Assembly: GCF_003008425.1 (NCBI RefSeq)
Contig: NZ_PXOQ01000007.1
Coordinates: forward strand, 456,419 to 520,418
Direction of reading: 5' to 3'
Origin: Aurantibacter aestuarii
GTDB lineage: Bacteria > Bacteroidota > Bacteroidia > Flavobacteriales > Flavobacteriaceae
Length of the DNA: 64,000 nucleotides
Under the pieces are notes generated by a model. That model did no database searches. It had not been told where the DNA came from and saw only the letters and a program-made list of their open reading frames with translations. The position numbers and the translations under genes were made by a program. Shown one piece after another: positions 1 to 64,000 of the stretch (the first letter of the stretch is position 1; each line of letters starts with the position of its first letter).

Positions 1-1100
1 TAAACCAATGGTTTGGAAGAACAGTTACTTATAGTGATGCACGTTTTGCTTACGAAGAAGCTCAGGCTGTTATAGAAAGCGGTACAAATAATATACCAGC
101 AGAGGTATCTTTAACCGGTGAAGCCTATAATACTTCGGAAGATATTTCCTATGCCATTTTAAAATTAGACCAGCTTGCCAAAAAAATGCGTATTAAACGT
201 ATGGCACATGGGGCTATTTCTTTTGATAAAGTTGAAGTTAAATTCAATTTAGACGAAGATGCTAATCCAGTTGGCGTATTTTTTAAAACCAGTAAAGATG
301 CTAATAAATTAATTGAAGAATTTATGTTATTAGCCAATCGTAAGGTATCCGAATTTGTAAGTAAGAAAAAACCAGAAAAAACATTTGTGTACAGAGTTCA
401 TGACGAACCAGACGACACTAAATTAGCATCCTTACAAACTGTGGTTTCTCGTTTTGGTTACAAGCTTAACTTTAAAGACAGAAAAACCACTACAGCCTCT
501 CTAAATAAACTTTTAAGTGATGTTAATGGTCGTAAAGAGCAAAATTTAGTAGATACACTAGCTATTCGTACCATGAGTAAAGCCGAATATACGACCAAAA
601 ATATTGGTCATTATGGTTTAGCGTTCGATTATTACAGTCATTTTACCTCACCAATCCGTCGTTATCCCGATGTTATGGCGCATAGATTATTACAACGTTA
701 TCTGGATGGCGAAAAAAGCGCCAATGGAGAAGTGTATGAAGAGAAATGTAAACATTCGTCTAACATGGAAAATCTAGCTACAAAAGCCGAGCGTGACAGT
801 ATTAAATACATGCAGGTGAAATTTATGCAAGATCACCAAGATGAAGAGTTTTTAGGTGTTATTTCCGGAGCTACCGAATGGGGAATTTATGTAGAAATTA
901 TTTCTAATAAATGTGAAGGTATGGTAAGAACCAAAGACATAAAAGGCGATTATTACGAGTTTGATGCAGAAAATTATGCCATAGTTGGAAGAGATACCAA
1001 ACAAGTGTTTCAACTAGGAGACGAAGTCATCGTAAAAGTAAAAAACGCCGATTTAGTTAAAAAACATTTAGATTTTACTCTAGTTGGGAAACCGGAATAA
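1..1100 (+). CDS. rnr: Ribonuclease R (VacB/RNase II family), 5'-partial; C-terminal catalytic core plus S1 domain
   Basis: Frame 3 is open from the window edge; the listed ORF 186..1100 is only the in-window Met-start part. RNB-family motifs present (LIEEFMLLANRKVSEF, HYGLAFDYYSHFTSPIRRYPD), with a C-terminal S1-like domain. Confidence 0.8.
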   Translation, partial: NQWFGRTVTYSDARFAYEEAQAVIESGTNNIPAEVSLTGEAYNTSEDISYAILKLDQLAKKMRIKRMAHGAISFDKVEVKFNLDEDANPVGVFFKTSKDANKLIEEFMLLANRKVSEFVSKKKPEKTFVYRVHDEPDDTKLASLQTVVSRFGYKLNFKDRKTTTASLNKLLSDVNGRKEQNLVDTLAIRTMSKAEYTTKNIGHYGLAFDYYSHFTSPIRRYPDVMAHRLLQRYLDGEKSANGEVYEEKCKHSSNMENLATKAERDSIKYMQVKFMQDHQDEEFLGVISGATEWGIYVEIISNKCEGMVRTKDIKGDYYEFDAENYAIVGRDTKQVFQLGDEVIVKVKNADLVKKHLDFTLVGKPE

Positions 1101-1123
1101 AAAGTTTTAAAGCAACTTTCAAT

Positions 1124-1164
1124 AAATCCTTTAGAAAACACTAATCTAAAGGATTTTTTATTTT
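1124..1164 (+). terminator. Intrinsic terminator downstream of rnr
   Basis: 11-bp perfect stem AAATCCTTTAG/CTAAAGGATTT with an 11-nt loop, followed by TTTTTATTTT. Confidence 0.6.
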
Positions 1165-1176
1165 AAAATTGTGTCT

Positions 1177-1305
1177 GGTCGAGCGAAGTCGAGACCTCAT
1201 TCAAGATATGAAAAAGTGTCAATTCGAGTGTTTTAATTTGTAGCGTAGCGAAAAATTAAAATGTATCGAGAACCTTTTTCATTAAAATTTATTTAGATTT
1301 ACTTC
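1177..1305. repeat. MITE/REP-like intergenic element (same family as 41121-41450)
   Basis: Starts TGTCTGGTCGAGCGAAGTCGAGACCTCATT and ends TTCATTAAAATTTATTTAG. The copies at 41121 and 41339 start TGTCTGGTTGAGCTTAGTCGAAACCTATTT and one ends TTCATTAAAATTTAATTTA. Confidence 0.4.
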
Positions 1306-1331
1306 TCAACTAACCTCTAAATACTACTAAA

Positions 1332-1628
1332 ATGATACTTACCACCACAAATTCCGTAGAAGGCTATAAAATAATAGAATATAAAGGTTTAGTTACTGGA
1401 ACCTCATCTAATGTTAAAACCAAATTTTCATTTAAAACAGAAAAAAACTTAGACATTAGCTCAGAGGTTATTAACACAGCGCAAGAAGAAGCTTTTCAAA
1501 AGCTACAAGAGCATGCCGAGTTAAAAAATGCCAATGCAGTTGTAGGAATAAGTGTAGATTTTGAAAATTTTCAAGGTTCTTATTTTTTCGTGACGGTAAT
1601 AGGAACAGCTGTTCATATCGCTAAGTAA
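1332..1628 (+). CDS. YbjQ/UPF0145 family protein
   Basis: 98 aa; EGYKIIEYKGLVTG...VVGISVDFENF...TAVHI is typical of the YbjQ (DUF74) family. Confidence 0.7.
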   Translation: MILTTTNSVEGYKIIEYKGLVTGTSSNVKTKFSFKTEKNLDISSEVINTAQEEAFQKLQEHAELKNANAVVGISVDFENFQGSYFFVTVIGTAVHIAK

Positions 1629-1671
1629 TTCATAAAATTTTCTTTACTTTGTAGTAAACAGCTATATTTTT

Positions 1672-2352
1672 ATGTTAGACGATATAATTGCGGGAATTCC
1701 TTTTGGTATTATACTTTCCTTTACCATAGGACCTGTTTTTTTCGTTTTATTAGAAACTGGTGCTACAAAAGGCTTTAAAAGCGCATTGGTTTTTGATGCT
1801 GGCGTTATTTTAGCCGATATTTTATTTATCCTCGTAGCATTTTACAGTACCGAAAATTTAATAGATAAAGTTAAAGGCGATAGTAATTTTTTGGTCTTTG
1901 GTGGCGTATTACTTATTATTTACGGCATAATTTCTTTCCTAAAAGCTTCAAAATCTTTTAAATCTATTGTTAGAGAATATCAAGAAGTTCATATTCAAAA
2001 AGATTACTGGAAGCTATTTGTAAAAGGATTTTTACTAAACTTTATAAATATTGGGGTTTTAATAGGTTGGTTAGGTTTTATTGTTTTAGCCAACTCCTTA
2101 ACCAGTTCTTACAATGGCGTTTTTCTATTTATTTGTGGAATGTTAGGAAGTTATTTTGTGGCCGATTTATTCAAAATTACTTTGGCAAAACGCTTAAAAC
2201 GAAAATTAACTCCTAAACGCATTTTTAAAACTAAGAAAATTATAGCACTTGTTATTCTTGGATTTGGCATATTACTACTCGTACAAGGTTTTTTCCCAAA
2301 AGAAAAAGCACGTTTGCAACATAAAATTGAAGCTTTAAATCCGTTGGATTAA
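1672..2352 (+). CDS. LysE/RhtB-family amino-acid exporter
   Basis: 226 aa, about 6 TM helices, with an N-terminal GIILSFTIGPVFFVLLETG motif. Confidence 0.65.
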   Translation: MLDDIIAGIPFGIILSFTIGPVFFVLLETGATKGFKSALVFDAGVILADILFILVAFYSTENLIDKVKGDSNFLVFGGVLLIIYGIISFLKASKSFKSIVREYQEVHIQKDYWKLFVKGFLLNFINIGVLIGWLGFIVLANSLTSSYNGVFLFICGMLGSYFVADLFKITLAKRLKRKLTPKRIFKTKKIIALVILGFGILLLVQGFFPKEKARLQHKIEALNPLD

Positions 2353-2366
2353 TTTTTTTTAAACAA

Positions 2367-3107
2367 TTAAAAAAACACATCGATATATTTTTTCCAATCC
2401 GACTGCGATTTAATATTTAATTTCTTAATTATATTTCTTCGGTGTGTAATTACGGTGTTTTTAGATATAAATAAAGCTTTAGCAATTTCTGTTTTATCTT
2501 TGCCTTCACCAATTAATTTAATTATTTCAATTTCTCTTATCGTTAATAAATCAAAAAATTGTTTATTATGTACTCTAAAGTTTAAATGTTTATTTAATTT
2601 TTTTAGATATTTTATGGTTTGTGGTAAATGTCTATGTTCAACATCAAAACTCACCTTACTTTTGTCATTAAGATGGTCTATTTTAAGGCTAGTTTCTGTA
2701 ATATTCTCTTCTAGATTTTTTTCGTGTAAAAAAGCCAAAGCCTTTTCTGTACATATAAAATATCTAGGTTGTAAAACCGACTTTACTTCGTTAAAAGAAT
2801 TTATAATAGACAAGTATGCAAATTGTTCTTTAGGCACAGTAAAAGCAAGTTTACGCAAACCAGCTTTGTATTGAGGGACTAATATGTGCTCTTCTATCCA
2901 ATTGTACATCTCTTCAGGGATTTCTAAATCGAAATTATCTTGAATCCAAAGTAAGCCTTTTGGTTTATACTTAAAAAATAGGTCTAAAAAATGTTTTAAT
3001 TCATTTTTAAAAACAGAAGTATTTAAAGGTTTAGTTGTCCAATTTTGTATTAATATATTATTACTACTATAAATTTCTATATATGCGGAAGCATAGATTT
3101 TCGTCAT
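2367..3107 (-). CDS. LuxR-family transcriptional regulator (C-terminal HTH, unknown N-terminal domain)
   Basis: C-terminus LTIREIEIIKLIGEGKDKTEIAKALFISKNTVITHRRNIIKKLN matches the LuxR/GerE HTH. Confidence 0.7.
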   Translation of the reverse strand: MTKIYASAYIEIYSSNNILIQNWTTKPLNTSVFKNELKHFLDLFFKYKPKGLLWIQDNFDLEIPEEMYNWIEEHILVPQYKAGLRKLAFTVPKEQFAYLSIINSFNEVKSVLQPRYFICTEKALAFLHEKNLEENITETSLKIDHLNDKSKVSFDVEHRHLPQTIKYLKKLNKHLNFRVHNKQFFDLLTIREIEIIKLIGEGKDKTEIAKALFISKNTVITHRRNIIKKLNIKSQSDWKKYIDVFF

Positions 3108-3239
3108 TTTATTTTAATTATAAGTTGGTTGTGTTTGAAAAATAGTGATAAAATAATAATTAACAAAAAAATACCTAGAAGTAGGTATTTACAATAATTA
3201 GTTAAAAATATAACTTTGTAAATATTTAAAAATATTATT

Positions 3240-4709
3240 ATGAAACATTTTTTACTCTTTTTAATCATTCCATTTATTAGCTTAAGTCAAGTACAAATAG
3301 GGCAAGATATAGATGGTGAAGCGGCTAATGACTCTAGTGGTAGTTCAATAAGTTTAAATGCAATAGGAAATATAATAGCTATCGGTGCAACTAATAATGA
3401 TGGGAATGGTAATTTCTCTGGACATGTACGAATTTATGAAAACCAAAGCGGTAATTGGATGCAAATTGGTCAAGATATAGATGGAGAAGTAGCAGATGAC
3501 AGAAGTGGTCGAAGTGTGAGTTTATCATCAGATGGTGGCATTGTTGCTATTGGAGCAAATTTTAACGATGCAAATGGATCTGAAGCCGGTCATGTTCGTG
3601 TATATGAAAATATTGCTGACAATTGGATTCAGTTAGGTCAGGATATAGACGGTGAAGCTTTAGGTGACTTGAGTGGTCAATCAATAAGTTTAAATTCAAC
3701 TGGAAATATTATTGCTATCGGTGCTCCTCATAATGACGAAAACGGTGCTAACTCTGGTCATGTTCGTATATTTGAATATGTTTCTAATAATTGGTTACAG
3801 ATTGGGAGTGATATTGACGGTGTAGGTACAAATGATCAAAGCGGTTTTTCAGTAAGTTTGAACTCAACTGGAAATATCATTGCTATCGGAGCTCCTTATA
3901 ATGACGGAAATGGTAATGGTTCAGGCCATGTTCGTGTTTATGAAAACATCGCTGGAAATTGGACACAAATTGGTAATGATATAGAAGGAGAAATTGCTGG
4001 TGATCAAATTGGATACGACATTGAATTAAATGGGTTAGGTGATATAATAGCAATTGGTACAGCTCCAAAGTTTGCAATAGGAATAGATTCTGGTATTAGT
4101 AGAATCTATAAATTTCAAAATAACAATTGGGTAAAAGTTGGTAGTGATATCATTGGAGAAACAATTAATGATGAAAGTGGTAGTGCCATAAGTTTGAGTT
4201 CTGATGGTAATATAGTAGCTATTGGTGCATATAGAAATGATGGAAATGGAACTGACTCTGGCCATGTAAGGGTTTTACAAAATATAAATGACAACTGGAT
4301 TCAAATCGGAAATGATATTGATGGCGAATCAGCTGATGATATCAGTGGATCAAATGTTAGTTTATCTTCAGATGGCACAACTTTAGCGGTAGGTGCACAA
4401 TTAAATGATGGAAATGGTAACAATTCCGGTCACGTGCGTGTTTTCGATATTTCTGGAATTACTTTATCTACAACCAAACAATCTTTACCAAGTATTAGTT
4501 TGGTACCAAACCCAACACAAGATAGTTTTACTATTAGTTTATCAAATGCTATACAATTACAAAAAGTCGTTATTTATAACAGTTTAGGGCAATTAGTTAG
4601 CACTTATAACACATCAACAATAAGTGTTGCAAATTTTAATACAGGTGTGTATTATATTTCTATACATACTAATAAAGGGATAAGCAAACACAAACTTATA
4701 AAACGTTAA
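3240..4709 (+). CDS. Secreted 8x FG-GAP-like beta-propeller repeat protein with T9SS C-terminal sorting domain
   Basis: Signal peptide, then eight ~47-aa repeats W.QIG.DIDGE..D.SG.SVSL...G.IIAIGA..NDGNG..SGHVRVYE. The C-terminus ...VYYISIHTNKGISKHKLIKR resembles a Por/T9SS CTD. Confidence 0.75.
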   Translation: MKHFLLFLIIPFISLSQVQIGQDIDGEAANDSSGSSISLNAIGNIIAIGATNNDGNGNFSGHVRIYENQSGNWMQIGQDIDGEVADDRSGRSVSLSSDGGIVAIGANFNDANGSEAGHVRVYENIADNWIQLGQDIDGEALGDLSGQSISLNSTGNIIAIGAPHNDENGANSGHVRIFEYVSNNWLQIGSDIDGVGTNDQSGFSVSLNSTGNIIAIGAPYNDGNGNGSGHVRVYENIAGNWTQIGNDIEGEIAGDQIGYDIELNGLGDIIAIGTAPKFAIGIDSGISRIYKFQNNNWVKVGSDIIGETINDESGSAISLSSDGNIVAIGAYRNDGNGTDSGHVRVLQNINDNWIQIGNDIDGESADDISGSNVSLSSDGTTLAVGAQLNDGNGNNSGHVRVFDISGITLSTTKQSLPSISLVPNPTQDSFTISLSNAIQLQKVVIYNSLGQLVSTYNTSTISVANFNTGVYYISIHTNKGISKHKLIKR

Positions 4710-4736
4710 AGCAAGTAAATACTAATTATAAAGTCA

Positions 4737-4772
4737 TTACGAGGAGGGACAACGAAGTAATCTTTTCATTTT
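4737..4772 (+). terminator. Probable intrinsic terminator after the FG-GAP gene
   Basis: Imperfect hairpin ATTACGAGGAGGGACAACGAAGTAAT followed by CTTTTCATTTT. Confidence 0.35.
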
Positions 4773-4835
4773 GAAAGGGTTTTAATTTAACATTTTGCTT
4801 CGTCATACTTCCTCGCAAAGACGATTGAAAGAATG

Positions 4836-4879
4836 TTACAATTAAAAATAAAAAAGCGCTACTTAAATAAGTAACGCTT
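4836..4879 (-). terminator. Intrinsic terminator downstream of tRNA-Cys
   Basis: Bulged 10-bp hairpin (AAGCG.TACTT / AAGTA.CGCTT), followed on the minus strand by UUUUUUAUUUUUAAUU. Confidence 0.55.
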
Positions 4880-4887
4880 AAATCTAG

Positions 4888-4958
4888 AGGCGTCGAGCGG
4901 ATTCGAACCGCTGTACAAGGTTTTGCAGACCTCTGCCTAGCCACTCGGCCACGACGCC
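4888..4958 (-). tRNA. tRNA-Cys (anticodon GCA)
   Basis: Reverse complement GGCGTCGTGGCCGAGTGGCTAGGCAGAGGTCTGCAAAACCTTGTACAGCGGTTCGAATCCGCTCGACGCC. It has a 7-bp acceptor stem, a GGTTCGAATCC T-arm and an anticodon loop CTGCAAA. Confidence 0.85.
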
Positions 4959-5020
4959 ATTAATTCTAAATTAATAGGACAGCAAATATAAAAAATTAAA
5001 GGTTTTATAACCTAAACTTT

Positions 5021-5383
5021 TTATGCTTTTCTTTTTTCTGTCATTTCTATAGTTACCATTTGCACATCGCCACCTATAGGTGGGTTTATTTTACTAACAC
5101 TTACGGTAGCAATAGTTACTAAACAATCTTCTTTAAAAATACGGTCTATAATACGTTTGGCTACTTTTTCTAAAAGAGCATTTGGTATAGCCATTTCCTC
5201 GACCACAATTTTATTTAAAAGTACATAATCTACCGTATCTTCAAGTTTATCACTTACAGCGCTTTTTTGTAAATCGGCTTTAACTTTTAAATCTACTCTA
5301 TATTCGCTGCCAATAGCGGTTTCTTCTTTTAAACAGCCATGATGTGCGTAAACACGAATGTTTTCAACTTTTATTATTCCCAT
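5021..5383 (-). CDS. folB: Dihydroneopterin aldolase
   Basis: 120 aa; N-terminus MGIIKVENIRVYAHHGCLKEE...YRVDL matches the FolB fold family. Confidence 0.75.
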   Translation of the reverse strand: MGIIKVENIRVYAHHGCLKEETAIGSEYRVDLKVKADLQKSAVSDKLEDTVDYVLLNKIVVEEMAIPNALLEKVAKRIIDRIFKEDCLVTIATVSVSKINPPIGGDVQMVTIEMTEKRKA

Positions 5384-5433
5384 GTGGCAAATATAATTGC
5401 ATTGAGATTACTACACTACGTTTAAAATGAAAA

Positions 5434-5634
5434 TTAACTGGTAAAAAAATCAAAAATATTACTTAGCGCACTGGTTTTAGTTTTATAAAATTCTGTATAC
5501 GTACATTTTTTACAGGTTACGCTACTAAACTTCTTGTTTTGTACATCAAATATTTTAGATAAAGTACCACCAGTAGCTCTCATTTCACCAATTTCGTAGG
5601 TGGTATTTTCACATTTAGGACATTTGTAAGGCAT
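5434..5634 (-). CDS. Small zinc-ribbon protein
   Basis: 66 aa with CPKC...CKKC pairs; sits in its own intergenic slot. Confidence 0.5.
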   Translation of the reverse strand: MPYKCPKCENTTYEIGEMRATGGTLSKIFDVQNKKFSSVTCKKCTYTEFYKTKTSALSNIFDFFTS

Positions 5635-5738
5635 CGTTTTGTAATTTTAATTTGTATTAATATAGTATTAGTATAAAATTAATACGATTTGTTACGAATT
5701 TACTTAATTTTACAGCCTATTACAAGTAACCATTACAT

Positions 5739-7754
5739 ATGTCTGAAGATAAAAAAGCGCTCAATTTTTTAGAGCATATTATAGAAGAAGATTTAGCCAA
5801 CGGATTAGCTAAAGATAAACTACGTTTCCGTTTTCCACCAGAGCCAAATGGGTATTTACATATTGGTCACACTAAAGCTATAGGCATTAGTTTTGGATTG
5901 GGAGAACGTTACAACGCACCTGTAAACTTACGTTTTGACGATACTAATCCAGCAAAAGAAGAGCAGGAATATGTAGATGCTATTAAACGTGATATTGAAT
6001 GGTTAGGTTACCATTGGGCAGAAGAACGCTACTCGTCAGACTATTTTCAAGAATTATACGACTGGGCGGTTTTAATGATTAAAGATGGCAAAGCTTATGT
6101 AGATTCTCAATCTAGCGAAGCTATGGCAGAGCAAAAAGGAACGCCAACCCAACCAGGTGTAGATGGACCGTTTAGAAACCGTACAGTCGAGGAAAATTTA
6201 GAGCTATTCTCTAAAATGAAAAATGGAGACTTCAAAGACGGCGAACATATTTTACGTGCTAAAATAGACATGCAACATACCAATATGTTAATGCGTGATC
6301 CAATTATGTACCGTGTATTACACAAGCATCACCATAGAACAGCAAATGATTGGTGTATTTACCCAATGTACGACTGGACGCATGGAGAAAGTGATTATAT
6401 AGAACAAATATCTCACTCCTTATGTTCCTTAGAATTTAAACCACATAGAGAACTTTACGACTGGTTTAAGGAAACAGTTTATAGTTATGCAAAAGATAAA
6501 TATCCAATGCAACCTAAACAACGTGAATTTGCGCGTTTGAATTTAAGTTACACCATTATGAGCAAGCGTAAATTACTTAAACTGGTGGAAGAGCAAATTG
6601 TTACTGGATGGGATGATCCAAGAATGCCAACTATTTCTGGGTTGCGTAGAAGAGGTTACACACCAAACGCCATAAGAAATTTTGTAGAAAAGGCAGGTGT
6701 TGCTAAGCGTGATAATGTTATTGATGTCGCTCTTTTAGAATTTTGCGTTCGGGAAGATTTAAATAAAACGGCGCCACGTGTTATGGCAGTTTTAGATCCG
6801 CTTAAAGTGGTAATTACTAATTATCCTGAAGATAAAGTGGAATGGCTTGAAGCTGAAAATAACCAAGAAGATGAGAGTGCCGGTTTTAGAAAAGTGCCTT
6901 TTTCTAGAGAAATTTATATAGAAAAAGAAGATTTTAAAGAAGAAGCAAGCAGTAAATTTTTCCGTTTACAAATAGGTGGAGAAGTAAGATTAAAAAATGC
7001 TTATATCATAAAAGCTGAAAGTGTTGTAAAAGATGCTGAAGGTAACATTACAGAAGTACATTGTACCTATTCTGAAGACACTGAAAAACGTGTTAAAGGG
7101 ACATTACACTGGGTTTCAATTCCACACGCTATTAAAGCAGAAGTAAGAGAGTACGATCGTTTATTTAATGATGAAGCACCAGATAGTCATGAAAACAAAG
7201 ACTTTATGGAGTTTATAAATCCAGATTCTTTACAAATTATTGAGGCGTTTGTAGAGCCAAGTTTAAAAGAGGCTAAAGCAGGAGACCAGTTTCAGTTTCA
7301 ACGTTTAGGTTATTTTAATGTGGATAACGATACAACTAATGGTCATTTGGTGTTTAATAAAACAGTTGGTTTAAGAGATTCTTGGGCTAAGCAAAAACCA
7401 AAACCTCAACAACAAAAACAAGCACCAAAACAAACTAATCATCCGCAACAAGGAGCAAAAGCTATTAATACCATAAATAAATTAGGTAAAAAATACACTA
7501 ATTTACCAGAGGAAAAACAGTTAAAAGTTCGTGCCGAAATTTTAGAATTAGCCAAAGACGTTTCTTATGAAGAATTAGAGCCTTTATTTGGAACAGCAGT
7601 TAAAAAAGTAGGAACACGTATTGCAGCAACCTTAATTTTAAGTGTAAAACTTGACGAAGGTTTAGAAAGAAATCCTGCTATAAACGAGTTTATAGAAAAA
7701 GCTTTAGAAGACGATAACGAACTTTTGGTTCAAGAAGCATCTTTGCTTAATTAG
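5739..7754 (+). CDS. glnS: Glutaminyl-tRNA synthetase with a ~120-aa C-terminal extension
   Basis: Class I HIGH (PEPNGYLHIGH) and KMSKR-like (IMSKRKL) motifs; 671 aa against ~555 aa for a typical GlnRS. A Q/K-rich linker KQKPKPQQQKQAPKQ is followed by a helical domain. Confidence 0.9.
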   Translation: MSEDKKALNFLEHIIEEDLANGLAKDKLRFRFPPEPNGYLHIGHTKAIGISFGLGERYNAPVNLRFDDTNPAKEEQEYVDAIKRDIEWLGYHWAEERYSSDYFQELYDWAVLMIKDGKAYVDSQSSEAMAEQKGTPTQPGVDGPFRNRTVEENLELFSKMKNGDFKDGEHILRAKIDMQHTNMLMRDPIMYRVLHKHHHRTANDWCIYPMYDWTHGESDYIEQISHSLCSLEFKPHRELYDWFKETVYSYAKDKYPMQPKQREFARLNLSYTIMSKRKLLKLVEEQIVTGWDDPRMPTISGLRRRGYTPNAIRNFVEKAGVAKRDNVIDVALLEFCVREDLNKTAPRVMAVLDPLKVVITNYPEDKVEWLEAENNQEDESAGFRKVPFSREIYIEKEDFKEEASSKFFRLQIGGEVRLKNAYIIKAESVVKDAEGNITEVHCTYSEDTEKRVKGTLHWVSIPHAIKAEVREYDRLFNDEAPDSHENKDFMEFINPDSLQIIEAFVEPSLKEAKAGDQFQFQRLGYFNVDNDTTNGHLVFNKTVGLRDSWAKQKPKPQQQKQAPKQTNHPQQGAKAINTINKLGKKYTNLPEEKQLKVRAEILELAKDVSYEELEPLFGTAVKKVGTRIAATLILSVKLDEGLERNPAINEFIEKALEDDNELLVQEASLLN

Positions 7755-7826
7755 TTTCAAGAATTATAACATAAAAGCTCTTAAATATCACGATATTTAA
7801 GAGCTTTTTTTAATAATAAATTTAAG

Positions 7827-8300
7827 TTATTCTCTGAACTGCCCGAAAAACTGACTGCCATCAAATGAAAAAATATTTATTTCATTCAAACCTCCATTGC
7901 TACTTTCCGATACCGCAAAGCGAACATCAAATTGGCAATTATCTCTAAACACCACTTCTGCAGCACTAGTTTGAAAAGGGTTTTCAACAGTAACACAATC
8001 GCCATTATAAGTAAAAATTAGCTTATTATCGCTTGTTACTTCAGCAGTAGCAACCGCAGCAGCAGGAAATGGACCTCCAGTTTGTATTTCGTCATAATTC
8101 AATGTGTAATTTCCTACAATACTTGCTGCAACAGTACCTGCAGTTTCTCCATTGGCAAGTGCAACATTACAAACAGGTCCATTAGTACAGCTACTTACTG
8201 GAGCTGGTAAAGGAGCTTGTGTTAAGGTTTGAGCATCGTCGTCGCTGCTACAATTCCATAAAAGCATGGTTAAAACCATTACATAAATACATTTTTTCAT
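7827..8300 (-). CDS. Lipoprotein, hypothetical
   Basis: Signal peptide with LWNCSS lipobox-like Cys; Cys-containing beta-rich sequence. Confidence 0.5.
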   Translation of the reverse strand: MKKCIYVMVLTMLLWNCSSDDDAQTLTQAPLPAPVSSCTNGPVCNVALANGETAGTVAASIVGNYTLNYDEIQTGGPFPAAAVATAEVTSDNKLIFTYNGDCVTVENPFQTSAAEVVFRDNCQFDVRFAVSESSNGGLNEINIFSFDGSQFFGQFRE

Positions 8301-8415
8301 CGTGTTAGTTTTTAAATTAATAGACTCAAAATTCTATATTTAATACAGTAAAAACAATACGTCAAATGCCTTATAAGTTGAATGCTTAAAAATCTAAACA
8401 CTCATTTTTTCTAAC

Positions 8416-8423
8416 TATATTTG
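8416..8423 (+). promoter_or_regulatory. Bacteroidetes-type -7 box (TATATTTG) upstream of lepA
   Basis: TAnnTTTG match about 32 bp upstream of the lepA ATG. Confidence 0.4.
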
Positions 8424-8454
8424 CAGCATCTACTTTGTTTAGAGACGAAAGACT

Positions 8455-10251
8455 ATGAAGAATATTAGAAACTTTTGCATTATTGCACATATTGACCACG
8501 GAAAAAGCACACTTGCCGATCGTTTACTAGGTCATACAGGAACTGTTACCGCTCGTGAAGAGCAAGCGCAGTTATTAGATAGTATGGATTTGGAACGTGA
8601 ACGTGGGATTACTATAAAATCGCACGCCATTCAAATGGAATATCATTATGAAGGTGAAGATTATATCTTAAATTTAATTGACACTCCAGGTCACGTGGAT
8701 TTTTCTTATGAAGTATCCAGATCTATTGCGGCTTGTGAAGGTGCATTACTTATTGTAGATGCTGCACAAAGTATACAAGCACAAACCATTTCAAATTTAT
8801 ATTTGGCTTTAGAAAATGACTTGGAAATTATTCCAGTTTTAAATAAAGTAGATTTACCAAGTGCTAACCCAGAAGAAGTAACCGATGATATTGTAGATTT
8901 ATTGGGTTGCGATCCAGCTGAGGTTATTCACGCTAGTGGTAAAACAGGTTTTGGTGTAGAAAATATTTTAAAAGCAATTATAGAACGTATTCCGGCTCCT
9001 AAAGGAAATGTCGACGAACCACTTCAAGCCTTAATTTTCGACTCGGTTTATAACCCATTTAGAGGTGTAGAAACTTATTTTAGAGTTATTAATGGTTCTA
9101 TAAAGAAGAATCAACAAATTAAGTTTATTGCCACAGGGAAAACTTATGGTGCAGATGAAGTTGGTACGTTAAAACTAAAACAATTTCCACGTCAAGAAAT
9201 TAAAGCTGGAGATGTAGGTTATGTAATTACTGGTATAAAAGAAGCTAAAGAAGTAAAAGTAGGAGATACTATTACCGATGCTGCCAACCCTACAAAAAAT
9301 GCGATATCTGGTTTCGAAGATGTAAAACCTATGGTATTTGCAGGTATTTACCCGGTAGATACTGAAGATTACGAAGAGCTGCGTAGTTCTATGGAAAAAC
9401 TTCAGTTAAACGATGCGTCTTTAGTATTTGCACCAGAAAGTTCTGCAGCATTAGGCTTCGGATTTCGTTGTGGATTCTTAGGAATGCTTCATATGGAAAT
9501 TATACAGGAGCGTTTAGAACGTGAGTTTGATATGACCGTAATTACTACGGTTCCTAATGTTAGTTACCATGCATTTTCTCACAAAGAACCAGATGATATA
9601 ATTATTGTTAATAACCCGAGTGATTTACCAGAACCATCAAGTTTAAATAGAGTAGAAGAACCTTACATAAAAGCAACCATTATTACAAAATCCGATTTTG
9701 TTGGAAATGTCATGAGTTTGTGTATTGAAAAACGAGGGATGATTTTAAACCAGACTTATTTAACACCAGAACGTGTTGAGTTAACGTTTGAAATGCCTTT
9801 AGCTGAAATTGTTTTCGATTTTTACGATCGTTTAAAAACAGTTTCTAAAGGTTATGCCTCTTTCGATTATCATCCAATTGGTATGAAAGCTTCTAAATTA
9901 GTACGTTTAGATGTTTTATTAAATGCTCAATCTGTGGATGCGCTTTCAGCATTAATTCATACCGATAACGCACACCATATTGGTAAAAAAATGTGCGAAA
10001 AATTAAAAGAATTAATTCCAAGACAACAGTTCGATATTCCTATTCAGGCGGCTATTGGAGCAAAAATTATCGCAAGAGAAACCGTAAAAGCATTACGTAA
10101 AGACGTTACTGCTAAGTGTTATGGTGGAGATATTTCGCGTAAACGTAAATTATTAGAAAAGCAGAAAAAAGGTAAAAAACGTATGCGTCAGGTTGGAAAT
10201 GTAGAAATTCCTCAACAGGCATTTATGGCAGTTCTAAAACTAAACGATTAA
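8455..10251 (+). CDS. lepA: Elongation factor 4 (LepA)
   Basis: N-terminus [23 protein letters not shown] and the GTPase G1-G4 motifs; 598 aa. Confidence 0.95.
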
Positions 10252-10289
10252 ACAACACTTACCTTTACATAAAGGAAAATACAACCCAG

Positions 10290-10330
10290 AAACCTCGTAT
10301 TCTTTAGGATATCGAGGTTTTTTATGTTTT
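10290..10330 (+). terminator. Intrinsic terminator after lepA
   Basis: AAACCTCG...CGAGGTTT stem followed by TTTTATGTTTT. Confidence 0.55.
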
Positions 10331-10481
10331 AAAAATGGTCTTTCCATTTATTTAAAATGGATGCCTTATTATCAAATATGCAACAAATGTTATGCTTTTG
10401 TAAAATTTCTGTAATACTTTAAAATAGTTATTCTATTTAAGTTAATATCGTTAGCTTTATAAGGCAATTTTAAAGAAGACC

Positions 10482-11888
10482 ATGAAAGTATTACATATTA
10501 GCGCAGAATGTTATCCAATTGCAAAAGTAGGTGGCTTAGCCGATGTGGTAGGTGCGTTACCAAAATATCAGAATGACTTAGGGAATACTAGTCAGGTTGT
10601 AATGCCTTTTTATCAGAATAAATTCACTAAAAACCATACATTCTCTAAACTTTTTGAAGCTGAAATCTACTTAGGTGAAGCGCTTATTCCGTTTCAAATT
10701 ATGACCTTAGACCAGAATACGTTGGGTTACGATTTGTTTTTGGTTCATATTGAAGGTGTTTTAGATACGGATTATGTGTATTCTCATAACGACACTAAAC
10801 GTTTTCTGGCTTTTCAAATTGCAGTGTTAGACTGGGTTAAAAGTTTAAAAAATCCTCCTGCACTTATACACTGTCACGACCACCATACAGGATTGGTTCC
10901 GTTTATGCTTCAGGAAAGTTTTACTTACAAAAACTTGAATAAAATTCCAGTGGTTTTTACCATTCATAATGCACAATATCAAGGTTGGTTTTCTCACGAT
11001 TTAGTGGGTTTAATTCCGGAATTTGATTTTACAAACGTAGGATTGTTAGACTGGAATCATCAAATCAATCCCTTAGCAGCAGCAATAAAATGTGCATGGA
11101 AAGTCACCACGGTTTCTCCAAGTTATATGGAAGAACTTAAAGAAAAAGCCAATGGTCTTGAAGCGCTTTTGGCTAGTGAACACCAAAAATGTGTTGGTGT
11201 TTTAAATGGGATAGATACCGAAGTTTGGAACCCTAAAACCGATGAATTTATTGTTAAAAACTACACACGAACGTCGGTTTTAAGCGGAAAAAAAGCCAAT
11301 AAAAAATGGCTGTGTGAAACCTATAATTTAGATCCCAATAAACCACTTTTCGCCTTTATTGGAAGATTGGTTTTGGAAAAAGGAGCCGATTTATTTCCGG
11401 CAATCTTCAACGAAGTGCTTCAACATAAAGATATTTCAATCTTATTATTAGGTTCTGGAGAAGCTTCAATTGAAGACGGCTTAATTCAACTTAGAGAAAA
11501 CCATAGCGATGTGTATAATAATTATATTGGTTATGATGAAAAGTTATCTCATATCGTGTATGCAGGAGCCGATTTTTTAATCATGCCTTCACGCGTGGAA
11601 CCTTGCGGTTTAAACCAGATGTATTCGTTACGCTATGGAACCATTCCTATTGTTAATAATATTGGCGGATTAAAAGACACCATTACAGACATTTCAAAAA
11701 ACGGGTTTGGTATTGTAATACCCGAAGCTACAGTAAATGCTACAGTAGATGGCATCTTAAAAGCAAAAGCATTTTACGCAAAAACCGAAAAATTTAAAGA
11801 CACCCAAAAATATATTATGACTATTGACCATTCGTGGCTTCAGTCGGCAAAAACCTATCAAGAACTCTATAAAACACTCATCCAATGA
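10482..11888 (+). CDS. glgA: Glycogen synthase (GT5)
   Basis: N-terminus MKVLHISAECYPIAKVGGLADVVGALPK; 468 aa; 4-bp ATGA overlap with the next gene. Confidence 0.9.
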   Translation: MKVLHISAECYPIAKVGGLADVVGALPKYQNDLGNTSQVVMPFYQNKFTKNHTFSKLFEAEIYLGEALIPFQIMTLDQNTLGYDLFLVHIEGVLDTDYVYSHNDTKRFLAFQIAVLDWVKSLKNPPALIHCHDHHTGLVPFMLQESFTYKNLNKIPVVFTIHNAQYQGWFSHDLVGLIPEFDFTNVGLLDWNHQINPLAAAIKCAWKVTTVSPSYMEELKEKANGLEALLASEHQKCVGVLNGIDTEVWNPKTDEFIVKNYTRTSVLSGKKANKKWLCETYNLDPNKPLFAFIGRLVLEKGADLFPAIFNEVLQHKDISILLLGSGEASIEDGLIQLRENHSDVYNNYIGYDEKLSHIVYAGADFLIMPSRVEPCGLNQMYSLRYGTIPIVNNIGGLKDTITDISKNGFGIVIPEATVNATVDGILKAKAFYAKTEKFKDTQKYIMTIDHSWLQSAKTYQELYKTLIQ

Positions 11889-13150
11889 TTAACGACAAAG
11901 TCATTTCAATTATCCTTGGTGGCGGACAAGGCTCACGATTATATCCGTTAACCGAATCGCGCTCTAAACCAGCTGTTCCAATAGCAGGAAAATACCGCTT
12001 GGTAGATATTCCAATTTCAAATTGTATTAATTCAGACATTAAACGCATGTTTGTGTTAACACAATTCAATTCGGCGTCTTTAAATCAGCACATTAAAAAC
12101 ACCTATAATTTTAGTTTTTTTAGTTCAGGTTTTGTGGACGTTTTAGCGGCAGAGCAAACTCCAAATAATAAAACGTGGTTTCAAGGAACTGCAGATGCTG
12201 TTAGACAAAGTATGCACCATTTAATGAGTCATAATTTTGATTATGTGTTAATTTTATCTGGAGACCAGTTATATAAAATGGATTTTAATGATATGCTAGA
12301 AAAGCATATTAAAAGTAAAGCCTCTATCTCAATTGCTACTTTACCTGTAGCAGCCAAAGAAGCCACATCATTCGGTATTTTAAAGACTAATGATGAAAAT
12401 GTCATTACCTCTTTTATAGAAAAACCAGACGCTAGTGTTTTACCAGAATGGTCTAGTGATGTTAGTGATGAAATGAAGGCGCAAAATAGAAACTATTTAG
12501 CCTCTATGGGTATTTACATTTTTAATAGAGAACTATTAATTGAATTAATGAAAAACCCAGACACGATAGATTTTGGAAATGAAATTATTCCACAATCCAT
12601 AAATAAAGTGAAGGTGTTAAGTTATCAGTTTGAAGGTTATTGGACAGACATAGGAAATATCGATTCCTTTTTTGAAGCAAATATTGGTTTAACGGACGAT
12701 ATCCCACAATTCGATTTATACGATAGAGATAATAGCGTTTACACCAGAGCACGTATTTTACCAACCTCAAAAATTTCGGGAACCAGATTGGAAAAAGCGG
12801 TTATTGCGGAAGGTTGTATTATAAATGCTGAAAGTATTACCAAGTCTGTTATAGGTATTCGTTCTAGAATAGGCGATGAAAGCGTCATTTCTAATACTTA
12901 CATGATGGGAAGCGATTATTACCAGACTTTAGATGAAATTGAAAACGACACCATAGTTGCTAAAGGTATTGGTAAACGTTGCCATATTAGTTATGCTATT
13001 TTAGATAAAAACTGCAGCATTGGTAATAATGTGATTATTAAAGGTGGAAAACATTTAAAAGATGAAGAAACCGATAATTACTTAATTAAAGATGGCATTG
13101 TAGTTATTAAAAAGAATGCAGTAATTCCTAACGGTTTTCAATTAGGGTAA
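11885..13150 (+). CDS. glgC: Glucose-1-phosphate adenylyltransferase
   Basis: ILGGGQGSRLYPLTESRSKPAVPIAGKYRLVDIPISNCINS motif; 421 aa. Confidence 0.9.
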   Translation: MINDKVISIILGGGQGSRLYPLTESRSKPAVPIAGKYRLVDIPISNCINSDIKRMFVLTQFNSASLNQHIKNTYNFSFFSSGFVDVLAAEQTPNNKTWFQGTADAVRQSMHHLMSHNFDYVLILSGDQLYKMDFNDMLEKHIKSKASISIATLPVAAKEATSFGILKTNDENVITSFIEKPDASVLPEWSSDVSDEMKAQNRNYLASMGIYIFNRELLIELMKNPDTIDFGNEIIPQSINKVKVLSYQFEGYWTDIGNIDSFFEANIGLTDDIPQFDLYDRDNSVYTRARILPTSKISGTRLEKAVIAEGCIINAESITKSVIGIRSRIGDESVISNTYMMGSDYYQTLDEIENDTIVAKGIGKRCHISYAILDKNCSIGNNVIIKGGKHLKDEETDNYLIKDGIVVIKKNAVIPNGFQLG

Positions 13151-13241
13151 AATTACAAATCCCATTTTCCAAACATTGGTAAAATGGAATTTAGGCATGA
13201 TAATTATGGTCTGGTAAAGACCTAAACACCAACACAAAAAA

Positions 13242-15152
13242 ATGAACAACACCCAAACCTATAGTCTTTTTACAGATTTTGATATTAATCTTTTTAAAGC
13301 AGGAAAGCATTTTAAGCTGTACGAAAAATTTGGAGCCCACAAAGTTACTTTAAACGGACAAGAAGGTATCTATTTTTCAGTTTGGGCACCAACCGCAAAA
13401 AAAGTATCGGTTGTTGGCGATTTTAATTTTTGGAATGACGCCGAGAATGAGCTTTTTGTACGTTGGGACAGTTCTGGGATTTGGGAAGGATTTATTCCAA
13501 ATGCTAAAGTTGGTATGCGCTATAAGTATAAAATCGTCTCAAATAATAACGACATAGTTACCGAAAAAGCCGATCCTTATGCTTTGTACTGCGAGCATCC
13601 ACCACAAACAGCTTCTATAATCTGGGATATTTCAGACTATAAATGGGACGACAAAAAATGGTTGAGTTACCGTAAAGACAAAAATGATTTAGATAAACCT
13701 TACGCGGTTTACGAAGTGCATTTGGACTCTTGGCGTAAAAATGAAAATGGCGACCGTTTAACCTATAAAAAATTAGCCACAGAGTTGGTTAATTACGTAA
13801 AGGACATGAATTTTACCCATGTAGAATTTATGCCAATTATGGAATATCCGTATGATCCATCCTGGGGTTATCAGTTAACCGGTTATTTTGCACCAACATC
13901 TCGTTTCGGGAACCCGCAGGAATTTATGGGTTTAATAGATGCATTTCACCAAAATGATATAGGAGTTATCTTAGATTGGGTACCTTCTCATTTTCCAAGT
14001 GATGCGCATGGTTTGGGTCAGTTTGACGGCTCACACCTGTACGAACATCCAGACGTAAGAAAAGGATATCATCCAGATTGGAAAAGTTTAATTTTTAATT
14101 ATGAGCGTAATGAAGTGCGTTCGTTTTTAATTAGTAATGCCTTATTCTGGTTAGAACATTACCATATCGATGGATTACGAGTAGATGCTGTGGCTTCTAT
14201 GATTTATCTAGATTATTCACGGGAAGCAGGCGAGTGGGAACCTAATCATTTTGGGACTAACGAAAATCTGGCAGCTATTTCTTTTTTAAGAGAATTTAAT
14301 GAAGCGGTCTATAGCCGTTATGATGATGTACAAACCATAGCTGAAGAATCTACAGCTTTTCCAGGCGTTACCAAACCTGTAAGTGTTGGTGGTTTAGGAT
14401 TTGGTATGAAATGGATGATGGGCTGGATGCACGATACTTTAGACTATTTTGCAAAAGACCCTATTTACAGACAACACCATCAAAACGATATTACCTTTAG
14501 TCTGGCGTATGCTTTTACAGAGAATTTTATGCTACCACTTTCTCATGATGAAGTGGTGTATGGTAAAAACTCTATTTTAGGTCGTCTACCAGGCGACGAG
14601 TGGCAACGCTTTGCTAATTTAAGATTACTTTATACCTACATGTACACGCATCCTGGTGGAAAATTACTTTTTATGGGAGACGAATTTGGACAGTATGAAG
14701 AATGGAATTTCCAAAAAAGTCTGGACTGGAATGTATTAGAATTTTTACCACATCAAGGTGCGCAAAAACACCTAAAAGCCTTAAATACATTTTATAAAAA
14801 CACGCCAGCATTGTACGAAAAAGCGTTTAGTATCGAAGGTTTTGAATGGATTAGCCTTGACGATGCACAAAACAGTGTGTTATCTTACATTCGTAAAGGT
14901 CACGACCCTAAAAATGATTTAATTGTAGTTTGCAATTTTACACCAAACACACACGAATCTTATAAAATTGGTTTACCAAGAAAAGGCAGTATTGTTGAGG
15001 TATTTAATAGCGATGCTGAAGATTTTGGTGGTAGTAATAAGCTAAATAAAAAAGTCATTAAAACCAAAAAATTAGAGTGGAACGGGAAAACATTTTCTGC
15101 GGAAATTATGGTGCCTCCTTTAGCGGCTGTGATGTTTCAGTATGAAGTTTAA
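13242..15152 (+). CDS. glgB: 1,4-alpha-glucan branching enzyme (GH13)
   Basis: 636 aa; GH13 catalytic motifs (GLRVDAVASM, FMGDEFGQ). Confidence 0.9.
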   Translation: MNNTQTYSLFTDFDINLFKAGKHFKLYEKFGAHKVTLNGQEGIYFSVWAPTAKKVSVVGDFNFWNDAENELFVRWDSSGIWEGFIPNAKVGMRYKYKIVSNNNDIVTEKADPYALYCEHPPQTASIIWDISDYKWDDKKWLSYRKDKNDLDKPYAVYEVHLDSWRKNENGDRLTYKKLATELVNYVKDMNFTHVEFMPIMEYPYDPSWGYQLTGYFAPTSRFGNPQEFMGLIDAFHQNDIGVILDWVPSHFPSDAHGLGQFDGSHLYEHPDVRKGYHPDWKSLIFNYERNEVRSFLISNALFWLEHYHIDGLRVDAVASMIYLDYSREAGEWEPNHFGTNENLAAISFLREFNEAVYSRYDDVQTIAEESTAFPGVTKPVSVGGLGFGMKWMMGWMHDTLDYFAKDPIYRQHHQNDITFSLAYAFTENFMLPLSHDEVVYGKNSILGRLPGDEWQRFANLRLLYTYMYTHPGGKLLFMGDEFGQYEEWNFQKSLDWNVLEFLPHQGAQKHLKALNTFYKNTPALYEKAFSIEGFEWISLDDAQNSVLSYIRKGHDPKNDLIVVCNFTPNTHESYKIGLPRKGSIVEVFNSDAEDFGGSNKLNKKVIKTKKLEWNGKTFSAEIMVPPLAAVMFQYEV

Positions 15153-15165
15153 ACTAGTTTTATAA

Positions 15166-15645
15166 ATGCCCAAAATTGAGATTCACACCGAGATAAAAGC
15201 AAATTGCAAGATTGTTTTCGATTTATCAAGAAGTATCGATTTGCATAAAATTTCTACAGAACACACCAACGAAGAAGCGATTGCTGGAAAAAAAAGTGGA
15301 CTCATAGAAATGGGAGAAAGTGTAACTTGGAGAGCAAAACATTTTGGATTTTATCAAAATTTAACCTCAGAAATCACTCAGTTTGATAGCCCAAGTTATT
15401 TTCGAGATGAAATGAAAAATGGTATTTTTAAATCCTTTCAACACGATCATATATTTGAAAACATTTCAGAGGAAAAAACTTTAATGACAGATATTTTTGA
15501 GTACCAGTCACCTTATGGTTTTTTGGGGAAATTAGCTGATTCATTATTTCTTAAAAGGTATATGACCAACTTATTATTTAAAAGAAATCAAATTATAAAA
15601 GAATTTTCAGAATCTGAAAAGTGGAAATTAATTATAAAAAAATAA
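15166..15645 (+). CDS. SRPBCC (START/Bet v1-like) family protein
   Basis: 159 aa; the pattern matches polyketide-cyclase/SRPBCC ligand-binding proteins. Confidence 0.55.
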   Translation: MPKIEIHTEIKANCKIVFDLSRSIDLHKISTEHTNEEAIAGKKSGLIEMGESVTWRAKHFGFYQNLTSEITQFDSPSYFRDEMKNGIFKSFQHDHIFENISEEKTLMTDIFEYQSPYGFLGKLADSLFLKRYMTNLLFKRNQIIKEFSESEKWKLIIKK

Positions 15646-15799
15646 AGTTTTTTTTAGCTATAAAAATTTTCACCTAAATAAATCAAAATCTACATCGTTT
15701 TCGTAAGCTTTTCAGTAATAAACCACCTTATTTTTAACGATTTATGACCCCTTAAAAGCGAATAATTGCCTAAGTTTACCTTACAAATTTTCAATAATT

Positions 15800-18196
15800 A
15801 TGATTACAAATACTGAGTTAGAAAAAAAAGGGAATCAGTTTCCTAATCAAATCGTTTCTTATTCAAAAAATGTAGATGTTTTATTATTTACAACCGAAAA
15901 TAATGTCGCGCTTCAAATTACCGTTTTAAGAGATAGTTTATTGCGTTTTAGATATGCAACAGATTCTAATTTCGATAAAGATTTTTCTTACGCCATAACC
16001 AAATACGCAAGTACAGGATATAATAAATTAGAAGTTTTTGAGAAGGATAATACCTATGTTATTACCACTCAAAAATTAATTTGTCATGTAAATAAAAGTG
16101 ATTTAAAAATTACATTGTTCGATGCTAAAGATAATTCTTTGATAAGTGAAGATGAACTAGGGTTTCATTGGGAAGAAAGCTACGAGTTTGGTGGTAATGT
16201 GGTAAAAATGAGTAAAGCCGCTCAAAACGGCGAGAGTTATTACGGCTTAGGCGACAAACCCGAACATTTAAACTTAAAAGGAAAACGCTTCCAGAATTGG
16301 GTAACCGATTCTTACGCGTATGGTAAGCAAACCGATCCTATTTATAAAGCTATTCCTTTTTTTACAGGACTACATAACGAAAAATCTTACGGAATTTTCT
16401 TCGATAATACCTTTAGATCATATTTCGATTTTGCGCACGAACGTAAAAACGTAACTAGTTTCTGGGCACAAGGTGGAGAAATGAACTACTACTTTATCTA
16501 CGGTCCGGAAATGACAGACGTGGTAGAAAGTTATACCGATTTAACTGGAAAACCTCACCAATTACCAGCCTTATGGACTTTAGGGTATCACCAATGTAAA
16601 TGGAGTTATTACCCAGAAAGTAACGTTAAGGAAATCACTAAAAAGTTTAGAGATTTAAAAATACCGTGTGATGCGATTTATTTAGATATCGATTATATGG
16701 AGGGCTTTCGTTGTTTTACTTGGAGTAAAGAGTATTTCCCAGATCCAAAACGTATGGTTAAGGAACTGGCGGACGACGGATTTAAAACCATTGTAATTAT
16801 TGACCCGGGAATTAAAATAGATAATGCCTACAGTGTTTTTAGAGAAGGTTTAGAAAAAGACTATTTCTGTAAACGTGCCGATGGACCTTATATGAAAGGT
16901 AAAGTTTGGCCTGGCGAGTGTTATTTCCCAGATTTTACACGTCGTGAAGTTAGAGAATGGTGGAGTGACTTATTTAAAGAATTAGTGGAAGATATTGGTG
17001 TAAAAGGTGTTTGGAATGATATGAACGAACCTGCGGTTATGGAGGTTCCTAATAAAACATTCCCAGACGATGTACGTCACGATTATGATGGTAACCCATG
17101 TAGCCATAGAAAAGCACATAATGTGTACGGTATGCAAATGGCTCGCGCCACATACCACGGTTTAAAGAAATATGCTTATCCAAAGCGTCCGTTTGTAATT
17201 ACTCGTGCAGCGTATTCTGGGACGCAGCGTTACACGTCGTCTTGGACAGGAGATAACGTAGCAACTTGGGAACACTTATGGATTGCTAATGTACAAGCAC
17301 AACGTATGGCACTTTCGGGCTTTTCATTTATTGGAAGCGATATTGGAGGATTTGCAGAGCAGCCAAATGGCGAGCTTTATGCGCGTTGGATTCAACTTGG
17401 GGTATTTCACCCGTTTTGTCGTACGCATTCTTCTGGAGATCATGGCGACCAAGAACCTTGGATGTTTGGAGACGAAATAACTAATGTGGTGCGTAAGTTT
17501 ATTGAACTACGTTACCAATTATTACCATATTTATATACTGCATTTTGGAACTATTTAGACCAAGGAACCCCAATGCTAAAATCGCTGGTATTATATGACC
17601 AGACAGATGTACAAACCCATTATAGAACCGATGAGTTTATTTTTGGTAAACAAATGCTGGTATGTCCTATTTTAGAGCCAAACTCGATAGGCAGACGTTT
17701 ATATATTCCAAAAGGTATCTGGTACAATTACTGGGATAATAATTCGGTAGAAGGCGGAAAAGAAGTTTGGGTAGATACAACACTAGATACCATGCCTATT
17801 TTTGTAAAAGCTGGTACTGTAATTCCTAAATATCCAGTACAACAATATGTAGGCGAAAAAGAAATAGAACAAGTTACCTTGGACGTCTATTATAAGAGAG
17901 GTAAAGAAAGTTCAGAATTGTATGACGATGCGCACGACGGTTACGATTACACTAAAGGACGCTATAGCTTACGTAATTTTAAGCTTACCGGAAAGAGTAA
18001 CGAACTAATTATACAGCAACATAAGTCTGGTAAGTTTACAACATCTTACAACACGTTTAAATTGAATTTAATAGGTTTACCATTTAAGATTTCTAAAATT
18101 GAAATAGATAATGTTGAAATTCTATTAAAAGACATTCATTTTGATGGTGATGCTTTAATTATAGATAAAGAGTTCACAGAATTACATATTATGTAA
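15800..18196 (+). CDS. GH31 alpha-glucosidase
   Basis: 798 aa; GH31 nucleophile region GVWNDMNEP and a WTGDN motif. Confidence 0.85.
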   Translation: MITNTELEKKGNQFPNQIVSYSKNVDVLLFTTENNVALQITVLRDSLLRFRYATDSNFDKDFSYAITKYASTGYNKLEVFEKDNTYVITTQKLICHVNKSDLKITLFDAKDNSLISEDELGFHWEESYEFGGNVVKMSKAAQNGESYYGLGDKPEHLNLKGKRFQNWVTDSYAYGKQTDPIYKAIPFFTGLHNEKSYGIFFDNTFRSYFDFAHERKNVTSFWAQGGEMNYYFIYGPEMTDVVESYTDLTGKPHQLPALWTLGYHQCKWSYYPESNVKEITKKFRDLKIPCDAIYLDIDYMEGFRCFTWSKEYFPDPKRMVKELADDGFKTIVIIDPGIKIDNAYSVFREGLEKDYFCKRADGPYMKGKVWPGECYFPDFTRREVREWWSDLFKELVEDIGVKGVWNDMNEPAVMEVPNKTFPDDVRHDYDGNPCSHRKAHNVYGMQMARATYHGLKKYAYPKRPFVITRAAYSGTQRYTSSWTGDNVATWEHLWIANVQAQRMALSGFSFIGSDIGGFAEQPNGELYARWIQLGVFHPFCRTHSSGDHGDQEPWMFGDEITNVVRKFIELRYQLLPYLYTAFWNYLDQGTPMLKSLVLYDQTDVQTHYRTDEFIFGKQMLVCPILEPNSIGRRLYIPKGIWYNYWDNNSVEGGKEVWVDTTLDTMPIFVKAGTVIPKYPVQQYVGEKEIEQVTLDVYYKRGKESSELYDDAHDGYDYTKGRYSLRNFKLTGKSNELIIQQHKSGKFTTSYNTFKLNLIGLPFKISKIEIDNVEILLKDIHFDGDALIIDKEFTELHIM

Positions 18197-18210
18197 TAGC
18201 ACAAAAAAAC

Positions 18211-18243
18211 AAAAGCCTGATTTTTAAATCAGGCTTTTGTTTT
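18211..18243. terminator. Bidirectional intrinsic terminator between the GH31 gene and the antiporter
   Basis: AAAAGCCTGATT / AATCAGGCTTTT 12-bp stem with A/T runs on both sides. Confidence 0.6.
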
Positions 18244-20092
18244 AATTAGCTTCTTCAACAATAACTTCCACATCAAATGGTTTTCCTAAGTAGACTAAAT
18301 GATGTTTAGGTTCTGTAATTTTAATAGATTCACTATCCGAAGGTATGATAGTTAAATCGCCTTTAGGATCTTTTAAGAATAAAGGTATAATGTCATTATC
18401 TTCTTTTGAAATTTTTATCAAATCTAAGTAATGTTGTGTATCGGTTAATTCAATTTCTTGAATACTCGGGAACTTTCTGGTTACGGTAGATAATCTAACA
18501 TAATCATCAGTTTGAGAAAATAAGCCTTCTTTAGGATTGTTATTTTCATCTTTCATCTCTTCATTGGTGACCAATCTAAACGATCCGTTTTCACCAAATT
18601 GTTTTGAAAATTTATTGATGGCGTATTTATTAATATCAGAACTTCCTGTAAGTGCCATTAAATAGCCTACATCATTTAATTCAATATTATCAATTAAGTT
18701 ATCCGAATAGATATTGGTAGTAATTGCTTCTAGGTTTAATTCTTTAGCTTTAGCAATATTACTTTCATTACTATCAATAAGTACGACATGACGGCCATTT
18801 TCTTCTAAATAATGCCCAATTAAACGCGATACTTTACTTGCACCCACAATTAAAATACCTTCACTGTTATTTAAAAATACACCAACTAATCGAGCAAAAA
18901 GTCTTGCAGTTGTTGCGTTTAATAATACGGTACCTAAAACTATTACAAAAACTAATGGGGTAATATATTCGGCATCTACAACGCCTTCACTTGCTAATTT
19001 TAAACCAAATAAAGAAGCAATACCGGCTGCAACAATACCACGTGGTCCAACCCAGCTTATAAATAGTTTTTCATTTAATTTTAAAGTAGATCCCGTGGTA
19101 CTTAAAAATACACCAAGCGGTCTAATAACAAAAACTATAATGGCGAATAATATGGCTGTATTCCAGTTATAAATTAACAACAGCTCACTAAAATTTATGT
19201 TAGCTGCTAAAAGAATAAATAATATAGAAATTAGTAAGACACTTAAAGATTCTTTAAAGTATAAAAGCTCTTTTAGATAAGCCGATTTTGAATTTCCTAA
19301 AACCATACCCATAACCACCACTGCAAGTAAACCAGATTCATGTGCAAAAGCATCAGACAGGACAAAAACACCTAAAACAGCTGCTAGAGCAAAAACATTT
19401 AATAAGTAATGTGGTACTAATTTTTTATTGATGATAAAATTTAAGGCATGGGCAAATGTAAATCCGAATGTAGCTCCAAATAATACAATCTTACCAAATT
19501 CAACCAATGCGGTTTTAGTAAACTCACCACCAGCATCTACACTAATAAATTCAAATACCAAAACAGCAACTAAGGCTCCAATAGGATCAATTAAAATTCC
19601 TTCCCATTTTAAAACTGCAGAAACATCTTTTTTAAGAGGAATATTTCTAAGAATAGGTGTAATTACAGTTGGACCAGTCACTATGATTAATGCTGAGAAT
19701 AAAAATGAAATTTCCCAAGTTAGATAAAACACATAATGCGCGGCAACTGCAGCACCAAAAAATGTAACTATTGAACCTACGGATATCAATTTTGATATAA
19801 CAGGTCCTACATTTTTAATTTCACTAAGCTTTAAAGTTAGTCCGCCTTCAAATAAAATAATACTAATGGCGAGCGAAACAAAGTAGAATAAACTTTCTCC
19901 GGGGAAAAGTCCTTCGCTCTCATTCCATATAGGTTCAATCCATTTTGTTCCGTCATGGCTTAAAAATTCTGCCGCAATTGGCCCCACGAGAAGTCCTATT
20001 AGAATTAAAGGTAAAATGGCTGGAATTTTAAATTTCCAAGCAACCCATTGCGCTAAAATTCCTAATATTATTATTCCTGCTAATTCTATCAT
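18242..20092 (-). CDS. Na+/H+ (CPA1-type) antiporter with C-terminal RCK/TrkA-N domain
   Basis: 616 aa; about 12 TM helices, then a Rossmann-like ILIVGASKVSRLIGHYLEENGRHVVLID segment. Confidence 0.8.
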   Translation of the reverse strand: MIELAGIIILGILAQWVAWKFKIPAILPLILIGLLVGPIAAEFLSHDGTKWIEPIWNESEGLFPGESLFYFVSLAISIILFEGGLTLKLSEIKNVGPVISKLISVGSIVTFFGAAVAAHYVFYLTWEISFLFSALIIVTGPTVITPILRNIPLKKDVSAVLKWEGILIDPIGALVAVLVFEFISVDAGGEFTKTALVEFGKIVLFGATFGFTFAHALNFIINKKLVPHYLLNVFALAAVLGVFVLSDAFAHESGLLAVVVMGMVLGNSKSAYLKELLYFKESLSVLLISILFILLAANINFSELLLIYNWNTAILFAIIVFVIRPLGVFLSTTGSTLKLNEKLFISWVGPRGIVAAGIASLFGLKLASEGVVDAEYITPLVFVIVLGTVLLNATTARLFARLVGVFLNNSEGILIVGASKVSRLIGHYLEENGRHVVLIDSNESNIAKAKELNLEAITTNIYSDNLIDNIELNDVGYLMALTGSSDINKYAINKFSKQFGENGSFRLVTNEEMKDENNNPKEGLFSQTDDYVRLSTVTRKFPSIQEIELTDTQHYLDLIKISKEDNDIIPLFLKDPKGDLTIIPSDSESIKITEPKHHLVYLGKPFDVEVIVEEAN

Positions 20093-20439
20093 TTGGTTAG
20101 TTTATCTGTAAATTAGGGCTAAAACCCTTAAAATTTTTGGCTAAAAATACTGTCTTCACTTTCTAAAGATATTAATTTGGCGTTAAAATTACCTATTCAA
20201 TTTTAACAAAACCACTTTTCCAAATTTGGATATATTAAAAGTTGAAAGTTTGAATACGTATTTTGTATTAGTAATAGATTTCCGAAGATAAAAAAAGAAT
20301 TTTCATTTATACTTATAAGAATAGGGTTTAATTAAAATATTGCGAGCAGTAAAAACTTGAAGTACAATACTGTAAACTAATAAAGCGATACTGTATATAA
20401 AATAGTATCGCTTTATTTAAAAACATGCTAATATCGTTT

Positions 20440-21675
20440 TTAGGCTTTTTTTAGCTTCATAAAATATTCGCCAAGAATTATAAGGAGTACACTTGCTCCA
20501 AACAATGGAAATACAATACCTAAAATAGCAATCAGAGCGATTATGCCATAACCTACTTTAAATTTTTTGGAGACTTTAGGAACACCTATTTTGTTTTTAG
20601 GTTTACGTTTTACATAAGACAATAATCCTGCTAAACTTATAATAAATAAAGCTATGGCTACAAACAGCATAACGGCAAAATTAGTTTTTCCAAACTGACC
20701 TTGATGGAATGCCATAAACCACATTCTACCTCGCATTAAAATCCCAACATCCGACCATTTGTAAGCCTTTATGAGCTTTCCAGAATATTGGTCGAAATGA
20801 AATTTTTGTTGCAAATCTAGGTTAAATGTCGTGTTATAAACACTAAATACTTTTTTTTCATTTTTAGGTAAAACAATGCATGTGATACCTTCAAGATTTA
20901 AATTATTAGCTTTATTAACCATTTGGTCTAAACTAAGGGCATTATTATTAGTAGTAGTTGAATTCATTCCATGACCATCCCAACCTTTTGGAAATCCAGT
21001 ATTGGTAACACCTTGAAACCACTTAAAATTCGATCCAAAAACATCTGTCCATGGAAAACCACCTGCTAATGTCATTAATAATAAAATAGACACCCAAAAC
21101 CCTAATAAAGCATGCAAATCTCTGTAAAAAACATGTTTTCCTTCTTTAAATCGTAATCGTACTAAAGCCTTTAAGCCTTCTTTTTTAGAAGGCCAATAAA
21201 TATAAAGTCCCGTTAAAATTAGTACCAACATCCAACTGGCAACTAATTCTACGATTTTAGTTCCAAATTTCCCTAAAAGCAATTCGCCATGCAACTTTCT
21301 AACTGTATGCATATCACTATCTTTAGGACTTATTTTTCCTTGTAAAGTATTGGTGTAAGGATTAACAAACACACTGTTTTTATGACTAAAACGTCCCGAA
21401 ACAAACTCGGTAGCTTGATTGTCGCCTGTTGGAATAACCATTTCGGTTAATGGCACTTTACTGTGACTTTGTGCAACCTTATATTGTGCATCAAACGACT
21501 GCTTTTTTCCTGTAGACTCAACCGTTTTAATATGGGCTTGTTTTGGTGCTTCGTAATTGTCCTTAAATAGGTAAATTCCACCTGTTAAAGCAAGAATCAT
21601 TATAAACGGTAAGCTTATAATTCCTGCAATAAAGTGCCATTTCCAAAACCATTGGTTTAGGTTTCTATTTTTCAT
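20440..21675 (-). CDS. PepSY-associated TM protein (iron-uptake accessory)
   Basis: 411 aa membrane protein directly downstream of the TonB-dependent receptor; typical PepSY_TM architecture. Confidence 0.7.
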   Translation of the reverse strand: MKNRNLNQWFWKWHFIAGIISLPFIMILALTGGIYLFKDNYEAPKQAHIKTVESTGKKQSFDAQYKVAQSHSKVPLTEMVIPTGDNQATEFVSGRFSHKNSVFVNPYTNTLQGKISPKDSDMHTVRKLHGELLLGKFGTKIVELVASWMLVLILTGLYIYWPSKKEGLKALVRLRFKEGKHVFYRDLHALLGFWVSILLLMTLAGGFPWTDVFGSNFKWFQGVTNTGFPKGWDGHGMNSTTTNNNALSLDQMVNKANNLNLEGITCIVLPKNEKKVFSVYNTTFNLDLQQKFHFDQYSGKLIKAYKWSDVGILMRGRMWFMAFHQGQFGKTNFAVMLFVAIALFIISLAGLLSYVKRKPKNKIGVPKVSKKFKVGYGIIALIAILGIVFPLFGASVLLIILGEYFMKLKKA

Positions 21676-21677
21676 AA

Positions 21678-24002
21678 TTAAAAATTGTATTTCACACCAA
21701 CATGAAATGCTCTTGGATTCCCAATGGTGTAGGAGTTTTCGCCTCTAAAGCGATTATAACTTGCACGTGCTGAGTATAAATCATCAAATAAGTTTAAGGC
21801 ATGTAACCAAACATCAAAAGATTTGTACTTGTAGCTCACTAAGGCGTTAAAAATGTTATGCCCGTCATAAATAGCAGTAGATTTAGATCCATCGTCGTTA
21901 CTTACTTGATTTTCAAAACTTGTATTGTAAGCGCCAACTAATTCGTGAGATAAAGTCACATTAAAGTTTTTAAAGGCATTGTAACTTACTTTAGTTGTTC
22001 CTAATAACTTAGGTGAAGTTTCACGGTCGGTATTAGAATAATCCACACCATCATCAAAAAAAGAAATGTATTCGTGTTTGGCAAAACTTCCGTTATGCGA
22101 AAATTCTAATGTGGAAATTGGTTTGTAGGAAACTCCATATTCTAAACCATAAGATCTTGTTTCACCAGCATTAGCATTAAAAAAGGCATCGTTTTCATCT
22201 CTTAACGTCACTAAAGTATTTTTACCATTAAGTAAATACAATGCTACATCTAAAGTGATGTTTTTAACTTTAGTATAAGTTCCAACTTCAAGATTATCGT
22301 AAGTACTTGGCTTTAAATCAAACACACTTTCGCCTACACCAACAAAACTATTTCGGTATAAAGTAGAGGTTTGTGGTGGAGTAAATCCATTAGAATAATT
22401 AGCATAAACCCCTAAATTTTTATTCAAATTATAATTTGCACCAAGTTTAGGTGAGATATTGTCGTAACTGTTTTTAGAATCTTTTGGACCAGCAATTCCA
22501 TCGGCTTGATTGTTGTAATCGTAGTCAAACTTATCATAACGTAAAGCTGCTGTAATTTTTAATTTTTCGATAGGATTTATTTCATACTGAAAATATGTGG
22601 CATAGTTTAAAATATTGGCTTTATAATTTAAAATGAAGTCGCCAGAATTTAAGGTAAAATCTGTGTTTTGTCCTGTCGAAGGATTAACGGTCACATCTAA
22701 AGTTTCTGCTATATATTTTTGTGGTGAAAAATCGGTAGTTGCCCCAATAATTAAAGATGAATTTGCAAAGTTGAATTCTTTTTTATGTTGAATTAGTCCA
22801 ACATAACTATAGAATGTATCGTTATTAAGTTCTCCACTTCCAAAACCAGTTAATTGTCCTTGTTGTCTAAATTGACGTATACGATATGATGGATTTTGAC
22901 TCATTTCATTCTTACGAAAAGAAAAATTAAAAACCGTTTTATTAGAAGCATTCCACGTTTTGTCTAAAGTGCTTTTAAAACGAAACGCAAACGCGTCACG
23001 TTCGGTAAAAGTTTGATCACTTTCATAATTACCATTATTATAATCTTCTTCACTTAAAGAACCAGTCATATCACTTCTATAATCTATAATGTGAAAGGTA
23101 TTCGACCAATTCATTGTTGACGATAAGTGATTGACATTTTTAAATGTAATGGCAAATTTTTCGTAGTCACTATGTGAAACAGGACCGTTTTTACGATTTA
23201 CATATTGCGTACCAATATAAAAACCAATGTTTTTATTGGCGTATTGGGAAGCTTCAAAAGCATAACGTTTTAAGCCCAAATCATTGGTTTGAAAGTCTAA
23301 ACTTCCAGTAAAATATTTAGTTGGATTTTTAGTGATAAAGTTGAAACTTCCACCAATTGCTTCGCTTCCATAAATACTAGACGCGAGACCTTTAATTACC
23401 TCTACACGATTAAAAGCCACATCATTCATTTCTAAAAGAGCATTATGATTAAATACTGCTGTTGGTCTAATAGGTAAACCGTCTTCGATATAAAGAAATA
23501 ATGATTTTGTAGAAATTGGAGAGCGTACAGACATGAAATGTTGTTCGTTACTTGCTGCACGAGAAGTACTCATTAATACTCCAGGCACACTGTTGACTAA
23601 TTGATCAATTCCAAATGCTTTTGCAGCTTTTAAGTCTTTTTTAGTAATTACAGTAATTGACGCTGGAACCTCTTTACGACGCTGAAGTTCCCGACTTGCA
23701 GAAATTACAACTTCATTTAAAAGTTCGTCATTTTCTTCTAAAATTATAGTTGTATAACCTGAATTTAAAGACATAACTATTGTTTTATATCCAATATGTT
23801 TAATGATAACTTCAGAATTGTTTTCTATACTAAACTGCCCATTGAGATCTGATATAACTGCATTATTGAGATTTTTTTTAGACTGTATAGTTGCTCCAAT
23901 TATGGGTAAATTTTCAGAATTAATTATTTTTCCAGAGTATTTGTTTTGCGCATGCGCAAAGAGTACCGACATGAAAATGACGGTAAATAAAATATATTTC
24001 AT
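21678..24002 (-). CDS. TonB-dependent receptor (siderophore-type)
   Basis: Signal peptide, plug domain, and a C-terminal beta-barrel ending ...AFHVGVKYNF. Confidence 0.85.
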   Translation of the reverse strand: MKYILFTVIFMSVLFAHAQNKYSGKIINSENLPIIGATIQSKKNLNNAVISDLNGQFSIENNSEVIIKHIGYKTIVMSLNSGYTTIILEENDELLNEVVISASRELQRRKEVPASITVITKKDLKAAKAFGIDQLVNSVPGVLMSTSRAASNEQHFMSVRSPISTKSLFLYIEDGLPIRPTAVFNHNALLEMNDVAFNRVEVIKGLASSIYGSEAIGGSFNFITKNPTKYFTGSLDFQTNDLGLKRYAFEASQYANKNIGFYIGTQYVNRKNGPVSHSDYEKFAITFKNVNHLSSTMNWSNTFHIIDYRSDMTGSLSEEDYNNGNYESDQTFTERDAFAFRFKSTLDKTWNASNKTVFNFSFRKNEMSQNPSYRIRQFRQQGQLTGFGSGELNNDTFYSYVGLIQHKKEFNFANSSLIIGATTDFSPQKYIAETLDVTVNPSTGQNTDFTLNSGDFILNYKANILNYATYFQYEINPIEKLKITAALRYDKFDYDYNNQADGIAGPKDSKNSYDNISPKLGANYNLNKNLGVYANYSNGFTPPQTSTLYRNSFVGVGESVFDLKPSTYDNLEVGTYTKVKNITLDVALYLLNGKNTLVTLRDENDAFFNANAGETRSYGLEYGVSYKPISTLEFSHNGSFAKHEYISFFDDGVDYSNTDRETSPKLLGTTKVSYNAFKNFNVTLSHELVGAYNTSFENQVSNDDGSKSTAIYDGHNIFNALVSYKYKSFDVWLHALNLFDDLYSARASYNRFRGENSYTIGNPRAFHVGVKYNF

Positions 24003-24089
24003 TTAAAGTTAAATTAGGGTATACAAATTAACCTCCGCTTATTTTTATTTTATAAAAATGTGGAGGTAATATTAAAACTAGAATGTTAT

Positions 24090-24485
24090 TTAACTTAGTT
24101 TTGGAGGTGCACTAATTTTATAATTTGGAGAATTATAAAAAGGAAGAATATAATTATATCTAGACTTTAGTTTTAACTTAGTGTAAGTTTCACCTTCAAT
24201 ATGTAATGTTGTTGACTGAAAATATACAGGAAAAAAGGCTTCTACAATTAATGCATAATTACCTTCGTTAGTATCATCACTAAAATTTAATTGATCGGCA
24301 AGATGACATTGACCATTACATTTTAACTCTGGTTTTTCTTTATTAATACAATAAGTTTCTATAATGTAATCTATGTTTAATTCAAAATATCCAATGTAGG
24401 TTACAGTATAAACAGGTCTAAACGCAAAACTAAGTAAAAGGATATATGTGAAAAAAATCTTCAATCGTTTCTGAATAAGCCACAA
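24090..24485 (-). CDS. Hypothetical small exported protein
   Basis: 131 aa with an N-terminal hydrophobic segment; sits just upstream of the TonB receptor on the same strand. Confidence 0.35.
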   Translation of the reverse strand: MWLIQKRLKIFFTYILLLSFAFRPVYTVTYIGYFELNIDYIIETYCINKEKPELKCNGQCHLADQLNFSDDTNEGNYALIVEAFFPVYFQSTTLHIEGETYTKLKLKSRYNYILPFYNSPNYKISAPPKLS

Positions 24486-24569
24486 AATTACAATTTAGAT
24501 ATAAAATCACGTTAATAAATTACCAATTAATATAAAGAATATTTAAGAATTTCATAATTTGCACTACGT

Positions 24570-25427
24570 ATGAAATTATACCCAATTCAATCTGGACATT
24601 TTAAATTAGATGGCGGCGCTATGTTTGGCGTAGTACCAAAATCGTTATGGACCAGAACCAATCCTGCCGACAGTAATAATATGATAGACATTGCCGCGCG
24701 ATGTTTACTTATAGAAGATGGCAATAAACTTACGCTTATAGATACCGGAATGGGTAATAAGCAAAGTGAAAAATTTTATGGACATTATCATTTATACGGT
24801 GACGATTCTATGGATAAATCTCTAAAAGCTGCAGGATTTCATAGAGATGATATTACCGATGTGTTTATGACGCATTTACATTTTGACCATTGTGGTGGTA
24901 GTATTGAATATGATAAAAACCGAAATTTACAACCAGCATTTAAAAATGCACATTTTTGGAGTAATAAAAACCATTGGAAATGGGCTACAGAGCCAAATAG
25001 ACGTGAAGTGGCTTCGTTTTTAAAAGAAAATATTCTTCCTATGGAAGAATGCGGACAATTAAAATTTACGGATATTCCTGAAACTGATATTTTAAAAAAT
25101 TCAGCTTTAGGCTTCGATATTTTTTTCGCAAATGGTCATACCGAAAAACAAATGATTCCAATGATTCATTATAAAGGTAAAACCATTTGTTTTATGGCCG
25201 ACCTTTTACCAACAGTAGGACATTTACCTTTACCATTTGTTATGGGTTACGACACTAGACCATTGTTAACTTTAGATGAAAAAGAACGCTTTCTAAACAT
25301 GGCGGCCGATAATGAGTTGTATCTGTTTATGGAACATGACGCTCATAACGAAATTATTACGGTGCAACACACCGAAAAAGGCGTACGATTAAAAGACACC
25401 TTTACTTGTAACGACATATTTAACTAA
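24570..25427 (+). CDS. MBL-fold metallo-hydrolase
   Basis: THLHFDHCGG metal-binding motif; 285 aa. Confidence 0.8.
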   Translation: MKLYPIQSGHFKLDGGAMFGVVPKSLWTRTNPADSNNMIDIAARCLLIEDGNKLTLIDTGMGNKQSEKFYGHYHLYGDDSMDKSLKAAGFHRDDITDVFMTHLHFDHCGGSIEYDKNRNLQPAFKNAHFWSNKNHWKWATEPNRREVASFLKENILPMEECGQLKFTDIPETDILKNSALGFDIFFANGHTEKQMIPMIHYKGKTICFMADLLPTVGHLPLPFVMGYDTRPLLTLDEKERFLNMAADNELYLFMEHDAHNEIITVQHTEKGVRLKDTFTCNDIFN

Positions 25428-25438
25428 ACATAATTTAT

Positions 25439-27049
25439 ATGAAATTTATTAATAAACCTATCTTATTTTCTGCTGTAGCAGCAGTCCTTTTATCAAGTTG
25501 TGGTGGTAGTTCAGAAATTCTGTCTACACCAATTTCAAATATTGATAACACACCAATTAAAGAACAAGAATTAACCGAGTATGAAAAACAAAACTGGGGA
25601 CATTTAGATTTAGTAAAAGACACCATTCCTGGAATGAGTGTGAACAAAGCTTATTCTGAAATTATTAAAGATAAAAAAGGAAAGAAAATTATTGTTGCCG
25701 TTATAGATTCTGGAATAGACATTACTCATGAAGATTTAGATGATAATCTTTGGACTAACGAAGATGAAATTCCAGGAAATGGTATAGACGACGATAAAAA
25801 CGGTTATGTAGATGATATTCACGGTTGGAACTTTTTAGGCGATGCTTACGACGAGCAGTTAGAATATGTAAGAGTTGTAGCTTTAGGTGATAAAAATCAT
25901 CCGCAATACGCAAGAGCAGTAGAAACTTTAGAGAAAGAAAAAGCAGGCGTTGCACCAAAAAAACAACGTTATGAGCAAATATATGCAGCTTTAAATGCGG
26001 CAGATGATGCGTTTACAAAACATTTTGGTAAAGAAGATTATACTAATGAAGAGGTTAAGAACTTAGAAACAACCGACGAAACATTATTACAATACAAAGG
26101 ACTTGCAGAACAAATGAATGGTTTTGGTTTACCAAGTATTCAAAAAGGTCAAGAAACTTTAAAAGATGAGTTAACAAAACTAGCAGATAGCTACAGTAAA
26201 GGTTTAAACCCAGAATATTCTTACAGAACTACGGGAGATAACCCTAACGATTTTAACGATATGCCAGGATACGGTAATGCTAACGTAATGCCTTCAGTAA
26301 AATCTGAAGCTCACGGAACGCATGTTGCCGGTATTATTTTAGCAGAACGTGATAATGGAAAAGGTGCCAATGGTGTTGCAAACAATGCGGTATTAATGAG
26401 TATTCGTGTAGTACCAAATGGAGACGAGTACGATAAAGATGTGGCAAAAGGAATCCGTTATGCGGTAGACAATGGAGCAAATATTATTAATGGAAGTTTT
26501 GGTAAATCGTTTTCTATACATAGCGACTGGGTTAGAGATGCTATTAAATATGCAAGCGATAACAATGTGATTTTTGTGCATGCTGCAGGAAACTCGGGTG
26601 AAGACGTAGATGTAGAACCAAACTTCCCAGACGATAATACTGGAGGCGCAGAAGTGTCTAATACTTACATACGTGTTGGCGCATTAGCACCAAAATACGG
26701 CTCTAATATTGTTGCAGGGTTTTCTAACTATGGTAAGAAAAATGTAGATGTATTTGCACCAGGTGCAGAAGTTTACTCTTCTACACCAGAAAATGAATAT
26801 AGTACGTTTGGAGGAACAAGTATGGCTGCTCCAGCAGTTGCAGGTGTTGCAGCTTTAGTGTGGTCTTATTATCCAAAATTAACTGCTGCTCAAGTTAAAC
26901 AAGTTATTTTAAGTTCTGGAATTCCAGTAACTACAAACGTTGTTGTTGGTGGAAATCCAGAAGACGTGAGATCATTTCAAGATTTAACAAAATCTGGTAA
27001 AATGGTAAACGCTTATAACGCATTAATCATGGCTAGTAAAATGAAATAA
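25439..27049 (+). CDS. Subtilisin-like S8 serine peptidase (lipoprotein)
   Basis: Lipoprotein signal (LLSSCGG) and the Asp (VAVIDSGID), His (HGTHVAG) and Ser (GGTSMAAP) triad motifs. Confidence 0.85.
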   Translation: MKFINKPILFSAVAAVLLSSCGGSSEILSTPISNIDNTPIKEQELTEYEKQNWGHLDLVKDTIPGMSVNKAYSEIIKDKKGKKIIVAVIDSGIDITHEDLDDNLWTNEDEIPGNGIDDDKNGYVDDIHGWNFLGDAYDEQLEYVRVVALGDKNHPQYARAVETLEKEKAGVAPKKQRYEQIYAALNAADDAFTKHFGKEDYTNEEVKNLETTDETLLQYKGLAEQMNGFGLPSIQKGQETLKDELTKLADSYSKGLNPEYSYRTTGDNPNDFNDMPGYGNANVMPSVKSEAHGTHVAGIILAERDNGKGANGVANNAVLMSIRVVPNGDEYDKDVAKGIRYAVDNGANIINGSFGKSFSIHSDWVRDAIKYASDNNVIFVHAAGNSGEDVDVEPNFPDDNTGGAEVSNTYIRVGALAPKYGSNIVAGFSNYGKKNVDVFAPGAEVYSSTPENEYSTFGGTSMAAPAVAGVAALVWSYYPKLTAAQVKQVILSSGIPVTTNVVVGGNPEDVRSFQDLTKSGKMVNAYNALIMASKMK

Positions 27050-27089
27050 TTCGTTTTAAAAAACATAAATTTTTAAACCTTAATAGTGA

Positions 27090-28238
27090 TTGCTATTAAG
27101 GTTTTTTTTGTTTCTTGTAGCTATGAATTATAGTTACTGGGAACACAAAAACTGGCTATCTAACATAGATTACGTAATTATTGGCAGTGGTATTGTGGGT
27201 TTGAATTGTGCACTTCAACTTAGAAAAAAACACCCTAAAGCCAAAATAGTTATTTTGGAAAGAGGTCTATTGCCTCAAGGAGCTAGTACAAAAAATGCGG
27301 GATTTGCTTGCTTTGGAAGCTTAACAGAACTTATTGATGACTTAAAAACACACTCTGAAGAAGAGGTTATTAAATTAGTTTTGCAACGCATAAAGGGTTT
27401 ACACCTTTTAAGACAGTTGGTTGGCGATAAAAATATGAGTTACAACGCTTTTGGTGGTTTTGAAATATTTACAGAACGTGACAGTTTTTTATTTGAAGAG
27501 TGCCAGGTGCATAAAAATCATATCAATCAATTATTAAAACCCATATTTAAAGCAGAAGTATTTACAGAAATAGATAATCATTTCAATTTTAAAAATATTC
27601 ACGAACAACTCATTTTTAATCCTTTTGAAGGACAGATAGATACGGGTAAAATGATGGATACGCTATTAAAAAAAGCCATTAAAAATGATATTAAAATTTT
27701 AAATCATATTTCGGTTGAAGCAATTGAAGAACATAATACTGGTGTAGAACTAAAAACCAATCAGTTTAATTTAAAAGCTAAAAAAGTTTTGGTAGCTACT
27801 AATGGTTTTGCTTCTCAGCTTTTAGATGAAGTCGTTAAACCAGCACGAGCTCAGGTTTTAATAACATCACCTATCAAAAAACTTCATATAAAAGGAACCT
27901 TTCATTTAGAGCAAGGCTATTATTACTTCAGAAACATCAATAACAGAATTCTATTAGGTGGCGGAAGACAATTGGATTTTAAAACAGAAGAAACTACCAG
28001 TTTCGAGCAAACCGAATTAATTCAGAATAAATTAGAAGCATTATTACATACCGTAATTTTACCCAATTCAAATTTTGAAATCGAGCACCGCTGGAGCGGA
28101 ATTATGGGTGTAGGTGCTCAAAAAAAACCAATTGTAAAACAAATCTCTAATCATATCTATTGTGGCGTAAGACTTGGAGGTATGGGCATTGCAATTGGCA
28201 GCCTAGTAGGCAAAGAATTGGCAGATTTAGTAGATTAA
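27090..28238 (+). CDS. FAD-dependent oxidoreductase (DAO family)
   Basis: N-terminal VIIGSGIVGLNCALQL dinucleotide-binding motif; 382 aa. Confidence 0.7.
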   Translation: MLLRFFLFLVAMNYSYWEHKNWLSNIDYVIIGSGIVGLNCALQLRKKHPKAKIVILERGLLPQGASTKNAGFACFGSLTELIDDLKTHSEEEVIKLVLQRIKGLHLLRQLVGDKNMSYNAFGGFEIFTERDSFLFEECQVHKNHINQLLKPIFKAEVFTEIDNHFNFKNIHEQLIFNPFEGQIDTGKMMDTLLKKAIKNDIKILNHISVEAIEEHNTGVELKTNQFNLKAKKVLVATNGFASQLLDEVVKPARAQVLITSPIKKLHIKGTFHLEQGYYYFRNINNRILLGGGRQLDFKTEETTSFEQTELIQNKLEALLHTVILPNSNFEIEHRWSGIMGVGAQKKPIVKQISNHIYCGVRLGGMGIAIGSLVGKELADLVD

Positions 28239-28252
28239 TTTAAAACACATAC

Positions 28253-28930
28253 ATGAAAAGAATTTTTACGTTTTTATTTAAATGCGCGCTTTGGTTTATA
28301 GTAATTTCTGTAGGCTTAGTGACCTTATATAAGTTTGTGCCCGTTTATTACACACCTTTAATGGCTATTCGTTATTTTGAAGACGATAGTAAAACGAAGT
28401 CCGTTAAGCATGAATGGGTGACTTCTGAAGAGATTTCAGACCACTTAAAAAAAGCAGTTATTTGTAGTGAAGACCAGAAATTTTTAAAACACAATGGGTT
28501 TGATATGGTGGCTATAGAAAAAGCTTACGAAAACAACCAGAAAGGCAAACGTATTAAAGGCGGAAGCACCATTAGCCAGCAGACGGCAAAAAATGTATTT
28601 CTATGGCCAAACCGTAGTTGGTTGCGTAAAGGTTTAGAAACCTATTTTACATTTTTAATCGAATTAATCTGGAGTAAAGAACGCATTATGGAAGTGTATT
28701 TAAACAGTATAGAAATGGGTAATGGAGTTTATGGTGCGCAAGCAGCTTCACAGTACTGGTTTAAAACATCAGCAAACAAATTATCTAAAAGTCAGGCAGC
28801 AGCAATAGCAGCGGTGTTGCCAAATCCAAGAAGATACCGCGCAAATCCACCAACCAATTACATCGCTAAGCGCAAAACGTGGATTATGAGACAAATGGGT
28901 TTTCACGGACCTTTAAAGTTTGAAGATTAA
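28253..28930 (+). CDS. mtgA: Monofunctional biosynthetic peptidoglycan transglycosylase
   Basis: GT51 motifs (EDQKFLKHNGFD, GGSTISQQTAKN) after an N-terminal TM anchor; 225 aa. Confidence 0.85.
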   Translation: MKRIFTFLFKCALWFIVISVGLVTLYKFVPVYYTPLMAIRYFEDDSKTKSVKHEWVTSEEISDHLKKAVICSEDQKFLKHNGFDMVAIEKAYENNQKGKRIKGGSTISQQTAKNVFLWPNRSWLRKGLETYFTFLIELIWSKERIMEVYLNSIEMGNGVYGAQAASQYWFKTSANKLSKSQAAAIAAVLPNPRRYRANPPTNYIAKRKTWIMRQMGFHGPLKFED

Positions 28931-29396
28931 CTACTTTATGGATAATAACACTATAAAAACGGAGCTTTTAGCTTTGTGTCAGCTTAGTATAAAGCAACGC
29001 TTAGACAGCATAAAAGATATTATTAATAACTTACAGCAGAGTCTAGAAAGTGAAACCAAAAGTAGCGCTGGAGATAAACACGAAACAGGTCGGGCAATGG
29101 TTCAACTGGAACGTGAAAAAGCAGGGCAACAATTAGTAGATATACAGAAAAGTCAACACATCTTGGATAAAATAAACCCTGAATCTACATCGGAAACCAT
29201 TGGCTTAGGCAGCGTGGTTTTTACCTCAGGATCTAATTATTTTATCGGGATAAGCTCAGGAGAACTTAGGGTTGAAAACACTACTTTTTATGCTATTTCC
29301 TCAAGTACGCCAATAGGTCAGTTGCTATTAGGCAAGAGAGTTGGAGATGAGGTTGCTTTTAGGGGCTTAGAGTTTAATATTATTGAAATTTTGTAA
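28920..29396 (+). CDS. GreA/GreB-family (C-terminal FKBP-like domain) protein
   Basis: 158 aa with an N-terminal coiled coil and a C-terminus GDEVAFRGLEFNIIEI, typical of the Gre-factor C-domain family. Confidence 0.55.
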   Translation: MKINYFMDNNTIKTELLALCQLSIKQRLDSIKDIINNLQQSLESETKSSAGDKHETGRAMVQLEREKAGQQLVDIQKSQHILDKINPESTSETIGLGSVVFTSGSNYFIGISSGELRVENTTFYAISSSTPIGQLLLGKRVGDEVAFRGLEFNIIEIL

Positions 29397-29446
29397 ATAA
29401 AAAAAGCAGACCAACCTAAGCCAGTCCACTTTTTCCTTTCTAATGG

Positions 29447-31162
<1,716 letters not shown>

Positions 31163-31176
31163 TTAATTGTGCGCCA

Positions 31177-31206
31177 TTAACGTCTCTGTTTAATGGCGCT
31201 GTTTTT
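31177..31206 (-). promoter_or_regulatory. Perfect 10-bp hairpin in the rtcB 5' leader
   Basis: GCGCCATTAA-N9-TTAATGGCGC, 16 nt upstream of the rtcB start codon. Confidence 0.4.
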
Positions 31207-31260
31207 TATACTAATTAGAAGTACTTGTTTCTAATTACTCTGCAAATATTAAGCAGTTGT

Positions 31261-31280
31261 GTGCAATGTTTTTGCGTACT
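31261..31280. promoter_or_regulatory. Conserved dyad motif, site 1 (GTGCAATGTTTTTGCGTACT), upstream of rtcB
   Basis: One of three near-identical GCAAT-RTTTTT-GCGTA sites; about 110 bp upstream of the rtcB start. Confidence 0.55.
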
Positions 31281-31373
31281 GAATTTTTTATTTAAAAATT
31301 GTGTTTAATTACATCTGAAACAAGCTTATAATAATGTAAACACTTTGCGAGAATTACTACGTAAGCGATTGAT

Positions 31374-31444
31374 GCGGTATCCTTTTGTTTTTTTGCAAAA
31401 GATTTAGCGGAAAGCGTAACCCAAACTTTTGTTTGGGTTACGCC
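31374..31444. repeat. ~70-nt repeated element, copy A (GCGGTATCCTTTT...CAAAAGATTTAGCGGAAAGCGT + 13-bp hairpin)
   Basis: Shares GCGGYATCCTTTTT ... CAAAAAGATATAGCGGA ... GTAACGCC with copies at 41510 and 47120. It also serves as the terminator hairpin after the SPFH gene. Confidence 0.45.
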
Positions 31445-31450
31445 ATACTA

Positions 31451-32551
31451 TTACTTATTTACAGTAAACATATGTTTTAATTGTTCCAAGGTGTTTCCAT
31501 GGTTTCCAACCGTAATTTCGCCTACTTTTTCTGCAATTTTCTCTACATATTCCATTTCTTTCAACTTGAATAACATGCTGTTATCTTCCATTAATTTTGC
31601 GGTATTTAACAAACTTCTTGTGGAAGCGGTTTCCTCACGTCTGGTAATAACATTGGCTTGCGCCTTTTTTTGTGCTACTAAAACCTGATTCATGATTTCT
31701 TTCATGTCTCCTGGCAAAATAACATCTCTAATTCCTGTGTTTAAAACAGTCACACCTAATTTCTTGGCTTGCTCAGTTACTTCAGTTAAAACTGCGTTAG
31801 AAATACTTTCTTTTTGCTCTAATAATTCGTCTAAAGTATAAGCGCCAACATAGGCTCTTAACTTTAATTGTAAGGCAATATATAATTGCTTTTCGTACTC
31901 TTTATTTTGCATTAATGCGGTTTCAATGTTTACCACTTTGTACTGCGCATAAAAGTTAATTCTAATAGTAGCTTTATCTTTTGTTAACAATTCTTGACCC
32001 GAAATTTCTAATTGTAACTGACGTAAATCTGCTTTTGCAATTTTAATGGTTTGATTATTTCTCCAATAGTAATAGGTTCCTGCGCCTAATGTTTTTTGAT
32101 ATTGGTCGTCTATAATTAAAACTGCTTTTTCAAACGCAGAGACTTCAAAAACTCTGATGTATGCTTTTAACGATGCATGATTAAACAAGCTTTTGTTAAT
32201 ATCTTCGGTGATTTCAATGTTATTTAAATCTACTGTGGTAAATTTATAATTGATTAATCCTTTCCAAAAAACATGTCTTCCTGCAGTTAAAACGGTTTTA
32301 AAATTGTTGTTTTCGTACATTAAAACAATTTCGTTATCCTTAACTTCTACAACCTCTAACATGCTAGATAAATTAGAATCTTTAAGTAAGATTTCTAAGG
32401 TTATAGGTGTTTTAAATGAGTGCGACATTGTATAGTTTAAAACACGTTTGTTAAAATTTAACCAATGTGTTCCTTCAGTAATTACGCGTTTATAATTATT
32501 GTTTTTAAATACTAATCCTACAAATCCTGAGTTAATTCTTACTCTTTTCAT
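31451..32551 (-). CDS. Soluble SPFH/band-7 (stomatin/prohibitin-like) protein with triple N-terminal repeat
   Basis: C-terminal SPFH signature (TIRINFYAQYKV...LGVTVLNTGIRDVILPGDMKEIMNQVLVAQKKAQANVI). Three ~55-aa N-terminal repeats centred on YKRVITEGTHW / FKTVLTAGRHVFW / YQKTLGAGTYYYW; no TM segment. Confidence 0.75.
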   Translation of the reverse strand: MKRVRINSGFVGLVFKNNNYKRVITEGTHWLNFNKRVLNYTMSHSFKTPITLEILLKDSNLSSMLEVVEVKDNEIVLMYENNNFKTVLTAGRHVFWKGLINYKFTTVDLNNIEITEDINKSLFNHASLKAYIRVFEVSAFEKAVLIIDDQYQKTLGAGTYYYWRNNQTIKIAKADLRQLQLEISGQELLTKDKATIRINFYAQYKVVNIETALMQNKEYEKQLYIALQLKLRAYVGAYTLDELLEQKESISNAVLTEVTEQAKKLGVTVLNTGIRDVILPGDMKEIMNQVLVAQKKAQANVITRREETASTRSLLNTAKLMEDNSMLFKLKEMEYVEKIAEKVGEITVGNHGNTLEQLKHMFTVNK

Positions 32552-32830
32552 TTGATTCTAATTTTTGTTCTGTTTCTATTTTTAATACAGAACTATTAAA
32601 CATTTATAATAGAATTACCAGTTACGATAATGACTATTCTTTGTAAACAAAGCGCTTAAATGCATTGTTATTACTACGGAAATTCGGCTTATTTTAGCTT
32701 TATATGAATTGTTTTGTAGATGATTAATAAGCTATTAACATGATGTTTTAAACTTAAAAATGAATCTTTTAAAGAATCCATAAAACAGCTTTTAATAATG
32801 CTGAATTTCAAGGTGTTTTCCCAATTGCTA

Positions 32831-32867
32831 AAAGTGTTAGCACGTTTTTAAACACTTTGCTTTTTTT
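32831..32867 (+). terminator. Orphan terminator-like hairpin in an ORF-free region
   Basis: AAAGTGTT-N12-AACACTTT stem followed by GCTTTTTTTGCC; no plus-strand ORF upstream. Confidence 0.3.
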
Positions 32868-33001
32868 GCCATTTATTGTGTGACGCACAAGGGATCTATT
32901 TTTTAAAGTTGATCTTCTTTCCTAAAGTTGGATTTTGAATCCATTTCAATTGCTGTAACCGAAATACAGTGCGTTTGCCAATTTCGCCACAAACCGAAAA
33001 C

Positions 33002-33072
33002 TCGGTTTGGTAGGACTCGAACCTACAAATTGATCTATTGCTTAACCAGACTTAGCTACTTCAAGTTAATGA
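33002..33072 (-). pseudogene. tRNA 3'-half-like fragment A (T-arm plus 3' acceptor strand, no matching 5' half)
   Basis: Reverse complement GTAGGTTCGAGTCCTAC-CAAACCG-A is a canonical T-arm and acceptor 3' strand, but no complementary 5' acceptor strand lies within 100 nt. The adjacent hairpin CAAACCGAGTTTTCGGTTTG folds back on it. Confidence 0.45.
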
Positions 33073-33132
33073 AGGCAGGATTCGAACCTGCGTACATAGA
33101 ATTGATTATTATTTGGCTAATAACCGTAGCCT
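33068..33132 (-). pseudogene. tRNA 3'-half-like fragment B
   Basis: Reverse complement ...GCAGGTTCGAATCCTGC-CTTCATT-A has no 5' acceptor partner. A 64-nt mini-structure closed by GAAGGC/GCCTTC lacks a D-arm. Confidence 0.4.
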
Positions 33133-33223
33133 TCAAGTCAAGTTGAACATAAAAACGTAATACAAACTGTGACGGTTTATGCAATGGTGTTATATTGAAA
33201 CACCTAACAAGACCTGCTTGATG

Positions 33224-33306
33224 TGGAAGTAGTAGGACTCGAACCTACAAGCTTAAAAAAGACCAGATTTACAGTCTGGCGAGCCAACCAATTGCTCAAT
33301 ACTTCC
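33224..33306 (-). tRNA. tRNA-Tyr (anticodon GTA), type II with long variable arm
   Basis: Reverse complement GGAAGTATTGAGCAATTGGTTGGCTCGCCAGACTGTAAATCTGG...GTAGGTTCGAGTCCTACTACTTCC; 7-bp acceptor stem, anticodon loop CTGTAAA. Confidence 0.8.
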
Positions 33307-33316
33307 ATTTAATTTG

Positions 33317-33389
33317 TCTGAGAAGCAGGACTCGAACCTACAACCTCTCGCATCCAAAGCGAGCAAACATCCAATCGTTATCTTCCCAG
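33317..33389 (-). tRNA. tRNA-Pro-like (anticodon TGG), C1:G72 start, A37
   Basis: Reverse complement CTGGGAAGATAACGATTGGATGTTTGCTCGCTTTGGATGCGAGAGGTTGTAGGTTCGAGTCCTGCTTCTCAGA. Acceptor stem 7 bp with one G-U, anticodon stem CTCGC/GCGAG, loop TTTGGAT. The D-stem has only 3 bp and position 37 is A rather than G, so treat with caution. Confidence 0.55.
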
Positions 33390-33503
33390 TTTTATGTTAA
33401 TGAACTTTTTTTAACTCCACTAGTGTTCTTAACTAGTGGAGTGACTACCATTGTTTAAATTAAAAAGACTTCTTTCTAATTACTTTACAAATATTTTACT
33501 CTT

Positions 33504-33523
33504 TTGCGCAATATTTTTGCGTA
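33504..33523. promoter_or_regulatory. Conserved dyad motif, site 2 (TTGCGCAATATTTTTGCGTA), upstream of the tRNA cluster and downstream of the TPR/prfH operon
   Basis: Same GCAAT-RTTTTT-GCGTA core as sites 1 and 3; about 115 bp upstream of the tRNA-Pro 5' end. Confidence 0.5.
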
Positions 33524-33544
33524 GTGTAATTTATTTTGAAAAAA

Positions 33545-34090
33545 TTATTTCTTTTTCTTATTCCACTTATTCTTAGGATTCTTTTTTTTACACTTTTTAG
33601 AAGCGTTTGCCTTAATTTTAGCTTTAACTCTAGATATTTCAGAATCTATGAAACTTGTAAAATCATTGTTATAAGCAACTTGTTTGGCAGTTTTAAAAGA
33701 TTTCAACGCTTTTTTGTAATGTTGCTTTTGTTCTAGTAACTGATCATTTAAAACCCAAATTTCGGATTTACTTAAGCCTTTTACCGTAAATGCAAATTCT
33801 ATTAATTGTTGCGCTTCTATAAAATCTTCGTTCCAAAGTAACACTTGAATATAGCTGCTGTAGACTTTATGAAAATCTAACTTAATGGATAGTACTTCGG
33901 CGTAATACTGCTTTGCTTTTTCGTAATCTCCAAATTGTTCTGCTTGTAACTTTCCCATTAAAAACAGTGCATGTATATTATCTTCTTGATAAGACAATGC
34001 GTAGTTTAAATTCTCTACGGTTTCTTCTAAATCGTACGGATAAGCATCTAATGCTTTCAGTACGTAGGTGTTTAGTATGTTGGTTTCCAC
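33545..34090 (-). CDS. TPR-like helical protein with lysine-rich C-terminal tail; GTG start translationally coupled to prfH
   Basis: 181 aa with TPR-like helices. Its GTG start lies 2 nt after the prfH TAA stop, and it ends in the K-rich tail KAKIKANASKKCKKKNPKNKWNKKKK. Confidence 0.6.
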   Translation of the reverse strand: METNILNTYVLKALDAYPYDLEETVENLNYALSYQEDNIHALFLMGKLQAEQFGDYEKAKQYYAEVLSIKLDFHKVYSSYIQVLLWNEDFIEAQQLIEFAFTVKGLSKSEIWVLNDQLLEQKQHYKKALKSFKTAKQVAYNNDFTSFIDSEISRVKAKIKANASKKCKKKNPKNKWNKKKK

Positions 34091-34092
34091 GA

Positions 34093-34806
34093 TTATTTTA
34101 ATTTTAGTTGCTTTTGCAATTCAGTTTTTAGTTTTCCACGTTCTTTTTTGAACGTTTTGTCTTTTTTCTGAATTTTAAAATCCGAGCCTTTAAATACTTT
34201 TGTTGGCTGACCTCTTTTTATATTTAAGTGGTTTTCCCATTGATTTTTAATGCTCGACTTTAAGCGCTTTGTTTGTGTTTGATTGACTTTTTCAATCAAC
34301 CTAATTTTCGCTAATTTTTTGTTTTGATGTTGAGATCTGCTATCCATTACCAACACTTGCGTATTGGTTGGTTTATGCGTTGCTCTAATTGCAGAACTTA
34401 CTTTGTTTACATGTTGTCCGCCTGGACCAGAACTTCTTGTGGCTTGATATAAAATGTCTTTATCTGCTATATCTGAGCCGTATATTTGCTCAATTTCATA
34501 AATACCTATAAACCAGTTTTTACGTTTGTGTTTTGGTCTATATGCAGATACGCCAATCCATTGAATTGTTCCTAGCCACTTGCTTAAAAATGTGGTTAAA
34601 TTAGTTCCTGAAATTTGCACAGTTGCCGATTGTAATGTGCCATTTTCTACGCCTGTTTCGCGCTGCAAAATGCTGTATTCAATAGTTTTTAATTTTGCGG
34701 CTTCTAAAAATAATTTTAGAACTTGAGCTACAACCCAACAGCATTCTGCAGGTCCGCGACCAGATGTTATTTGTATTATTTTAGTTTTTGTTAATGACTT
34801 TGCCAT
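34093..34806 (-). CDS. prfH: Peptide chain release factor H homologue (PrfH; RF2-like, lacks domain 1) with extra K-rich tail
   Basis: GGQ motif RSSGPGGQHVNKVSSAIRATH. The N-terminal domain (GRGPAECCWVV..., WLGTIQWIGVSAYRPKHKRKNWFIGI) follows E. coli PrfH, recalled from memory: [34 protein letters not shown]. There is an added ~25-aa lysine-rich C-terminus. Confidence 0.85.
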   Translation of the reverse strand: MAKSLTKTKIIQITSGRGPAECCWVVAQVLKLFLEAAKLKTIEYSILQRETGVENGTLQSATVQISGTNLTTFLSKWLGTIQWIGVSAYRPKHKRKNWFIGIYEIEQIYGSDIADKDILYQATRSSGPGGQHVNKVSSAIRATHKPTNTQVLVMDSRSQHQNKKLAKIRLIEKVNQTQTKRLKSSIKNQWENHLNIKRGQPTKVFKGSDFKIQKKDKTFKKERGKLKTELQKQLKLK

Positions 34807-35138
34807 AATATTTTATCTTCTAAAAGCTCTAGTAAAAGCTGGTGTTTCAAACGTTTTAAAAGTGCTTTTGGTTTTTTATTACAACCACAAACCTCTGTAA
34901 TTTTAGTTTTGTATTTTAAATTACATGTTGCTCTAGAGGTTATCTAAAAACAAGTTTGCTGTTATGTTAACGATTCCAAGAAACGCTTCTAATTAGGAAT
35001 CAAGGTTTAAATGAATTTGATATAATTCATGATTGATTTTATTTAAAATGAAGCGTGACATTTAGTCTAAACGCAACATGGGTTGTTTTTACTACTGTTT
35101 AGGAATGTGTTTAGCAGAGTTGCTAAGGTTGAAAACAA

Positions 35139-35176
35139 AAAATCCGAAACAGTTTTTTAATTGCTTCGGATTTTTC
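35139..35176. terminator. Bidirectional intrinsic terminator (AAAATCCGAA-N16-TTCGGATTTT)
   Basis: 10-bp perfect stem flanked by A/T runs on both sides; most likely terminates the minus-strand 201-aa gene. Confidence 0.55.
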
Positions 35177-35367
35177 ATTTGTTTATGAAAGTGGTATTAA
35201 CTAAAATACGCTCGAAGCACCGCAGAAGGAATACGTCCTTTTGGGAAATCTGGATATGCTATAGAAATTATCATACTTCGAGTTTTTATTATTAATTTTT
35301 TCTTTGGAAATTTTTATTTCCGCTGGGCAAAGATTTGTTTTTATTTTTGAGTTATCAAAATTTATTT

Positions 35368-35973
35368 TCAATTTTTTTTAAAAAGTAATGCCTTAATACG
35401 AAGTATTAACTTTTTTTGAATTGTGCAAATTTTATTTTTATTTTCCACCAAGGTAAATGCTGTTTTGGGTTTTGAGTTGTTTAAAAAATATAATTTTATC
35501 GATTTTAAGTCTTCTAAACTATTCATTAAATTGAGCGTTGTATTCGAAAGCTTTCTAACTTTATTTATCAATTCATTTTTATTAATAATAGTAAATTGAA
35601 AATTTTCAAAATCTTCTCTTAATAGATAAAAATCCCATAGTATATCATATTCAGTTTGATAGTCAAAACACTCTAATAAAACATTTAAATGTAAATAAGC
35701 TTCATCAAAATTATTTGCTTTACTCAGTTTTTTACAACCTTCGATTAGTTTAAAAAATATCATAAAATCTTCACCATGTTTTTCATTAGTGACCTGCAAT
35801 AATTTTTTACTCCATTCATCATTACTATAATTTATGGTAAAAAGATCAAAATAATATGGATTCGAGTCTAGATTAGATAATAATTCATCATTAGTATACA
35901 ACCAATTTTCAAATTGGGAAACTGTTATTCTTTCGGTTAAAACATCAAATATTTTGTATTCTAAAGCTTTCAT
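35368..35973 (-). CDS. Hypothetical protein (no recognisable domain), divergent from the WYL regulator gene
   Basis: 201-aa ORF with coding-like composition. A shared dyad motif sits exactly mid-way in the 93-bp divergent intergenic region. Confidence 0.5.
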   Translation of the reverse strand: MKALEYKIFDVLTERITVSQFENWLYTNDELLSNLDSNPYYFDLFTINYSNDEWSKKLLQVTNEKHGEDFMIFFKLIEGCKKLSKANNFDEAYLHLNVLLECFDYQTEYDILWDFYLLREDFENFQFTIINKNELINKVRKLSNTTLNLMNSLEDLKSIKLYFLNNSKPKTAFTLVENKNKICTIQKKLILRIKALLFKKN

Positions 35974-36006
35974 CTGCTGTAATTTTATACAAAAATGAAA
36001 TGCCCA

Positions 36007-36025
36007 TACGCAATGTTTTTGCGTA
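36007..36025. promoter_or_regulatory. Conserved dyad motif, site 3 (TACGCAATGTTTTTGCGTA), perfect 7-bp inverted repeat
   Basis: TACGCAA-N5-TTGCGTA centred in the 35974-36066 divergent intergenic region. It overlaps a TTG-N18-TATTTTAG promoter-like arrangement facing the WYL gene. Confidence 0.6.
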
Positions 36026-36066
36026 CTAGTTATTTTTTCTATTTTAGAAGTGAAATTAATTGAAAA

Positions 36067-37788
36067 ATGGCTGTAAATAAAAACGCACTTTTAAGATATA
36101 AAACCATAGATAAATGTTTACAAAACCATTTCAAAACATGGACTTTGAACGATTTAATTGAAGCTTGTTCCGATGCTTTGTATGATTACGAAGGAAAAGA
36201 TGTAGATGTTAGTAAACGTACGATTCAGTTAGATTTACAGATGATGCGTAGCGATAAATTGGGTTATAATGCGCCAATTATTGTTTACGACCGAAAGTTT
36301 TATAAATACGAAGACGAGAATTATAGTATTACCAATAGCCCAATTTCTAATCAAGATTTAAATAAGTTATCTGAAGCAGTTTCGTTTTTAAAACAATTTC
36401 AAGGATTTTCGCATTTTTCGGCTTTAGATAGCATGGTTCAGAAATTAGAAGATCACGTTTACACGCAGAAAACCCAAGAGAAAGCACTTATAGATTTTGA
36501 AAAAAATGATAACCTAAAAGGCTTCAACTTTTTAGATGAATTGTATCGCTACATACAAGTTAAAAAACCAATAAAACTAACTTACAAATCGTTTAAAGCT
36601 AGAGAGAAAAGCACATTTACTTTTCATCCTTATTTGTTGAAAGAGTTTAGAAACAGATGGTTTATTATAGGTCGTAAAAACTCTAATGTGGCACTTTTAA
36701 ATCTAGCATTAGACCGTATTGTTAAAATTGAAGAATCTGCAGACGAATTTATTTACAACACCACTTTTAATTTAGAAAATTATTACAAAAACGTGATTGG
36801 TGTTTCTGTAAGTCCTACTATAAAAACCGAACATATTTTACTTTATGTTACTCATAAACATGCGCCATATGTGGTGACAAAACCGTTTCATTCGTCTCAA
36901 AAAATTGTTGATAAAGATAATTATGGGATCACTATTTCTTTAGATGTACAACATAATTTTGAACTTGAAAAAGAGATTTTATCTTTAGGTGATGGCATTA
37001 AAGTGTTAGCGCCAAAACGTTTAAAGGAAACCATTAAAGAACGTTTACAAGAAAGTGTAGACACGTATAATACTGAATTAGACTTAAAAGAGTTAACTCT
37101 ATTAAAAAAGCAGGTTTTACATAAAGGATTTTCGGTTTTAAATCAAGTGTATACCAAACGTGAGATTAAGAAAATTAAGGGTAAACTTCACATGTATTTA
37201 AAAAATAATCCTGGTAAAACGTATAGCTTACGTGAAGTGTTTTTAAGGCTACCACAGTTAAAACCTTTAGTAATTAATAAAAATTTAAAGCAAATTATTG
37301 ATAGTTTATTACCAAACGCTTTTCTAACTAAAGTGATTTATTTTGATAAAACCATACAAGATAATTGGTACGTGACATGGCATCAAGATTTACCCGTAAA
37401 TGTAAAAGATAAAATTGAAACTGATGGTTTTACTTCTTGGACTAAAAAAGAAGACGTTATTAGTGTTATTCCACCTGAAGCTATAAATAAAAACACAATT
37501 AGTATTCGTGTACATTTAGACAATACAAATTCAGAAAATGGTGCTTTAAAAGTAATTCCGGGTTCGCAAAACAAACGCTTAACAGATACTGAAATAAAGT
37601 TAATTATAGATAATTCTTTACCTTTTGATTGTGAAGTGAATTTAGGAGGAATTCATATTTTAAAACCTCAAATTTTACATGCGTCTTCTAAAAACAAAAG
37701 CGGCAAACGCAGACGCGTTTTACATTTGGAATTTTCTAATTTGGATTTACCAAATGGTTTGGAATATGCTGAAAAAGTAGATCTTTAG
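36067..37788 (+). CDS. HTH-WYL-WCX transcriptional regulator fused to a C-terminal PhyH-like Fe(II)/2-oxoglutarate dioxygenase domain
   Basis: N-terminal DeoR-type HTH (VSKRTIQLDLQMMRSDKLGYNAPIIVYDRKFYKYED). WYL domain (IKLTYKSFKAREKSTFTFHPYLLKEFRNRWFIIGRK...LALDRIVKIEE). WCX-like segment (HILLYVTHKH...GDGIKVLAPKRLKETIKERL). The last ~170 aa carry the PhyH facial-triad motifs TWHQD ... GALKVIPGSQ ... LHASSKNKSGKRRRVLHLEF. Confidence 0.75.
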   Translation: MAVNKNALLRYKTIDKCLQNHFKTWTLNDLIEACSDALYDYEGKDVDVSKRTIQLDLQMMRSDKLGYNAPIIVYDRKFYKYEDENYSITNSPISNQDLNKLSEAVSFLKQFQGFSHFSALDSMVQKLEDHVYTQKTQEKALIDFEKNDNLKGFNFLDELYRYIQVKKPIKLTYKSFKAREKSTFTFHPYLLKEFRNRWFIIGRKNSNVALLNLALDRIVKIEESADEFIYNTTFNLENYYKNVIGVSVSPTIKTEHILLYVTHKHAPYVVTKPFHSSQKIVDKDNYGITISLDVQHNFELEKEILSLGDGIKVLAPKRLKETIKERLQESVDTYNTELDLKELTLLKKQVLHKGFSVLNQVYTKREIKKIKGKLHMYLKNNPGKTYSLREVFLRLPQLKPLVINKNLKQIIDSLLPNAFLTKVIYFDKTIQDNWYVTWHQDLPVNVKDKIETDGFTSWTKKEDVISVIPPEAINKNTISIRVHLDNTNSENGALKVIPGSQNKRLTDTEIKLIIDNSLPFDCEVNLGGIHILKPQILHASSKNKSGKRRRVLHLEFSNLDLPNGLEYAEKVDL

Positions 37789-37884
37789 AAAGTTATAATT
37801 ACTTTATATGTAATAAACGGATAAGATAGTTACAGTATAATCTAGGAAAAGTTTTTAGAAACAACAGCTTTATTATTACAACAA

Positions 37885-40152
37885 TTGTATAAAATTAATA
37901 TGAAAACATTAGAACGATTTGTAAGCAGTATTATTCAGTTTAGAATAGCGATTATAGTATGCTTAACCGTTTTAATGGCATTTTCAGGATATCAAACCAT
38001 AAATCATCTGCGTATAGATAATTCCTTGTCTATCTGGTTTTTAGAAAATGACCCGAGCTATAAGGCTTATATCGATTTTCAAAAAGAGTTTGGCTCGGAT
38101 GAGATTTTTGTTGGCATGTTTCCTGTGGAAAATGCAATTGGAAAACAGGAAAAAAAGAAATTATTACAACTTCATGAAGCAATAGATACTTTATCTTACG
38201 TTAAAACGTCTTTTAGTATTGCTAAAGCACAATATCCTCTATACGCTAATAACTCTATTAAGTTTGAAGATGTATATAACACCAATCGCAGCGAAAAAGG
38301 CTTAAAAAGTGTGCTTTCTAAGTTACCAAACATGAGCAGTCAGTTAGTAACTAAAGATTTTAAGCATCAATTTTTCTATATTCAATTAAACCCAACACCA
38401 TCCATAGAAACAAAGCGTAAAGATCTTTTAGGTGAAATAACTACACTTATTGAACAAAATTATGACGATTATTATTTGACCGGTCCACCGGTTTTAAATG
38501 AAGCTTACAGTAAAGGGATTTATAAAGAAAGTCTTGTTTTTGGAGGTTTAACAGTGTTGTTTATTACACTAATGTTATTGTTTATGTTGCCTAGTAAGCG
38601 CTATTTATTAGTGTCTTTAATCTCGGTAGCAGTACCGGTATCTTTATTGTTTGGGCTTATTACTTCAATGGGTTATGCTTTAAACATGATTTCTATGCTT
38701 ATTCCTACCATTTTAATGGTGTATAGTGTAAGCGATGCGGTTCATATTATCAATATTTATCATAAAGAAGGCCTTCAACATTTAGATCAAACAAAAACAC
38801 AGTTATTAGCCATAACCATTAAAAAAAGTTTTACACCTTGTTTTTATACTACGCTAACCACATTTGTAGGGTATTTTGCGCTGTATTTATCACCACTACC
38901 AGCTTTTAAAAACATGGGTGTTTTTACCTGTATTGGTTTAATTTTAAGTTTTATACTGGTTTATGTTATTGCTATTATAGGGTTTAGTTTTATGAATTCA
39001 GAGTTTAAAACAACCAAGCCTATTTTGGAAATGATAGGCTTAAGCCAATCCAAGTTTATAGATTGGTTAAATGTGTTTACTACTAAATCTAAAACCAAAA
39101 TTATTTTGGTGTTTACTGTGCTATTAATTTATGGTTTGTATGCTGTTTTTCAAGTGAAAATAGATACCAATTCTCAAAACCTTTTAGCTGAAGGCAAAGC
39201 GAAACAAGATTTGAGAGTTGTAGAAGGTAAGTTAAATGGAAGTTCACGCATGCAACTGGACATTTCTGCTAAAAACGGAGACTTAATTACCAATACTGAG
39301 GCTTTAAAACAATTAGAAAAATTTCAATCAAAACTTGAAAATAACCTGGTAATAAACGCGCCTATATCTGTTGTAAATATCAAAAAATTTTTAGAACAAA
39401 GAACACCTGTGTTATTTCAATCTAATGTTTCGCAGGATGCCATAAAAAATACGTTAAGTAAAGTAGATACAGACCGTAACAGTTTTTTCAAATTATTTTC
39501 AGACGATTTATCTTCTGCAGGAATTACTATAAGTTTTAAGGAGATGAAAACTTCCGAACTTGAGAAGCTTATAGCAGATATTCAATCGGATTTTAAAGCG
39601 ACATTTAATACAGAAACTTATCAACTTAAAATAAATGGCTTTGCTGTTGTATTTGCACAACTAAATAACTTCATTTTACAAACCCAGTTCAGGTCTTTCT
39701 TTGCAGCTTTTTTTGTGGCCTTTTTATGTTTACTCATCTTTATAAAAAATGTAAAAACCACTATTTTAGTTTTAATACCAAATATGTTACCATTAGCTAT
39801 TTTAGCCATTTTAATGAGTTGGTTAAATATCCCATTAGACGTTACTACAGCTATGATTACACCAATTATGCTTGGAATTGCTATGGACGACACCATACAT
39901 TTAGTCTATAAATACAGAAAAACGAAAGGTAATTCCGCATCACCAGAAGAACGAATGGATAGCGCAATGCGTTACACAGGTTCAGCTTTAATTTCTACCA
40001 CATTTGCTTTAGTTGCTGGATTTTTAATTATTGCGTCTAGCGCAACACCGTCGGTTCGAGATTTCGGACTGTTATGCGCGGTTACGGTAGCTGTAGCGTT
40101 AATAACAGATTTATTTTATTTGCCTGCTTTGCTTAAACGTTTTGATAAATAA
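37885..40152 (+). CDS. MMPL/RND-superfamily membrane transporter
   Basis: 755 aa with two 6-TM bundles each preceded by a large periplasmic loop. Confidence 0.8.
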   Translation: MYKINMKTLERFVSSIIQFRIAIIVCLTVLMAFSGYQTINHLRIDNSLSIWFLENDPSYKAYIDFQKEFGSDEIFVGMFPVENAIGKQEKKKLLQLHEAIDTLSYVKTSFSIAKAQYPLYANNSIKFEDVYNTNRSEKGLKSVLSKLPNMSSQLVTKDFKHQFFYIQLNPTPSIETKRKDLLGEITTLIEQNYDDYYLTGPPVLNEAYSKGIYKESLVFGGLTVLFITLMLLFMLPSKRYLLVSLISVAVPVSLLFGLITSMGYALNMISMLIPTILMVYSVSDAVHIINIYHKEGLQHLDQTKTQLLAITIKKSFTPCFYTTLTTFVGYFALYLSPLPAFKNMGVFTCIGLILSFILVYVIAIIGFSFMNSEFKTTKPILEMIGLSQSKFIDWLNVFTTKSKTKIILVFTVLLIYGLYAVFQVKIDTNSQNLLAEGKAKQDLRVVEGKLNGSSRMQLDISAKNGDLITNTEALKQLEKFQSKLENNLVINAPISVVNIKKFLEQRTPVLFQSNVSQDAIKNTLSKVDTDRNSFFKLFSDDLSSAGITISFKEMKTSELEKLIADIQSDFKATFNTETYQLKINGFAVVFAQLNNFILQTQFRSFFAAFFVAFLCLLIFIKNVKTTILVLIPNMLPLAILAILMSWLNIPLDVTTAMITPIMLGIAMDDTIHLVYKYRKTKGNSASPEERMDSAMRYTGSALISTTFALVAGFLIIASSATPSVRDFGLLCAVTVAVALITDLFYLPALLKRFDK

Positions 40153-41042
40153 ATTTCAGTGTTATTTTCCAAATGGATATCATGCTCAAAAATAACATCT
40201 TGACTGTCCAGCTTTGCTTTTATAAGATAATTTCTACCATTAAAATAAGACGTTATTACTTTGGCTTTTAATGGTGAAGACTGTACTATAGTAAGTTCAT
40301 GAGCGTAAATAATCTCATCATTAATCACATTAAATTCTTCAAAAAATGACGCCATTAAAGGAGTTTTTGGGTCTTTGTATAAAGTTTCAGGAGTGTCCTT
40401 AACTACAATGACTTTTTTATCTAAAAGCATCATTTGGTCAGCAAAGCCAAGCACATCATTTTTATCGTGAGTGGCTACAATACAAGCAATATTTTTTTCT
40501 TTTAAATAGCTAAATATATTTCGTCTTAAAGACTGCTTTTTAAAATTATCTATATGGCTAAAGGGTTCATCCAAAAGTAATATTTCAGGTTGTTTAGCTA
40601 AAGATCTAGCCAAAGCAACACGCTGCTTTTGTCCACCACTAAGTAACTTTACTTTAGTTTTAGCTACACTTTCCAACTCCACCACTTTTATAAGCTCTGC
40701 GGTTCGTTTTTTCTTTTCTTCTGGATAAAAATTAGATAGATATTTTCCAATATTTTCTTCAACAGAAATAAAAGGCATTAAATCAAACTCCTGAGTGACC
40801 GATTTCATAAAATCGTAACCAACAACAAGATTATGTTCCGGACCTAAAATTTCGGTATCATCCCAAAAAATTTGTCCTTTTTTTAAATCGTATTCGCCGT
40901 AAAGTAATTTAAGTAATGTACTTTTTCCGCAACCACTTTCACCAATTATAGCAAGATGTTCGCCTTTTTCAACGGTAAAATTAAGATGTTTTAAAATGAT
41001 TTTTTTTGAATAAGAAAAAGTGAGATTTTTTACATGTAGCAT
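40116..41042 (-). CDS. ABC transporter ATP-binding protein
   Basis: Walker A GESGCGKST, signature LSGGQKQRVALAR and Walker B LLLDEP; the 3' end overlaps the MMPL gene convergently by 37 bp. Confidence 0.8.
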   Translation of the reverse strand: MLHVKNLTFSYSKKIILKHLNFTVEKGEHLAIIGESGCGKSTLLKLLYGEYDLKKGQIFWDDTEILGPEHNLVVGYDFMKSVTQEFDLMPFISVEENIGKYLSNFYPEEKKKRTAELIKVVELESVAKTKVKLLSGGQKQRVALARSLAKQPEILLLDEPFSHIDNFKKQSLRRNIFSYLKEKNIACIVATHDKNDVLGFADQMMLLDKKVIVVKDTPETLYKDPKTPLMASFFEEFNVINDEIIYAHELTIVQSSPLKAKVITSYFNGRNYLIKAKLDSQDVIFEHDIHLENNTEIYLSKRLSKAGK

Positions 41043-41120
41043 AGATTCAAAAATACAGGATTTTAGAAAAGTTTACAATTATTTTTTTGCTCGATATTTT
41101 TTATGAATAATTAATTGAAA

Positions 41121-41200
41121 TGTCTGGTTGAGCTTAGTCGAAACCTATTTGTAAACCTAATTTTTTCAAGAAATCATGTCGAAGATAGGAGACATCACAT
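41121..41200. repeat. MITE-like element, copy 2a (direct repeat unit 1)
   Basis: About 75 bp, ~95% identical to 41339-41418; the same family as 1177-1305. Confidence 0.5.
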
Positions 41201-41338
41201 CATAATTCATTAAAATTTAATTTATATAAAAGGTAAAGATTTCTCCTAATTTCGAAATGACAATTAATAAGTTCATTCTTTAAGTTCTCGACTACGCTCG
41301 AACGGACAATACTATCGTGCTAACTATTTCTATAAAAT

Positions 41339-41418
41339 AAATCAGGTTGAGTTTAGTCTAAACCTATTTGTAAACCTAATTTTTTCAAGAAATCATGTCG
41401 ACGATAGGAGACATCACA
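41339..41418. repeat. MITE-like element, copy 2b (direct repeat unit 2)
   Basis: GGTTGAGTTTAGTCTAAACCTATTTGTAAACCTAATTTTTTCAAGAAATCATGTCGACGATAGGAGACATCACAT against the same 75-mer at 41126. Confidence 0.5.
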
Positions 41419-41509
41419 TAAGTTGAGCTTTACATTTAACCAACTCAAATGCAACATCTTAATTCATAGAAATAACTAGCACTAAATTAAAGTCGCGTTA
41501 AGGATGGAA

Positions 41510-41582
41510 GTGGTATCCTTTTTTTGCTTTAGCAAATGGCAAAAAAGATATAACGTACAGCCTGACCCGCAGGGTAACGCCC
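41510..41582. repeat. ~70-nt repeated element, copy B
   Basis: GTGGTATCCTTTTTTT...CAAAAAAGATATAACGT...GGGTAACGCC, preceded by a hairpin AAGGAT...ATCCTT and a T-run. Confidence 0.45.
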
Positions 41583-41684
41583 AAAAAAACAACCAAACTT
41601 TCTTAACACACATTTAATGTGAATCTTCATTTAGTTTTGTTGCAAAAATCCTTATTTTCGCACACTTAGGACAAAATACCAATT

Positions 41685-44600
41685 ATGAGTACGAAATTTG
41701 CTGAATATAAAGGACTTAACCTACCAAATGTAGCTAACGAAATTTTAAGCTATTGGGAAGAAAACAACATTTTTGAAAAAAGTGTAACCTCAAGAGAAGG
41801 CGCAGAACCTTATGTGTTTTTTGAAGGACCACCTTCTGCAAATGGATTACCAGGTGTACACCACGTTTTAGCACGTTCTATAAAAGATATTTTTCCGCGT
41901 TACAAAACCATGAAAGGTTTCCAAGTAAAGCGTAAAGCCGGCTGGGACACACATGGTTTACCTGTAGAACTTGGTGTAGAAAAAGAACTTGGGATTACTA
42001 AGGAAGATATTGGTACAAAAATATCTGTAGAAGAATACAACGAGGCTTGTCGTAAAGCGGTGATGCGTTATACCGATATCTGGAACGACTTAACCCAGAA
42101 AATGGGTTATTGGGTAGATATGGACGACCCGTATGTGACTTACGAGCCAAAATATATGGAATCGGTTTGGTGGTTGTTAAAAGAAATTTACCAAAAGCAA
42201 TTAATGTATAAAGGTTATACGATACAGCCGTATTCTCCTAAAGCAGGAACAGGTTTAAGTTCTCACGAGTTAAACCAGCCTGGAACCTACCAAGACGTTA
42301 CAGATACGACAATTGTAGCTCAGTTTAAAGCTGTAGCAAGTACATTGCCAGACTTTTTACAAAATGAAGGCGATATTCACTTTTTAGCATGGACTACAAC
42401 TCCTTGGACTTTACCAAGTAACACGGCTTTAACCGTAGGGCCAAAAATAGATTACGTTTTAGTTGAAACTTACAACCAATACACCTTTAAACCTATGAAT
42501 GTGGTGTTGGCAAAACCTTTGCTAAACAAACAATTTGGTGGTAAAAACAATGTGTTAGTTGAAGAAAAATCGGCACTTTTAGACTATAAAGATGGCGATA
42601 AAAAAATCCCTTATTACGTTGTAAAAGAATTTAAAGGAAAAGATTTAGTTGGTATTAAATACGAACAGTTATTAGACTACGTATTACCAAACGATAATCC
42701 TGAAAATGCCTTTAGAATTATTTCTGGAGATTTCGTAACTACCGAAGATGGAACAGGAATAGTACATACCGCACCAACTTTTGGAGCAGATGATGCTTTA
42801 GTGGCAAAGCAAGCTGTACCAGAAATTCCGCCAATGTTGGTGAAAGACGAAAATGATAATTTAGTACCACTTGTAGATTTACAAGGTAAATTTAGACCAG
42901 AAATGGGCGAATTTGCAGGTAAATACGTTAAAAACGAATATTATCCAGATGGTGAGGCTCCAGAAAAATCGGTAGATGTTGAGCTTGCCATAAAATTAAA
43001 AACAGAAAACAAAGCCTTTAAGGTTGAAAAATATAAGCACAGTTATCCAAACTGTTGGAGAACCGATAAGCCAATTTTATACTATCCGTTAGACTCATGG
43101 TTTATTAAAATCACCGATGTTAAGGATAGAATGCACGACTTAAACAAAACCATTAATTGGAAACCAGAATCTACGGGAACTGGTCGTTTCGGGAATTGGT
43201 TAGCTAATGCAAACGATTGGAATTTATCACGTTCACGTTATTGGGGAATTCCTTTACCTATTTGGAGAACCGAAGACGGAAAAGAAGAAATTTGTATAGG
43301 TTCTGTTGCAGAACTAAAAGCTGAAATGGCAAAAGCGGTTAAAGCTGGTGTTTTAGCAAAAGACATTTTTGAAGATTTTGTGGTTGGCGATATGTCTGAA
43401 GAAAACTATGCGAAATTAGATTTACATAAAAATATTGTAGACGATATTACTTTAGTTTCAGCTAGCGGACAACCTATGAAACGCGAAAGCGACTTAATAG
43501 ATGTATGGTTCGATTCTGGTTCTATGCCTTATGCACAGTGGCATTACCCATTTGAAAATAAAGACTTAATTGATGATAATAAAGCATTTCCAGCCGATTT
43601 TATTGCCGAAGGTGTAGACCAAACCAGAGGTTGGTTCTATACGCTTCATGCTATTGGTACTATGGTTTTCGATTCGGTTGCCTATAAAAACGTCGTATCT
43701 AATGGATTAGTGTTAGACAAAAATGGACAAAAAATGTCGAAACGTTTAGGAAACGCAGTAGATCCGTTTACCACTTTAGAGACTTATGGTGCCGATGCAA
43801 CACGTTGGTACATGATTTCTAATGCCAATCCTTGGGATAACCTTAAATTTGATTTAGATGGCGTAGAAGAAGTAAAACGTAAGTTTTTTGGGACATTATA
43901 CAATACCTATTCGTTCTTTCAACTCTACACCAATTTAGATGGATTTACTTACGCTGAAGCAGATATTGCTTTAGAAGACCGACCAGAACTAGACCGTTGG
44001 ATTTTAAGTGAATTACATACGCTAATACAAAAAGTAGACGACTATTACGCAGAGTACGAGCCTACAAAAGCAGCACGTGCTATTTCTAATTTTACACAAG
44101 ATTACTTGAGTAACTGGTACGTACGTTTAAGTAGAAGACGTTTCTGGAAAGGCGACTACCAAACCGATAAAATCTCGGCATACCAAACGCTTTATACCTG
44201 TATGGAAACCATAGCAAAGTTAGGCGCACCAATTGCACCTTTCTTTATGGATCGTTTGTATTTAGATTTAAATAAAGTGACTCAAAAAGAAAGTTTTGAA
44301 AGTGTTCACTTGGCCAATTTCCCTGTGTTCGACGCGGCTTATGTTGACAAGAGTTTAGAACGTAAAATGGAAAATGCACAAACCATTTCATCTTTAGTTT
44401 TATCATTACGTGCTAAAGAAAAGATAAAAGTGCGTCAGCCTTTACAGAAAATCATGATTCCTGTAGATTCAGAACAGCAAAAAGAGGAAATTCTTGCAGT
44501 AGCAGATTTAATAAAAAGCGAAGTAAATATTAAAGATATTGAGCTATTAAGCGATGCATCAGATATTTTAGTGAAGCAGATTAAACCAAACTTTAAAGCG

Positions 44601-45092
44601 TTAGGACCTCGATTTGGTAAGGATATGAAGCTTATTGCTAATGAAATTAATAGCTTAAATGCAGAAAATATTAAAACTATTGAGCAAAAAGGAACACTCG
44701 ATGTAAATGTTAACGGAAAAAGTATTACTTTAGAACGTAGTGATGTAGAAATTACATCGCAAGATATTGAAGGTTGGTTAGTGGCAAATGAAGGAGCTAT
44801 TACAGTTGCTTTAGACGTCACCATAACCGAAGATTTACGAGAAGAAGGTATTGCCAGAGAATTGGTAAACCGCATACAAAACTTACGTAAAGATTCTGGT
44901 TTTGAAGTGACCGACCGTATTGAAGTGAAAATTAAAAATGAAGTAAGTGTTACAAAAGCAGTAAAAGCTAATTTAGACTATATTAAGGTTGAAACACTTA
45001 CAGAAACATTAGAATTAGTAGATCATCTGGACAATGGTATGGAAATTGTGTTTGATGATGTAGAAACCAACTTATATATTACAAAAATTTAA
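41685..45092 (+). CDS. ileS: Isoleucyl-tRNA synthetase, type 2 (eukaryote-like) form
   Basis: 1135 aa; class I HIGH variant (PPSANGLPGVHH), KMSKR and editing domain; the length is typical of type-2 IleRS. Confidence 0.95.
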   Translation: MSTKFAEYKGLNLPNVANEILSYWEENNIFEKSVTSREGAEPYVFFEGPPSANGLPGVHHVLARSIKDIFPRYKTMKGFQVKRKAGWDTHGLPVELGVEKELGITKEDIGTKISVEEYNEACRKAVMRYTDIWNDLTQKMGYWVDMDDPYVTYEPKYMESVWWLLKEIYQKQLMYKGYTIQPYSPKAGTGLSSHELNQPGTYQDVTDTTIVAQFKAVASTLPDFLQNEGDIHFLAWTTTPWTLPSNTALTVGPKIDYVLVETYNQYTFKPMNVVLAKPLLNKQFGGKNNVLVEEKSALLDYKDGDKKIPYYVVKEFKGKDLVGIKYEQLLDYVLPNDNPENAFRIISGDFVTTEDGTGIVHTAPTFGADDALVAKQAVPEIPPMLVKDENDNLVPLVDLQGKFRPEMGEFAGKYVKNEYYPDGEAPEKSVDVELAIKLKTENKAFKVEKYKHSYPNCWRTDKPILYYPLDSWFIKITDVKDRMHDLNKTINWKPESTGTGRFGNWLANANDWNLSRSRYWGIPLPIWRTEDGKEEICIGSVAELKAEMAKAVKAGVLAKDIFEDFVVGDMSEENYAKLDLHKNIVDDITLVSASGQPMKRESDLIDVWFDSGSMPYAQWHYPFENKDLIDDNKAFPADFIAEGVDQTRGWFYTLHAIGTMVFDSVAYKNVVSNGLVLDKNGQKMSKRLGNAVDPFTTLETYGADATRWYMISNANPWDNLKFDLDGVEEVKRKFFGTLYNTYSFFQLYTNLDGFTYAEADIALEDRPELDRWILSELHTLIQKVDDYYAEYEPTKAARAISNFTQDYLSNWYVRLSRRRFWKGDYQTDKISAYQTLYTCMETIAKLGAPIAPFFMDRLYLDLNKVTQKESFESVHLANFPVFDAAYVDKSLERKMENAQTISSLVLSLRAKEKIKVRQPLQKIMIPVDSEQQKEEILAVADLIKSEVNIKDIELLSDASDILVKQIKPNFKALGPRFGKDMKLIANEINSLNAENIKTIEQKGTLDVNVNGKSITLERSDVEITSQDIEGWLVANEGAITVALDVTITEDLREEGIARELVNRIQNLRKDSGFEVTDRIEVKIKNEVSVTKAVKANLDYIKVETLTETLELVDHLDNGMEIVFDDVETNLYITKI

Positions 45093-45097
45093 AAATT

Positions 45098-45478
45098 ATG
45101 TCAGTAGATACAACAGTAAGATATTCGGACGCAGACTTAGCAGAATTTAAAACTTTAATTCAAGAAAAAATTGAACACGCTAAGCATGATTTAGAGTTAA
45201 TTAAGAGCGCATACATGAATGACCATAATAATGGTACAGATGACACGTCTCCTACATTTAAGGCGTTTGATGAAGGTAGCGAGGTCATGAGTAAAGAAAG
45301 CAATTCTCAGTTAGCTATACGTCAGGAAAAGTTTATCCGCGATTTAAAAAACGCGTTAATCCGTATTGAAAATAAAAGTTATGGTGTTTGTCGTGTAACT
45401 GGTAAATTAATAAACAAAAAACGTTTAGAGTTAGTGCCACATGCAACCTTGAGTATTGAAGCTAAAAATATGCAATAA
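45098..45478 (+). CDS. DksA/TraR-family protein (degenerate zinc finger)
   Basis: 126 aa with a coiled-coil N-terminus and C-terminal YGVCRVTGKLINKKRLELVPHATLS; sits between ileS and lspA. Confidence 0.7.
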   Translation: MSVDTTVRYSDADLAEFKTLIQEKIEHAKHDLELIKSAYMNDHNNGTDDTSPTFKAFDEGSEVMSKESNSQLAIRQEKFIRDLKNALIRIENKSYGVCRVTGKLINKKRLELVPHATLSIEAKNMQ

Positions 45479-45554
45479 TCTAATAGGCTTTCATAAAACA
45501 CAAAACGCTTTAATGTTATATTGAAGCGTTTTTTATTTTAAAAATTTTAAAATC

Positions 45555-46184
45555 ATGTCGCTAAAAAAAGCAACACTTTTTATTATTCTTATTTTATTAA
45601 TCGATCAGCTTAGTAAAATTTATATTAAAACACATTTTGTATTAGGCGAAGATGTAGAAGTATTTACATGGTTTAAAATTTTCTTTGTGGAGAATAAAGG
45701 CATGGCTTGGGGCACAAAACTGAATGATATCTTTCCGTTTCTAAGCGAAAATACCGCTAAAGTAAGTTTAACCATTTTTAGAATTTTCGCCATATTAGGT
45801 GTAGGTTATTGGCTCTATAAAACTATTAGCTCTCGCGGTCCAAAAGTGCTGGTTACCGCTCTTATTTTTATTATGGCTGGTGCTATAGGTAATATTATAG
45901 ATTCTATATTTTATGGTGTGTTATTTAGCAGCAGTAATACACAAGTAGCCACGTTTTTAGGTAAAAATTCTTATGCGCCGCTACTTCATGGTCAAGTGGT
46001 GGATATGCTGTATTTACCCATTTGGAATGGCTATTTACCTAAATGGATACCATTTATAGGTGGCGATTTCTTTACGTTTTTTGAACCCGTTTTTAATATA
46101 GCAGATGTATCTATTTGTATTGGTTTTATTATCTTAATATTTTGGAATAAAACAGCTTTTTCTAAAAGCACTAAAGAAGAGTAG
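45555..46184 (+). CDS. lspA: Lipoprotein signal peptidase II
   Basis: 209 aa, 4 TM; conserved GAIGNIIDSIFYG and VVDML motifs; classic ileS-lspA linkage. Confidence 0.85.
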   Translation: MSLKKATLFIILILLIDQLSKIYIKTHFVLGEDVEVFTWFKIFFVENKGMAWGTKLNDIFPFLSENTAKVSLTIFRIFAILGVGYWLYKTISSRGPKVLVTALIFIMAGAIGNIIDSIFYGVLFSSSNTQVATFLGKNSYAPLLHGQVVDMLYLPIWNGYLPKWIPFIGGDFFTFFEPVFNIADVSICIGFIILIFWNKTAFSKSTKEE

Positions 46185-46206
46185 TAAGTTTAAAACAGTA
46201 GCTATT

Positions 46207-46650
46207 ATGGAAAATTCTATCTTAAAAAAAATTGAATTGGAGCAGTTTACCAATCGTATGGCTTTAGATATGGGATTGGCTATCATTACATTGGCTCAAA
46301 AGAACCATCACAACATTGCAGTAAAAATAGAACGCTTAAACCATACTGTATTTTTATATGTAGATGAAGGTTTACCTGCAGATAAACATTTATGGTTAAA
46401 TAGAAAAGCCAACGTTGCAAAGCATTTTGAAGAAAGTTCACTAAATGTTAAGAATGATTTATTCACTCATAAAATGAGTTTAAAAGATACTTTTGCTTTA
46501 GACGATAACTCTTATTTAGCAAAAGGAGGCGCCATACCTATTTTTGTAAAAAATGCAGGAATGGTTGCTGTTATTACAGTCTCTGGTTTAAGTGATGAAG
46601 AAGATCATGACATTATTATTGAAGCTCTACAACATCAATTTTTTAAATAA
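46207..46650 (+). CDS. UPF0303/GlcG-like (heme-degrading domain family) protein
   Basis: 147 aa; matches the DUF336-like pattern. Confidence 0.55.
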   Translation: MENSILKKIELEQFTNRMALDMGLAIITLAQKNHHNIAVKIERLNHTVFLYVDEGLPADKHLWLNRKANVAKHFEESSLNVKNDLFTHKMSLKDTFALDDNSYLAKGGAIPIFVKNAGMVAVITVSGLSDEEDHDIIIEALQHQFFK

Positions 46651-46655
46651 ATTTA

Positions 46656-47087
46656 ATGCATATGGCAACTTCTAAAGAAATGATAACCGTACATACCACT
46701 ATTAATGCTCCTGTAGAAACCATTTGGAATTATTGGAACAAACCTGAGCATATTGTAAAATGGAACTTTGCTTCAGACACTTGGTGTTGTCCTAAAGCCG
46801 AAAATGATTTACGACTAGGTGGTCAGTTTACATATCGTATGGAAGCTAAAGATGCTAGTATGGGGTTTGATTTCTCTGCAACCTATGACAAAATTGTGCC
46901 TCATGAGTTTATATCTTATACTCTTGAAGATGGTAGAAAAGTTACGATTTCTTTTACTGTTGAAGAGGATACGGTTTTAGTGAAAGAATCTTTTGAAGCC
47001 GAAGGTACTCATACAGATGAAATGCAAAAAGCTGGTTGGCAGGCTATTTTAGAAAATTTTAAAACTTATGTTGAAACGAACTCCTAA
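46656..47087 (+). CDS. SRPBCC/AHSA1-domain protein
   Basis: 143 aa; Activator-of-Hsp90-ATPase-like / START fold pattern. Confidence 0.6.
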   Translation: MHMATSKEMITVHTTINAPVETIWNYWNKPEHIVKWNFASDTWCCPKAENDLRLGGQFTYRMEAKDASMGFDFSATYDKIVPHEFISYTLEDGRKVTISFTVEEDTVLVKESFEAEGTHTDEMQKAGWQAILENFKTYVETNS

Positions 47088-47119
47088 TTGTTTCTCATAA
47101 CTCAGCAAAAACGATAGTA

Positions 47120-47190
47120 GCGGCATCCTTTTTGGGCTCTTTTTAGACCAAAAAGATATAGCGGATAGCGTGGTGGCTAGCCATTTGCCC
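47120..47190. repeat. ~70-nt repeated element, copy C
   Basis: GCGGCATCCTTTTTGGG...CAAAAAGATATAGCGGATAGCGT + TGGCTAGCCA hairpin ...TTGCCC. Confidence 0.45.
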
Positions 47191-47795
47191 TAAAACCTAT
47201 ATACCTGTTCTGGAGTAACGCAATAATCTAAAGCAACATCGGTAGTTAAAATATCTGTAATATCGTTTTCTGGTGGGAAAAAAGACAAACCTACTTTCAC
47301 GCAATTTGGTGCGCATTCATTTAAAAATCGGTCGTAAAATCCTTTACCGTAACCTGTGCGATGTCCTTTTTTATCATAAGCCAAAAGCGGCACAAAAACC
47401 ACTTCTATTTTAGAATGGTCTATTTCTATACCATCTATAGGCTCAGGAATTCCGTAGACGTTTAAACCTATTTTAGTATTATCTTGTAATAAATAACTCT
47501 TCATTTTAAAAGTCGAAAAGTCGCTTTTGGACACTAAGCAGTTTTTATCTTTACCTTGTAGAATATGTAATATAAATTCTGTTTTTACTTCCTTTTGATT
47601 TTCCATAGTTAAAAAGACATGGAAATACATTTTGTCCCAAATAGGTAACTCTAATAACTGGTTTGCAATAGCAATACTGTAATCCTCAACAGTTTGAGGA
47701 GACAAACTTGCCCGTTTTTCCTTATAGATATGACGTAATTCCGCTTTAGTCATTATCCGCCTTAATTTTGGTGGTAATATGAAACACAGCATCAC
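47190..47795 (-). CDS. 5-formyltetrahydrofolate cyclo-ligase (true start probably at internal Met, ~47753)
   Basis: MTKAELRHIYKEKR...GYGKGFYDRFL is the family signature; the listed N-terminus overlaps the upstream gene by 50 bp. Confidence 0.65.
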   Translation of the reverse strand: MMLCFILPPKLRRIMTKAELRHIYKEKRASLSPQTVEDYSIAIANQLLELPIWDKMYFHVFLTMENQKEVKTEFILHILQGKDKNCLVSKSDFSTFKMKSYLLQDNTKIGLNVYGIPEPIDGIEIDHSKIEVVFVPLLAYDKKGHRTGYGKGFYDRFLNECAPNCVKVGLSFFPPENDITDILTTDVALDYCVTPEQVYRF

Positions 47796-48726
47796 CCTGA
47801 TAAACTATGGGCGATTCGTTAACATTTATTAAATAACCCCTATTTGAAGCTTTAATGGCATGATTAAGTTTTCCAAAAGGATCTGTAATGTAACCTAAAA
47901 CCTCGCCTTTCTCCACATAAGCATTAATATTAAAAAGCGGTTTAAACATGCCAGAATATTTGGCTCTAATCCATTTACTTTCTAAAATAAATACCGGATG
48001 ATTATCGATTTGTTTAACCTCTAAAGTATCATTAAGCATTCCTAAGTGATGCAAAAACCGTTTGGAACCTTCTAATCCTACATTGGTTATGTGTTTATCG
48101 ATATGTAGAGACTTGCCGCCTTCAAATAAAATAACGGGAATATGAAGGTTGTTACAAGCGTTTCTAAAGGATTTTTTTATGTTTTTTGAATAAAGCACAA
48201 ATGGTGCGCCAAATAACTTTGCAAACTCGTCATACTTCTCATTATTAGCGGCTATTCTAACTTGTGGTGCATTAAATCTGTTAGCACCGCCAGTATGGAA
48301 GTCTACAATGTAGTCTACATTAGGAATGACTTCTTTCATTAAATGATAAGCCACACGAGAGGCTAAAGAACCCGATTTACTTCCAGGAAACACACGGTTT
48401 AAATCGCGACCATCGGGAAATTCACGCTGTAGATTTATAAAACCGAAGATATTAATAACCGGTAGGCATATAATAGTTCCTATTTTTGGTTTGTTAATGC
48501 CTTGAGCAATAATTTGCCTTACCACTTCAATCCCATTTACTTCATCGCCATGTATACCAGCCGTGAATAAAACAGTAGGTCCAGCTTTTTTTGCCCGATG
48601 TATAATTACGGGAACATCTACAGAAGTATTAGTATGCAATTTAGCAACACTAAACTTAGCTTCGGCAGATTGGCCACGTTTAATACTTTTTCCAAGTATA
48701 GTTAAAATACCATTAGGGTAATTCAT
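47746..48726 (-). CDS. Succinylglutamate desuccinylase/aspartoacylase (AstE/AspA) family zinc hydrolase
   Basis: 326 aa with HGDEVNG zinc-binding motif. Confidence 0.75.
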   Translation of the reverse strand: MNYPNGILTILGKSIKRGQSAEAKFSVAKLHTNTSVDVPVIIHRAKKAGPTVLFTAGIHGDEVNGIEVVRQIIAQGINKPKIGTIICLPVINIFGFINLQREFPDGRDLNRVFPGSKSGSLASRVAYHLMKEVIPNVDYIVDFHTGGANRFNAPQVRIAANNEKYDEFAKLFGAPFVLYSKNIKKSFRNACNNLHIPVILFEGGKSLHIDKHITNVGLEGSKRFLHHLGMLNDTLEVKQIDNHPVFILESKWIRAKYSGMFKPLFNINAYVEKGEVLGYITDPFGKLNHAIKASNRGYLINVNESPIVYQGDAVFHITTKIKADND

Positions 48727-48728
48727 GT

Positions 48729-49646
48729 TTACTTATTAACGTTACGCTCTATATAACTTATAATACTTTTAGCAATATTTTTACCTGTAGCCTGTTCTAT
48801 ACCTTCTAAACCAGGGGTAGAATTTACTTCTAAAAGTAAAGGTCCACGTTCAGACTGTAACATATCGACACCACAAACTGGAAGTTTTAAAACTTCTGCA
48901 GAACGCATAGCAAGTTTTAACTCTGCTTCATTTAATTTAATAATATTAGCACTTCCACCTCTATGTAAGTTACTTCTAAATTCGCCTTCTTTTCCTTGTC
49001 GTTTCATGGCTCCAACGACTTGTCCGTCCACAATTAAGGCTCTAATATCTGCTCCTTTAGCTTCTTTAATAAATTCTTGTATAATCACTCTGGCTTGTAA
49101 GCCATTAAAGGCTTCTAAAACAGATTCTGCAGCACTTTTTGTTTCTGCTAACACCACACCTAAACCTTGTGTACCTTCTAAAAGTTTAATAATTACAGGA
49201 GCACCGCCAACATGTTGCAACACTTCTCTGGCATCTCGGGTATAATTGGTAAAAACAGTTTTAGGCATTCCAATACCTTTTTTACTTAAGCGTTGTAAAC
49301 TTTTAAGTTTATCTCTAGAATTTAAAATGGCATCACTGGTGGCAGTAGTAAATACATTCATCATTTCAAACTGTCTTACAACAGCACAACCGTAAAAGGT
49401 TACCGACGCACCAATTCTTGGAATAACGGCATCGACATAATCCAGATATTTATTTTTATAATATATAGTTGGTTTTTCTCTTTCAATGATAATATCACAC
49501 TTTAGAGGATCTATAACTTCTACATGATGGCCTTTATTTTCGGCTTCTTCAATAATACGATCTGTAGAATATAGATTGGCATTACGAGATAATATAACAA
49601 TATTCATTTTACTGGTGTTTAAAAGATTGGTTTTCAAGATCGACAT
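48729..49646 (-). CDS. RimK-like ATP-grasp alpha-L-glutamate ligase
   Basis: 305 aa with ATP-grasp motifs; 3-bp gap to the downstream gene. Confidence 0.85.
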
Positions 49647-50028
49647 CGACTAAAAATTTTTTTCTTAAAAATTGTCGGCCAATTAAAACAGGATATTTCA
49701 TATCGTCTCGTGTACTTAATGTAAGATTTATCACATAGGTTTTTCCAAAAAACACTACGTCGGTTTTTATTTTATAACGGTTTTCCACATGTCCGTTACT
49801 ACTTTTTACATCGGTTAAAGAATAGGTGTCAAAAACAACTTCTTTACCATTAAAATTAGGGTGACCCTTACTGTAAAACTTACAACGTAATTTATCTCCT
49901 TCTTTAGTAATTTCGGAGCAATGTATAGAGCTAGTATACGCTCCTGTATCTATTTTACAGTCTATTTGATGTAATTGTAATTTTGGGAAATTGATGCAGT
50001 CTACGCGACCAATAGTTTTTTTTGACAT
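49609..50028 (-). CDS. RimK-associated retropepsin-like/ATP-dependent zinc protease family protein (DUF785-like)
   Basis: 139 aa with [10 protein letters not shown]; overlaps the rimK-like gene. Confidence 0.6.
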
Positions 50029-50145
50029 AAAATTTATTCAAATCGAAAGGTAATAAATAGCAAAATATTTTCATCACAAATTTATACTAATTTTAACGCC
50101 AAACCTAAGTAATTGTTAAGGTTAGATGAATATTAATTTTTACCT

Positions 50146-51966
50146 TTGGGCATATACGATAACCAGCTATTAGTTATGTCTCCAGAATTAGAATTACAAC
50201 TTAAAACGTTACCTAATGCACCTGGAGTGTACCAGTATTTCGATAAAAACGATGTTATTATCTATGTTGGAAAAGCTAAAAACCTAAAAAAACGAGTCTC
50301 CTCATATTTTACCAAAACGCATGACAGTGGTAAAACGAGAGTTTTGGTTAAAAAAATCCGTAGTATTAAACACATCGTGGTTAATACGGAAAGTGATGCT
50401 CTGCTTTTAGAAAATAATCTTATAAAAAAATACAAACCTCGGTATAATGTTTTATTAAAAGACGATAAGTCTTATCCTTGGATTTGTCTTAAAAATGAAC
50501 GCTTTCCTAGAATATTTCCTACGCGCCGCATGATTAAGGATGGTAGTGAATATTTTGGTCCTTATACCAGTATGAAAACAGTTGGGACTTTACTGGATTT
50601 AATTAAAGGGCTGTACCAAATTAGAACCTGTAATTACGATTTGGCTGAAGAAAAAATTCAAGCAGGAAAGTATAAAGTGTGTCTAGAATATCATTTAGGT
50701 AATTGTAAGGGACCTTGTGAGGGTTACGAAACCGAAGCACATTACAACGAAAATATTACTGCTATTCGTGATATTCTAAAAGGAAATTTTAAAGCGTCTC
50801 TTGGGCAATTCAAAACCCAAATGAAAGAGCTGGCAAATGATATGCAATTTGAAGAAGCTCAAAAAATTAAAGAAAAAATAGATGTTTTAGAAAAGTACCA
50901 GTCTAAATCTACAGTTGTTAATCCAAAAATTAACAATGTAGATGTGTTTAGTATTGTAAGTGACGACAGTTATGGGTATGTAAACTTTTTACAGCTGTCT
51001 TTTGGTTCTATTATTCGTTCACACACCTTAGAAATTAAAAAGAAATTAGACGAAACCGACAAAGAATTGTTAGAGCTTGCTATTGTGGAATTAAGAGAGC
51101 GTTTTAATAGTCAGTCTAAAGAAGTTTATACACAAATGCCTTTAGATTTGGGTGAAGGTATAAAAGTAACCGTTCCACAACTGGGCGACAAAAAACGGAT
51201 TTTGGATCTATCGGAAAGAAACGCCAAATTTTATAGACTGGAACGTTTTAAACAAATAAAAATTACCGATCCAGATAAACATGCCAATCGTATAATGGCA
51301 CAAATGAAAACCGATTTAAGGCTAAAAGAAGAACCTAGACATATTGAATGCTTTGATAATTCTAATATCCAGGGAACAAATCCGGTTGCTGCCTGCGTGG
51401 TTTTTAAAAACGGAAAGCCTAGTAAAAAAGATTACCGTCATTTTAACATTAAAACGGTTGAAGGTCCAGACGATTTTGCCAGTATGGAAGAAGTGGTTTT
51501 TAGACGCTACAAAAGACTGTTAAACGAAGGAGAACCGCTCCCACAATTAATTATTATAGATGGTGGTAAAGGTCAATTATCTTCAGCTTTAAAAAGTCTA
51601 GATTTACTTGGTTTAAGAGGAAAAATTGCCATAATAGGTATTGCAAAACGTTTAGAAGAATTATTTTATCCAAATGATCCAATTCCGTTATATTTAGATA
51701 AAAAAAGTGAAACTCTTAAAATTATACAACAGTTAAGAAACGAAGCGCATCGTTTTGGTATTGAACATCATAGAAACCGAAGAAGTAAAGGTGCACTAAA
51801 AACAGAATTAGAAAGTATTTCTGGAATAGGCGAAAAAACTATTGTAGATTTAATGAAAGTTTTTAAGTCTACCAAACGTATTGCAAATGCAAAGTTAGAC
51901 GAGCTTGAAGCTGTAGTTGGCTTAAGTAGAGCACAAAAAATATATCAGTACTACCATAAAGCATGA
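50146..51966 (+). CDS. uvrC: Excinuclease ABC subunit C
   Basis: N-terminal GIY-YIG (PGVYQYFD...IIYVGKAKNLKKR) and a C-terminal RNase H-like + HhH segment; 606 aa. Confidence 0.9.
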   Translation: MGIYDNQLLVMSPELELQLKTLPNAPGVYQYFDKNDVIIYVGKAKNLKKRVSSYFTKTHDSGKTRVLVKKIRSIKHIVVNTESDALLLENNLIKKYKPRYNVLLKDDKSYPWICLKNERFPRIFPTRRMIKDGSEYFGPYTSMKTVGTLLDLIKGLYQIRTCNYDLAEEKIQAGKYKVCLEYHLGNCKGPCEGYETEAHYNENITAIRDILKGNFKASLGQFKTQMKELANDMQFEEAQKIKEKIDVLEKYQSKSTVVNPKINNVDVFSIVSDDSYGYVNFLQLSFGSIIRSHTLEIKKKLDETDKELLELAIVELRERFNSQSKEVYTQMPLDLGEGIKVTVPQLGDKKRILDLSERNAKFYRLERFKQIKITDPDKHANRIMAQMKTDLRLKEEPRHIECFDNSNIQGTNPVAACVVFKNGKPSKKDYRHFNIKTVEGPDDFASMEEVVFRRYKRLLNEGEPLPQLIIIDGGKGQLSSALKSLDLLGLRGKIAIIGIAKRLEELFYPNDPIPLYLDKKSETLKIIQQLRNEAHRFGIEHHRNRRSKGALKTELESISGIGEKTIVDLMKVFKSTKRIANAKLDELEAVVGLSRAQKIYQYYHKA

Positions 51967-54191
51967 AACAGGTTTTAACCATTATTATAGTTTTAATCAG
52001 CTTACAGTTAAGCTGGTCTCAAAACACAGCCCAAAAAAAACCAAAAGTTGGTTTAGTGCTAAGTGGTGGTGGCGCAAAAGGATTTGCACATATTGGCGCT
52101 CTAAAAGTTATAGATAGCTTAGGAGTAAAAATAGATTACGTAGCAGGAACCAGTATGGGTGCGGTTATAGGATCTTTATATGCATCTGGCTATAGTGGTA
52201 AACAATTGGATTCTATTTTTAAAGGTGTAGATTTTGACGATATTATAAATGACAATCTTCCTAGAGAAGCTAAAACAAGTTATGAAAGAGAGAATTCTGA
52301 AAAATATGTTGTTACGCTGCCTTTTGATCGTTTTAAATTAAAACTCCCGAGTGCTTTGTCTAGAGGACAAAACACTTTTGATTTACTTACCAGATTAATG
52401 TTAAATACTTGCAATGAAAATGATTTTTCTAAGTTACCAATTCCATTTTTTTGTATTGCAACTAATGTAGAAAATGGAACTCAGGTAATATTGGATTCTG
52501 GAAATTTACCCTTGGCGGTTAAAGCAAGTAGTGCATTACCTTCGCTTTTTCAAGCTGTCTTAATTAATGACGAGCTGCTTATAGATGGTGGTGTTGTAAA
52601 TAATTACCCCATTGACGAGCTAAGAGCAAAAGGTATGGATATTATTATTGGGGTAGATGTTCAGGACGGACTGGCAAATAGAACCGATTTGTCTTCAGCT
52701 CCAGAAATACTATTTCAAATAAATAATTTTAGAACTATTAACGATATGAAAATCAAGTCCAAAAAGACAGATATTTATATCAAACCAGATATTACTAGTT
52801 TCACTATAGTATCATTCGATGATGGTAGAAAAATTATTAAAGAAGGCGAAAAAGCGGCAATACATAATAGTTTCAGCTTAGATAAGTTACCTAAAATTGA
52901 TTCAAACAAATTAAAAAAAGAGTTTGTAAAACCACTTCCGGATACTTTAAATTTAAAAGAAATTTATATAAGTGGTAAAGAAAACTATACCAGTTCTTAC
53001 ATAAAAAGTAAATTAAAGCTAAAACAAAATTCTACCACCACTTTTAAAAAATTTAATAAGGGTACAAATAATTTAATTGCGACCAATAACTTCGATAGTT
53101 TTTTCTACGAATTTAAACCAAACGATGATGGCTATGATCTGTTTATAAAAACAACAGAATCCAAACAAAAAACCTTTTTAAGATTAGCTTTACATTATGA
53201 CGATTTATATGATTCGGCGTTATTAGTAAATCTTACCCGTAAAAAATTATTATTTAAAAACGATATAGGGTCTTTAGACCTTATTTTAGGAGATAACATT
53301 AGGTATAATTTAAATTATTATATAGATAAAGGTGTATATTGGAGTGTAGGTTTTAATTCTAGATATAACGAATTTGAAAAAAATATTAACGCATCAGGAC
53401 TTCTAACCGAAGATCAATTAGAGTCAAGTAATCTTAATAAGATAAATATTAAATACAGCGATTTTACCAATCAGTTTTTCTTACAAACACAGTTTAGAAA
53501 AGACTTTCCTTTACGTTTGGGTATTGAACAAAAAAAGCTAGAAATTAATACAGAAACCCTAACATCTGTGCTTAGCGATACCAAAACAACCTTTGAGAAT
53601 AGTAACCTGTTTAGTTTGTTTGGACAAATAAGTTTCGATACATTCGATAATAAGTTTTTCCCAAAAAGAGGTGTTTTGTTTAATGCTAAAGCCCATTATT
53701 ATATTTTTTCATCAGATTTTAATGATAATTTCACACCTTTTTCAACTTATGATGCTTCTTTAGCATATACTTTTACAGTATTTGATAAATTCTCATTTAA
53801 ACCATATACTTCTGCTGGATTTACGATTAATGCGAGAAATAATATTTATCTAAATTACGTTTTAGGTGGTTATGCCAACAATTTTATAAATAATTTTAAA
53901 AGTTTTTATGGCTACGATTATTTAACGTTAGCCGCAAATAGTTACATTAAAGGTGGTTTAGATGTTGATTACGAGATTTTTAAAAAAAGTCATATTATAG
54001 CATCTGCAAACTACGCTAATGTAGAAGACGATTTGTTCAAAACCTCTAATTGGATTAGTTTGCCAACCTATTCTGGCTACGCATTGGGTTATTCTTACGA
54101 CTCGTTTATAGGTCCAATAGAAGTCAAATACACTTACTCACCAGAGCTTAGTCAGCAATACTGGTTTTTTAACATAGGCTACTGGTTTTAA
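51963..54191 (+). CDS. Patatin-like phospholipase fused to a C-terminal Omp85/BamA-like beta-barrel
   Basis: Signal peptide, GLVLSGGGAKGFAHIG oxyanion motif and GTSMGA serine motif, then ~450 aa of beta-strand-rich sequence ending in an aromatic residue; 4-bp overlap with uvrC. Confidence 0.8.
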   Translation: MKQVLTIIIVLISLQLSWSQNTAQKKPKVGLVLSGGGAKGFAHIGALKVIDSLGVKIDYVAGTSMGAVIGSLYASGYSGKQLDSIFKGVDFDDIINDNLPREAKTSYERENSEKYVVTLPFDRFKLKLPSALSRGQNTFDLLTRLMLNTCNENDFSKLPIPFFCIATNVENGTQVILDSGNLPLAVKASSALPSLFQAVLINDELLIDGGVVNNYPIDELRAKGMDIIIGVDVQDGLANRTDLSSAPEILFQINNFRTINDMKIKSKKTDIYIKPDITSFTIVSFDDGRKIIKEGEKAAIHNSFSLDKLPKIDSNKLKKEFVKPLPDTLNLKEIYISGKENYTSSYIKSKLKLKQNSTTTFKKFNKGTNNLIATNNFDSFFYEFKPNDDGYDLFIKTTESKQKTFLRLALHYDDLYDSALLVNLTRKKLLFKNDIGSLDLILGDNIRYNLNYYIDKGVYWSVGFNSRYNEFEKNINASGLLTEDQLESSNLNKINIKYSDFTNQFFLQTQFRKDFPLRLGIEQKKLEINTETLTSVLSDTKTTFENSNLFSLFGQISFDTFDNKFFPKRGVLFNAKAHYYIFSSDFNDNFTPFSTYDASLAYTFTVFDKFSFKPYTSAGFTINARNNIYLNYVLGGYANNFINNFKSFYGYDYLTLAANSYIKGGLDVDYEIFKKSHIIASANYANVEDDLFKTSNWISLPTYSGYALGYSYDSFIGPIEVKYTYSPELSQQYWFFNIGYWF

Positions 54192-54501
54192 TAAAAAGGA
54201 TTTGGGCGTTTTTAAATTTTATCAAATTTAAACCGCGCTGTCAAGACTCGCTTTTTTTGTGTCTATATTTCGACTGCGCTCAATATTACACAAAAAAGAG
54301 CTCAAACAAATCTTTCCATCGCTAACGCAAAAAATTCATTTTTAAATCCATAAAAAAATGACGATATTTGTAAGACAATGAAACATTTTTGGTCCAATTT
54401 ATTAATACATCTTAAATTTCTTATTAAAAGAAATCCAGAATGACGTGCAGCTGTTTTTTTTGAATCATTCACTTCGTATTAATATTCAATAATAAAAAAC
54501 T

Positions 54502-55662
54502 ATGCCTTTTTATCATAAATTAGGAGCTATACCTCCAAAAAGACACACACAGTTTCGTAAAAAAGACGGATCTCTTTATTACGAACAATTATTTGGGACT
54601 ATTGGTTTTGATGGGATGTCTACTAATTCCTATCACGAGCAAAGACCAACGCAAGTAAAAGAAATTAAAAAACAATACTCTGTAAAGCCAAAAATAGCGA
54701 AAGCAAATAATATGCAGTCGTATCGTTTTAGAGGCTTTCAGGTTAAACCAGAAAACGATTATTTAGAAAGTCGTAAAACGGTTTTAACTAATAGCGATTG
54801 TAGTATTATACTTGCAGCGCCAAAAAACAAAACACAAGACTATTTCTATAAAAATACCGATGCAGACGAAGTCATTTTCGTTCATAAAGGTTCCGGAAAA
54901 CTACGTACACATTTAGGGAATCTAGATTTTAAATATGGAGACTATTTAGTCATTCCACGAGGTATTATCTACAAAATGGATTTCGACACTGAAGATAACC
55001 GATTATTTATTGTAGAGTCAAGAAGTCCGGTTTATACGCCTAAGCGTTACCGCAACTGGTTTGGACAATTATTAGAACATTCTCCATTTTGTGAGCGCGA
55101 TTTACGTCAGCCATACGAATTGGAAACCAATAATGAGTCTGGAGAGTTTTTAATGAAAATTAAAAAACAAGACGATATGTTTGAGATGGTGTACGCCTCA
55201 CATCCATTTGATGTGGTAGGTTACGATGGGTTTAATTACCCGTATGCGTTTTCAATTCATGATTTTGAACCTATAACAGGACGTATTCACCAACCGCCAC
55301 CAGTTCACCAAACGTTTGAGACGAATGCATTTGTAATTTGCAGTTTTGTACCGCGTTTATACGACTATCATCCAGATAGTATTCCAGCCCCATACAACCA
55401 TAGCAATATAGATAGTGATGAGGTGTTGTATTATGTAGATGGCGATTTTATGTCTAGAAACGATATTGAGCAAGGACATATCTCTCTGCATCCGGCAGGA
55501 ATTCCCCACGGGCCACATCCAGGAGCTACAGAGCGAAGTATAGGTAAAACCGAAACTGAAGAGCTTGCGGTTATGGTAGATACATTTAAACCATTAATGG
55601 TAACAGAAGAAGCCTTAAAAATTGCCGATGAGGATTATTATAAATCCTGGTTGGAGCATTAA
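54502..55662 (+). CDS. hmgA: Homogentisate 1,2-dioxygenase
   Basis: 386 aa; the N-terminus (PFYHKLGAIPPKRHTQF...GFDGMSTNSYH) and conserved His residues match the HGD family. Confidence 0.85.
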   Translation: MPFYHKLGAIPPKRHTQFRKKDGSLYYEQLFGTIGFDGMSTNSYHEQRPTQVKEIKKQYSVKPKIAKANNMQSYRFRGFQVKPENDYLESRKTVLTNSDCSIILAAPKNKTQDYFYKNTDADEVIFVHKGSGKLRTHLGNLDFKYGDYLVIPRGIIYKMDFDTEDNRLFIVESRSPVYTPKRYRNWFGQLLEHSPFCERDLRQPYELETNNESGEFLMKIKKQDDMFEMVYASHPFDVVGYDGFNYPYAFSIHDFEPITGRIHQPPPVHQTFETNAFVICSFVPRLYDYHPDSIPAPYNHSNIDSDEVLYYVDGDFMSRNDIEQGHISLHPAGIPHGPHPGATERSIGKTETEELAVMVDTFKPLMVTEEALKIADEDYYKSWLEH

Positions 55663-55743
55663 AAATAATTAAACAATTAACTAATTAGAAAATGGAAAAA
55701 TCATTTTCTAATTATAAATTTATAAAACATCAAATTTATTAAG

Positions 55744-56904
55744 ATGGCAAAAGAAGTAAAATCAGTAAACTACGGTTTAGAAAAAATATTTGAAGGCGCT
55801 CAGGATTTTCTACCGCTTTTAGGAACAGATTATGTAGAATTTTATGTGGGTAATGCTAAACAGGCAGCATATTTTTATAAAACAGCCTTTGGGTTTCAAG
55901 ACTTTGCATATAGAGGTCTTGAGACAGGTTCTAAAGACTCTGTAAGTTATGTATTAAAACAGGATAAAATTCGTTTAGTTCTTACTACACCTCTAAATAG
56001 CAAGTCAGAAATAAATAATCACATCGTTAAACATGGAGATGGTGTTAAAGTGGTGGCATTATGGGTAGAAGATGCTCGTAAATCTTACGAAGAGACGACT
56101 AAGCGTGGTGCAAAATCTTACATGGAACCTGTTGTGGAGAAAGATGAGTTTGGAGAAGTCGTAAGAGCAGGAATTTACACCTACGGGGAAACCGTACACA
56201 TGTTTGTAGAGCGCAAAAACTACAACGGAATATTTATGCCAGGCTTTGTAGAACTTAAAACAGACTACAATCCAGAGCCTGTAGGGTTAAAATATATAGA
56301 CCACATGGTTGGTAATGTTGGTTGGGGACAAATGAATACCTGGGTTAAGTGGTACGAAGACGTGATGGGATTTGTAAATTTCTTGTCTTTTGATGATAAA
56401 CAAATCCATACCGAATATTCAGCTTTAATGAGTAAAGTAATGAGTAATGGTAATGGTCGTATCAAGTTTCCAATAAACGAACCAGCTAAAGCCGCTAAAA
56501 AATCTCAAATTGAGGAGTATTTAGATTTTTATGAAGACTCTGGAGTACAACATATTGCAGTAGCTACAGACGATATTATAAAAACAGTTTCACAACTAAA
56601 AGCTAGAGGTGTAGAGTTTTTACCACCACCGCCACAAGCGTATTATGACGATATTCCAAACCGTTTGGGTGAGCATATGGAAATGATGAAAGAGGATATT
56701 AGTGAGCTTCAAAAACTTTCAATTATGATAGATGCCGATGAAGAAGGTTACTTATTACAAATATTCACTAAGCCAGTTGAAGATAGACCAACATTGTTTT
56801 TTGAAATCATTCAGCGTATGGGAGCTCAAGGGTTTGGAGCAGGAAACTTTAAAGCTTTGTTTGAATCTATAGAAAGAGAACAGCAAAAACGAGGGACGCT
56901 TTAA
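55744..56904 (+). CDS. hppD: 4-hydroxyphenylpyruvate dioxygenase
   Basis: Two VOC domains and a C-terminus FFEIIQRMGAQGFGAGNFKALFESIE. Confidence 0.9.
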   Translation: MAKEVKSVNYGLEKIFEGAQDFLPLLGTDYVEFYVGNAKQAAYFYKTAFGFQDFAYRGLETGSKDSVSYVLKQDKIRLVLTTPLNSKSEINNHIVKHGDGVKVVALWVEDARKSYEETTKRGAKSYMEPVVEKDEFGEVVRAGIYTYGETVHMFVERKNYNGIFMPGFVELKTDYNPEPVGLKYIDHMVGNVGWGQMNTWVKWYEDVMGFVNFLSFDDKQIHTEYSALMSKVMSNGNGRIKFPINEPAKAAKKSQIEEYLDFYEDSGVQHIAVATDDIIKTVSQLKARGVEFLPPPPQAYYDDIPNRLGEHMEMMKEDISELQKLSIMIDADEEGYLLQIFTKPVEDRPTLFFEIIQRMGAQGFGAGNFKALFESIEREQQKRGTL

Positions 56905-57039
56905 GGTTTAATACAACAAAAAAGCGTTATTAAATTCTAATAGCGCTTTTTTGTTTTATATTTTTGGAATAGTAATTGCAAAATATCTAATATAAACTCT
57001 AAGAGATTGAAAAAGGTCTCTTAGGTAATTTTTAAAATT

Positions 57040-57822
57040 ATGAAAAAGTCAATTTTACTTATCCTTGCAATTAGTTTTTCTTTACATATGTTTGCTCAAG
57101 ACCAAACCTCTTCATTTAAAGCAGGAGAATGGTTTAAGTTTAAAATGAGTTACAGTGGTTTTTTTAAAGCAGGTAATGCTACATTACAAGTTAATGAAAC
57201 CAACATTGGTGGTAAGCCAGTTTATCATGTTATAGGAAAAGGCTGGACAACCGGTGCCATCAAATGGTTTTTTAAAGTTGAAGACCGTTATGAGAGTTAT
57301 TTCGATAAGTCCAAAATTATCCCTTATAAATTTATTAGAAAAATAGATGAAGGTGGACACACTAAAGATCTGGAAATAAAATTTGACCAGACCAAACACG
57401 AAGCTTTCATAACAGATAAAAAACATAAAACTGAAAAAACAGTGTCTGTAGCACCAAATGTGCAGGATATGGTTTCAACATTCTATTACTTACGTAATCA
57501 TATGGATATTGATAACTTAAAGCCAGGTGATGAAGTGAAATTAGATATGTTTTTTGATGAAGAAAGCTATGGTTTTAAATTAAAATATTTAGGAACAGAA
57601 GTTATAAAAACAGAGTTTGGAAAAGTAAATACACTCATGTTTAGACCTTATGTTATGGCTGGACGAGTGTTTAAAGAAGAAGAAAGTTTAACCCTTTGGG
57701 TATCTAACGATAAAAATAAAATACCTTTACGCATCAAAGCAGATTTAGCAGTAGGTTCATTAAGAGCAGACCTAGAAGCTTACAAAGGATTAAGTCATCC
57801 TTTTAAAATAATTATAGATTAA
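57040..57822 (+). CDS. DUF3108-like exported protein
   Basis: Signal peptide and beta-rich 260-aa protein. Confidence 0.5.
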   Translation: MKKSILLILAISFSLHMFAQDQTSSFKAGEWFKFKMSYSGFFKAGNATLQVNETNIGGKPVYHVIGKGWTTGAIKWFFKVEDRYESYFDKSKIIPYKFIRKIDEGGHTKDLEIKFDQTKHEAFITDKKHKTEKTVSVAPNVQDMVSTFYYLRNHMDIDNLKPGDEVKLDMFFDEESYGFKLKYLGTEVIKTEFGKVNTLMFRPYVMAGRVFKEEESLTLWVSNDKNKIPLRIKADLAVGSLRADLEAYKGLSHPFKIIID

Positions 57823-57826
57823 TGTT

Positions 57827-58750
57827 ATGGCAAACCAACCAAATATTAAAGACCAATTAAACGACAAGTATAACAACTTAGACCAAGATGTTAACACACA
57901 CCTTAGTGGCCTCTTGCATAGTAAACCCATTACATATTGGGATTACATCCAGACCGATGCACTATTAAATTTGCAAGTACAGCGTACAACGCTGCCAGAT
58001 GAAATGGTGTTTTTAATGTATCATCAGGTTAACGAGTTACTGTTTAAGATGATTTTATGGGAAATAGATCAGGTAGCTAACACTGTATCGATTACTGCAG
58101 AATTTTTTGAAAATAAAATTATGCGTATTAGTCGTTATTTTGATGTATTGACTTCATCTTTTAATGTTATGAAAGACGGTATGGATGTAGAACAATACAA
58201 TAAATTTAGAAATACACTTACACCAGCAAGTGGCTTTCAAAGTGCTCAATATCGTAAAATTGAATTTGCTTCAACCGAAACAATTAATTTAATAGATAAT
58301 CGTTTTAGAAAAACAATAGATCGTAATACACCTTTTGAGCATGCCTATGAGCATTTATATTGGCAGGCAGCAGGCAAAGATTATAAAACCGGTAAAAAAA
58401 GTTATACTTTAAAGGTGTTTGAAGATAAATACAAGGCGGAATTTATTAGATTTGCAGAGTGTTACAACACCAATAATCTATGGACGATTTATAAAAATCT
58501 TCCAGAAGAGGTTAAACAAGATAAAGATTTAACAAAAGCAATGCGTCATTACGATTACACAGTAAATATTACTTGGGTAATGGCTCATTATAATACAGCA
58601 AATCATTACCTGAACATTGGCGGAAAAACAGCAGAAGCAACTGGAGGAAGCGAGTGGGTAAAATACATGCACCCAAAATACCAAAAACGAATATTTTTCC
58701 CTGAATTATGGAGTACAGAAGAGTTAGAACAATGGGGACAAGATGTTTAG
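57827..58750 (+). CDS. kynA: Tryptophan 2,3-dioxygenase family protein
   Basis: YWDYIQTDALLNLQ...DEMVFLMYHQVNELLFKMIL matches the TDO heme-pocket region. Confidence 0.7.
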   Translation: MANQPNIKDQLNDKYNNLDQDVNTHLSGLLHSKPITYWDYIQTDALLNLQVQRTTLPDEMVFLMYHQVNELLFKMILWEIDQVANTVSITAEFFENKIMRISRYFDVLTSSFNVMKDGMDVEQYNKFRNTLTPASGFQSAQYRKIEFASTETINLIDNRFRKTIDRNTPFEHAYEHLYWQAAGKDYKTGKKSYTLKVFEDKYKAEFIRFAECYNTNNLWTIYKNLPEEVKQDKDLTKAMRHYDYTVNITWVMAHYNTANHYLNIGGKTAEATGGSEWVKYMHPKYQKRIFFPELWSTEELEQWGQDV

Positions 58751-60009
58751 CATTAATAGCAGCATCTTTACTTTTTTATAATTGCAATAAAGACCAAAAA
58801 GATACAGAGGTCAATGAAGAAATCGCCGAAGTAAAACCAAAATCCAGCTACGAGTTTGGTTTTAAACTCGACGATTTTGTCGTAAAAAAAGACACCATTA
58901 AAAGTGGCGATACATTTGGAGCTATTTTAGATCGAAATCACATCGCTTATCCACGTATTTATGAGATTGTTGAAAGTATTAAAAACACCTTTAACATTAG
59001 AAGTTTAAGACCTGGAAAACCATACACATTACTATGTGCTAAAGACTCTTTACAAACCCCGCAAACATTTATTTATCAGCCAAACAAAGAAGATTTTGTG
59101 GTTATAAACTTTAAAGACTCTATTACAGCGTACCGCAGTACCAAGCCCATTAAATATGTGGAAAAGGAAGTTACAGCAAGTATAAATTCTACCATTTCTC
59201 AAGCATTAGAAGATAAAGGAGTCAGCTTGGTTTTAGCCTATAAAATGTCCGATATTTATGCTTGGACTATAGATTTTACAAGACTTCAGAAAAAAGATAA
59301 ATTTAAGGTTATTTATACCGAAAAGTATATAGATGACACTATTTACGCGGGTATAGAAAACATTAAAGCGGCATATTTTAATCATAATAAAGAATCATTT
59401 TATGCTTTCGAGTTTCAAAAAGACTCACTAAATGCTCCAGATTATTATAACGAAAATGCCAAAAGTTTACGTCGTGCGTTTTTAAAAGCGCCAGTAGAGT
59501 TTAAACGAATTTCATCACGCTTTAATTTAAAGAGACGAATTGCTTTGTATGGTAATAAGGTAAGACCACATAAAGGAACCGATTTTGCAGCAGGAATAGG
59601 AACGCCTATTGTTTCTACAGCTAACGGAACAGTAGAAAAATCGGCTTACACCAGAGGAAATGGAAATTATGTAAAAATTAAGCATAATAGTACCTATTCT
59701 ACTCAATACTTACACATGCAAAAACGTAAAGTAAATGTTGGTCAGTATGTAAAACAAGGCGATGTCATTGGCTGGGTTGGTATGACAGGGAATACTTCTG
59801 GACCACATGTATGTTACCGTTTCTGGAAAAATGGTGTACAAGTAGATCCTTTTGCTTTAAAACTTCCCGCTTCTGAGCCTTTAGAAGAGAAATATAAACA
59901 AACTTATTTGGATTATATTAAACCTTTAAAAGAACAGTTAGACAACGCAAGTACTTCAACAAAAAATAAAAATTTAAAATTACCCGAAAACCAGATTACC
60001 TACAATTAA
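58708..60009 (+). CDS. M23-family metallopeptidase lipoprotein (start probably at internal Met ~58732)
   Basis: [20 protein letters not shown] ... YLHMQ motifs (HxxxD / HxH). Confidence 0.8.
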
Positions 60010-60011
60010 TT

Positions 60012-61658
60012 ATGCCCATACCAAAAATAAACCCCACACATACTCAAGCTTGGAAAGACTTACAACTTCATTTTAATGAGGTTAAAGCCTTGCAAATGGT
60101 CAACCTGTTTGAAGAAGATGCTAATCGTGCTGAAAAATTAACTATAAACTGGGAAGACTTTTACTTAGACTATTCAAAAAACCGAGTTACAGATAAAACC
60201 TTAGAACTACTCCAAAATTTGGCTCAAGAAGTTCACTTAAAAGAAGCAATTGAAGCTCAGTTTAAGGGTGAGGTCATCAATGAAACTGAAGGAAGAGAAG
60301 TTTTACATACGGCTTTGAGAGCGCCTAAAAAAGCACAAGTAATTGTAAATGGTGAAGATGTTATCCCGGAAATCTACGAAGTAAAATCTAAAATTGAAGA
60401 GTTTACAAATGCGGTAGTTTCAGGAGAACAAAAAGGTTACACAAACAAAGCATTTACCGATGTTGTAAATATTGGTATTGGCGGTTCAGATTTAGGACCG
60501 GCTATGGTGGTAGAATCGCTTCAGTATTACAAAAACCACTTAAACACGCATTTTGTAAGTAATGTAGATGGCGATCATGTGAATGAAGTGATTAAACAAC
60601 TTAATCCAGAAACCACATTATTTGTTATTGTTTCTAAAACATTTACGACTCAAGAAACCTTATCTAATGCAAACACAATTAGAACTTGGTTTTTAGAGCA
60701 TGCCTCTCAAGAAGATGTGGCAAAACATTTTGTTGCGGTATCTACAAATATTGAGAAAGTTCAAGAGTTTGGTATAGATGCTAACAACATTTTCCCAATG
60801 TGGAACTGGGTTGGCGGACGTTTTTCTTTATGGAGCGCTGTAGGTTTAACCATAAGTTTAGCTGTTGGTTATAAAAATTTCGATAGCCTTTTAAATGGTG
60901 CTCATAAAATGGATACACATTTTAGAACAGCTAATTTTAAAGAGAATATTCCGGTAACATTAGCCTTATTAAGCATTTGGTATAATAACTTTTTTGGAGC
61001 CGAAAGTGAAGCTGTAATTGCGTATTCACAATATCTTAACCAGTTTGCAACCTATTTGCAACAAGGTATTATGGAAAGTAACGGAAAAAGCATCGATAGA
61101 AACGGAAATCGTGTTAATTACCAAACAGGTACTTTAATTTGGGGAGAGCCAGGAACCAATTCACAACATGCCTTTTTTCAATTAATTCATCAAGGCACTA
61201 AATTAATTCCTGCAGATTTTATTGGTTTTGCTGAATCACTTCATGGCAATCAAGATCATCAAGACAAATTAATGTCTAATTACATTGCACAAACCGAAGC
61301 CTTGTATAAAGGTAAAACTGAAGAAGAGGTTTTAGCAGAATTTAAAGCGAATCAAACTTCAGCTGAAACAACAGCACAACTAACACCATTTAAAGTATTT
61401 GAAGGTAATAAACCTACCAATTCTATATTCATAAATAAATTAACTCCAGAAAGTTTAGGAAAACTTATAGCAATGTATGAGCATAAAATATACGTACAAG
61501 GCGTTATCTGGAATATTTTTAGTTACGACCAGTTTGGGGTAGAGTTAGGTAAGCAATTAGCAAATACGATATTAAAAGATTTTGATGCGCAGGATTTAAA
61601 TCACCACGACCAGTCTACTCAAAACTTAATTAAACATTTTAAACAATTTAGATCATAA
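60012..61658 (+). CDS. pgi: Glucose-6-phosphate isomerase
   Basis: 548 aa; SIS domains and conserved [11 protein letters not shown]. Confidence 0.9.
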
Positions 61659-61662
61659 CATT

Positions 61663-62088
61663 ATGGAAACAGTAAAGGTTTTACATCACTATTGGGCTTA
61701 CTTAGTATTATTAGTATTAGTACTAGCAACTTTTAATGCCGTAATTAAAACAATTGGCAAAAAAGAGTACGAACCCAAAGATTTTAGAATATCCTTATTT
61801 ACTCTTATAGTATCGCATATTCAATTATTAATAGGTATTGTGCTATGGTTTACAGCCGATTATTTTAGCGAATTATCTATGGGAGAAATTATGAAAAACT
61901 CTGTATTAAGAAGCAATGTGGTAGAGCATCCTGTAGCCATGATTCTGGCAGTTGTATTAATTACAATTGGTTATTCTAAGCACAAAAAGCAGTTATCCTC
62001 TGCTGGAAAGCTAAAAAAAATAGCTATTTTTTATAGTATTGCTTTACTTTTAGTTTGTGCTAAAATTCCTTGGGATAAAGTATTTTAA
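61663..62088 (+). CDS. Hypothetical 4-TM membrane protein
   Basis: 141 aa; four hydrophobic helices. Confidence 0.45.
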   Translation: METVKVLHHYWAYLVLLVLVLATFNAVIKTIGKKEYEPKDFRISLFTLIVSHIQLLIGIVLWFTADYFSELSMGEIMKNSVLRSNVVEHPVAMILAVVLITIGYSKHKKQLSSAGKLKKIAIFYSIALLLVCAKIPWDKVF

Positions 62089-62199
62089 AAGTTTAAAATT
62101 TACTTGTTAAATAATTAACGGAAAAGACTTGGAGAAATCTAGGTCTTTTGTGTTTTTATAAGCTAATAAGCTTAAATTTACAGTCTTAAAATTTTTAAT

Positions 62200-63189
62200 A
62201 TGAAAGTAGCAGTTGTTGGAGCAACAGGCATGGTAGGACAAGTAATGCTTAGCGTTTTACAGGAACGTAATTTTCCTGTAACGGAACTTATTCCAGTTGC
62301 ATCAGAGCGTTCTGTAGGGAACAAAATTTCTTATAATAACAAGGAATATAGTATTATAAGTTTACAAGATGCCGTAAATGCAAAGCCAGATATCGCTTTG
62401 TTTTCTGCAGGAGGAGAAACTTCATTAGAATGGGCACCTAAGTTTGCAGAATTAGGGACTACGGTAGTAGACAATTCTTCGGCATGGCGTATGGACGAAA
62501 CCAAAAAATTAATTGTTCCAGAAATTAATGCTTCAGAGTTAACTAAAAACGATAAGATTATTGCTAATCCTAATTGTTCAACCATACAATTGGTAATGGC
62601 TTTAGCACCACTTCATAAAAAATATAAAATGAAACGTGTATTGGTATCAACGTATCAGTCGGTTTCTGGTACAGGAATAAAAGCCGTACAACAATTAGAA
62701 AATGAAATAGCAGGCATCAAAGGAGAAATGGCTTATCCTTACCCAATAGGTAAAAATGCTTTACCACATTGCGACGTATTTGAGGAAAATGGGTACACTA
62801 AAGAAGAAATGAAATTAGCCAGAGAACCTCAAAAAATATTAAACGACAAAACATTTTCCGTGTCAGCAACTGCGGTAAGAATTCCTACTGCTGGTGGACA
62901 TAGTGAAGCCGTTAATGTAGAGTTTGAAAAAGATTTTAATCTTGCAGATGTAAGACAAATATTAAGCGAAACTCCTGGTGTAGTTGTACAAGATAATACC
63001 GCTACAAATATCTATCCAATGCCAATTTATGCGCATAATAAAGATGAAGTGTTTGTAGGTCGTATTCGTAGAGACGAAACACAACCAAACACTTTAAATA
63101 TGTGGATTGTGGCCGATAATTTACGTAAAGGTGCTGCGACTAATACGGTACAAATTGCAGAGTATTTAGTAAAAAATCAATTGGTATAA
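62200..63189 (+). CDS. asd: Aspartate-semialdehyde dehydrogenase
   Basis: N-terminus MKVAVVGATGMVGQ and the active-site NCSTIQLVMAL segment. Confidence 0.9.
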   Translation: MKVAVVGATGMVGQVMLSVLQERNFPVTELIPVASERSVGNKISYNNKEYSIISLQDAVNAKPDIALFSAGGETSLEWAPKFAELGTTVVDNSSAWRMDETKKLIVPEINASELTKNDKIIANPNCSTIQLVMALAPLHKKYKMKRVLVSTYQSVSGTGIKAVQQLENEIAGIKGEMAYPYPIGKNALPHCDVFEENGYTKEEMKLAREPQKILNDKTFSVSATAVRIPTAGGHSEAVNVEFEKDFNLADVRQILSETPGVVVQDNTATNIYPMPIYAHNKDEVFVGRIRRDETQPNTLNMWIVADNLRKGAATNTVQIAEYLVKNQLV

Positions 63190-63256
63190 TTTAAAAAAAA
63201 TATAAAATTAAGCGTTGTATTAGTTTAAACCTTAAATTTACTTAGAATCTATATTA

Positions 63257-63595
63257 ATGAAACAATTTATACTTGTTGCTTTATTCACTTTTTTCGCCAT
63301 AAGTTCTTATGGTCAAAAAGTTGTGGCTAATAGTGGCGAGAATATTTTTAATAAAGTAGAAGCAAATACCAATCCTGAAACCGTTTCCATTTCTCCAAAC
63401 CCAACCACTAAATTTCTAATAGTATCGACTATTGAGAATTTAAACACCTACGAGATTTATGATGTTTTAGGTAAAAAAATATTAAGTAAACCTATTGTAA
63501 AAGACATTAATGTTTCTAACCTAAAAGATGGTATTTACTTTTTAAAACTTATAGGTCCAAATCAGACAGTAAATAAGAAATTTATAAAACAGTAA
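63257..63595 (+). CDS. Small secreted protein with T9SS C-terminal sorting domain
   Basis: Signal peptide; C-terminus ...YEIYDVLGKKIL...GIYFLKLIGPNQTVNKKFIKQ. Confidence 0.5.
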   Translation: MKQFILVALFTFFAISSYGQKVVANSGENIFNKVEANTNPETVSISPNPTTKFLIVSTIENLNTYEIYDVLGKKILSKPIVKDINVSNLKDGIYFLKLIGPNQTVNKKFIKQ

Positions 63596-63680
63596 TCGCA
63601 TAAAACGATACGTTAAAAAGCACTTACATATAGACTTGTAAGTGCTTTTTTTGTTAAATTTAGATTCAAAATCTTAATCA

Positions 63681-64000
63681 ATGAAAAAATTAACCCTTTG
63701 TGCAATTACACTTGCTACAATTATGTCGTGTAAAACAGATAAAAAACAAGAACAGGAAGAATCCCAAATGGCTATTACTTATCCCGAAACTAAACGTGTT
63801 GACTCTACAAGAACTTATTTTGGTGTAGAGGTTAAAGACGATTTTGGTTGGCTGGAAGACGATAGAAGCCCGGATACCGAAGCTTGGGTAAAAGCACAAA
63901 ATAAAGTAACCTATAATTATTTAGACCAGATTCCTTATAGAGCAGCACTTAAAGATCGCTTGGAGAAGCTATGGAATTATGAAAAAGTAGGAGCACCATT
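63681..64000 (+). CDS. Prolyl oligopeptidase (S9A) family lipoprotein, 3'-partial (runs off the window)
   Basis: Lipoprotein signal MKKLTLCAITLATIMSC, then ITYPETKRVDSTRTYFGVEVKDDFGWLEDDRSPDTEAWVKAQNKVT, typical of the POP N-terminus. Frame open to the window end; not in the ORF table. Confidence 0.6.
   Translation, partial: MKKLTLCAITLATIMSCKTDKKQEQEESQMAITYPETKRVDSTRTYFGVEVKDDFGWLEDDRSPDTEAWVKAQNKVTYNYLDQIPYRAALKDRLEKLWNYEKVGAP

Follow-up and report, generated by a model that had tools for sequence, protein, structure and literature searches.

The window, that is, the whole 64-kb stretch of DNA that was analysed, carries on its minus strand the genes for an RtcB-family RNA ligase, an SPFH/Band 7 protein, a unit of tRNA-Pro, tRNA-Tyr and a Y-RNA-like module, a TPR protein, prfH and an orphan protein, and divergently from the last of these, on the plus strand, the gene of a WYL-family protein (Table 1). 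The 201-aa orphan protein had no match in Pfam or NCBIfam. The tRNA-Pro/tRNA-Tyr arrangement recurred at six other loci (L004, L008, L012, L013, L016 and L062), and in the Y-RNA-like module the T-arm, hairpin and D-arm blocks were matched and were kept in alignment A3. More tRNA-like pieces were seen at ~32929-33059, and a terminator-like hairpin at 35139-35176.

Table 1. Features of the locus, with positions in the 64-kb window
Feature	Position	Strand	Basis and remarks
RtcB-family RNA ligase, N-terminal DUF6331 extension, 569 aa	29447..31156	-	Pfam RtcB 1.4e-34, DUF6331 1.3e-18; putative target of site 1
-7 box AATATTTG, RtcB promoter	31243..31250	-	9 nt past core dyad; fixed N13 spacing to TTTG
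Site 1, extended dyad AGTACGCA-AAAACAT-TGCACACA	31258..31280, core 31260-31278	-	RtcB promoter; 26.2 bits
SPFH/Band 7 protein	31451..32551	-	Pfam; conserved neighbour, without a site of its own in the window
YrlA-like (Y RNA-like) permuted tRNA-like module	33016..33119	-	Rfam YrlA 32.6 bits (gathering score 69)
tRNA-Tyr(GTA), second RNA gene behind site 2	33223..33306	-	ARAGORN; Rfam 57.7 bits
Atypical tRNA-Pro(TGG), first RNA gene behind site 2	33316..33389	-	ARAGORN; Rfam tRNA 27.9 bits, under the gathering score of 29
-7 box AATATTTG, site-2 promoter	33488..33495	-	Matrix geometry and alignment
Site 2, extended dyad ACTACGCA-AAAATAT-TGCGCAAA	33503..33525, core 33505-33523	-	Promoter of tRNA/Y-RNA-like unit; 31.5 bits
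TPR gene	33545-34090	-	Conserved neighbour
prfH	34093-34806	-	NCBIfam release_prfH 229 bits, above cut-off; conserved neighbour
Orphan protein, 201 aa, first gene behind site 3	35368..35973	-	Family-less
-7 box CATTTTTG, orphan-gene promoter	35990..35997	-	Matrix geometry
Site 3, extended dyad AGTACGCA-AAAACAT-TGCGTATG	36005..36027, core 36007-36025	-	Divergent orphan/WYL intergenic region; 27.1 bits
Candidate regulator wHTH, three-helix linker, WYL, WCX, PhyH (2OG/Fe(II) oxygenase), 573 aa	36067..37788	+	Pfam, AlphaFold, fold matches

The 16-mer GCAATRTTTTTGCGTA, which follows the pattern GCAAT[AG]TTTTTGCGTA, occurs in three exact copies in the window, all on the plus strand (31263-31278, 33508-33523 and 36010-36025). 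With up to two mismatches allowed the total was still three against 0.28 expected, and none of 100 shuffles reached three. A weight matrix made from the orthologous sites scored the three at 26-31 bits, whereas the runner-up in the 64 kb reached 2.9 bits and the highest score across 20 shuffles was 10 bits, and it detected no fourth site in the window. What is conserved is a dyad of 23 bp, with arms of 8 bp and a spacer of 7 bp, ACTRCGCA-N7-TGCGYAGT, each site reading AC-TRCGCA-N7(A-tract)-TGCGYA-GT on the minus strand; the three dyads reported by the initial annotation are real, but longer than the 18 bp assigned to them. The right arm of site 1 is degenerate (TGCACA, one mismatch), while the core of site 3 forms the perfect 7+5+7 palindrome, TACGCAA-N5-TTGCGTA, that had been described. 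Site 1 lies 107 nt upstream of the RtcB start codon (ATG at 31156) and site 2 lies 119 nt upstream of the 5' end of tRNA-Pro (33389) and 22 nt beyond the TPR stop codon; the earlier estimates were ~110 and ~115 bp. Site 3 falls near the middle of the 93-bp orphan/WYL intergenic region (35974-36066), though not exactly mid-way as had been stated, being 33 nt from the ATG of the orphan gene and 41 nt from that of the WYL gene.

All three dyads sit within minus-strand promoters, those of RtcB, of the tRNA-Pro/tRNA-Tyr/Y-RNA-like unit and of the orphan gene, where they span about -40 to -22 with the centre at about -31. On this, the functional strand, 9 nt separate the core dyad from a Bacteroidota sigma-A -7 box (nAHHTTTG), an element which occupies -12 to -5 in flavobacteria (PMC9723704, PMC6847099), and a purine stands 5 nt further on. 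The predicted start sites are G at 31238 for RtcB (leader of 82 nt with two hairpins), G at 33483 for the site-2 promoter (conserved leader of 94 nt) and A at 35985 for the orphan gene (leader of 12 nt). The same geometry was recovered in the genomes compared below, where 106 of 126 sites had TTTG at exactly N13 and ~10 more had it at N14, and none of the 126 overlapped the -7 box or the start site. The motif matrix of 115 sites, with the consensus ACTRCGCA - AAAASAY - TGCGYAGT, further displayed an AT-rich stretch upstream, A at -11 (94/115) and a purine 5 nt past the G (106/115), whereas T at -12, which is "nearly invariant" in ordinary flavobacterial promoters (PMC6847099), was present in only 20 of the 115 (17%). 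A TTG at a -33 position was absent from these promoters, and as flavobacterial promoters generally have a weak -33 element (PMC6847099), the absence of one here tells little; a -33 spacing analysis over the loci gave no signal. The spacer is asymmetric and its orientation is always the same. A symmetric homodimer alone does not account for such a one-way spacer.

We compared 80 Bacteroidota genomes with an orthologous wHTH-WYL-WCX(-PhyH) gene and obtained 126 matrix-positive sites in 72 of the 80 loci. All of them fell in the 606 kb of sequence covered on the upstream side of the WYL genes, 122 in a common orientation, and the 637 kb on the downstream side yielded none. In 57 of the 80 loci a site stood no more than 130 nt from the start codon of the WYL gene, most commonly at a distance of 37-43 nt, and this distance was kept while the divergent neighbour varied among the orphan gene, tRNA, RtcB, Ro60, RlaP and Band7. 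Relatives devoid of the PhyH domain (L074, L077, L079 and L080) retained the site, and at least 587 related regulator loci were found in species-representative genomes. The arm cores were fixed, with C3, G4, C5, G15 and C16 in 115/115 sites and G17 in 112/115. An unbiased scan of metagenomes for the motif returned 122 matches, 99 of which had TTTG at N13 (85) or N14 (14); among these 99, a regulon-type neighbour was encountered in 85 and a WYL gene in 54 within the fetched stretch, compared to a regulon-type neighbour in only 2 of 21 matches without the promoter architecture. The repeats are thus copies of a 23-bp site conserved in Bacteroidota at the -33 position of promoters of RNA-repair and spare tRNA genes. 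The caveats raised at the outset, that the motif might be a common promoter context or might lack conservation in related genomes, did not hold: a generic sigma-A context was rejected given the three sites in 64 kb with the next at 2.9 bits, the empty regions downstream of the WYL genes and the confinement of the targets, and the motif is kept across Bacteroidota. The comparative data likewise support the proposal that the dyad is an operator for the adjacent WYL protein and that site 3 is autoregulatory, and the 23-bp site is almost certainly the binding site of this regulator.

The targets were confined to RNA-repair and tRNA genes. Among 168 first ORFs behind the motif, RtcB was the commonest (75), followed by TROVE/Ro60 (19), the orphan (13, counted over other loci and the window) and RlaP (6), and Hen1, a T4-Rnl1-type ligase and a PNKP phosphatase domain were also represented. 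tRNA genes or arrays lay behind 27 sites, the longest array having 19 genes. Band7 was among the genes behind sites in other loci and directly behind a site in some; the SPFH/Band 7 gene of the window may be read through from site 2. No matrix match was found upstream of prfH and the TPR gene, which are possibly transcribed from site 3 via the orphan gene.

The candidate regulator matched Pfam WYL (PF13280, 4e-10, residues 155-222) and WCX (PF25583, 1.2e-9, residues 256-329), both above the gathering score, as well as PhyH. Pfam gave no match for an HTH; the AlphaFold model contains an N-terminal winged HTH (helices 5-19, 27-42 and 50-61 and a beta hairpin at 71-81, with pLDDT ~80 there). Its best fold matches were DriD, DriD-RNAP complexes and PafBC-RNAP, DriD being aligned over the full length, and CapW and BrxR were absent from the best 50. 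The N-terminal DNA-binding part is nearly invariant among relatives and basic residues are conserved in the WYL region. The protein would be expected to sit as a dimer on the palindromic operator, with its activity probably under ligand control via the WYL domain.

DriD of Caulobacter crescentus is a WYL activator of an SOS-independent DNA damage response. It binds ATACGAC-N7-GTCGTAT, a site with an AT-rich centre that overlaps the -35 region, always equally far from the -10, in promoters that lack a good -35, and one such site is located in the bidirectional driD promoter. The two systems agree in domain order (wHTH, three-helix linker, WYL, WCX), in a pseudo-palindrome with a 7-bp AT-rich spacer and a common TACG core, in the overlap with the -35/-33 position at a constant distance from the -10/-7 box, in one site within a bidirectional promoter with the regulator gene, and perhaps in a suboptimal core promoter, as the rarity of T at -12 may indicate here. 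Sequence identity is only ~15%, the regulon comprises RNA repair and tRNA genes instead of DNA damage genes, and the present regulator bears an extra C-terminal PhyH dioxygenase domain and would work with a polymerase of the Bacteroidota sigma-A type, which uses a -7 box. PafBC, a WYL protein that activates the mycobacterial DNA damage response, similarly has HTH, WYL and WCX modules, and PafBC promoters are not known to have a -35 element. It is a type II activator which binds downstream of the -35 element, as described in the DriD paper. As a heterodimer or fused pair, PafBC recognizes an asymmetric element and needs the polymerase for DNA binding, whereas the symmetric dyad here suggests a homodimer.

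We found no description of such a regulon in the searchable literature and no binding or expression data for the regulator or any relative. As the site geometry, its position and the fold match those of DriD, activation appears likelier than repression, and we consider it probable that the repeats are three operators of the adjacent wHTH-WYL-WCX-PhyH factor within minus-strand sigma-A-type promoters activated in the manner of DriD. A dimer would contact the two 8-bp arms, bridging the A-tract spacer, and would thereby take the place of a -33 element, exactly 9 nt upstream of a -7 box without the usual T at -12. Once bound and activated by a ligand, which in DriD is single-stranded DNA, it may bring RNA polymerase to promoters that would presumably be weak without it. 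In this locus the RtcB RNA ligase, the tRNA-Pro/tRNA-Tyr/Y-RNA-like operon, the orphan gene and possibly the prfH-TPR pair behind it would be switched on, and in other Bacteroidota the same site stands ahead of Ro60, RlaP, Hen1, a Pnkp-type phosphatase domain, an RNA ligase and long tRNA arrays. Since site 3 is 41 nt ahead of its start codon, the regulator probably controls its own gene. As the signal we would propose RNA damage or translational stress, with the WYL domain as sensor and perhaps the dioxygenase domain as well. Compared with the initial annotation, the sites take the place of the -33 region at a constant distance from the -7 box, the targets all lie on the minus strand, and the arrangement points to activation like that of DriD over a classical repressor operator.

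The same protein might instead act on the same operator as a repressor, the dimer at -40 to -22 blocking RNA polymerase until RNA fragments or single-stranded nucleic acid release it, as in CapW, BrxR and TrcR. The dyad overlaps the polymerase contact region and a centre at -31 suits a repressor too, the -7 box is otherwise good (A at -11 and TTTG are kept) with the AT-rich stretch upstream, and the closeness of site 3 to the start codon of the regulator would suit autorepression. Other wHTH-WYL-WCX proteins are repressors, namely BrxR and CapW, the latter described in PMC11662680 as a repressor that senses single-stranded DNA. The functionally parallel cyanobacterial regulon of a tRNA array, rtcB and a slipin gene is repressed as well, by TrcR. 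Against this, the spacing to the -7 box is rigid before many unrelated targets while repressor operators usually vary, the dyads always leave the -7 box and the start site free, T at -12 is rare, the geometry and position copy those of DriD, and the activators DriD and PafBC lead the fold matches, with CapW and BrxR outside the best 50. CapW and BrxR, both repressors of phage-defence operons, have the wHTH-WYL-WCX core in common with the present protein, and their palindromic operators likewise lie in a promoter region beside the gene of the regulator, but each represses one adjacent operon, in contrast to the several dispersed targets and rigid promoter geometry here. We regard repression as fairly unlikely.

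That a different, unlinked transcription factor binds the dyad, the adjacency to the WYL gene reflecting shared regulation instead of autoregulation, seems highly improbable. The link between site and protein is drawn from sequence, and regulon members such as Ro60 are also found away from the WYL gene, but the distance to the WYL start is mostly 37-43 nt across the phylum despite the changing neighbour, the DNA-binding N-terminus and the arm cores are both nearly invariant, and no second DNA-binding protein recurred beside the sites in an informal survey of the neighbour genes. We give hardly any credence to the dyads being RNA hairpins, or to their being promoter elements of another kind, either -35-like and read by an alternative sigma factor or part of a sigma-54 promoter such as that of enterobacterial rtcBA. 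A simple scan did flag all three plus-strand dyads as intrinsic terminators (stem 7-8 bp, loop 5 nt, T-rich tail) and two of the three hairpins folded better than shuffles, but none of the sites has the end of a plus-strand gene upstream of it, and the arm cores stay constant instead of covarying, with the non-pairing A.C common (43/115 at positions 2/18 and 52/115 at 7/13), so Rho-independent termination was rejected. The sigma-54 consensus has GG at -24 and GC at -12 (TGGCAC-N5-TTGC). The CG-N10-GC spacing of the dyad resembles its GG-N10-GC pattern on direct reading, but CG stands in 115/115 sites where an invariant GG is expected and a sigma-A -7 box lies at a constant 17 nt past TTG, hence this candidate was discarded too, and a sigma-factor element would not be expected to show dyad symmetry.

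In regulon content the DriD-like system proposed here parallels two others. The TrcR regulon of Anabaena, which includes the trn tRNA array, rtcB, slipin and others and is induced by translational stress, likewise co-regulates a normally silent tRNA array with rtcB and a Band7/slipin gene via a common promoter motif; the response also induces hen1-pnkP, and TrcR is autoregulated. The parallel is limited to content, as the phylum is another and no sequence relation exists, and a TrcR-type regulon was rejected because the regulator here is a WYL protein and not a ribbon-helix-helix repressor, and its inverted repeat at -31 differs from the direct repeats or 8-bp box over the -10 and start site. 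The rsr-yrlBA-rtcBA system of Salmonella and E. coli also has a dedicated regulator, RtcR, beside RtcB, Ro60 and Y-RNA-like genes, and its induction by damaged tRNA (PMC7790460) serves as the model behind the signal suggested above. As a CARF-domain sigma-54 enhancer-binding protein with upstream sites, RtcR differs from the WYL protein at a sigma-A promoter, and the regulon described here adds tRNA genes and prfH.

The 16-mer GCAAT[AG]TTTTTGCGTA occurs in exactly three copies in the window, and no further copy appears when two mismatches are tolerated (chance expectation for the window, 0.28). A window-wide matrix scan picked out only these three sites, at 26-31 bits, the runner-up position reaching 2.9 bits and the best of 20 shuffles 10 bits. 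The initial annotation had listed the same three copies, had recognised site 3 as a perfect TACGCAA-N5-TTGCGTA palindrome in the 93-bp divergent gap between the orphan gene (-) and the WYL gene (+), which encodes the candidate regulator, and had mapped the surrounding genes; the sequence and the window annotation bear out all of this. The shared stretch is longer than the 18-mer that it described: each site lies upstream of a minus-strand unit, and alignment on that strand runs well past 18 nt, through an AT-rich stretch, TACGCAAAAAYATTGC(G/A)(C/T)A, 13 nt and TTTG.

Genes, RNA unit and motif copies around the three sites in the window
Feature	Coordinates	Strand	Source
RtcB-family ligase with DUF6331 extension	29447-31156	-	window gene map
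16-mer, site 1	31263-31278	+	exact 16-mer match
SPFH/Band 7 protein	31451-32551	-	window gene map
Non-coding RNA operon behind site 2	32929-33483	-	
tRNA-Tyr and tRNA-Pro	33223-33389	-	window gene map
16-mer, site 2	33508-33523	+	exact 16-mer match
TPR protein and PrfH	33545-34806	-	window gene map
Orphan gene, 201 aa	35368-35973	-	window gene map
16-mer, site 3	36010-36025	+	exact 16-mer match
573-aa protein with WYL, WCX and PhyH domains (candidate regulator)	36067-37788	+	window gene map

The matrix of 115 orthologous sites has the consensus AC-TRCGCA-AAAASAY-TGCGYA-GT, in which an asymmetric 7-bp A-tract spacer separates two inverted arms of 8 bp, the CGC/GCG cores of which are invariant. 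The sequence nAHHTTTG stands 9 nt past the dyad, its A being found in 94 of the 115 sites and every TTTG position in at least 100, and a purine occurs 5 nt past the G of TTTG in 106. Just 20 of the 115 have the T at -12 that ordinary flavobacterial promoters almost always carry (PMC6847099). The flavobacterial sigma-A box TAnnTTTG lies at -12 to -5, with the start site 4-5 nt further on (PMC9723704; PMC6847099). As a search of the fetched loci for the canonical -33 spacing gave no peak, sure promoters being too few, these published promoter maps were taken instead. Since they place the sigma-A box, start sites are predicted at 31238, 33483 and 35985 for the promoters of sites 1, 2 and 3, relative to which the dyad would extend from about -40 to -22 with its centre at -31. 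Between the dyad and the ATG of the regulator (36026-36066 in the window; 45 loci), the short leader is AT-rich, its conserved pattern aAAatTtttTt ... tTTTt ... aAAAa being partly dyad-symmetric; this pattern might serve as a -7 box for the regulator gene itself or act in translation.

The regulator protein is 100% identical to an NCBI entry of Aurantibacter aestuarii (Flavobacteriaceae), the species from which the window comes. It is 40-70% identical across its Bacteroidota relatives, and such relatives are encoded in species-representative genomes at 587 loci or more. Eighty of them were fetched with up to 10 kb per side, and the motif was found in 72 of the 80 (126 sites at a threshold of at least 16 bits). 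All 126 sites lie on the upstream side of the regulator gene (606 kb in total), with no site at this threshold inside the gene or in the 637 kb downstream; 122 have the same orientation as in the window and 106 have TTTG exactly at N13, 13 nt from the core dyad. A site stands at most 130 nt from the regulator start codon in 57 of the 80 loci, most often at a distance of 37-43 nt. The divergent neighbour varies by lineage (orphan gene, tRNAs, RtcB, Ro60, RlaP or Band7), yet neither the site nor its spacing from the regulator gene changes, and the PhyH-less regulators of four loci (L074, L077, L079 and L080) keep the site as well. Loci without a proximal site usually have a + strand gene end just upstream of the regulator gene, or a contig end.

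A metagenome scan for TRCGCAAAAASAYTGCGYA, blind to genes, returned 122 matches in 120 stretches, 99 of which have TTTG at N13 or N14. The short stretch fetched includes a regulon-type gene for 85 of these 99 and the regulator gene for 54, and 21 matches without the promoter architecture lie in more GC-rich DNA, with a regulon-type neighbour in only two cases. The motif thus belongs to this system in particular and is not a general promoter context, the case that the initial annotation had named as refuting its reading. Further readings of the dyad were rejected. On the + strand, TRTTTTTG within the dyad might act as a -7 box driving the Flavo-1 match at 31355-31425, but Flavo-1 is generic (full copies at 41487-41571 and 47095-47179, both +; either strand elsewhere), and the genes in front of sites 1 and 2 are convergent, with their 3' ends towards the sites. 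A simple terminator scan flags the + strand dyads as terminator-like, but there is no + strand gene that ends at them, the arms show invariance in place of covariation, and a non-pairing A.C is the commonest state at two stem positions. A sigma-54 promoter is ruled out by the CG found at all sites where GG is required. The sub-threshold Flavo-1 match in the window (+) lies between the Band7 stop and site 1; the RNA motif also follows Band7 in three comparison loci (L005, L008 and L010) and has the look of a generic repeat.

In the AlphaFold model of the regulator (mean pLDDT 73), a winged HTH at the N-terminus is followed by three linker helices, the WYL and WCX domains and, at the C-terminus, a double-stranded beta-helix. 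The best matches of the model in a fold search were DriD, DriD-RNA polymerase activation complexes and PafBC-RNA polymerase, and those of the C-terminus were 2OG oxygenases. A single-sequence PDB search with the regulator gave no matches; a profile search of PDB sequences gave weak WYL/WCX matches pointing to DriD/PafBC-type proteins, so that it was the fold search that settled the comparison. Residues ~400-573 form a PhyH-type 2OG/Fe(II) oxygenase fusion and, because the iron triad H439-x-D441...H538 and the two arginines R549/R550 are kept in 15/15 aligned relatives, this domain is probably an active enzyme or a sensor of a metabolite, oxygen or iron.

DriD binds ATACGAC-N7-GTCGTAT, the centre of which is AT-rich and bent (PMC10853764). 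Its sites overlap the would-be -35 element of promoters without good -35 elements, at a distance to the -10 element that is identical in all targets, one site falls within the bidirectional driD promoter, and activation proceeds by polymerase recruitment (PMC13004042). The sites described here reproduce this architecture in the dyad with its 7-bp spacer and TACG core, in the overlap with the upstream promoter element at a fixed distance from the downstream one and in the copy within the bidirectional promoter of the regulator, and their promoters may also lack a good upstream element; for this reason we lean, with some reserve, towards ligand-dependent activation, in which the bound, ligand-activated regulator would recruit polymerase at site-bearing promoters as DriD does. 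The rigid spacing of the site before many different genes, the T-12 missing from most site promoters and a regulator fold nearer to activators also argue for activation and against repression through the same sites. In favour of repression, a site centred at -31 would block polymerase too, CapW and BrxR act as repressors, and the cyanobacterial parallel is a repressed regulon; we consider repression rather improbable. By analogy with RtcR, TrcR and DriD, the signal would be a ligand of the WYL domain, either damaged RNA or nucleic acid in single-stranded form.

The first-ORF census over all loci covered 168 ORFs behind 223 sites. RtcB stands first in 75 cases, the TROVE/Ro60 protein in 19, the orphan family in 13, an uncharacterised 600-780-aa family in 10, the regulator itself and RlaP in 6 each, and Hen1, a T4-Rnl1-type RNA ligase, a PNKP phosphatase domain and DUF2828 in single cases; tRNA genes follow 27 sites in genome loci, arrays of 8, 12, 16, 17 and 19 tRNAs included. 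The gene set behind the sites is a predicted RNA-repair and spare-tRNA regulon. In L002:3241-5308, L014:2978-4994, L035, L051 and L030, loci that belong to Psychroserpens and several uncultured Bacteroidia, a motif copy next to the regulator gene is immediately followed by an array of 8-19 different tRNA genes. The 600-780-aa family, without a Pfam match and first behind the motif in its 10 loci (L155:1355, L105:1362, L157:1983, L046, L053 and others), is likely a further regulon member.

The unit behind site 2, of which this site is the predicted promoter, is conserved in Flavobacteriaceae. It comprises a structured two-hairpin leader, an atypical tRNA-Pro (Rfam 27.9 bits, under the gathering score) and tRNA-Tyr, after which come permuted tRNA-like modules, one or two in number, with the T-arm ahead of the D-arm. 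Their match is to the tRNA-like core of YrlA, a Y-RNA-like family. Matches to the tRNA model of 114-140 nt were seen in related loci (L005:7305-7444, L002:4070-4195 and L016:6439-6552), and the tRNA-Tyr gene of L005 has a ~56-nt insert in the anticodon loop, which could be intron-like or another Y-RNA-like design.

WYL-family regulators with a palindromic operator of DriD-type architecture are already known, as is the TrcR regulon of Anabaena, in which a tRNA array is co-regulated with rtcB and a slipin gene. New here are the type of regulon for WYL factors, the phylum, the operator and the unusual fusion of a candidate transcription factor to a probably active dioxygenase. No account of this regulator, operator or regulon in Bacteroidota was found in the searchable literature (one comparative RNA-repair paper lies outside its coverage), nor anything relevant on WYL with RtcB, RNA repair, Ro60/Y RNA or Bacteroides. 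Switches for RNA repair are known from proteobacteria (RtcR) and cyanobacteria (TrcR), and some genomes keep extra, normally silent tRNA arrays. We tentatively propose, as a possibility somewhat short of probable, a phylum-wide response of Bacteroidota to RNA damage or translational stress, in which a WYL activator of the DriD kind, in many cases carrying a 2OG/Fe(II) dioxygenase fusion, would sense damaged RNA and not DNA and, through the 23-bp promoter-embedded operator, induce RNA ligases, Ro60 and Y-RNA-like RNAs, a release factor and spare tRNA sets. If true, this would be the first WYL regulator linked to RNA repair, extending to RNA damage a family hitherto tied to DNA damage and phage defence, and the first defined tRNA-array switch beyond cyanobacteria. 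The predicted regulon unites RtcB, Ro60 and Y-RNA-like RNAs, RlaP, Hen1/Pnkp, prfH, Band7 and tRNA arrays, and the proposed operator with its candidate regulator offers a precise, testable handle in a major phylum, gut and marine Bacteroidota included.

Ro60, RlaP and the 600-780-aa family were sought in the window and are not present there, and the matrix scan of the window found no site before prfH-TPR or Band7; prfH-TPR may be read through from site 3 and Band7 from site 2, or they may be separately controlled. The 560 bp that separate prfH from the orphan gene (34807-35367) contain no gene or site that could be recognised; a hairpin at 35139-35176 is terminator-like in both directions. A homologue search with the orphan protein found only three, too few for a useful model. 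In the RtcB of the window DUF6331 occupies N-terminal residues 3-97, and in the comparison locus L003 a DUF6331-like domain is encoded on its own, by a small ORF that immediately follows a second motif copy.

Follow-up and report, generated by a model that had tools for sequence, protein, structure and literature searches.

The locus described here carries, on the minus strand of a 64-kb window (by which we mean the whole stretch of DNA that was analysed), a prfH gene followed at once by a gene for a lysine-tailed TPR protein, termed TPR-polyK. The pair is flanked by a WYL regulator gene on one side and, on the other, by a unit comprised of tRNA-Pro, tRNA-Tyr, a YrlA-like RNA, a Band-7 gene and an RtcB gene of a second type (Table 1).

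Table 1. Features of the prfH/TPR-polyK island, with positions counted from the first nucleotide of the window
Feature	Position	Strand	Remarks
RtcB_A, RtcB ligase (Band-7/WYL-associated type)	29447..31156	-	PF01139, PF19856
Palindrome copy 3	31262..31276	.	1 mismatch; 105 nt upstream of RtcB start
SPFH/Band-7 protein, 366 aa	31451..32551	-	PF01145, E 1.4e-28
Structured ncRNA, YrlA-like	32929..33125	-	Upstream of Band-7; Rfam YrlA 32.6 bits, weak
tRNA-Tyr(GTA), array type	33223..33306	-	ARAGORN; Rfam tRNA 57.7 bits
tRNA-Pro(TGG), array type	33316..33389	-	ARAGORN; C1-G72, unusual D arm
Palindrome copy 2, TACGCAAAAATATTGCGCAA	33507..33521	.	24 nt after TPR stop, 117 nt before tRNA-Pro
TPR-polyK gene, 181 aa	33545..34090	-	GTG start
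Disordered lysine tail of TPR protein	about 33548-33631	-	
prfH, PrfH-CT subfamily, 237 aa	34093..34806	-	GGQ peptidyl-tRNA hydrolase without RF domain 1
Basic C-terminal tail of PrfH	about 34096-34191	-	
Terminator-like hairpin with U-run	35133..35178	-	Between ORF201 and prfH; -19.6 kcal/mol, z-score -5.8
ORF201	35368..35973	-	Conserved; travels with RtcB_A in relatives
Palindrome copy 1	36009..36023	.	Divergent region between WYL-PhyH gene and ORF201
WYL-PhyH regulator (HTH-WYL-WCX fused to PhyH dioxygenase domain)	36067..37788	+	Pfam WYL, WCX, PhyH; PADLOC WYL models

The hydrolase was correctly recognized as PrfH by the original prediction. It scores 229.2 bits on TIGR03072 (release_prfH, IPR017509; cutoff 166.65) across model positions 3-200 of 200, its residues 10-210 match the whole E. 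coli protein (7sa4_8, E 3e-45), and its GGQ motif reads SSGPGGQHVNK; the ArfB family model scores it at 38.8 bits (cutoff 100). Its match to RF2 begins at RF2 residue ~109-131, indicating that the N-terminal domain 1 of release factors is absent. This domain is the GTPase-interacting one, so the prediction was right about its absence and imprecise in calling it codon-reading. The predicted extra lysine-rich tail is also present: the last 32 residues carry a net charge of +9, and the alignment with Capnocytophaga gingivalis PrfH (CgPrfH; 9mor_A, residues 8-231, E 1e-72) continues through the tail of that protein, where residues 211-231 pair KIQKKDKTFKKERGKLKTELQ with KSTYVEKSYKKERAEAKREIK. At the sequence level, both its length, within the 225-250 aa range of PrfH-CT, and its extra basic tail, for which CgPrfH has a homologous counterpart, place it in an already published subfamily (2025/2026; exemplar CgPrfH, PDB 9MOR/9MQ4; Tian et al., Sci Adv 2026, PMC12829566). 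Its N55 aligns with CgPrfH N50, a residue whose role has been described (PMC12829566), and prfH evolves with a dN/dS of 0.15 (0.20 inside the clade that lacks an adjacent RtcB). In CgPrfH, the rRNA-recognition domain reads 16S rRNA nicked after A1493 and positions the GGQ motif for peptide release, whereas the basic C-terminal helix can alternatively insert into an mRNA channel that is vacant, such that non-stop ribosomes are rescued as they are by ArfB; the latter activity was shown on E. coli ribosomes (PMC12829566). The ArfB-like nature proposed for the tail is therefore supported by experiment on a homolog.

The predicted features of the second gene of the pair are likewise real. At the minus-strand junction (...AAA TAA TC GTG GAA ACC), the prfH TAA stop is separated by 2 nt from the TPR GTG start, as had been predicted, and the encoded N-terminus, METNILNTY, matches ATG-initiated homologs residue for residue (for example, METNLLNNY in locus L001). 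This colinearity supports the GTG start, and a spurious start was rejected on the same alignment. Pfam assignments are borderline (TPR_19, 25.0 bits with a cutoff of 25; TPR_8, 24.0 bits with a cutoff of 25.7), and neither NCBIfam nor Pfam holds a specific family for the protein. Its AlphaFold (AF2) model (pLDDT 87.7) exhibits four TPR hairpins (8 paired helices), a long helix at residues 142-169, and a disordered tail, with a consensus TPR and the OGT TPR domain as the best Foldseek matches (TM 0.72, E 6e-6). The four-repeat domain is acidic (net charge -9, pI 4.8), whereas the last 28 residues, RVKAKIKANASKKCKKKNPKNKWNKKKK, include 14 K and 4 N for a net charge of +15, in agreement with the lysine/asparagine tail originally noted. 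The corresponding family-wide medians are -7 and +14.

Conservation was assessed in 80 related loci, with counts for the island taken over 81 loci. The TPR gene lies directly 3' of prfH in 76 of the 81 (76 of 79 informative relatives); the exceptions are four true losses in which prfH is kept and one contig end. The intergenic gap ranges from -13 to +11 nt in 68 of these 76 loci, often as an overlap, and the lysine-rich tail is present on the TPR protein in all 76. Throughout the 80 related loci, PrfH has a tail and a length of about 230 aa. Selection on the TPR gene is strongly purifying, with a dN/dS of 0.10 overall, 0.084 in the domain, 0.25 in the tail, and 0.12 inside the clade without an adjacent RtcB. 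The family comprises 151 representatives at 50% identity (E<=1e-30), one of which (P0332, 330 aa) is an in-frame PrfH-TPR fusion, and upon reverse look-up, three of three TPR homologs directly follow an RF-1-domain gene that itself follows an RtcB gene. The lysine tail is missing in more distant family members. Chance adjacency was rejected on conservation and dN/dS. TPR-polyK is a real, strongly constrained gene with a conserved position immediately 3' of prfH, and the conservation upon which the original prediction had made itself depend is borne out, tight or overlapping junction included.

A different outcome was obtained for the claim that the pair is uncoupled from rtcB. An intact RtcB gene, RtcB_A, lies on the same strand 2.4 kb past the TPR stop, or ~3 kb downstream of prfH. 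The encoded protein matches PF01139 (E 1.4e-34), retains the catalytic motifs DACPAG, GDGNHF, HHGSRG and PHGAGR in translation, and here includes an N-terminal DUF6331 fusion as well as a basic C-terminus. It is the only RtcB in the window, and none adjoins prfH, whereas most relatives encode a cognate RtcB directly upstream of prfH. The two types share 27-30% identity. On the RtcB2 model (TIGR03073, cutoff 271.8), RtcB_A scores 49.8 bits and the PrfH-adjacent proteins of relatives 142-148 bits, nearer to the cutoff without reaching it; a PDB sequence search, performed with a set lacking an RtcB2 structure, did not separate the two. The prediction was thus correct in that a second, PrfH-adjacent RtcB type is missing, both in the window and in 12 related loci, and misleading in that an RtcB remains within the same island. 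A cognate-type RtcB could be encoded in a part of the genome beyond the 64-kb window. Within the window, tblastn detected no remnants of the adjacent RtcB, the NTase (c3), c4, the exonuclease (c5), the RNaseH-like protein (c9), or the others searched for.

The remainder of the island is rich in tRNA-like RNAs. The tRNA-Pro gene scores 27.9 bits on the Rfam tRNA model, just under the threshold of 29, and has its homologs among the tRNA-Pro genes in the arrays of relatives, the acceptor stem showing compensatory changes, while tRNA-Tyr is near-identical to their array tRNA-Tyr genes. The structured RNA begins with a circularly permuted tRNA-like domain (anticodon (AC)-like stem, T-arm, closed acceptor hairpin, and D-arm) and continues with another T-arm, a hairpin, a D-arm and an anticodon-like arm. 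Its T-arm, closed acceptor hairpin and D-arm are enclosed in an anticodon-like stem, which is the topology of YrlA; its score here, and the 36 bits of its counterparts in loci L023 and L043, are below the YrlA (RF02553) threshold of 69 bits. RNAalifold on an alignment of 17 loci (A3) predicts 53 pairs, of which 32 are compensatory (32 of 45 on another count), and the named structure has 98.8% of cells paired versus about 40% with slid partners, a value reached by 0 of 500 shuffles. The RNA is found upstream of Band-7 in nearly all of the 18 loci in the 80-locus set that conserve this protein (at 65-74% identity), 17 of which are aligned in A3. No TROVE/Ro60 gene was detected among the annotated ORFs between 29.4 and 37.8 kb or among the Pfam-scanned conserved clusters of relatives. 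The islands of relatives also hold genes for c3, an NTase with weak similarity to Pol-beta, and for c4, a strongly charged protein without a family match, together with arrays of 12-19 tRNA genes and a GOLLD-like RNA; the array and the GOLLD-like RNA are absent from the window. ORF201, c4 and c24 have no specific family in Pfam or NCBIfam, and PADLOC assigned no defence-system family to PrfH, TPR, RtcB, Band-7 or ORF201, the WYL regulator being its sole match. In both island layouts, prfH-TPR has the WYL/RtcB_A end on one side and the Band-7 end on the other.

The island also carries an operator-like palindrome, TACGCAAAA-N-ATTGCGTA, for which the product of the divergent WYL-PhyH gene is a candidate binder. 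The palindrome occurs three times in the window versus 1.25 expected by chance, its copies lie inside repeated promoter regions of 38-86 nt, and they bracket the prfH-TPR pair. Copy 2 is included in an 86-nt repeat (33458-33543) common to the region upstream of RtcB, and the position of copy 1 is occupied in nearly all related loci with a WYL gene. Across the 81 loci there are 119 operator matches as compared to 9-20 in shuffles; they are located at WYL/RtcB_A, after TPR, and before the tRNA arrays, the Band-7 RNA module and the RlaP genes, and loci that lack a WYL gene have none. In three loci (L009, L010 and L012), the closest element upstream of prfH is the WYL-divergent operator. Within the window itself, the 330 nt upstream of prfH contain no full operator, and a strong terminator-like hairpin precedes the gene, which leaves WYL control of prfH-TPR in the window only putative. 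Scans for sigma-70 promoters, terminators and the Bacteroidetes -7 motif gave counts not above chance and no prfH promoter call.

PrfH-CT and TPR-polyK form a conserved module of a Bacteroidota island that rescues and repairs the damaged translation apparatus, and several inferences can be made regarding its functionality. Firstly, PrfH and TPR-polyK would be made together and act together. Secondly, the disordered +15 tail of TPR-polyK most likely binds rRNA or the ribosome, while the acidic groove of its TPR domain would most likely accommodate a basic peptide, for example the tail of PrfH-CT or the basic RtcB C-terminus. TPR-polyK may accordingly be viewed as an adaptor, which would hold first PrfH and then the ligase at the damaged subunit. 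Thirdly, one WYL-type regulator may switch on the units of the island together, with the remaining RtcB (RtcB_A) presumably performing the ligation step. We consider a rescue-repair module with a ribosome-binding TPR adaptor, WYL co-control and ligation by the remaining RtcB to be the best overall explanation and assign it a probability of roughly 0.6. Several observations speak against parts of it. CgPrfH worked in vitro without a TPR protein (PMC12829566), four relatives keep prfH after losing the TPR gene, and more distant family members are tailless. The low identity of RtcB_A to the PrfH-adjacent type leaves it only a candidate for the repair of 16S rRNA. A more far-reaching version, in which TPR-polyK is a new ribosome-binding rescue cofactor, the island is a single WYL-controlled "emergency kit", and the Band-7-associated RtcB has replaced RtcB2 in the clade of the window, is one that we would advance tentatively and regard as somewhat unlikely in its entirety.

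Could the pair be truly uncoupled from repair after all, with its ligase lost, its function confined to ArfB-like non-stop rescue, and the RtcB, Band-7 and RNA genes merely independent neighbours? The adjacent cognate-type RtcB, the NTase and c4 are all absent from the whole window and its 12 sister loci, with no remnants in the window. PrfH-CT alone can rescue intact non-stop ribosomes (PMC12829566), and the hairpin together with the missing upstream operator suggests a separate transcription unit. However, the pair occupies the same place between the two ends of the island in both layouts, an operator copy follows closely upon the TPR stop, and the WYL-divergent operator directly precedes prfH in the three loci mentioned above. 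Furthermore, the PrfH residues recognizing damaged rRNA are kept under purifying selection. We consider such an uncoupling unlikely.

The charges of the two proteins also permit a reading in which the acidic TPR domain acts as a guard or chaperone of the tail, binding the free basic helix of PrfH-CT and blocking its action on normal or vacant ribosomes until it encounters a stalled one; TPR-polyK would then be a negative or fidelity factor rather than a ribosome adaptor. The opposite charges of the TPR domain (-9 here, family median -7) and the PrfH tail (+9) would suit such an interaction, the conserved tight junction suggests 1:1 co-expression, and a tailed PrfH is found throughout the 80 loci. 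This leaves no role for the strongly conserved +14 lysine tail of the TPR protein itself, however, and CgPrfH alone exhibited no harmful promiscuity in published assays, acting on damaged and non-stop complexes (PMC12829566). It is quite doubtful that guarding is the principal function. Least probable by far is that TPR-polyK serves the downstream RNAs (tRNA array, GOLLD-like and YrlA-like) instead of PrfH, by chaperoning them or scaffolding an RNP. In its favour, polylysine tails bind RNA generically, the TPR gene immediately precedes a large tRNA array in 22 of the 81 loci, and two tRNA genes and a structured RNA come after it in the window. Against it, Aquimarina and Marinilabiliaceae loci keep PrfH-TPR without an array, Band-7 or the WYL operator, and the invariant neighbour, with its overlapping junction, is prfH.

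Several consequences follow from these data. Among the Flavobacteriia and Marinilabiliaceae, PrfH-CT is almost always paired with a strongly constrained, probably co-expressed TPR-polyK protein, and since PrfH-CT biochemistry and structures have so far concerned the hydrolase alone, TPR-polyK is the obvious missing component for such assays. The clade that lacks an adjacent RtcB and retains PrfH-TPR constitutes a natural experiment on the need for a dedicated ligase, while a single operator over rescue, ligation, spare tRNAs, the YrlA-like RNA and, in relatives, the GOLLD-like RNA would provide a testable regulatory handle on several of these RNAs. In the more far-reaching version, the emergency kit for a poisoned translation apparatus would be comprised of PrfH-CT, TPR-polyK, one or two RtcB proteins, RlaP NTases, Band-7 with its YrlA-like RNA, spare tRNAs and, in some species, GOLLD RNA.

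When compared with known systems, a close counterpart is CgPrfH, with which the window protein shares its length class (237 vs. 231 aa), tail, GGQ motif and N50 equivalent, as well as an origin in the class Flavobacteriia, the main home of PrfH-CT. Unlike in CgPrfH, no RtcB directly precedes its gene; the TPR gene goes unmentioned in the CgPrfH paper (PMC12829566). The PrfH of the E. coli rtcB2-prfH system is homologous (Tian et al., PNAS 2022, PMC9304027; PDB 7SA4), and the window presumably follows the same logic, in which the peptide is released on ribosomes cleaved after A1493 before RtcB ligates the break. However, E. coli PrfH is tailless at its C-terminus, and descriptions of its operon give two genes with no TPR, whereas the window has no adjacent RtcB2-like gene and encodes a different RtcB type 3 kb away. 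The TPR partner, which the original prediction believed to be undescribed, is in fact listed among the accessory genes of RFH(PrfH)-RtcB systems in section 2.4 and Fig. 4G-I of Burroughs & Aravind (IJMS 2019, PMC6514570), where the TPR protein is proposed as a scaffold by analogy with Rqc1 and ArfB-like charged tails are raised for other accessory proteins. As far as those sections describe them, the window pair represents the same association as the RFH-RtcB neighbourhoods, whose accessory genes encode TPR, NTase and charged-helix proteins; the polylysine tail, overlapping junction, loss of the adjacent RtcB, WYL operator and tRNA arrays do not feature in the main text of that paper as consulted.

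The other end of the island has parallels of its own. RtcB associated with Band-7 and a tRNA-like RNA ("b7a-tRNA") has been described (bioRxiv 10.1101/312249, citing Burroughs & Aravind, NAR 2016), and, to the extent that these systems are outlined there, the window agrees with them in having a Band-7 gene beside RtcB and tRNA-like RNA genes upstream. Likewise, going by the portion of the Rsr-YrlA literature consulted, the window RNA resembles YrlA in its permuted tRNA-like topology and weak model match, and differs in having Band-7 rather than a Ro60/Rsr gene beside it, a score of 32.6 bits that is far under the threshold of 69, and a second tRNA-like unit. ArfB/ICT1 similarly combines a GGQ hydrolase with a basic C-terminal helix that senses the empty mRNA channel, but unlike PrfH it has no domain derived from codon recognition, and it resembles PrfH in mechanism without being of the same family. 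The locus is thus mostly a known system, in which a member of the characterized PrfH-CT subfamily is joined by a conserved lysine-tailed TPR partner inside an RNA-repair island with RtcB.

The pairing of prfH with the gene for a lysine-tailed TPR protein (TPR-polyK) is a genuine conserved module, and its sequence was accurately described in the original prediction (a tailed PrfH, then TAA, 2 nt and a GTG-initiated lysine-tailed TPR protein), as judged from TIGR03072, the structure 9mor_A, AlphaFold and tail charge. The prfH product scores 229 bits against NCBIfam TIGR03072 'peptide chain release factor H' (cutoff 166.65) and has a Pfam RF-1 domain with GGQ. It can be aligned along its full length with both PrfH proteins for which structures are known. 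The alignment with Capnocytophaga gingivalis PrfH (9mor_A; residues 8-231, E 1e-72) includes the lysine-rich C-terminal segment, whereas E. coli PrfH (7sa4_8; residues 10-210, E 3e-45) lacks that segment. The minus-strand junction reads AAA TAA TC GTG GAA ACC, i.e. stop, two bases and GTG. Conservation of the TPR gene next to prfH, upon which the prediction had been staked beforehand, was assessed in 80 loci recovered by scanning genomes with PrfH (Flavobacteriaceae and Marinilabiliaceae, 56-74% PrfH identity), in which ORFs were clustered and ARAGORN was run. With the window counted, a TPR homologue lies directly 3' of prfH in 76 of 81 loci, so the claim was not refuted; the other five comprise four true losses and one contig end. 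The gap from prfH stop to TPR start is -13 to +11 nt in 68 of the 76, and the window GTG aligns with the ATG of the other homologues. A lysine-rich tail closes every homologue (median 14 K, +14 over 25 residues). In pairwise comparisons, dN/dS comes to 0.15 for PrfH and 0.10 for TPR (TPR domain 0.084, tail 0.25). When three TPR homologues were looked up independently, all three lay directly behind an RF-1-domain gene, itself behind an RtcB gene.

Features of the prfH-TPR island in the window
Feature	Position	Strand	Remarks
WYL-WCX-PhyH fusion	36067..37788	+	573 aa; C-terminal PhyH (2-oxoglutarate/Fe(II) dioxygenase domain)
Palindrome copy	36009-36023		between WYL-PhyH and the 201-aa ORF (ORF201)
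Hairpin + U-run	35178..35133	-	-19.6 kcal/mol, z -5.8; between ORF201 and prfH
prfH	34806..34093	-	237 aa; TIGR03072, Pfam RF-1
TPR-polyK	34090..33545	-	181 aa; borderline Pfam TPR matches, AlphaFold, Foldseek
Palindrome copy	33507-33521		24 nt past TPR stop
tRNA-Pro(TGG)	33389..33316	-	ARAGORN
tRNA-Tyr(GTA)	33306..33223	-	ARAGORN
Structured RNA	33125..32929	-	
Band-7/SPFH gene	32551..31451	-	
Rfam Flavo-1 RNA match, near-threshold	31355-31425	+	40.2 bits (threshold 42)
Palindrome copy	31262-31276		105 nt ahead of RtcB start
RtcB ligase (RtcB_A)	31156..29447	-	569 aa; N-terminal DUF6331; domain search

The AlphaFold model of TPR-polyK is confident (pLDDT 87.7) and consists of eight paired helices, i.e. 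four TPRs, followed by a long helix (142-169) and a disordered end; Foldseek retrieves consensus TPR proteins and the OGT TPR domain. Fourteen lysines occupy its last 28 residues (net +15). When 1.8 billion representatives were searched with a profile, 151 family members came up at E<=1e-30, nearly all of them stand-alone proteins of 160-195 aa. One library protein, P0332 (330 aa), is an in-frame PrfH-TPR fusion; its PrfH part ends in ...LERGNP with no C-terminal tail, and its TPR part picks up the TPR protein at about residue 23 and keeps the K-tail. P0332 arose either by natural fusion or by deletion.

The surroundings of the pair are richer than originally envisaged. The full island order is WYL< RtcB_A> (RlaP NTases) c4> RtcB_B> (NTase c3) PrfH> TPR> (exonuclease, phosphoesterase) [tRNA array] RNaseH-like> [ncRNAs] Band-7>. 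RtcB_B lies directly upstream of prfH in most relatives and has 27-34% identity to the window RtcB (tblastn, across loci), with TIGR03073 'release_rtcB' scores of 142-148 bits versus 50-57 bits for RtcB_A, the type co-occurring with the WYL gene and Band-7. A reduced form is shared by the window with 12 sister loci (L001, L003, L004, L006-L010, L012, L013, L016, L020): RtcB_B is absent throughout, a long tRNA array is found in 0 of the 13, and Band-7 and RtcB_A come directly after the pair. Upstream of prfH, the window encodes ORF201, for which no family was matched, and, divergently, the WYL-WCX-PhyH fusion regulator; the window also lacks c3 and c4, and tblastn found no remnants of the missing island genes in the whole 64 kb. 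The cognate-type ligase beside prfH has thus been lost, and this variant, with the pair embedded in a WYL/Band-7/RtcB_A unit, is common to at least 13 species. The claim that prfH is uncoupled from rtcB therefore holds only for the adjacent cognate-type gene; as a description of the locus it is unfair, since an RtcB with intact catalytic motifs in translation (DACPAG, GDGNHF, HHGSRG, PHGAGR), Band-7 and tRNAs all lie nearby on the same strand. The window RtcB_A owes its length to DUF6331 (residues 3-97), carried in frame at the N-terminus; RtcB_A has about 460-470 aa in most relatives, and in at least one of them (L082) DUF6331 is a separate small gene adjoining it. The long WYL-WCX-PhyH form occurs in 13 loci including the window, while others encode 334-341-aa WYL-WCX proteins without PhyH. 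In three further loci (L083-L085), strain-specific defence systems (SIR2 + Piwi (pAgo), AbiEii, CBASS SMODS + E2) lie at 8.3-11.3 kb, just past the Band-7 end; as these vary among strains, the island borders a variable defence hot spot.

Experiments on homologues show part of the mechanism: PrfH-CT (PrfH with a basic C-terminal tail) frees the peptide when the decoding centre of the ribosome is nicked and also when the ribosome is non-stop, and RtcB then ligates the 16S rRNA of the free 30S subunit. TPR-polyK, presumably made in step with PrfH, probably binds rRNA through its lysine tail. Its acidic groove probably holds a basic peptide, for which the PrfH tail and the C-terminus of RtcB_A (basic, net +8 in the last 30 residues) are the candidates, and the protein would then link rescue to repair as an adaptor. 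A less probable scenario is that in the reduced clade, where PrfH and TPR are under purifying selection (dN/dS 0.20 and 0.12), the pair is truly independent of repair and PrfH-CT is retained as an ArfB substitute; loss of the cognate-type ligase is consistent with this. Somewhat more doubtful still is that TPR-polyK, whose body is acidic (net -9, pI 4.8), is a guard for the PrfH tail. That it serves the downstream RNAs is very improbable; two tRNAs follow it in the window.

A palindrome, TACGCAAAA-N-ATTGCGTA, sought as CGCAA-N5-TTGCG with <=1 mismatch, has exactly three copies in the window where chance would give 1.25, each copy lying in a repeated promoter-like region of 38-86 nt. The 81 loci together contain 119 matches (shuffles: 9-20), located in the WYL-divergent region, past TPR ahead of tRNA arrays, and ahead of the GOLLD-like RNA, the Band-7 RNA module, RtcB_A and RlaP genes; the palindrome is conserved where related loci have a WYL gene, and none occurs in those of the 81 loci without one. 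This palindrome is a candidate operator, presumably bound by the WYL regulator. prfH-TPR itself may or may not belong to the candidate WYL regulon. Against membership, in the window no full operator lies within 330 nt upstream of prfH, and the strong hairpin, ~190 nt past the ORF201 stop and 330 nt ahead of the prfH start, separates the two genes; in its favour, the nearest element upstream of prfH in L009, L010 and L012 of the reduced form is the WYL-divergent operator. In sister loci, the gap holding the hairpin is filled by c4 (229 aa, highly charged).

The island also encodes several RNAs. The structured RNA is conserved: nearly all the Band-7 loci examined have it, 415-610 nt ahead of the Band-7 gene, and 17 of them were aligned (A3). 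Beyond the T-arms of the two tRNAs, the same strand has two T-arm motifs between tRNA-Tyr and the Band-7 gene. The first part of the RNA is a tRNA-like, circularly permuted domain resembling YrlA (anticodon-like stem, T-arm, closed acceptor hairpin, D-arm) and its second comprises another T-arm, a hairpin, a D-arm and an anticodon-like arm; this structure pairs 98.8% of cells, with compensatory changes in 32 of 45 pairs, a level that 0 of 500 shuffles attain. The RNA is a probable relative of the 'b7a-tRNA'/YrlA elements reported by Burroughs & Aravind 2016, whom bioRxiv 10.1101/312249 credits with the Band-7/RtcB/tRNA-like-RNA association. In 22 of 81 loci, 8-19 different tRNA genes, mostly 12-19, follow prfH-TPR on the same strand at ~9.5-13.5 kb in each locus (among them L002, L011, L014, L015, L017-L019, L021, L023-L025, L031, L034, L035, L043, L044, L049, L067, L070, L076, L080). 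They look canonical (40-72 bits, Rfam tRNA), with a WYL-type operator copy ahead of the array; the window tRNA-Pro and tRNA-Tyr are of the same families, so that the window carries a two-gene mini-array. Cyanobacteria are known to have long tRNA arrays that are regulated together with rtcB (PMC8421152). Between the tRNA array/RNaseH-like gene and the Band-7 RNA module, behind the same operator, lies a GOLLD-like RNA of 800-950 nt, which is absent from the window. It scores 131.9 bits against Rfam GOLLD at L014:15713-16660 (threshold 150, E 1.5e-34) and recurs in 11 further loci (L011, L017, L024, L019, L018, L007, L009, L025, L083-L085; nhmmer E 1e-147 to 1e-190). GOLLD beside tRNA arrays is already known; that it sits in a repair island with PrfH, RtcB and Band-7, behind a WYL-type operator, may hint at its function. 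The Flavo-1 match, antisense to the genes, falls in the gap from the Band-7 stop to the RtcB operator region.

With regard to known systems, the TPR partner is not new as originally supposed: Burroughs & Aravind 2019 (PMC6514570) already describe a TPR accessory of RFH-RtcB, with a proposed scaffold role, and speculate on ArfB-like charged tails of other RFH-RtcB accessory proteins. The pair belongs to published kinds, namely PrfH-CT and RFH-RtcB with a TPR accessory. PrfH-CT, the group of PrfH proteins that have 225-250 aa and a basic C-terminal tail and come mainly from Flavobacteriia, has been published (Tian et al., bioRxiv 2025, Sci Adv 2026, PMC12829566); for CgPrfH it was shown experimentally that on non-stop ribosomes the tail is anchored in the empty mRNA channel, and its rRNA-recognition domain deals with ribosomes cut after A1493. 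The TPR gene is nowhere mentioned in that paper, and TPR-polyK is an uncharacterized partner open to direct test. The window PrfH itself has every sequence feature of PrfH-CT, including the equivalent of N50.

Follow-up and report, generated by a model that had tools for sequence, protein, structure and literature searches.

A WYL-type transcription regulator fused to a PhyH-family oxygenase adjoins divergent RNA-repair operons in Bacteroidota

Aurantibacter aestuarii encodes a protein in which a WYL transcription regulator is fused to a PhyH-type Fe(II)/2-oxoglutarate (2OG) oxygenase, and this protein most likely controls the RNA-repair and ribosome-rescue operons that adjoin its gene, suggesting a so far undescribed means of inducing RNA repair. 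The evidence for such control is co-location and conservation and is correlative. The gene lies in a stretch of 64,000 nucleotides, which we call the window. We think it probable that the protein combines a homodimeric WYL factor resembling DriD and PafBC with a competent PhyH oxygenase and that it is a dedicated regulator of a divergent RNA-damage regulon. In the literature searched, fusions of WYL with PhyH, a dioxygenase, or a 2OG enzyme are undescribed, but they may be mentioned in comparative genomics of RNA repair. The gene and its parts are as follows.

36067..37788, plus strand: WYL-PhyH fusion gene, 573 amino acids, with a winged helix-turn-helix (wHTH), a helical linker, WYL, WCX, and the PhyH oxygenase
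36067..36351, plus strand: wHTH DNA-binding domain, approximately residues 1-95 (AF2 model, Foldseek)
36529..36732, plus strand: WYL domain, residues 155-222, putative nucleic-acid or ligand sensor (Pfam PF13280)
36832..37053, plus strand: WCX domain, residues 256-329 (Pfam PF25583, E 1.2e-9)
37084..37785, plus strand: PhyH-family Fe(II)/2OG oxygenase domain, approximately residues 340-573, with triad and 2OG arginine present
37381-37383, 37387-37389, and 37678-37680, plus strand: H439, D441, and H538, the HxD...H iron-binding facial triad
37711-37713, plus strand: 2OG-binding R549, downstream of the distal histidine

The initial annotation proposed this fusion and suggested a Pfam search as a check. 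The search matched WYL, WCX, and PhyH in a single open reading frame, which confirms the architecture. The refuting case named there, two genes split by a frameshift or stop, finds no support: the frame has no internal stops, and the fusion is kept at full length in the genomes of at least 80 Bacteroidota species. The protein has 100% identity with an Aurantibacter aestuarii protein, and neither PHROGs nor NCBIfam holds a family for it. The match to PF13280 is clear (E 4e-10; 40 bits, cut-off 21.8), and the WYL residues R179, K192, R197, W198, D216, and R217 do not vary among the 80 genome homologues, in keeping with a conserved basic ligand pocket. The HTH has no Pfam match; its fold is seen in the AF2 model (pLDDT 83.8) as three helices and a beta-hairpin (H5-19, H27-42, H50-61, E71-74, E78-81). 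With a mean pairwise identity of 77%, the wHTH is the most conserved module of the fusion.

The domain order and fold of residues 1-335 are those of DriD from Caulobacter and PafBC from mycobacteria, both of which are wHTH-WYL-WCX activators of the DNA-damage response. Foldseek aligned the fusion to both proteins over their full length, including the wHTH (about 350 columns; E 3.7e-13 to 1e-10), whereas the likeness in sequence is marginal (phmmer E of about 0.3). The WCX domain, which is the dimerization module of DriD and PafBC, also matched the C-domain of DriD (7tzv and 9cu3) with both phmmer and Foldseek. Together with the Pfam matches to WYL and WCX, these alignments support the earlier description of residues ~1-335 as a complete regulator. 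DriD and PafBC lack the 235-residue PhyH domain and their regulon is DNA repair, whereas the predicted regulon of the fusion is RNA repair and ribosome rescue. In DriD and PafBC, single-stranded DNA is what activates the WYL domain (PMC9186387, PMC11804915); by analogy, the ligand of the fusion is expected to be RNA. Its WYL domain would then respond to RNA damage through a signal derived from nucleic acid, for which single-stranded RNA and tRNA fragments are the most plausible candidates. The fusion also resembles BrxR and CapW, the WYL repressors of BREX and CBASS islands, in being a generic wHTH-WYL-WCX protein beside conflict-related operons, and the PADLOC WYL model matches it. However, Pfam annotation of the neighbours revealed no BREX or CBASS genes near the fusion gene, the structural matches listed were to DriD and PafBC, and the promoter geometry described below suggests activation rather than the repression exerted by BrxR and CapW.

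The genes and RNAs on the opposite strand indicate what the fusion may regulate. From the fusion gene outward, the window contains the following.

35368..35973, minus strand: first gene of the divergent operon, a 200-amino-acid protein (cluster c14, in 11 loci) with no family match, PHROGs and NCBIfam included
34093..34806, minus strand: PrfH (peptide chain release factor H), which rescues ribosomes (NCBIfam TIGR03072 equivalog at 229.2 bits, cut-off 166.65; Pfam RF-1)
33545..34090, minus strand: TPR protein (Pfam TPR; cluster c3, in 28 loci)
33316-33389, minus strand: tRNA-Pro(UGG)-like element (ARAGORN, Rfam)
33223-33306, minus strand: tRNA-Tyr(GUA) (ARAGORN, Rfam)
33016-33119, minus strand: YrlA/Y-RNA-like tRNA-like element (ARAGORN; Rfam YrlA)
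32552..33015, minus strand: conserved non-coding stretch upstream of the SPFH gene, a candidate structured RNA or leader (cross-genus alignment)
31451..32551, minus strand: SPFH/Band-7 protein (Pfam Band_7, E 1.4e-28; in 37 loci)
29447..31156, minus strand: RtcB-family RNA ligase (Pfam RtcB, E 1.3e-34) with an N-terminal DUF6331 (E 1.5e-18)

A TPR partner is known for the PrfH-RtcB system (PMC6514570). Across 33016..33389, Rfam scored the tRNA model at 57.7 and 27.9 bits and YrlA at 32.6 bits, the latter under its gathering score. The non-coding stretch that follows has 72-80% nucleotide identity across genera, and RNAalifold paired it at 83 positions, 21 of which have compensatory changes. 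A GOLLD-like RNA occurs in one related operon (locus L015) and was absent from six other loci scanned.

This context is conserved. At 63 of 80 loci the upstream region has an RtcB homologue on the divergent strand. Where at least 5 kb of sequence was available upstream of the fusion gene (68 loci), RtcB, SPFH, PrfH, RlaP, Ro60, or Pnkp/Hen1 was encoded on the divergent strand at 64. Two loci without RtcB carry instead the Pnkp/Hen1 repair system, which is non-homologous to RtcB. tRNA arrays or tRNA-like RNAs are frequent in the divergent operons, and in many species whole arrays are present, with as many as 19 tRNA genes. Genes downstream of the fusion show no conservation across loci. The regulon in the window would thus comprise the 200-amino-acid protein, PrfH, and the TPR protein; the tRNA-like RNAs and SPFH protein; and RtcB. 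In relatives it may also include RlaP, Ro60, and tRNA arrays or Pnkp/Hen1.

Because of this predicted regulon, the fusion appears to be the Bacteroidota counterpart of RtcR in Proteobacteria and TrcR in cyanobacteria. RtcR is a CARF-AAA+-HTH activator that works with sigma-54 on rsr-yrlBA-rtcBA and senses tRNA halves (PMC7790460). TrcR is an RHH repressor that in Anabaena controls rtcB together with a slipin gene and the trn tRNA array (PMC10272220, PMC8421152). All three have a like genomic role, lying beside or controlling RtcB, Ro60/Y-RNA, SPFH/slipin genes, and tRNA arrays. The likeness is one of function and not of homology: the fusion has no CARF, Sigma54_activat, or AAA+ match in Pfam or NCBIfam and no RHH domain, its sensor is WYL, and it has an oxygenase in addition.

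The operon promoters share a palindrome, TACGCAA-N5-TTGCGTA, which from its sequence and position we infer to be the operator bound by the fusion protein. It occurs three times in the window.

36007..36025, no strand assigned: candidate operator 1, TACGCAATGTTTTTGCGTA, in the 93-bp divergent intergenic region
33504..33524, no strand assigned: candidate operator 2, followed on the minus strand by AATATTTG (-7 box), ahead of the tRNA(-like) and SPFH unit
31259..31279, no strand assigned: candidate operator 3, with one mismatch, followed on the minus strand by TAATATTTG, upstream of RtcB

Candidate operator 1 precedes the start codon of the 35368-35973 gene by 35 bp and the WYL-PhyH ATG by 59 bp. 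No other block of the intergenic alignment (A3) is strongly conserved across orders, and the palindrome emerges there as a phylogenetic footprint. Searching the window gave five matches at these three sites, all within the cluster, where 0.77 were expected. Across loci there were 80 sites upstream of the fusion gene and 2 downstream (0.114 versus 0.0028 per kb), nearly all of them intergenic. RtcB is the next gene for 24 sites in related loci, and 20 of these are 21-114 bp before its start codon. The palindrome shares a TACG-N11-CGTA frame and an AT-rich gap with the DriD box, ATACGAC-N7-GTCGTAT (PMC10853764).

The geometry of these promoters bears on the sign of regulation. A TTTG corresponding to the Bacteroidetes -7 box (TAnnTTTG type) follows the palindrome at a fixed offset of 14-15 nt at 66 of 80 sites, compared with 20 of 80 on the control side. 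No TTTG element is found at -33 in the palindrome-bearing operon promoters; the palindrome, centred at about -31, is there instead. PafBC promoters likewise have a regulator site in place of the upstream promoter element, and PafBC activates from a -26 element at promoters without a -35 element (PMC8635444). We therefore favor a model in which a wHTH dimer would sit on the palindrome in place of the missing -33 element, and binding of ligand to WYL would turn the promoters on, probably by activation like the 'sigma adaptation' of PafBC and DriD. The opposite sign is somewhat unlikely but deserves consideration. The fusion would then be a BrxR/CapW-style repressor that occludes the promoters until it is freed by a ligand on WYL, PhyH, or both. 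The palindrome overlaps the core promoter (approximately -40 to -23), so a site at -31 could equally block RNA polymerase, and TrcR, the cyanobacterial counterpart, represses (PMC10272220). However, the absent -33 element and the fixed distance to the -7 box are features of activator-dependent PafBC promoters (PMC8635444), and DriD and PafBC, the closest structural relatives, both activate.

The oxygenase domain appears to be catalytically competent, judging from its residues. The facial triad claimed in the initial annotation is present as H439, D441, and H538, and the C-terminal domain has the double-stranded beta-helix fold, here of the PhyH type, that the annotation had wished to see confirmed. 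In a profile alignment, R549 falls on the arginine of the RKAI segment of human PhyH (2a1x). These four cofactor ligands are invariant across 48 homologues, the triad is likewise invariant in alignments A1 and A2, and all four are present in 69 of 80 genome homologues. In those 69, further polar pocket residues (K422, N433, W434, Q440, W458, R481, H483, D485, N491, H553) are strictly conserved. Stand-alone oxygenase homologues with 38-53% identity have identical invariant polar residues; conservation of cofactor and pocket residues in common with stand-alone enzymes is the pattern expected for an active enzyme. Within the core clade the domain is under purifying selection, with a mean pairwise identity of 56% compared with 60% for WCX.

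What this enzyme might act on is less apparent. The domain has only 14-19% identity with any solved PhyH member, and a profile search against PDB sequences gave no specific or closest subfamily. Its structural neighbours are small-molecule enzymes throughout. Among the PF05721 small-molecule oxygenases (PhyH, PHYHD1/FJS, EctD, SnoK, AviO1, and proline hydroxylase H11), PHYHD1 and FJS remove the methyl group from free 2'-O-methyl nucleosides (PMC12709175); unlike these enzymes, the domain studied here is fused to a transcription factor. Stand-alone homologues occur in varied, non-RNA contexts (beside an SDF transporter, an alpha-2-macroglobulin gene, or in an AbiEii island) that give no clue to the substrate, and therefore the substrate need not be RNA-derived. 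The initial annotation supposed that the enzyme generates or senses a ligand such as modified nucleotides or damaged RNA, or that it acts directly on nucleic acid. As a whole, the interpretation of the fusion given there is supported. The domain has neither a 2OG-FeII_Oxy_2 nor a TET/JBP fold with a nucleic-acid-binding lid, as AlkB- and TET-type enzymes do.

Close WYL-only relatives of about 335 amino acids, with up to 52% identity, exist and so the PhyH domain is best viewed as accessory. It may be an input or signal-processing module in which O2, Fe(II), and 2OG would serve to hydroxylate or demethylate a small, polar ligand; a modified nucleoside or another product of RNA breakdown is one possibility. 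The reaction would tune or end the response and make it depend on the status of oxygen, iron, or 2OG. A more specific version, which we offer tentatively and think rather unlikely, is that the oxygenase oxidizes the RNA-damage-derived ligand of WYL itself (a modified or 2'-O-methylated nucleoside, or the end of a tRNA fragment), so that O2, Fe(II), and 2OG would gate induction, which would also terminate itself. We examined four WYL-only relatives and only one adjoins an RNA-repair gene, being divergent to Hen1. The others are on short contigs or in unrelated contexts, and we did not retain the idea that WYL-only relatives are universal RNA-repair regulators except in weak form.

Enzymes fused to regulators have precedents. 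In Ada, BirA, PutA, and NadR a catalytic domain is joined to a DNA-binding regulator, and catalysis or substrate binding sets transcription. To our knowledge none of them has a 2OG oxygenase or a WYL domain, and their folds and chemistry are unrelated to those of the fusion. An Ada-like arrangement strikes us as unlikely. In it the PhyH domain would carry out RNA repair or salvage itself, by hydroxylation or oxidative demethylation of damaged or modified RNA ends, of nucleosides in tRNA, or of modified nucleosides once released, and its substrate would be the same molecule that WYL binds.

The triad is not kept everywhere. It is invariant in the core clade and lost in several divergent lineages with the RtcB context kept: 9 of 80 genome homologues have substitutions in it, as do most of the more divergent long representatives, where RtcB and SPFH genes still adjoin. 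Catalysis is therefore not essential for regulation. These losses could also mean that the PhyH fold is non-catalytic throughout, serving as a structural or oligomerization module or as a pseudo-enzyme-like sensor, for instance of 2OG, and that the triad of the core clade is a retained ancestral feature of little regulatory relevance. Repeated loss of catalytic residues while the domain and context were kept, with N-terminal modules still 55-71% identical to the window protein, fits this idea. However, the cofactor ligands and many polar pocket residues are kept in the 69 genomes noted above, and where the triad is gone the identity of the PhyH domain falls to 35%, which indicates relaxed constraint rather than a conserved structural role. 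We thus consider a non-catalytic domain quite improbable. Two HTH-PhyH proteins without WYL (P0269 and P0282) seemed to support PhyH as a sensor but were set aside. The P0269 gene has a length that is not a multiple of three, a translation that differs from the query, and no repair genes nearby, and it was treated as a decayed copy.

It is very improbable that the palindrome forms a hairpin in RNA or DNA, as at a terminator or processing site, and accompanies the operons by chance; a terminator scan marked all three window copies on the plus strand and variants that keep G-U-compatible pairing favor that strand (45 versus 8 on the minus strand), but the 3' tail of the consensus is A-rich with no U-tract, the plus strand is antisense to the operon genes, and the half-site frame is like that of the DriD box. 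The constant orientation and asymmetric tolerance arise because the -7 box lies at its fixed 14-15 nt on the operon strand, and given this spacing and the A-rich tail we dropped the terminator reading for that of a promoter-operator.

Control of RtcB-type repair outside Proteobacteria is largely obscure, with RtcR (CARF, tRNA halves) and TrcR the only regulators studied. The fusion family is a candidate RNA-damage regulator of Bacteroidota with a well-defined predicted operator and promoter architecture. Its predicted regulon joins an RNA ligase, PrfH, an SPFH protein, Ro60, Y-RNA-like RNAs, and tRNA arrays. It would widen the reach of WYL regulators from control of DNA damage and phage defence to RNA repair and would bring a 2OG oxygenase into the known repertoire of enzyme-transcription-factor fusions. 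Nature already supplies a comparative experiment, since the family and its relatives comprise WYL-only proteins, WYL with active PhyH, and WYL with decayed PhyH. An attached enzyme that depends on O2, 2OG, and iron could make RNA repair responsive to the redox or metabolic state, or connect it with how modified nucleosides are turned over. If the oxygenase does process the WYL ligand, it would be the first 2OG-oxygenase 'trigger enzyme' of bacterial transcription control and, after CARF-RtcR and RHH-TrcR, a third and mechanistically new solution to the sensing of RNA damage.

The gene at 36067-37788 (+) is one ATG-started ORF of 573 codons with zero internal stops on translation, and the opposite strand is full of stops. 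All motifs quoted in the initial annotation were found in this translation. Searches of Pfam-A with the protein gave three matches over the curated cut-offs:

Residues 155-222: WYL (E 4e-10)
Residues 256-329: WCX (E 1.2e-9)
Residues 401-551: PhyH (profile positions 69-213 of 213; E 1.4e-11)

The WYL and PhyH domains thus occur in one protein as proposed, with the significant PhyH match in the C-terminal third. The generic PADLOC WYL model also matched (1.4e-24), and no curated model was found in NCBIfam. A 100% identical database protein from Aurantibacter aestuarii (Flavobacteriaceae) is named either phytanoyl-CoA dioxygenase family protein or WYL domain-containing protein depending on the source, and the WYL plus PhyH architecture is already visible in automatic database annotations.

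The best 120 clusters (90% identity level) all consist of proteins of approximately 573 aa with WYL and PhyH domains, query coverage of 99-100%, and 58-98% identity. Scanning one genome per species yielded 301 stretches coding for relatives. The best 80 of these 301, which we analysed, are full-length single ORFs with 47-69% identity to the fusion and come from Flavobacteriales, Cytophagales, Chitinophagales/Saprospirales (Aureispira), and Bacteroidales. Because such ORFs occur in many genomes, the alternative that the gene is two genes or a frameshift product fails, and we regard the domain architecture as virtually certain. A full-length copy (L048 3135-4874; 56% identity, operator upstream) lies on a contig of 11 kb from a MAG that carries the label of a gammaproteobacterium, Glaciecola sp.; either a binning error or horizontal transfer may explain it.

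The full-length AlphaFold2 model (pLDDT 83.8) begins with a winged HTH built from three helices plus a hairpin (residues ~5-81), then shows a helical linker/bundle, a beta-barrel WYL domain, and an alpha/beta WCX domain, followed by a helix (340-353) and a C-terminal jelly-roll domain. Structural matches to the C-terminal part were AviO1, SnoK/SnoN, proline hydroxylase H11, HygX, FtmOx1, SyrB2, and PHYHD1.

In the window, the gene is divergent from a minus-strand cluster:

35368-35973 (-): 200-aa protein, no family match
34093-34806 (-): PrfH (NCBIfam equivalog TIGR03072, 229 bits versus a cut-off of 167)
33545-34090 (-): TPR protein
33016-33389 (-): tRNA-Pro(UGG)-like, tRNA-Tyr(GUA), and a sub-threshold YrlA/Y-RNA-like element
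31451-32551 (-): SPFH/Band-7 protein
29447-31156 (-): RtcB-family RNA ligase with N-terminal DUF6331 (E 1.5e-18)

This RtcB scores far under the NCBIfam RtcB cut-offs, so it represents a divergent RtcB subfamily. PrfH and RtcB are an experimentally established pair for ribosome rescue and repair (PMC9304027, PMC9223846), and a TPR partner of the pair has been described (PMC6514570).

The same context recurs across related loci. In 63 of 80 loci, the opposite strand carries an RtcB homologue upstream of the gene. All-against-all clustering of the ORFs of all loci, followed by Pfam annotation, added two RlaP nucleotidyltransferases, Ro60/TROVE-vWA, a metallophosphoesterase, and a P-loop kinase. 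Of the 68 loci whose upstream flank reaches 5 kb or more, 64 carry one or more RNA-repair genes on the divergent strand. Among the four exceptions, L058 has RtcB by tblastn and L017 has a 19-tRNA array, its RtcB probably being beyond the fetched flank. Pnkp/Hen1 is the other, non-homologous bacterial RNA-repair system. In two loci (L038 2552-6289 (-) and L066 975-4956 (-)) there is no RtcB, and Pnkp and Hen1 instead lie beside the WYL-PhyH gene; similarly, a WYL-only relative is paired with a Pnkp/Hen1 system where RtcB is absent (L089 114-1532 (-)). Genes downstream of the WYL-PhyH gene showed no conservation across loci (ABC ATPase in 24, MMPL in 3).

The 93-bp divergent intergenic region contains a perfect palindrome, TACGCAATGTTTTTGCGTA. 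The motif ACGCAA-N5-TTGCG with at most one mismatch gave five matches at three sites in the 64-kb window (36008, 33506, and 31262) versus 0.77 expected, and all three sites are within the minus-strand cluster. Across all loci, candidate sites number 80 on the upstream side of the WYL-PhyH gene (0.114 per kb) and 2 on the downstream side (0.0028 per kb), almost all intergenic. RtcB is the next gene for 24 sites, and 20 of these precede its start codon by 21-114 bp; other sites lie in front of the tRNA/SPFH unit, the TPR gene, Ro60, or the 200-aa gene. The palindrome is also the sole conserved block when the gene's upstream regions in 14 loci of several orders are aligned. In roughly ten Flavobacteriaceae loci (L001, L004-L007, L013, L017, L018, L070, and L075; about 7650-9998 (+)), an unannotated protein of ~767 aa (ORF cluster c16) lies between the WYL-PhyH gene and the operon, and there the palindrome remains beside the operon and does not accompany the regulator gene.

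On the operon strand, the sites share the consensus ACT-ACGCAAAAAgATTGCGT-A.ta...ta..At.TTTG. Of the 80 sites, 66 have the TTTG of a -7 box of the Bacteroidetes type (TAnnTTTG) at a constant distance of 14-15 nt, compared with 20 of 80 on the other side, which places the centre of the palindrome near -31. A -33 TTTG is absent. This geometry resembles that of PafBC-dependent promoters, which have a -26 element without a -35 element (PMC8635444). The DriD box, ATACGAC-N7-GTCGTAT (PMC10853764), has in common with the candidate operator a TACG-N11-CGTA half-site frame and an AT-rich gap. We considered a terminator or RNA hairpin and rejected it on three grounds: the tail is rich in A, the strand that would form the hairpin runs antisense to the operon, and the bias in orientation is accounted for by the fixed promoter spacing.

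The operons are also rich in RNA genes. Upstream tRNA genes number 174 on the operon strand versus 4 on the other, with arrays of 16-19 tRNAs embedded in RtcB/SPFH operons in five loci. Arrays of up to 19 tRNA genes lie at:

L004 3011-5321, L005 3241-5308, L017 2978-4994 (-)
L046 8037-9814, L060 8166-9816 (-)
L039, L053, L024, L025, L031 (-)

Many Flavobacteriaceae keep only Tyr(GUA) and Pro(UGG), the window (33223-33389) included. The arrays resemble cyanobacterial stress-induced tRNA L-arrays, which are co-regulated with rtcB.

Several other RNA elements were observed. The non-coding stretch at 32552-33015 (-), which separates the SPFH start from the tRNA-like genes, shows 72-80% nucleotide identity across genera and contains no minus-strand ORF of at least 60 aa. 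The consensus fold, using 480 nt upstream of SPFH in L075, L006, L014, L013, L015, L010, L023, L016, L002, L009, and L067, has 83 pairs, 21 with compensatory changes, and there was no Rfam match, which makes the stretch a candidate for a leader or a large structured RNA. YrlA, a Y-RNA-like RNA with a tRNA-like domain, matched below its gathering score of 69 at 33016-33119 (-) in the window (32.6 bits) and at 8465-8532 (-) in L002 (38.6 bits). Two more weak tRNA-like matches lie at window 33009-33059 and 32929-32996, and the T-arm GTAGGTTCGAGTCCT has four copies in window 33020-33350. A full-length GOLLD RNA match (model positions 1-416; 124.4 bits, E 2.5e-32, gathering score 150) sits between tRNA-Pro and SPFH in the operon of Olleya sp. 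R77988 (L015 5499-5995 (-)); none was seen in six other loci scanned. The Flavo-1 motif (RF01705, function unknown) recurs between the SPFH 3' end and the RtcB promoter:

Window 31355-31425 (+): 40.2 bits, just under the gathering score of 42
L015 3418-3494 (+): 55.2 bits
L009 5205-5360 (+): 48.2 bits

The predicted iron ligands H439-x-D441 and H538, together with R549/R550, do not vary in an alignment of 48 close fusion homologues, and the equivalent residues are unvaried in 43 C-domain sequences, including stand-alone enzymes of ~240 aa. R549, the predicted 2-oxoglutarate ligand, aligns with the Arg of the PhyH RKAI segment (2a1x). Other unvarying polar residues are K422, N433, W434, Q440, W458, R481, H483, D485, N491, and H553, a pattern as expected for an enzyme with a defined polar substrate. 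All four ligands are present in 69 of 80 genome copies; two were recovered solely as truncated ORFs (L049, L064). Ligands are substituted in nine: L026, L043, L071, L072, three Aureispira loci (L068, L069, L076), a Bacteroidales MAG (L077), and Draconibacterium (L079). The Bacteroidales and Draconibacterium lineages may be anaerobic. WYL pocket residues are unvaried in all 80 copies. In several divergent long relatives, the homologous C-terminal domain is still there, without the triad or the Pfam PhyH signal, both of which have been lost. The divergent proteins P0243-P0266 and the nine substituted loci, with a PhyH-like domain kept and its iron/2-oxoglutarate ligands replaced, are possible pseudo-enzyme derivatives.

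Mean pairwise identity in the intact clade is 56% for the oxygenase domain versus 60% for WCX. In decayed lineages, identity to the window protein is 35% for the oxygenase domain versus 55-71% for the N-terminal modules. This near-equal conservation in one clade and decay elsewhere argues that catalysis is under selection in the main clade, the window protein included. Triad-substituted loci L026, L043, L071, L072, L077, and L079 still adjoin RtcB, and SPFH too in four of the six, so catalysis is not needed for the family's link to RNA repair; the Aureispira upstream flanks are too short to judge.

A sensitive search of 1.84 billion representatives gave, among the matches listed, only ~17 (517-579 aa) aligning from the N-terminus, then a large set of ~335-aa wHTH-WYL-WCX proteins without the oxygenase, 33-52% identical over residues 1-335. 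Four WYL-only relatives were examined: one (52% identity) is divergent to Hen1, and three have uninformative or unrelated contexts. The oxygenase is an accessory module of the regulator.

Stand-alone oxygenase homologues (38-53% identity) have identical pocket residues, and the contexts looked at, an SDF-type transporter (Chryseobacterium), an alpha-2-macroglobulin gene, and an AbiEii island, gave no consistent substrate clue. The sole bridge between PF05721 and RNA found in the literature is a 2025 report that FJS, PHYHD1, and a variety of PhyH-family enzymes take the methyl group off free 2'-O-methyl nucleosides, though not off nucleotides or RNA ends (PMC12709175). By analogy, a small molecule derived from RNA breakdown is a reasonable candidate substrate.

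Together, these data indicate that the fusion is most likely a WYL transcription factor that resembles DriD and PafBC and is devoted to an RNA-damage regulon. The PhyH oxygenase, predicted to be catalytically competent, would give this factor an additional module for input or signal processing. It probably regulates the adjacent regulon via the palindrome, and we lean toward an activator rather than a repressor. That the WYL ligand is RNA-derived is close to an even proposition, falling slightly short of one, and a catalytic role of the oxygenase as regulatory input is somewhat more tentative still. In regulon role it would parallel TrcR, an RHH protein that represses rtcB together with a slipin gene and a tRNA array (PMC10272220, PMC8421152). 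In the literature covered, we found neither a described WYL-2-oxoglutarate oxygenase fusion nor a WYL regulator of Bacteroidota RtcB/PrfH operons. The fusion would join two known kinds, WYL regulators and regulators of RNA repair.
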